A DNA stretch of 64,000 nucleotides, from assembly GCF_009914755.1 (NCBI RefSeq), contig NC_060927.1; one strand, given 5' to 3'. The first letter of the stretch is position 1. Each line of letters begins with the position of its first letter. The notes under the pieces are model-generated. The model ran no database searches. It was given only the letters and a program-made list of their open reading frames with translations, and was not told the origin of the DNA. This DNA is from the human T2T-CHM13v2.0 reference genome, Homo sapiens. This document shows positions 1 to 64,000 of this stretch, piece by piece. Both the position numbers and the translations under genes were made by a program.

Positions 1-13
1 ATATTTTCAGCTT

Positions 14-243
14 TGCAGCCTCGACCTCCTGGGAGCTCAAGTGATCCTCCCACCTCACCCCTCCAAGTAGCTGAGACTACAGGGAAGCACCATCACACTG
101 GGCTAATTTTAGTATTTTTTGTAGAGACAGGGTTTTGCCAGGTTGCCCAGGCTGGTCTTGAACTCCTGGGCTCAGGTGATCTGCCTACCCCACCACCATC
201 CTTCACCCAGTCCATTTCCCACCCAGGATTATAGGCATGAGCC
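14..243 (-). mobile_element. Alu (AluJ-like, partial)
   Basis: Antisense Alu body, diverged. Confidence 0.85.
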
Positions 244-1015
244 TGTTCCCAGCCTTCTTTTGTTATTTGCTGTCTTCCTATTGCCTCCCAAAAGAGTTGG
301 ATCTTTAGGTGGAAGTTGTATTTGTTAAGGGCAATGATGGGTGAGAGAGGTTGCAAATTGTAGAAGCTGAGGAAAGAATTAAATTCCTTAACATAAGAAA
401 AGCTGTTGAGATGGAGGTTGAGGGAACAAGGCCTTGGAGAAGGGGAGACTGGAGCCCAGAAAGGAAGGGCCAGGAGTTGTGTCAGGGTAGAGAGTTTTAG
501 AGTGATCAGAGAGGAGGTGGCTCTCTTGCAGAGAAGAGCTTTGGAGAAAGATAGAACAGTTAAAGGAAATTTTGCAGTTTTGCCCAGTGGTGTGTAAAGT
601 AAATTTTTCTTCTTGATTTCTCCACAAAGTCTTAAGCAAGATATTTCTTGTTAAATGCATTGCCAGGTTGGCTGTATTTGATAGGAATGCATTGAAGCTG
701 TGGTTATGGCCTATGATGGGCATCAGATAAGAGCCAAATACTGGATGGAGAAAGGTCGAGCAGAAATGTACCTCCTGAAGTAGCCCTGGTAAGACTGAAG
801 CAAGGCTACGCTCACTGATGACAAAAGGAGTCCAGTTTTTCCTCTTATATAAGTTCTGGGGTCCTAGTATACATCAAAGAATGGAGAGGGATCTACATAA
901 CAACTAGCATTGGTCTTCTAATACTGAGTATGCGTAGAGCTAACTTTGATTTAGTTTAGGAAAATAAGGAACATAATCTGGGAGTTATAGAATATATTAG
1001 TTGAATTCTCTTTAA

Positions 1016-1376
<361 letters not shown>

Positions 1377-1494
1377 TCTTCTTTTATTTCTAAAGTTATA
1401 CAACCCATGGCATATAAACATTAATGCCTATTATGTCTTAATTTTGGCTTGAACCTCTTAGGCCTGTAAAATGACAGTGGTTTTCTTTGGTAGG

Positions 1495-1800
1495 TTTTTT
1501 GTTTTTTGTTTTTTTTTGAGACAGGGTCTCACTCTGTCGCCCAAGCTGGAGTGCAGTGATATGATCATGGCTCACTGCAGCCTCGACTTCCCAGGCTCAA
1601 GGGATTCTCCTACCTCAGCCTCCTGAGTAACTAAGACCACAGGTGCATGTCACCACGCCTGGCTAATTTATTTTTATTTTTCATAGAGATGGGGTCTCTC
1701 TGTGTTGTCCAGGCTCGTCTCAAACTCCTGGGCTCAAGCGATACTCCTGCCTTGGCCTCCCAAAGTGCTGGGATTATAGGCGTGAGCCACGGTGCCTGAC
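1495..1800 (-). mobile_element. AluJ
   Basis: Full antisense dimer with J-type gcagcctcgac motif. Confidence 0.93.
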
Positions 1801-3273
1801 TTCTTTAGTAGTTTTTTATTTAAAGTCCTCTTTTGATGCGCATACTCTTACTCAGCATTGTCAATGACTTGTTCTGGAATGTGAAGCATATAATTTTACC
1901 CCTCAATCTAAATGCTGTTTTTCTTAATTGTGGAGTGAGGAGTGTTGACGGGACTTTATAACTGTTAGAAATCATTAAACTTGAGTGTCGTGATTCATTT
2001 ATGAGGGTAACGTCATCTAATAATGAGGTAATGGATGTGGAACTGCTTTGGAAAGTATAAAATGCTTGATGAAGTGCAGTTATCAATTTTTCTAATGCCA
2101 AGATACTAGTGAGAAACAATTTCCAGAGTTGGTAGTGGGCACCACTTTACTCCTCCAGAAGCAAAAGGTATAATTACTTCATAGTTCTCTGGCAAATATC
2201 TGGTTTCCCTAAGGGGCATTCATCTTTTGCGAGTAGGAAAAACTCTAACCTATTTGGTGGAATCCTTCCAAACTCTAACCCGTTTGATAGAATCATTCAG
2301 TGGTGGCATTCAGACTATTAAAATAATTATAAAACATAGATTTATTAATTAGTTGTATTCTTTAAGTAAATTGTGTTAATAATTTGATAGTTAATTATTT
2401 GTTATGGCATTCTTTGTGATTGATATTTTTCAGTACCTTTTCAAATCCATAAACTATCAAAACTTAGGATTTTAGGAAATACTTCTATGAATCCTTGAAA
2501 AAACATGCATGTATAAGACAATTCCTTCTTTTGTCTTTTAATAGGGAAGGCCAGCGTTGGATTGTGTAGGTTGCAAAATGCAGTACCTCAGACTTGCAAC
2601 TCTGAAAAGCACTGTTTGAAATCTCTGTAAAGAGTGAAAAACTTCAAGTTTTAACCAATGAGTGTTTTAGAGGTTAAAGTTTAAACTCTGACTTGGAAGC
2701 ACGCTGGGTAGGACTCCTCTGCTCACTCAGACTCAAGTTGGATCATCAGAATCTCTCTTGTGTTGCTGTGAATGATTTGCATTGAAATTCCCAGCTAGAA
2801 CTGGAGGAAAGAGGATTACAAACCAGGAGGTAATACCTGGGTTATTCCAGAGCACTTGGAAATGACTCACAGCTTCCTGCTCTCTGACAGTTCTTTAGTG
2901 TTGGTCTTGAGGCATTCATTCTGAATGAGATATTTGTCATTATGGGGAGTTACAGTCTGAGCATAATCTCTAATGTATAATTTCCTGTTACTAAATAATA
3001 CATAGAAAATAGGAACAAGGTACTTTTTCAGAGGAAAAAAATATGATTTAAAAATTTGTGTCATTTTCACAAAGCTTATTTAAATCTTTTAATCCATTCC
3101 CTGAGTATCATAAGACAGGTCACATTCTGCCCACACTTCACCCTGGCAGTTCTGTACCGACAAGTCAGGTTCTAGGGCAGCTTCTAACAGGAGAAGGTCT
3201 TAGGGGGTACAACATAAGATGTAGGCATGGAAGGGGCTTGATGGAGACCACCAATATGAAGGTATTATATAAT

Positions 3274-3480
3274 TAAGGATCTGGACTTAGCAGACTCCTT
3301 GGGTTCAGAGCCCAGCTCTGCCACTTATGTGAAGCTTTTGGTCTCAATTTCTTTAATTCTAAAGTGCGAACTGTAATAATATCAACCACAGAGAGTTGCT
3401 GTGAAGATTCGATGAGTCAATACATGTAGTACTTAGAACAGTGCTTGGCCTATAGTGAACGCCCATGAATGCCTGTTATT
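3274..3480 (+). mobile_element. MIR
   Basis: gggttcagagcccagctctgccactta...tctcaatttc...gttgctgtgaagatt...cttagaacagtgcttggc MIR core. Confidence 0.75.
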
Positions 3481-4679
3481 AAAGGGGTAAGGGAAGTCTC
3501 ACTTGCTGTGTGTGGACTGCCACTGTGTATGAGGCATGAGTGCTGTCTTTTGTGTTTTTTGGATAGGGAGCTAGGGGGAGATTTTATGAGCCATGTTTAT
3601 AGAACCTTCATGTGTTTTTGATTGGATGCAATGAGTTCAGGTCAGGAGAAGATTCTTAGGACGGCATGCTTGCATTTGCTTAGGATTCAGATTTAAAACT
3701 TCATCTTTGCTTCATGCAAATAAAAAGACTACAGAAGGCAAATGAGTATAGGAAAAAGTTTCTCCATAGCTTTAGGTCTTGTCTTCCTGATATCCCTTTA
3801 CTACAGGCATGGGCATGTTGCTGAAGCTCTGCCAATCACACAACATCCTGGGAACTAGACTGTCATCCTCAGATAGCAGCAGAGGCATCTGGAGACAGTG
3901 CTGCAAAGCAGCACATCATAGTTCTTACTGTGGAGCTCTGTGGAGCTGTCTGGCGCCTGTTCTTTGGGAGTCTATTTCTTCAGCTCTCTCTTGATTCTTT
4001 GAGTCAATGCCCTGAATCTAGTTCATTCCTTTTTTGATAAATGTTACCAGAATCAGGTTTGTTTGTTGCTTATAGTGAAAATACCTTAATTGGTACAAAT
4101 AGCAAGTAGGAAGATTAAATCTTTCCACTGTCAGTAGGTAAGGCAACACAGATGAAGCTAAGAGTCCTGGAAGTCATAGAAAATTCCTTCTTAGAAAGCA
4201 TGGCTTGGAGGGAGTGAGAATATCCCTTCTTTTCTAAGGTACATAAGAAGAAATGCATTTTTGACCTATTCGGGTGGAAAAAGGGAGAGTCCTTAAGTTG
4301 GCCAATGTTGGCCTGCTCTAAATACAAGGTGTAGCATGTAGGTGTGTTTGGAGATGGGAGTGGTGATTTTTCATGTGCCAGATATGCAAATTACCAATAG
4401 TCAAAAAGACTAACGGAAAATTAAAGGCTTTCAGAGAAGTGACATTTTTTGAATAGAATCATCACCATCATTGCCACTGAGAAATTAAAAGTGATGTTGT
4501 TAACTAAAATCTATATTGTATTGCATCAACTTATCACCTTAGGAGTTTCTTTAGGATAATGGTGTATCATATTTCTTCTATACTTAAAAATTACAAGGTG
4601 ATAAGTTGCTATAATACAATATAAATAGTCAAGAACTCCATTTGTCAGATTATGAGTGGTCTGTTGGGAAGACCAGTAA

Positions 4680-4987
<308 letters not shown>

Positions 4988-6446
4988 TGCCTGTTCATTT
5001 TTCAATTCATTTTTTCAGCCAATTGGTACCTATTCTAGAAAGCCTTCCTTGAATCTTCTAGTCAGATGATTCTTTCTTTCCTACTTATTTCATTCTAGAC
5101 TGTACAGGGGTTCTAGTTCATTTTGAGAGCTGACTCTCTAGTAGGGGCTGTGTGGAGGACTGTGTTGAAAAGGGATCCTGAACCACTCAAGGCTCAGTGA
5201 GAAAGAACTGCAATTGGTGAGGGATGTCTGCAGTGGATAAGGGAGTCATGTGTTTGCCATTGCTGTCATCTTTGGTTCATTGACTCCCTTACTAAGTTGT
5301 AAACTCTTTGAGTCAGGTCTGTGTGTGAGTCACCATTTGATTGCCTCCAACACTTGGCACAACACCTAGCACCTTAGATGTTCTCAATAAATCTGTTCTG
5401 AAATGAAATGAGGGCAATGAAGGAAAAAATTCATGGTGGAATTTGAGCTTTGCTTTGAGTGGGGGTAAAGAACGGCTGTGAGAGAATAGAGTTTCTAGGG
5501 ACAGGAAATGGCATGAAGGAAAGTTGTAGAACAATACGGAAGAGGCCTCAGGAGAAAGAGGAGGCCTTTTTCAGGATGTAGTGGGAAATCAAGATTGTTG
5601 AAAGGTTTGGAGTCTATAGGTAAAGGTTTAACTAAAATTGTTGCGGCTGTGATCTCATGAAGGAAATTGAAGTATAGTTTAATGGAACAAACTAAAAAAG
5701 ACGAGAAAATTCAGTTGCGGGAGGCATCAGTTTTTGGAATATTTTCCTCCTCCAGGATTTGAAAATAGAGAATTGGGCAGCTTGTGTGATTATGAGTAGC
5801 AATATAGTGACATTATTATGGTCAACTGGAACTTCAAAACAATAATAAAAGCAACAAATAGATTTGATAAAGAAGCTCTCATTTCTAATGTTCCTACATA
5901 AGGTTTATTTCAGGCCAATTTTTTTGAGAAGCTGTACCTATGTTAGATATCTGACCATATATAAAAATGCCTGTACAAAAATGAATGGAGAGTTTTTAAT
6001 TTCTTCAGCTTCATTCACTCCTGAATTGTCTGCCATACATCCTTCTTGTTCCCTTTGTGCTTTGAAAGCACATTATCATGCCACACAGCAAACTATAGTG
6101 TGGGTCTTACTGAGACCTGGGTCAGGCACCACTTTGGAAATCTAACTAACTTAAAGGGACTTGCCACTCAGTGTACCTGTTTTTGGTAGGATGTTGGATA
6201 AATCTGCAAACATCTTGGACATATATATATTTTTTACTCTCAGATACTAAGTAAATTGCTTTTTTCTCTTTACATGCAATACTTTAGAAGTTTCCTGATT
6301 TTAACGATTTATTGACTTTGTATGTCATTGCAGCTAGATTGCCCTGCCTTGCCTCATGTCAGAAAGACCTGCCCATTTCTCATAATATATTACTACTCAC
6401 TTTGTCAGCTTTAGCTGAAGGTGAATTAAAAGTTAATAGGTACACA

Positions 6447-6963
<517 letters not shown>

Positions 6964-7459
6964 CTAGGTCTAGAGACCCTTAGGCTATGAATATAATCTT
7001 TAATACTGCTGATCAATGTGGGAGCAACTATAAACTGACTTCTGTGGTTCACTGATGCACTGAGTTTCTGGGATTAGGTGAGGTGGTGGTAAAATACAAA
7101 TTATGACCAAAGTAGTGCCTATTATCTAGATATAAACTTACTTGGAAAGTATAATTATAGTTAATTTTCTTTCCCAATTCAGAATGCCCAAATATTCTCC
7201 ATCCTTTGAGGAAGTGACTTGCCTCCCATTTTCTTCATGTAGATTGTTTGTTTTTGTCTCTATATATTCGTTTAGACACTTGTTGCTCAAAGCAATAGAA
7301 ACCCAGTTTAAATGGCTTTTAATAAATTGTTTTGAGTAACCACCAAAAGAAAGAAAAAAACCACAGTGGGATTCAGGACTCTGAATTCATGACTACCCTG
7401 CCAGAATGTGTCTTGTCTTTACTGTTTGTTTTCTGCAGTGTTGGTTTTGGCTTCTTCTT

Positions 7460-7642
7460 CTTTTTTTTTTTTTTTTTTTTTTTTTGAGACTGAGTCTCGC
7501 TCTGTCACCCAAGCTGGAGAGCAGTGGTGTGATCTCACCTCACTGCAACCTCTGCCTCTCAGGTTCAAATGATTCTTGTGCCTCAGCCTCCTGAGTTGCT
7601 GGGACTACAGGTGCCTACCCCCATGCCCGGCTAATCTTTGTC
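7460..7642 (-). mobile_element. 5'-truncated Alu (right arm only)
   Basis: 18-bp TSD tggttttggcttcttctt at 7442-7459 and 7643-7660. Confidence 0.93.
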
Positions 7643-8426
7643 TGGTTTTGGCTTCTTCTTAGCCTTGTGTTCTCTCTTTGTTGGAGGCATGATGGCTGCA
7701 GCTGCTCTGACCTCTACTTCCTCTCTGATTCAGGGGATCATGTGGGGATTCTCATTATATAACGCTTTACAAAAGCCTTGTTACGTCTTGTTGGCTCCAG
7801 CTGGATTTTATGCCTATTCATAAAGCAAAATCACTGTGGCTGGGGAATATGATGTGCTGCGTGGCTTGGACCTGGAACCTCAGCCAAAAATGGCATGGAT
7901 GTATCATTACAGGGGGAACATCAGAACTAAAGTTAGGACTGTTGCCAGAAGAAGGGAAATAGTTTCTGAAGGAGAAAATAAAACATGTTGAGGAAATTAC
8001 ACTCGAAGTGTTAATACAGACATTATAATGATGGGGACTTGGGTAATACTCATGTGTTGAATTTTCCCAGAGAGCCAGAGAAGGCCTAAAGTGGCAGTAG
8101 GGGTAGGGGACAGTAGATGGGATATAAATACTAAATGAGAAGAAAAAGATCCTGGGATGCTAGGCAGGCCCAGTTGCCTGAGCTGGGAAAGTCTCTGTGG
8201 TTAATAGGCTTGTGACCTGCTGGCCCCTCATCTTTCAGAGGAGGTGACAATTGGAAATGCCCCTTATTGGGTTCAGGAATATGATGAGTGGTATAAAACT
8301 GAGGTTGGGTTTTGACAAATTTAGAGAGCAAATGTTTTCTTCTGGCCCTCAGTGAGCTAATTTGACAGAAGCATTTCTTTTTCTTTTTTCTTTTCTCTTT
8401 TCTTTACTTTTAAGAGATGGAGACAG

Positions 8427-8748
8427 GGCCGGGCACAGTGGCTAACGCATGTAATCCCAGCATTTTGGGAGCCCGAGGCAGGTGGATCACCTGAAGTTAG
8501 GAGTTCGAGACCAGCCTGGCCAACATGATGAAACCCCGTCTCTACTAAAAATATACAAAAATTAGCTGGGCATGGTGATGTGCACCTGTAATCTCAGCTT
8601 CTTTGGAGACTGAGGCAGGAGAATCACATGAACCCAGGAGGCAGAGGTTGTAGTGAGCCAAAATTGTGCCATTGCACTCCGGCCTGGATGACAAGAAAGG
8701 AACTCTGTCTCAAAAAAAAAAAAAAAAAAAAAAAAAACCCAAAAAACA
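8427..8748 (+). mobile_element. AluS nested in an antisense FLAM (about 8376-8876)
   Basis: TSD aagagatggagaca at 8412-8425 and 8749-8762 splits an older monomer. Confidence 0.93.
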
Positions 8749-10514
8749 AAGAGATGGAGACAAGGGGGGTCTCACTGTCTTGCTCAGGCTGGATTCGAAC
8801 TCCTAGCTTCAAGCAATCCTCCCACCTCAGCCTTTTGAGTAGCTGGGACTCCAGGCACGTGCCACTGTGCCCAGCTGATGGGAGTGTTTCTAAAGAAACA
8901 CACAGCATTTCCATCAAGGCTCCCTGGGAGGCCAATGAATGAACAGAATCAAGAATGTGAGGAACCAAACTTAATAGACTGAAGGACTCATCTGGCACAC
9001 ACAGTGCTTTATAATAATTCAAATTGTTTGCCAAAGCTTAAAAATCAAATTTCACATAAAAATATTGATCTCTGACTTTCTTTGAAAAATCAGAAGATCT
9101 GGCAACCCTGGGCCTCATTTCTCTTGGCAACAGTCCACAGGAGTTCAGCAGTGGCTGCTCCTTGTCAGAGCCCTTCCAATCCCCTACCAGGCCTGAATCA
9201 CACTTCTGACTTCCTGCCTGGCCCTTGTAGGCTTAGAGACATGGATGGGATTTCCAGGGGGTAGGCATTATGGACACATTAAGGAAGGGGTAAAGGTTGG
9301 GGAGTCAAATGGGGAGGGGCCTCTGTCTTCATCCAGGACTTCAGGAACCAGCAAGAATGTTCATGGCTGTAGATTGGAAGTCTTGCTGAGCTTGGGGCCG
9401 TGGGGCATCATTGTTCAGCAGGTCCTCAGAAGAACTGATTCCCACTTCGTAGATTCTAATTTCCTCAGCTTACAGGTTATCTATATTCACCCAATGTTGG
9501 ATTTAGAGAAGACTTAAGGCTTTAGGAAAGTACTGGGGACTAAGTCATTCCCTTTCTTTCACCCCTACAAATAGTTCCAGTCAGTCTTCTATTGCTACTT
9601 TTTATTGTGCATTGGTCAGTAAATCCTACTTTGCACCTTTTATATATACTTTTAATCTAGTTTCCTATTTTCCAGCTAAGAAAACTTACTAACCTTGGCT
9701 CTACCAACAAAGAGGCAAAGATTTTTGTGCCCCTTGGACAAGCTGCAGTGAGGGAGCAGTGCCTGTGTCCTCGGAGGCATGGCAAATCCATTAGCGCATC
9801 TATCTGAGTGGAGCCGAGGGCACAGAGTAGGAGGCGGGGGAACCAAGGTGAGGCACGTTTCACATTGTCCCTCTTTGCCTAGGCCATCCCTTCAATATGT
9901 ACTTCCTCACTGATCACTTGAAGTGTTTGGGTTTCAAAACTGAATAGCACCTGTTTGGTGTTAGCCATGGATAATGGGGAGAACTCTGGGATAAAGGCCT
10001 TGTGAGAAGAGGCTACGTTGTTGTTGGTTTTTGTTTGTTTGCTTGTTTGTTTTTGGCATGCTGATTTAACCATTCAGTAAGCAAGTCTAACTCTGCACGC
10101 TCATTCATTCAGTTGCACAAGTCAAATAACATTTGAACCTCTGTGTTTGAGTGACCAAATCCCATGTGTTAAAAAGTAAAGTCAGAGCTGTGGTGCCAGC
10201 AGCTTTGATTTCAGTATGTTGTCTTTCCTTGGGAAAGTTATTTCTTCTAAGTCCTTCTGTACAGCCAATTTTTGGGTCCGCGTCCATATTTTTCTTCACC
10301 AAATACTTGCTGAGTCATTGCATGTTTTTACATTGTTATTCTGGTAACTGCCGCCCCTGACTTGCACTTAGGTTTAATGAAGAAAGGATAATTTTGCTGC
10401 AACGTGAATCTCTCTCATACCAAATGCTTTTCCAAGAGCTTGTTTCTGTTTTCTTCACGTCTTTGGTCTTTGTCTTTCTCTTATTCTTGTTTTCTTTTAA
10501 ACGCATGCACGTGA

Positions 10515-10946
<432 letters not shown>

Positions 10947-11603
10947 TGATATATGCTGAATAACTCCTATAATACGTGTATATAGTATAAAAAGAGACCC
11001 CTTTATATCCAGATTTAAACAGAAAGTGAATTAGAAGATGATTCTAATTTGTTCATCAAAGAGCAATAATCATAAGATTGTACTATTTACAAAAAATCAG
11101 TTTAAATTAAACTTTTCAGGCATTAACAGTTGAACCTGATAAGCACTATATTGTATGAGTATAGTTTTAGGAGAAACTGATTCTTACCCATCTTTATATC
11201 TTCATTTAGCCCAGCCAAATAGGATTTATTTGTTGAATACATGAATGAATGAATTTAAACTCCCTTACTAGGGGCCACATGTTGGGGCTTTTAAGTAAAT
11301 AGTAGAAAAGTCTTGGTGGCAAGTCTGACAGCCACTGAAGGCCATCCCAAATTGCAAATGCATGGGAATATAATGACCGTGGCTGGTCATGGAGATGACC
11401 ATGGTGGCGGCCCGTGTGGTGAGGCAGTAGGGAGGGGATGTAGGTAAGCCCTGTCTGTTCTCTGCTTTGCTAGAAGATTTCTTTGTTTATATATCTAGTG
11501 TTTGCACAAGAGGATCAGAACTTAAAAGCTTCACCTAGGGAAGAATGAAGGCTATATCATTAACTCCTTTGTAAAATGATTAGGAAAAAGTTTACAAATA
11601 CTA

Positions 11604-11902
11604 TTATTTTTTTGAGACAGAATCTTGCTCTGTCGCCCAGGCTGGAATGCAATGGCACAATCATAGCTCACTATAGCCTCAAACTCCTAGGCTCAAGTGA
11701 TGCTCCCATCTCAGCCTCCCAAGTAGTAGGACTATAGGTGCGTACCACCATGCCTGGCTAACTTAAAATTTTTTTTCTTTTTTTGTAGAGACAAAGTCTC
11801 ACTATGTTGCCCAGGCTGGTCTTGAACTCCTGACCTCAAGCAATCCTCTGGCCTTGGCCTCCCAAAGTGTGGGGATTACAGCATGAACCACTGCCCCTGG
11901 CC
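11604..11902 (-). mobile_element. AluJ
   Basis: Antisense dimer. Confidence 0.92.
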
Positions 11903-12640
11903 CAACAAAAATTATTTTGATAGATTTAGAAGAAACACCATGTATAAACATGTGGATTAAAAAATTTGAATGCTGTCAAATTAGTCTTTGTGCTTCCAAT
12001 ACACAGCACAGTAAAGAGGTACAGCAAACAAGTGCTCAATAAGTTGTTGTTGAATAAATAAATGGGTAAGTGAATGAAGAGAACTGGTTATTGACGTATA
12101 GAAACTCTTCATCTCCTCTTGTCAGTTGGTGGCACATTTCCCATAAACTGTTGTTTTATTTGGCCCTTTGTTATCTAGTACTCCTTATGCTCTGTGAAGA
12201 GAAATATTAGAGAAATATTACCTTTAATGAATTTTACTAACCTTTCCCCACATATACAACACAAGGCCAGTGGGAATATAAAAATATAAAATATCCTTTA
12301 CCTGCAAGGAGCAAACAATGATAGGAAGGTGGGATGAAAATAAAATAGCAAAATAAGACCATTACAACACAACACATAACCAAGAATAAATTAATGTACA
12401 TGAACGGAATAATACATAAGAAATGAAGACACTGAGCAAAGGAAAAGACAGAGGTGATGAAGTCTTATGCCAATGGGAAGGCGTTAAGGATATGGGGGAA
12501 TCGGCCTTCCAAGCTGTCAAGTTGAGAGTGGAGAACAGAGACCGCATTAATTTGGCAATGTGGGGTATAATGAAATGGTAAATACTTGGGAAGACTGAAG
12601 CAGAAAAAAGTCCCAATGTTAAAATAACAGTGTATTGTTA

Positions 12641-13031
<391 letters not shown>

Positions 13032-13166
13032 TTACCCCCGGTGCGCTGTTCCTGGCTTAACACTTCATAATGGTGCATAATTGAAGTTCTCGAGGTCTCT
13101 AGGATTGTCTAAGCATGTGGGAAATTATTTTATGTGTTTGAAAATAAAATTGTCTTTTTAAAATAG

Positions 13167-13536
<370 letters not shown>

Positions 13537-14732
13537 TAGCTGTCCCTTGTGAATGAATGAAAAAGTTGAGCTCAGTTATTTTAGTGCTGAAGGATGCTCA
13601 GGAAATCTTTGAATTATATTGCACCATTTTCATATATTTTACCCTTTGTCCAAAGGACAGTCAAGGCTGTTATGTAGAGTAGGAGACTAATATTTAACAA
13701 AATAAATGATATCCCAATTCATACTTATATTCAACAGTCAGTAGACATTCCAGTTAAAGAAAATCTGATAAAAAATGGACAGGTTGATATGGAATATGAA
13801 TACTTACTTTTTCCAAAATGAATGATACAGCTCCCTGTTGTGAAATGTTGTTGAATAAGGAGATTGCTAGACATATAGATGAAAATATTTTCCAGGTTTT
13901 CCTTTAAACTAGAAGGAAAATTCTTCAACTATTTCATAGCTGTTTTTTTTCACATAGTGATTTATTTCAGTGACCTTGTGATCTGTAAACTTGTAATGGA
14001 GGGCTGAAAATGGGAAGTAACATAGGAAAAGGGAAGGGCTGTGGTGAGAGAGACAATAATTTGCAAAGAAGAAGAGGACATGGGGTACCAGTAGAACTTC
14101 TACTCACCAGAGATACTGAAATATTCTAGAACCTCTGATCTCAGTCAATTCTCCATAGGAACACTATCAAGTCTTTTTCCATAAAAGTCAGATAAAAGAA
14201 AGATCACATTTCTTGATATTCTTTGAAGCAACTTTATTTTTATTGTCATGCTTCATCCTGCCCGAATACTGCCAAGTCTTTCTCAGGCACCTGGAATCTG
14301 CTCCTCAGCCTCTGTTGTCCTGGGTCTAATGTAGAGCAAAAGGCTGAGAGGAAGCTCTTCTATTCTCCATCATCGGTCTTCAGTGGCTACCTGGGAAACA
14401 CCCCTTGGCTTAGTCGGCAGATTCTCTCCGGTGAGGTTCTGTTGCACCTGCCACTCCTAGGGCAGCAAGCAGCAGTCTTACTTGCTGGCACCTAGAGATT
14501 TCCCTTCCTCCCTGTGGGGGCAATCTTTCCCTCTCACTGCCTTCCTCATCTAGTGGTTTCTCAGAGGTGGCCTCTTCCCCCTGATCCGATTGCCAGGACA
14601 TCCAACCTAAGTAAGCCCTCTAGGAGGTTCATGCTTCTTCCCAAAGACTGAGGGAACCACAGATTCTAGCCTGGTTTTGCCTTCTGTGCTGCCAGAGTCC
14701 CTCAGATAAGAAAGTGTTATAGTGTTATTGCT

Positions 14733-15035
14733 GTTTTGTTTTGTTTTGTTTGTTTGAGACGGAGTCTCACATTGTCACCCGAGCTGGTGTACAGTGGCGC
14801 GATCTCTGCTTGCTGCAACCTCCCCACCTCCTGGGTTCAAGCAATTCTCCTGCCTCAACCTCCCAAGTAGCTGGGACTATAGGCGTGTGCCACCACACCT
14901 GGCTAATTTTTGTATTTTTAGTAGAGACGGGGTTTCACTGTGTTGGCCAGGCTGGTCTCAAACTCCTGACCTCATGATCCGCCCACCTCGCCCTCCCAAA
15001 GTGCTGGGATTTCAGGCGTGAGCCACCACGCCCAG
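14733..15035 (-). mobile_element. AluS
   Basis: TSD gtgttattgct at 14722-14732 and 15037-15047. Confidence 0.94.
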
Positions 15036-15440
15036 TGTGTTATTGCTTTAATTGAGGAGGAAAAAGAATAAACACAATTTAACATTTCAATAAATTATTC
15101 TCCCACAATAATATTAATTATTTTAATTTCTCAAGATTGAAGTAGTTAAGTTTCCTAAAGCCTTGGTAAAATTTCCCCTGTTCAAAAACATATTCTTGGT
15201 CATCTTTATTTTTTATTATTTTTATGGCTTGATTTTCCTTTATTAGTGGCTTGTGGCTTTGGATTAAGAAGCATCCTTTTTTCTCTTTAAGAATAATTTT
15301 TTATAATATGAATTATTTAAAGCAAAAGACTAAAATACAGAATCAATATAACCTATGTCCATGTACTCACTTCCTAGATTGAGCAGACATTAGCATTTTG
15401 CCATAACTGCTTCAACTGTATCTTTAAAAAATATGTAACA

Positions 15441-15791
<351 letters not shown>

Positions 15792-16910
15792 CTACATAGA
15801 CCACCACTATTCTGAATTTGTTGTGTTATTCTCATGTATGTTTAAGTTTTACTACATAGGTATGGGATCATAAGCAACATATATAGTATTTTGTGTTTTT
15901 ATAATTTATAATAAATAGTATATTGTATGTATACTTCAGCAGTTTGCTTTTTTCATTTAGTATGATTTTGAGAAACAGATGTGATTCATTTGTTTTACTG
16001 ATGTATACATATTGATTAAATAGTAATGTAAATATAGTTGGAAGAATTAACACTTTACAGGCTTGGTTTACTGGTTATTCACATTTTAGTGTTAAGTAGT
16101 CATCATTCCTTTCTTTAAAACTAGTTATGATGCTTGCCGTGAGAGAGTAGGAATGCTAATTGAACTACATGTAGAACTTAAGAACTTGGGCACTAGAAAA
16201 ACATTTGCTTTTGAATCTCTTATTTTGTCTACCTTCCTTGGGCAGGTCACTTAATCTCTGTAGGCCTCAAATATACATTTTTAAGGGATGATGCTTGTAC
16301 CATCAGTAGAGCAGATAAATGCGTAGTGAGCTCATGCATGTGAGGAGGTTAGCACAGTTCCAGACCCATTGAAAGCCCTCAATAAATATTTGCCATTATA
16401 TTTCATATTTCTAGACGAGGAAGAATAAAGGAAAAAGGAAATTTTGGAGGATGGATAAGGGGAAAAGCTGGCTGACCCGAGTCAGGGGCTAGCTTGAGAA
16501 GTCAGAATTTCAAGTGACCTGTGACAGGGCCACTGTGGAAGATGGGAAAATAGAATAGCTGGGAAATGAAAAGGTGCCTTTGTGGAAAGCTATAAATTAT
16601 TTCACTATTTTAATCATAGATTTTGCTTTGTAAAGAAACATAGGTGCTCTTATTTAAAATGGTCACTATAGGTACTGTATATATAATTTTATCATTATCA
16701 GTATTCAGTAATGTGTATCTTTAGACCACTAGTATTTGTTTCATTTTTTTTAAATGTTTTACCAAAATTGCCTTTGCTTTTCAGTTATTTGTTTGTTTTG
16801 GTAGGCTGATAGTCTAAAAAACTGAATACAAAAAGCATATAATGAAGAGTAAGCCTCTTCCTAGTCTGCCTCAGTCTCCATTTCTCCTAGAGGATCAGTT
16901 CCTCTTCCAC

Positions 16911-17117
16911 TTTTCTTTTTTCTTTTTTTTTTTTTGTTGTTGTTTTGTTTTGTTTTGTTTTTTGAGATGGAGTTTTGCTCTTGTTGCCCAGACTGGAGTG
17001 CAATGGCGTGATCTTGGCTCACTGTAACCTCCGCCTCTTGGGTTGAAGCAATTTTCCTGCCTCAGCCTCCTGAATAGCTGGGATTACAGGTGTGTGCCAC
17101 CACGCCTGGCTAATTTA
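16911..17117 (-). mobile_element. 5'-truncated Alu (right arm)
   Basis: Flanked by cttccacttt on both sides. Confidence 0.9.
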
Positions 17118-17579
17118 CTTCCACTTTAAGCACGAATCATTTTAAGTGGAACCTTCTTTCATCAATTAAAGCCTCTTTTTTCCTTGCCTAATCCTCAAGT
17201 ATACCGTGACACAACCAAATATATATTTGGAAAGTTAAAGAAGCACATTCTAAAAGAGACTTTTGAAAATTTAGATAAAATTGGATTTGATCTTTTATCC
17301 TCCCTCAGATTTCTTCCTTGAGCCTTTTAAAAGTTTACCAAAGTTAGTCCGAGCAGTTGTTTATGATTGGCAGAATCTAAAACCCTTCTTAGAACAGTTT
17401 CAGGAAAAAAAAGGCAATAGAAACAACCCTGAATTGCCATGAGACTAACAACGTAAAAATCACAACTGTTACCATTTTTTTGTACCCTTCCAGAAAATGT
17501 TGTATAAACATACAGCTGATACCATCACTCTCCCTGCCACACTTACTTTTCTGTATCTTGTTTTGTTTTTTTGAGAGTA

Positions 17580-17922
17580 CAGATGCTCCTTAACTTAGAG
17601 GAGTCCCATTCCAATAAACCCGTCCTAAGTAAAAAATATATTTTGTATACCTAATCTAGTGAACGTCATAGCTTAGCCTTGCATACCTTAAACATGCTTA
17701 GAATGCTTACAGTATCCTAAAGTTGGGCAAAACTTTCTGACAACGTGGTAAATGTAGAGTATTGGTTGTTCACCCTTGTAATCGTATGGCTGAACGTGGC
17801 TCACCACCTCTGCCCAGCATGGTGAGAGTATCATACCGCTCTCTGCTGACTGTGTGTAACTTCCACACCATTGTGAAGTTGAAAAATTCTAAGTCAAATC
17901 ATCGTAAGTTAGGAGCTGTCTG
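17580..17922 (+). mobile_element. MER47-type TcMar-Tigger DNA transposon (MITE)
   Basis: CAGATGCTCCTTAACTTA... and ...TAAGTTAGGAGCTGTCTG terminal inverted repeats, flanked by TA on both sides. Confidence 0.85.
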
Positions 17923-19114
17923 TATACAATCTTGAAGATCCTTTTATATTTTTCTGTTTGTTTCATTTCAATGCCAAAGGATTCAAAGCAACATCTTTAC
18001 ACTTATTAGCTATAAAAACAAAGCTTTAAAGATAGGAAACAACGTTGTATGGGTAAATTGCTTTTTTGATAAGTTTACATGGTGCTTTTGCCTGGTTATA
18101 GGAGACTAAAAACATTTTATGTAATTAACAAATTATATAAATTTGAATAGGCATGAGCAAAGAATATAACCCCAGTTTTATTTTTATCATTTCAAATGCA
18201 AGGTCAACACAAACACTGTTAATTTGCAGCCTTTCTGTGGAGTGCAAATGCTAAAATTGGGCCCCTATTTTTAAAACTTGAGGCAAGGGATAGAAAGCAT
18301 TTTGAATACAGGAAAGGATATGCAGGATGACTGAAACCACAGAGATTCAAAGCCAGCCACACCACAAGTAGCATTTTGCAGACCCAGGGAATTATGCTTA
18401 ACAATCCTAAAAAAACTATTTAATCTCTTTGAACACAAAATAAGAATGTCTGTAAATAGTTTTAAATATAGTAAAGCTTTCTAAAGGTGAGAATCCAATG
18501 AAATGAGTATTTAATGCTAAGATGTAAGAAACTGCATCTGGGGAGTAAGATGACTTCTATTTACTCCTTTTTCTACTGACTTGAGCTCTTTAGAATTTTT
18601 TAAAAAACAATGTAGAATTAAATAGCGGACAATAGTATATTTAAAATAAGACCAAAAGATTAATTGCACATTTAATTAGAACCAGGCCCCAGAAAAATTG
18701 TAAGAGATAGAAATCTGTGATTTTGAAAGAACACCAAAATTCCTGAATAAATTTGTGTACAGATCACAAATGAGCCATACTCTTAGAGGGCTTCACACAA
18801 TTTAATTTTTCAATGATCAATGAAATTTCAGTGAATAAATTATTTTGAAAATTGATGTGCTTCACTGAAAAATTAGGGATGATATTGAACCTTCTATATA
18901 AATACAAGTTTATAAAAGTGTATAAAAAAGAGGATTTTCCACTTAGCTTCAATTCCTATTGTTTTATAAAGCACTTGTTTTCACTTATTTTCTGAGGCAC
19001 ATATTAACTGTCTGATAGAACTAAGTGTTTATGAGAAATACAATATAATTCGTATTCATCTTTAGCTTTACACTGAATAGAAAAGCCACTAAGTCATTTT
19101 AAAAATAAGAGTTG

Positions 19115-19190
19115 TGGCTACTCTGTCTATGGAGTAGCCATTCTTTTATTCCTTTACTTTCTTAATAAACTTGCTTTCACTTAAAAAAAA
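19115..19190 (+). mobile_element. Polyadenylated MER41-type LTR R-region fragment (5' part of a chimeric retrotranscript)
   Basis: ctctgtctatggagtagccattcttttattcctttactttcttaataaacttgctttcactt matches the recalled MER41 R segment; AATAAA at 19164-19169; A8 at 19183-19190. Confidence 0.8.
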
Positions 19191-19823
19191 TAGGAACACT
19201 CTTACACTGTTGGTGGGAGTGTAAATTAGTTCAACCGTTGTGGAAGACAGTGTGGCAATTCCTTAAGGATCTAGAACCAGAAATACCATTTGACCCAGCA
19301 ATCCAATTACTGGGTATATACCCAAAGGATTATAAATCATTCTACTATAAAGACACATGCACACGTATGTTTATTGCGGCACTGTTCACAATAGCAAAGA
19401 CTTGGAACCAGCCCAAATGCCTATCAATGATAGACTGGGTAAAGAAAATGTGGCATATATACACCATGGAATACTATGCAGCCATAAAAAAGGATGAGTT
19501 CATGTCCTTGCAGGGACGTGGATGAAGCTGGAAACCATCATTCTCAGCAAACTAACACAAGAACGGAAAACCATTCTCACTCTGTATGTTCTCACTCATA
19601 AGTGGGAGTTGAACAATGAGAACACATGGACACAAGGAGGGGAACATCACACACCAGGGTCTATTGGGGGGTAGGGGCTAGGGGAGGGATAGCATTAGGA
19701 GAAATACCTAATGTAGATGGTGGGTTGATGGGTGCAGCAAACCACCATGGCACATGTATACTTATGTGACAAACCTGCATGTTCTCTGCACATGTATCCC
19801 AGAACTTAAAGTATAATAAAAAT
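19191..19823 (+). mobile_element. L1PA (about PA7/PA8) 3' fragment: ORF2 C-terminus and 3' UTR
   Basis: ORF 19238..19525 is the L1 ORF2 C-terminus (frameshifted); 3' UTR ends cagaacttaaagtataataaaa; TSD aaataagagttg at 19103-19114 and 19824-19835 also encloses the MER41 piece. Confidence 0.93.
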
Positions 19824-20170
19824 AAATAAGAGTTGCATTGCTAGATATCAGAAGTCTTAAAAATGTAAGTAATTCTACTTTTAGATATTTATCACACAGA
19901 ATAAACATGGAGAAGAACAAAGATTTATCTGCAAGGATGTTCATTGAAGCATTATTTGTAATGAAAAATTAGAAGCAGTACAAATACTCTGAAAGAGGGG
20001 ATTTACCAAATAAGTTATGATATAGTAATATGTAGCCATTAAGTATTATGTTGATGAACAACATGAAAACATAGTGACAATGTGTTAGTACCAACAAAAA
20101 GGTTATAATATTGTATGGTCACATTGTTCTCACCCCCAAAAAGGTACACATGTGTTTTGAAAGTAGGTCA

Positions 20171-20512
<342 letters not shown>

Positions 20513-20695
20513 TTATATTTGTTGATATTTCTGGATAGAAGGATTATGAGTAATGTTAATTTTCTGTTTGGGACATTCATTATCAATTATTTTCTGCAGT
20601 GAACACACACCACCTTGTGACTTTTCCTATAGCCCAGTTTTACATAATTTTTTCCTCTTTAGTTTGTCTTACTCAGAATACAAAAGCCCCCTTGC

Positions 20696-20910
20696 CCCCA
20701 ACTTTCGAAGGCCAAGACAGGAGGACTGCTTAAGGCTAGGAGTTCAAGACCAGCCTGGACAACATAGTGAGATCCTGTCTCTACAAAAAACTTAAAAAAT
20801 TAGCTGGGTACAGTGGCACATGCCTGTAGTCCTACCTATTCAGGAGGCTGAGGTGGGAGGATCACTTAAGCCTAGGAGTTCGGGACTGCAGTGAGCCACA
20901 ATCATGCCAT
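20696..20910 (+). mobile_element. AluJ fragment
   Basis: Diverged Alu truncated at both ends. Confidence 0.85.
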
Positions 20911-21451
20911 AAAAAAGAAGAGCCCCACAGACCCTCAGAGACTTCACATGGGGTAGGGGAAAGAATGTGGCAGTGGTTGGATATTGTAAAGCTGAATGTT
21001 AAAACCACAAATCCCATTATAAGATAAGCAGATGCTGAATTCACCTTTTTTGTAGACATTATTCGTGTCTTAAAAAATTTTACTTTCTGACCTTATGCTG
21101 TACATTTATAAATGCTATACTTTTCTCAAACTTGAAATGCAATGCTTATTTTCTTGAAATCGTGGGGTAAAATGCAAATAGAAATTATTAATTCATTAGG
21201 CTATTGAGAAATATCTGTGTAAAAGCACAAGGTGAGAAAAATAGGTGTTTCTTCCCCTTACTGAGTCTCAGTTATAGTTTGGCTGGCCTATGCTGAGAGA
21301 TTGTTACCAGGGGACCTACTCATATTTGTTCTTTGTCAGCCAGATCTCATAGATAATTCCTCCTAGAGAATGTACTTCCTCTGTACCTTATATTGCTTAG
21401 TTAAATGTTTCCAAAGGCTTCATGCTTTTTTTATAATATTGCTTTTTCTAG

Positions 21452-21487
21452 ATATAAAGACCTGAAGATAGTCTTTTCTGTCCAAAG
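21452..21487 (+). other. PLS1: 5' UTR part of the PLS1 ATG exon (36 nt)
   Basis: Acceptor gctttttctAG ends at 21451; strong Kozak context AAG-ATG-G at 21488. Confidence 0.85.
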
Positions 21488-61823
<40,336 letters not shown>

Positions 61824-61870
61824 GTAATCAAGAGTCCTAAAAAAAATTTTTTTTTGTAGGTATAGGAAGG

Positions 61871-61872
<2 letters not shown>

Positions 61873-61903
<31 letters not shown>

Positions 61904-62194
61904 GAGATGGAGTCTCGCTCTGTCACCCAGGCTGGTGTGCAGTGGCGCGATCTTGGCTCACTGCAAGCTCTGCCTCCCAGGTTCACACCATTCTCCTGCC
62001 TCAGCCTCCTGAGTAGCTGGGACTACAGGTGCCCGCCACCACACCCGGCTAATTTTTTTTTTTTTTTTGTATTTTTAGTAGACATGGGGTTTCACCATGT
62101 TAGCCAGGATGGTCTCGCTCTCCTGACCTCGTGATCCGCCCGCCTCAGCCTCCCAAAGTGTTGGGATTACAGGCATGAGCTACCACGCCTGGCC
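61873..62194 (-). mobile_element. AluY-like with long poly-T, ~50 nt after the coding exon 13 donor
   Basis: ~30-nt T tail, expanded middle T-run; TSD aggaa(g/c)gaatttt. Confidence 0.94.
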
Positions 62195-64000
62195 AGGAAC
62201 GAATTTTTATTGGAAATTACATTGGTTTGGTTTAGAAATATATTAATGTTGTATGTCAGAAACATGATTTATGAGTTTAGGCATACTAATTATTTGGCCT
62301 GTGTAAACTTGAAATATTCAGTTTTAATTACTAAATTTTTGATTGGTTGTCCAGTTAAGTATAAATGTAGGTTAATATTATCTGACTCTGGTAATCTAAT
62401 CTTAAAAAATAAACAGAATAGAGCTAAAAAAAATCCAGTTATCAAATGAAAAAGATAAGAAGCCATTGTTTATATAGGACCTATAATGTTTTGTGCTCCC
62501 TAGCAGCAGTCTCAGAATTGTATTGACATCATTTCCAAGGCATAACAGAGCCAGCCAAACCGATTCAAGTGGGAATTGAGAAAACTGGTAGGAAAAAAAA
62601 AATCTTGTCATCTGGCTTCATAATGGCACTTAACACTCACTTCCAAGCATTTGTGGATGATTCATAAAGCACTCAAAATGTAATCTGTACATACATACCC
62701 ACTAATTTTCATGCATTTCCATTGTGTTTTGCTTTTGCATGCAAGCCGATGTTAGCTACAAATAAGCATGTCTGCTTGTACACATTCATTCAGTGAGCCT
62801 TGTGTTTGTGATTTTATTATGTGTGAAAAACTAGCAATAAATTTGTGGTTTTTTTACTGAAATAAAGTACAAAGAGATGAAACACTAAGCTATCCTAAGA
62901 GATTATCTACCCATTTTTATTTCTCTCTTTGCCTTCGCTCTATATGCTTAACAACATTGCAAAGTGAAAGAAATGTCAGAAATTTATCAGTTCAATCTTC
63001 TCATGTTTGCCAAAAACTAAGACCCAAAACGGTTTTAACAGGACAGCTGGATATTGGCAGAGACGTTGCCTGAGTCCTAGTTCAATTGATTTCCACCCCC
63101 CCTTTTCTATCTTGGAAGAAACTAATGACATTGAGTTTTTGTTACTGCTTGTTTTTTTTGAAGTAATTTTCAGTGCATGATTTGTCTCTCTGTGTTTTAA
63201 ACATAAAACACAAAAATATAAAATAGCAATGGGGATTGTATTATAAAATTCTCTAATTGGCAGTTATTCTTTAAAATTGTTATGTTGAAATTATATGCAT
63301 TTGCACATTATAGAAAATATTAAACATGTATATAGTTAATATGAGAAAATATTTAGGAGCAAATTAATATTTATTGAGCTCCTATTAAGTAACTTTTATA
63401 AGTAAAGAAAAAGGCATAAAGTATAGGAAATTAATTTGGCCCTCAGAGTGTTCACCATTTATTTTAAAGACAAAGATTGTATAACTGAGAAGGTAACAAT
63501 ACTACAGAGTAATAAAATCCAAGTAATGCAACTAATATTATGGATGAAAAGTCTGATCATTTCCAATTGAATGGTCAGTGAAGAGCCGATAAAGACAGCT
63601 GGATTTGAACATCATAGATGGTGGGAGGATTTGAATTAGTGGAGAGAAAGGGGGATAACAAACTTAGAAGGGTCCATCTTGAATAAAGGCATGTCTCAGA
63701 AAGTTAGGAGAAATAGGACGGTTCCTAAGGGATGTTGCGCAAGACATAAATTGGGTCAAGATTGTAGAGGATTTTGGCCTAAATAAAGGATATTGAGTAA
63801 AGGGGGTAATAAGAAAGGCAATTATTTTAGGAATACCAATCTGAATGTAGTGAACAGGATGGGGAGGGAGAATAGTGTAACTGCAAGGACAATGCAAAAG
63901 AATCCAAGGCAGTACTCAAGGTGTGATGTAATAAGGGGGCTGGGGCTGGGAATGGAAATGGTAAGATTAGAAAGCTATAAGTTATTGCAAAAGAAGAACT

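What the first reader, a model, noticed from the sequence alone, without database searches (positions are those of the whole stretch)
19103..19835. Chimeric retrotranscript: hairpin-headed, polyadenylated MER41 LTR R-region mini-RNA fused to an L1PA 3' end inside one TSD
Seen in sequence: the 12-bp repeat aaataagagttg (19103-19114 and 19824-19835) encloses three parts. First, a 68-nt piece that starts with a perfect 9-bp hairpin (tggctactc-tgtctatg-gagtagcca) and has AATAAA at 19164. Second, an A8 run beginning 13 nt after the hexamer. Third, ~630 nt of L1PA 3' end; the last As of the run coincide with the L1 AAA-TAGGAAC junction (microhomology). Established knowledge: L1 ORF2p template switching makes RNA-L1 chimeras (classically U6-L1), and the 68-nt piece matches my recollection of the MER41 LTR R region up to its poly-A site. 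Inference: MER41 LTRs produced a very short R-only polyadenylated transcript (start site to poly-A site within one LTR) that L1 RNPs captured. That would be an LTR-derived small RNA acting as a SINE-like passenger, a class I do not know to be well described.
Basis: partly seen in the sequence, partly recalled or inferred. Interest (0 to 1): 0.8.

Follow-up and report, generated by a model that had tools for sequence, protein, structure and literature searches.

The report
Retrocopy of a tiny MER41 transcript
A 68-base copy of a very short RNA once made by an ancient retroviral promoter (MER41) sits beside a LINE-1 tail in a PLS1 intron, and it turns out to belong to a family of at least 57 such LINE-1-made copies in the human genome.

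Summary
The TSD, hairpin, AATAAA, A8 run, L1 3' end and AAA(T) microhomology are all present.

The 68-nt piece is the R region of a MER41A-type LTR, running from start site to poly-A site. The predicted family exists. Of 94 independent poly-A-ended R copies examined, 57 begin within a few bases of the R start, 30 run on into U3, and 7 are truncated or cut by an Alu. Of the 57, 29 have a TSD score of 8 or more, against 11 of 450 mismatched controls. There are 271 sites genome-wide at 2 mismatches or fewer.

Cleavage points vary by 0-4 nt, and the extra bases match U5. The RNAs therefore came from real LTRs, not from their copies. The family behaves like small-RNA processed pseudogenes, not like a SINE.

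The one-step "chimeric retrotranscript" reading is not established. The R/A-tail junction is itself an L1 endonuclease site. A sister locus (L062) shows an L1 piece that landed later in such a tail, with its own nested TSD. The window has a candidate nested TSD (A8T against A5TA3T).

My odds are: R-only retrocopy 0.9, later L1 insertion about 0.5, template-switch chimera about 0.4. Primate orthologues would decide. My literature searches found no description of R-only LTR retrocopies.

The parts
19097..19102 (+). L1 endonuclease target, TTTT/AA on the primed strand, read TTTT|AAAA on the + strand
   Evidence: Read. The TSD starts right after the T run.
19103..19114 (+). Upstream copy of the target-site duplication AAATAAGAGTTG. 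It can be read as 14 nt from 19101.
   Evidence: D5: exact 12-nt direct repeat, copies 721 nt apart.
19115..19182 (+). Retrocopy of the whole R region (68 nt) of a MER41A-type LTR, from transcription start to poly-A cleavage site
   Evidence: positions 2-68 are 98.5-99% identical to R inside full LTRs, between U3 (...CATAAAAATGGGCAACCAGCAGCCCTYG) and U5 (TGCACTG...); 57 of 94 poly-A-ended copies start at this same point.
19115..19140 (+). 5' hairpin of R (arms 19115-19123 and 19132-19140, 8-nt loop)
   Evidence: I7.: -16 kcal/mol, z = -4.8; a stem of 7 bp or more is kept in 47 of 52 R-only copies and 25 of 30 LTR-context copies.
19164..19169 (+). AATAAA poly-A signal of R
   Evidence: Cleavage follows 13 nt later. 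Other copies are cleaved 0-4 nt further on.
19183..19190 (+). A8 run. It is the remnant of the poly-A tail of the R RNA. With T19191 it is also the candidate upstream copy of a nested TSD for a later L1 insertion.
   Evidence: Compare AAAAATAAAT at 19818-19827.
19191..19817 (+). 5'-truncated L1 3' end: the last ~139 codons of ORF2 (decayed, frame broken near 19510) plus the 3' UTR
   Evidence: ORF2p residues 1137-1242, E = 5e-62; 40 scored genomic L1 copies match at 90-93% over the full 633 nt; the junction shares AAA(T) with L1.
19818..19823 (+). Short A-rich L1 tail (AAAAAT). Under the two-step reading it is part of the downstream copy of nested TSD A8T (19818-19827).
   Evidence: Read.
19824..19835 (+). 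Downstream copy of the TSD AAATAAGAGTTG
   Evidence: D5.

Best explanation
Core claim (about 0.9). A MER41A-type LTR fired from its own promoter. The promoter has a TATA-like CATAAAAAT about 27 nt upstream of the start. The transcript was cleaved and polyadenylated at the LTR's own AAUAAA only 68 nt downstream. This gave a capped RNA of about 70 nt, with a 5' hairpin and a poly-A tail.

L1 ORF2p then copied that RNA into the genome by target-primed reverse transcription at TTTT/AAAAATAAGAGTTG in a PLS1 intron. This made the TSD. The same thing happened at least 57 times elsewhere, and by extrapolation roughly 150-250 times.

Second step (my lean, about 0.5 for the whole statement; the confidence given is for the whole statement, both steps). 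The junction made by the R end and its A tail (CACTT/AAAAAAAA) is itself an L1 endonuclease site. A 5'-truncated L1 later inserted there, with a short A-rich TSD. That TSD is A8T at 19183-19191 and A5TA3T at 19818-19827. Both pieces therefore now lie inside the first TSD.

Shown: the anatomy, the LTR context, the family, the clustered 5' ends, the TSDs, the variable cleavage sites, and one clear two-step sister locus.

Inferred: Pol II start, cap and polyadenylation of the short RNA; the order of events at this locus.

The element is a fossil. I see no sign of a present function.
For: LTR context. In full LTRs the same 68 nt lie between U3 and U5.

Genome-wide counts.
- The R 3' end followed by six or more A's occurs at 56 exact sites.
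- It occurs at 271 sites with 2 mismatches or fewer. The reversed-pattern control gave 0.
- The R-to-U5 junction of one U5 variant occurs at 883 sites at the same stringency.

5' ends.
- Set A: 36 of 56 start between -10 and +8 of R position 1, 17 of 56 continue into U3, and 3 of 56 start inside R.
- After correcting two alignments that ran into the TSD, 33 of 56 start at 0 to +5. Binomial P = 2e-47 against uniform ends.
- Set B: 21 of 38 start at the R start, 13 of 38 continue into U3, and 4 of 38 are other.

TSDs. A score of 8 or more abutting both ends was found in 29 of 57 R-only copies, against 11 of 450 mismatched pairs.

Cleavage. It varies between CACTT, CACTTT, CACTTTG and CACTTTGC, and the extra bases equal the start of U5, TGCACTG. 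TTTT inside R argues against Pol III.

Two-step lean.
- At L062 the L1 3' UTR piece after R-A15 has its own nested TSD, A9GTAGAAATA. It sits inside the R copy's TSD.
- At L104 a full Alu sits in the tail, with a plausible nested A-rich TSD.
- Law and Burns 2026 report 452 Alu/L1 chimeras, and Alu copies number over a million (my recollection). Co-insertion with poly-A RNAs is therefore rare (PMC13174262, passages).
- The R-A8-L1 junction is unique in the genome at 3 mismatches or fewer.
Against: Against the core claim.
- No RNA data were seen. The short transcript is inferred from its DNA copies only.
- Copies were found through a 3' pattern, so diverged copies and other cleavage variants are under-sampled.
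- 5' ends are only good to about 3 nt.
- Only about half of the copies pass a strict TSD score. Many others show TSDs with indels by eye.
- The name MER41 was not checked against Dfam or Repbase.

Against the two-step part.
- The nested TSD is almost all A, so it proves little.
- It would leave the L1 with a tail of about 1 nt.
- The R copy has 0-1 changes in 67 nt against nine identical LTR copies, and the TSD is intact at 12 of 12. Neither looks older than the L1, whose closest scored relatives are 7-10% different.
- Three composites (window, L116, L155) show a 5'-truncated partner directly after the tail, inside one non-A TSD and without a clear nested TSD.
- Two of the three tail-adjacent Alus are 5'-truncated, which is unusual for plain Alu insertions.
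Confidence: 0.5

Rival explanations
1. One-step chimera. L1 ORF2p began on an L1 RNA at the TTTT/AAAA nick and copied its last ~630 nt. At ...GAGAAA|TAGGAAC it switched template, by A/T microhomology, onto the poly-A tail of an R-only MER41 RNA. It copied that RNA to its capped 5' end. One TSD therefore encloses both parts.
For: - A single exact 12-nt TSD encloses both parts, which share orientation.
- There is 3-4 nt of AAA(T) microhomology at the junction.
- The R part is full length to the same 5' end as 57 solo copies.
- No unambiguous nested TSD is visible.
- The R copy and the TSD are very well preserved.
- L155 (R-A22, Alu lacking 13 nt, A14, inside GGAAATACCTCA/GGAAATGCCTCA) and L116 have the same layout.
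- Alu/L1 chimeras with a poly-A-tailed 5' partner are reported (PMC13174262, passages).
Against: - The A8T / A5TA3T pair can be read as a nested TSD.
- CACTT/AAAA is a consensus L1 nick site.
- L062 shows that later L1 insertion into these tails happens.
- Base rates for true co-insertion are low.
- The junction is a one-off.
- The readable supplementary tables of Law and Burns list neither this locus nor any MER41-LTR/L1 chimera. My hg38 coordinate for the locus was only an estimate.
Confidence: 0.4
2. The 68-nt piece is a randomly 5'-truncated retrocopy of a long LTR-containing transcript (proviral or read-through RNA) that happened to stop at the U3/R border. No R-only RNA ever existed.
For: Longer poly-A-ended copies do exist: 30 of 94 run into U3. 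Four of these (L069, L078, L083, L093) carry homologous internal ERV sequence and a polypurine tract before U3-R-An.
Against: In set A, 33 of 56 ends fall in a 6-nt window, where a uniform spread over U3+R predicts fewer than 1 (P = 2e-47). The hairpin is always included whole, which is the opposite of a reverse-transcriptase stop caused by the hairpin.
Confidence: 0.05
3. Not retroposition at all. The piece is a decayed MER41 LTR remnant whose U3 and U5 were deleted, lying by chance next to an L1 and an A-rich stretch.
For: Deleted LTR fragments are common in the genome (general knowledge).
Against: Both ends are exact. The A run starts at the poly-A site. An L1-type TSD and nick site are present. 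The same structure recurs at 57 loci with unrelated flanks.
Confidence: 0.02

Closest known systems
HERV-W (LTR17/HERV17) processed pseudogenes made by L1
   Same: ERV RNA that starts at R and ends at the R poly-A site, copied by L1, with a poly-A tail, a TT/AAAA site and TSDs. This is described in PMC5537654 (passages). Repbase-based tables place MER41-int in the same HERVW9 group (PMC5753468 and PMC4724089, passages). MER41 also shows internal-U3-R-An ends and an R-U5 start without U3 (L020).
   Different: The template here is only R (68 nt): start site and poly-A site lie in the same LTR, with no U5, genes or U3. The abstract of PMC5537654 calls HERV-W the sole HERV group mobilised by L1. 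The MER41 copies found here do not fit that statement.
U6/L1 and Alu/L1 chimeric insertions (template switch or RNA ligation)
   Same: A small RNA copy lies 5' of a 5'-truncated L1 3' end, in the same orientation, inside one TSD at an L1 nick site (PMC13174262, sections and passages).
   Different: Co-insertion is not shown here and a two-step history fits as well. The 5' partner is a Pol II LTR transcript with its own poly-A tail. I found no LTR R region among the partners in that paper: none in the main text, and only MER41-int in the four readable tables.
Retro-pseudogenes of small RNAs (7SK, snRNAs, Y RNAs) and short mRNA-derived pseudogenes
   Same: Dead-on-arrival L1-made copies of an abundant short RNA. 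Sources are the parent genes, not the copies. RN7SKP25 lies in the same window (hub table). For short mRNA pseudogenes, see PMC2831318 (search listing and start of abstract only).
   Different: The parent 'gene' is a dispersed family of retroviral LTRs. The RNA is defined wholly by the viral promoter and poly-A signal.
SINE-R / SVA (retroposon derived from an HERV-K LTR)
   Same: LTR-derived sequence ending at the LTR poly-A site and spread by L1 (recalled; SVA composition is mentioned in PMC13174262).
   Different: SINE-R carries env-U3-R and became part of a self-propagating composite. The MER41 R copies are R only, and nothing suggests that the copies are themselves sources.

Membership tests
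MER41 LTR (ERV1, HERVW9 group) | Two subfamilies, A and B, differ by a 43-bp segment that carries the STAT1 (GAS) site. MER41A lacks it (PMC7778262, passage). | tested here: met
   Copies of this LTR come in two forms between the same two landmarks. Six copies (L022, L024, L025, L027, L028, L029) have a spacing of 13 nt and no TTCNNNGAA. Three (L049, L060, L088) have 56-58 nt with TTCCNGGAA-type motifs; L077 and L090 are alike. The difference is 43-45 bp. The LTRs nearest the window's R are the short form.
MER41 LTR (ERV1, HERVW9 group) | LTR architecture: TG...CA ends, U3-R-U5, TATA-like box, AATAAA in R | tested here: met
   Natural copies run from TGTCAGAG... to ...CCTTTCCTGTAACA. U3 is about 387-390 nt, R is 68 nt, U5 is about 87 nt. 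CATAAAAAT lies about 27 nt before R, and AATAAA lies at R positions 50-55.
MER41 LTR (ERV1, HERVW9 group) | Significant match to the Dfam/Repbase MER41A-G consensus | not testable with these tools
No Dfam or Repbase library was available.
L1-mediated (TPRT) retrocopy | A poly-A tail at the RNA's 3' end, a 7-20 bp TSD, and a TT/AAAA nick site | tested here: met
   Window: A8 at the poly-A site, a 12-14 nt TSD, and TTTT/AAAA. Family: 29 of 57 copies have a TSD score of 8 or more, against 11 of 450 controls.
Template-switch L1 chimera (U6/L1 type) | Both parts arrived in one event: no TSD of its own around either part, and both present or absent together in orthologues | tested here: inconclusive
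   There is one outer TSD, but also a candidate nested A8T / A5TA3T pair (19183-19191 and 19818-19827). Orthologues could not be examined. L062 is a clear nested, two-step case.
SINE | Copies carry what they need to be transcribed again (an internal promoter), so copies beget copies | tested here: not met
   R-only copies lack U3. R contains TTTT, which is a Pol III stop. The extra bases at variant cleavage sites equal U5 (TG, TGC), so the templates had U5 downstream and were LTRs.
LINE-1 3' end | Encodes the C-terminal part of ORF2p, followed by the L1 3' UTR and an A tail | tested here: met
   ORF2p residues 1137-1242, E = 5e-62; full-length matches to 40 scored genomic L1 copies at 90-93%.

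The most novel reading that the evidence does not exclude
R-only LTR transcripts are an unrecognised class of L1 passenger. They are Pol II 'mini-mRNAs' of about 70 nt, made whenever an LTR's own poly-A site is used right after its own start site. In MER41 they were retroposed more often than the proviral RNA itself. Some of them, possibly including this locus and the R/Alu composites L116 and L155, were joined to L1 or Alu cDNA by template switching. Their fossils would give base-exact start and poly-A sites for extinct retroviruses. They would also show that MER41, not only HERV-W, was mobilised by L1.
Probability: 0.3. Interest if true: 0.65.

Novelty: new variant of a known kind. Interest (0 to 1): 0.5.

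Why it matters
If the family reading holds, four things follow.

1. The U3/R and R/U5 borders of an extinct primate retrovirus are mapped to the base from genomic fossils alone.
2. MER41 LTRs used their promoter-proximal poly-A site, the site that exogenous retroviruses take care to suppress in the 5' LTR. They made an abundant RNA of about 70 nt in the germ line.
3. L1 can mobilise a Pol II transcript this short, and did so over a hundred times.
4. The textbook statement that HERV-W is the only HERV group mobilised by L1 needs qualifying.

For annotation, many short "MER41 fragments" are retrocopies, not decayed LTRs. That matters when MER41 copies are counted as interferon-responsive enhancers, because these copies carry no U3.

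The single locus itself is an inert intronic fossil.

Tried and rejected
- Rfam scan of 18900-20100 at E of 1 or less: four hits, all far below gathering scores, none credible.
- A fuzzy-regex script timed out. I replaced it with BLAST.
- A paper search for a 17-nt stretch of R found 0 papers.
- Buzdin's 2003 chimera paper is not held. I used a 2007 paper of the same group for the template-switch model (PMC2104539, passages).
- Searches for R-only or short polyadenylated LTR transcripts, and for MER41 with 'processed pseudogene', turned up no description of R-only retrocopies. Two of these returned nothing. Of the 14 papers holding MER41 and 'processed pseudogene', I read passages of two.
- Dating R against L1 led nowhere. 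The first distance script was faulty and gave all zeros. The corrected one gave window distance 0 against a median of 3 per 40 nt, but the reference LTRs had been picked for likeness to the window's R, so the comparison is biased.
- The L1 subfamily could not be named without a repeat library.
- I looked for a second copy of the R-A8-L1 junction, which would indicate a propagating composite. There is none.
- Retroviral strong-stop DNA as the source is rejected. Minus-strand strong-stop is R-U5 and plus-strand is U3-R-U5-PBS. Neither is R plus poly-A.
- A Pol III small-RNA gene derived from R is rejected, because of the TTTT inside R and the AATAAA-dependent variable cleavage.
- The 38:18 strand imbalance of the exact sites vanished at 2 mismatches or fewer, 140:131.
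Full report
**1. The observation**

Reading 18900-20100 and the repeat scan confirm each item.
- The 12-mer AAATAAGAGTTG lies at 19103-19114 and 19824-19835.
- The perfect 9-nt inverted repeat lies at 19115-19123 and 19132-19140.
- AATAAA is at 19164-19169, and an A8 run is at 19183-19190, 13 nt after the hexamer.
- L1 sequence follows.

The 68-nt RNA folds into the terminal hairpin at -16 kcal/mol, with z = -4.8 and 0 of 200 shuffles as good.

The upstream TSD copy follows TTTT. On the primed strand the site therefore reads TTTTT/AAAA, the L1 endonuclease consensus.

Translation of 19190-19510 matches human L1 ORF2p residues 1137-1242 of 1275 (8sxt_A, E = 5e-62).

Five related genomic L1 copies read GGAGAAA(T/C)AGGAA where the window reads AAAAAAATAGGAA.

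Rfam finds nothing credible.

**2. What the 68 nt are**

The window's own assembly could be searched. A 76-nt query (R plus A8) gave 1241 first-look candidates, of which 40 were scored.

In the best non-polyadenylated matches the same 68 nt sit inside an LTR. Upstream is ...CATAAAAATGGGCAACCAGCAGCCCTYG, and downstream is TGCACTGTGGACTCGCCCTGAATTC....

Natural copies run from TGTCAGAG to ...CCTTTCCTGTAACA. U3 is about 387-390 nt, R is 68 nt and U5 is about 87 nt. The piece is exactly the block between a TATA-like box (about 27 nt upstream) and the poly-A site. That block is R.

No repeat library was at hand, so I tested the name MER41 indirectly. A review states that MER41A differs from MER41B by a 43-bp deletion that removes the STAT1 site (PMC7778262, passage). 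Copies of this LTR do come in two forms that differ by 43-45 bp at one place, and only the long form carries TTCCNGGAA motifs. The LTRs nearest the window's R are the short form.

Repbase-based tables place MER41-int with LTRs MER41A, B, D, E, F and G in the HERVW9 group, together with HERV-W (PMC5753468 and PMC4724089, passages).

**3. The predicted family exists**

The R 3' end followed directly by six or more A's occurs at the following numbers of sites.

| Pattern | Stringency | Sites |
|---|---|---|
| R 3' end + A6 | exact | 56 |
| R 3' end + A6 | 2 mismatches or fewer | 271 (140 forward, 131 reverse) |
| R-to-U5 junction, one U5 variant | exact | 85 |
| R-to-U5 junction, one U5 variant | 2 mismatches or fewer | 883 |

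The reversed-pattern control gave 0 for the poly-A pattern.

I fetched all 56 exact sites as set A.

I also fetched 39 of the 44 one-mismatch sites listed, as set B. Five of six near-identical chromosome-1 duplicates were left out beforehand. L122 was then dropped as a paralogue of L081, which left 38.

I aligned each copy to a natural LTR copy (L029).

| 5' end class | Set A (n = 56) | Set B (n = 38) |
|---|---|---|
| Near R start (A: -10 to +8; B: 0 to +8) | 36 | 21 |
| Continues into U3 | 17 | 13 |
| Starts inside R | 3 (one cut by an Alu) | 1 (at +11) |
| Cut by an antisense Alu at R positions 33-35 | counted in the row above | 3 |

Together, 57 of 94 copies start at the R start.

In set A, 33 of 56 start at 0 to +5. 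This is after correcting two alignments (L080, L097) that had run a few bases into the TSD. Against ends spread evenly over U3+R, that gives P = 2e-47.

Of the 57 R-only copies, 29 have a TSD score of 8 or more abutting both ends, against 11 of 450 mismatched pairs. Several more show TSDs with indels by eye.

The hairpin is a family feature. A stem of 7 bp or more is kept in 47 of 52 R-only copies and in 25 of 30 LTR-context copies.

**4. How the RNA was made**

Cleavage is not fixed. Besides CACTT+An there are CACTTT, CACTTTG and CACTTTGC followed by An, among other variants (only the first 100 rows were seen).

The extra bases equal the first bases of U5, TGCACTG. This is the micro-heterogeneity expected of AAUAAA-directed cleavage. 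It also shows that the templates had U5 downstream. The templates were LTRs, not R-only copies.

R contains TTTT, which argues against Pol III.

The simplest account is a Pol II transcript that starts at the LTR's own start site and is cleaved at the LTR's own poly-A site 68 nt later. From memory, not from a call: exogenous retroviruses suppress this promoter-proximal site in the 5' LTR, in HIV-1 through U1 snRNP at the major splice donor. A solo LTR has no such donor.

The copies carry no U3. They are dead on arrival, like small-RNA pseudogenes, and not like a SINE.

**5. MER41 RNAs of other lengths were retroposed too**

Four set-A copies (L069, L078, L083, L093) share 210-475 nt of homologous internal sequence. 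It ends in a polypurine tract and is followed by U3-R-An.

L100 starts at -61 and has a 14-nt TSD.

L020 is an R-U5 start with unrelated sequence upstream.

These are the hallmarks given for HERV-W processed pseudogenes (PMC5537654, passage). The abstract of that paper calls HERV-W the sole HERV group mobilised by L1.

**6. Is this locus a one-step chimera?**

The layout fits one: a single TSD, the same orientation, a full-length 5' partner, and microhomology at the junction. But the same layout results from a two-step history.

In the two-step history, an R-An copy inserts first. An L1 then nicks the consensus site CACTT/AAAA at the R/tail junction, and the second TSD is A-rich.

The window shows such a candidate pair. 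It is A8T at 19183-19191 and AAAAATAAAT at 19818-19827, followed by the rest of the first TSD, AAGAGTTG.

A sister locus settles that this happens. In L062 the 127-nt L1 3' UTR piece after R-A15 is flanked by its own A9GTAGAAATA repeat. That repeat is nested inside the R copy's TSD.

L104 has a full Alu in the tail, with a plausible nested A-rich TSD.

On the other side stand L155 and L116. L155 reads R, A22, an Alu lacking 13 nt, then A14, inside GGAAATACCTCA/GGAAATGCCTCA. L116 reads R, tail, then the right half of an Alu. Both have a truncated partner inside one non-A TSD and show no clear nested repeat.

Base rates favour two steps. Law and Burns report 452 Alu/L1 chimeras (PMC13174262, passage), while the genome holds over a million Alus (recalled).

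Preservation favours one step slightly.
- The R copy differs at 0-1 of 67 positions from nine mutually identical LTR copies.
- The TSD is 12 of 12.
- The L1's closest scored relatives are 90-93% identical (40 of 9422 candidates were scored).

My attempt to put this on a firmer footing was biased by how the reference copies were chosen.

The junction is unique in the genome. The composite did not propagate.

I put two-step at about 0.5 and one-step at about 0.4.

**7. Is it known?**

The most complete catalogue of L1 chimeras lists U1, U2, U4, U5, U6, U3, 5S, tRNA, 28S, 7SL, Y, 7SK, Alu and mRNAs (PMC11838501, sections 21 and 22; published as PMC13174262).

'MER41' does not occur in either main text. 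In the four readable supplementary tables it appears only as MER41-int beside a 7SL chimera, and this locus is not listed. Three PDF supplements could not be read, and my hg38 coordinate was only an estimate.

Eight literature searches found no description of R-only LTR retrocopies. Subscription papers are not held. These include the original HERV-W pseudogene papers and Buzdin 2003. Prior description therefore cannot be excluded.

**8. Verdict**

It is a new variant of L1-made processed pseudogenes, with a 68-nt retroviral R transcript as template.
- The locus-level claim of a chimeric retrotranscript stays open.
- 'SINE-like' is not met.
- There is no sign of function in PLS1. The element lies in an intron, in sense orientation, outside all annotated exons in the hub table.

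Noticed in passing
L066 (G000 C1:202863270) and L110 (G000 C17:49939923): Two of the 57 R-only copies are inserted, in opposite orientation, into the R region of resident MER41 LTRs at almost the same spot. The TSDs are AAAGTAAAGG and AAG[A/C]AAGTAAAGGAATA, which is the LTR's own TTCTT/AATAAA stretch. This is far more often than the share of the genome made of MER41 R would predict. Pairing of the R RNA with its own kind of DNA (an R-loop) is one idea. It is untested.
   Followed up: partly
L080 (G000 C4:172125311) and L097 (G000 C12:109039832): These two R-only copies have unrelated flanks but very similar TSDs (TAAGTTCCTAGACTTCT and TAAAGCCCAGACTTCT). Their likeness runs 10 nt upstream of R and 12 nt past it. 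I have no explanation.
   Followed up: partly
L119, L129, L134 (R positions 33-35), L072 (about position 49), L099 (position 17): Antisense Alus have landed repeatedly inside the T-rich middle of R. R is therefore itself a recurrent L1-endonuclease target on the other strand.
   Followed up: no
G000 C1, 120.3-148.7 Mb (six sites; L122): Six near-identical copies of one R-only locus, the same flanks as L081 on C5, lie in the chromosome-1 pericentromeric segmental duplications. Site counts therefore include a few duplicates.
   Followed up: partly
L069, L078, L083, L093: These copies read internal ERV sequence, then a polypurine tract, then U3-R, then a poly-A tail directly at the R end. They are processed-pseudogene-type 3' ends of MER41 proviral RNA, of the kind described in print for HERV-W.
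   Followed up: partly
window 30852-31092: RN7SKP25 (hub table) is a 7SK retro-pseudogene in the same PLS1 gene region. It is another L1-made small-RNA copy about 11 kb downstream.
   Followed up: no
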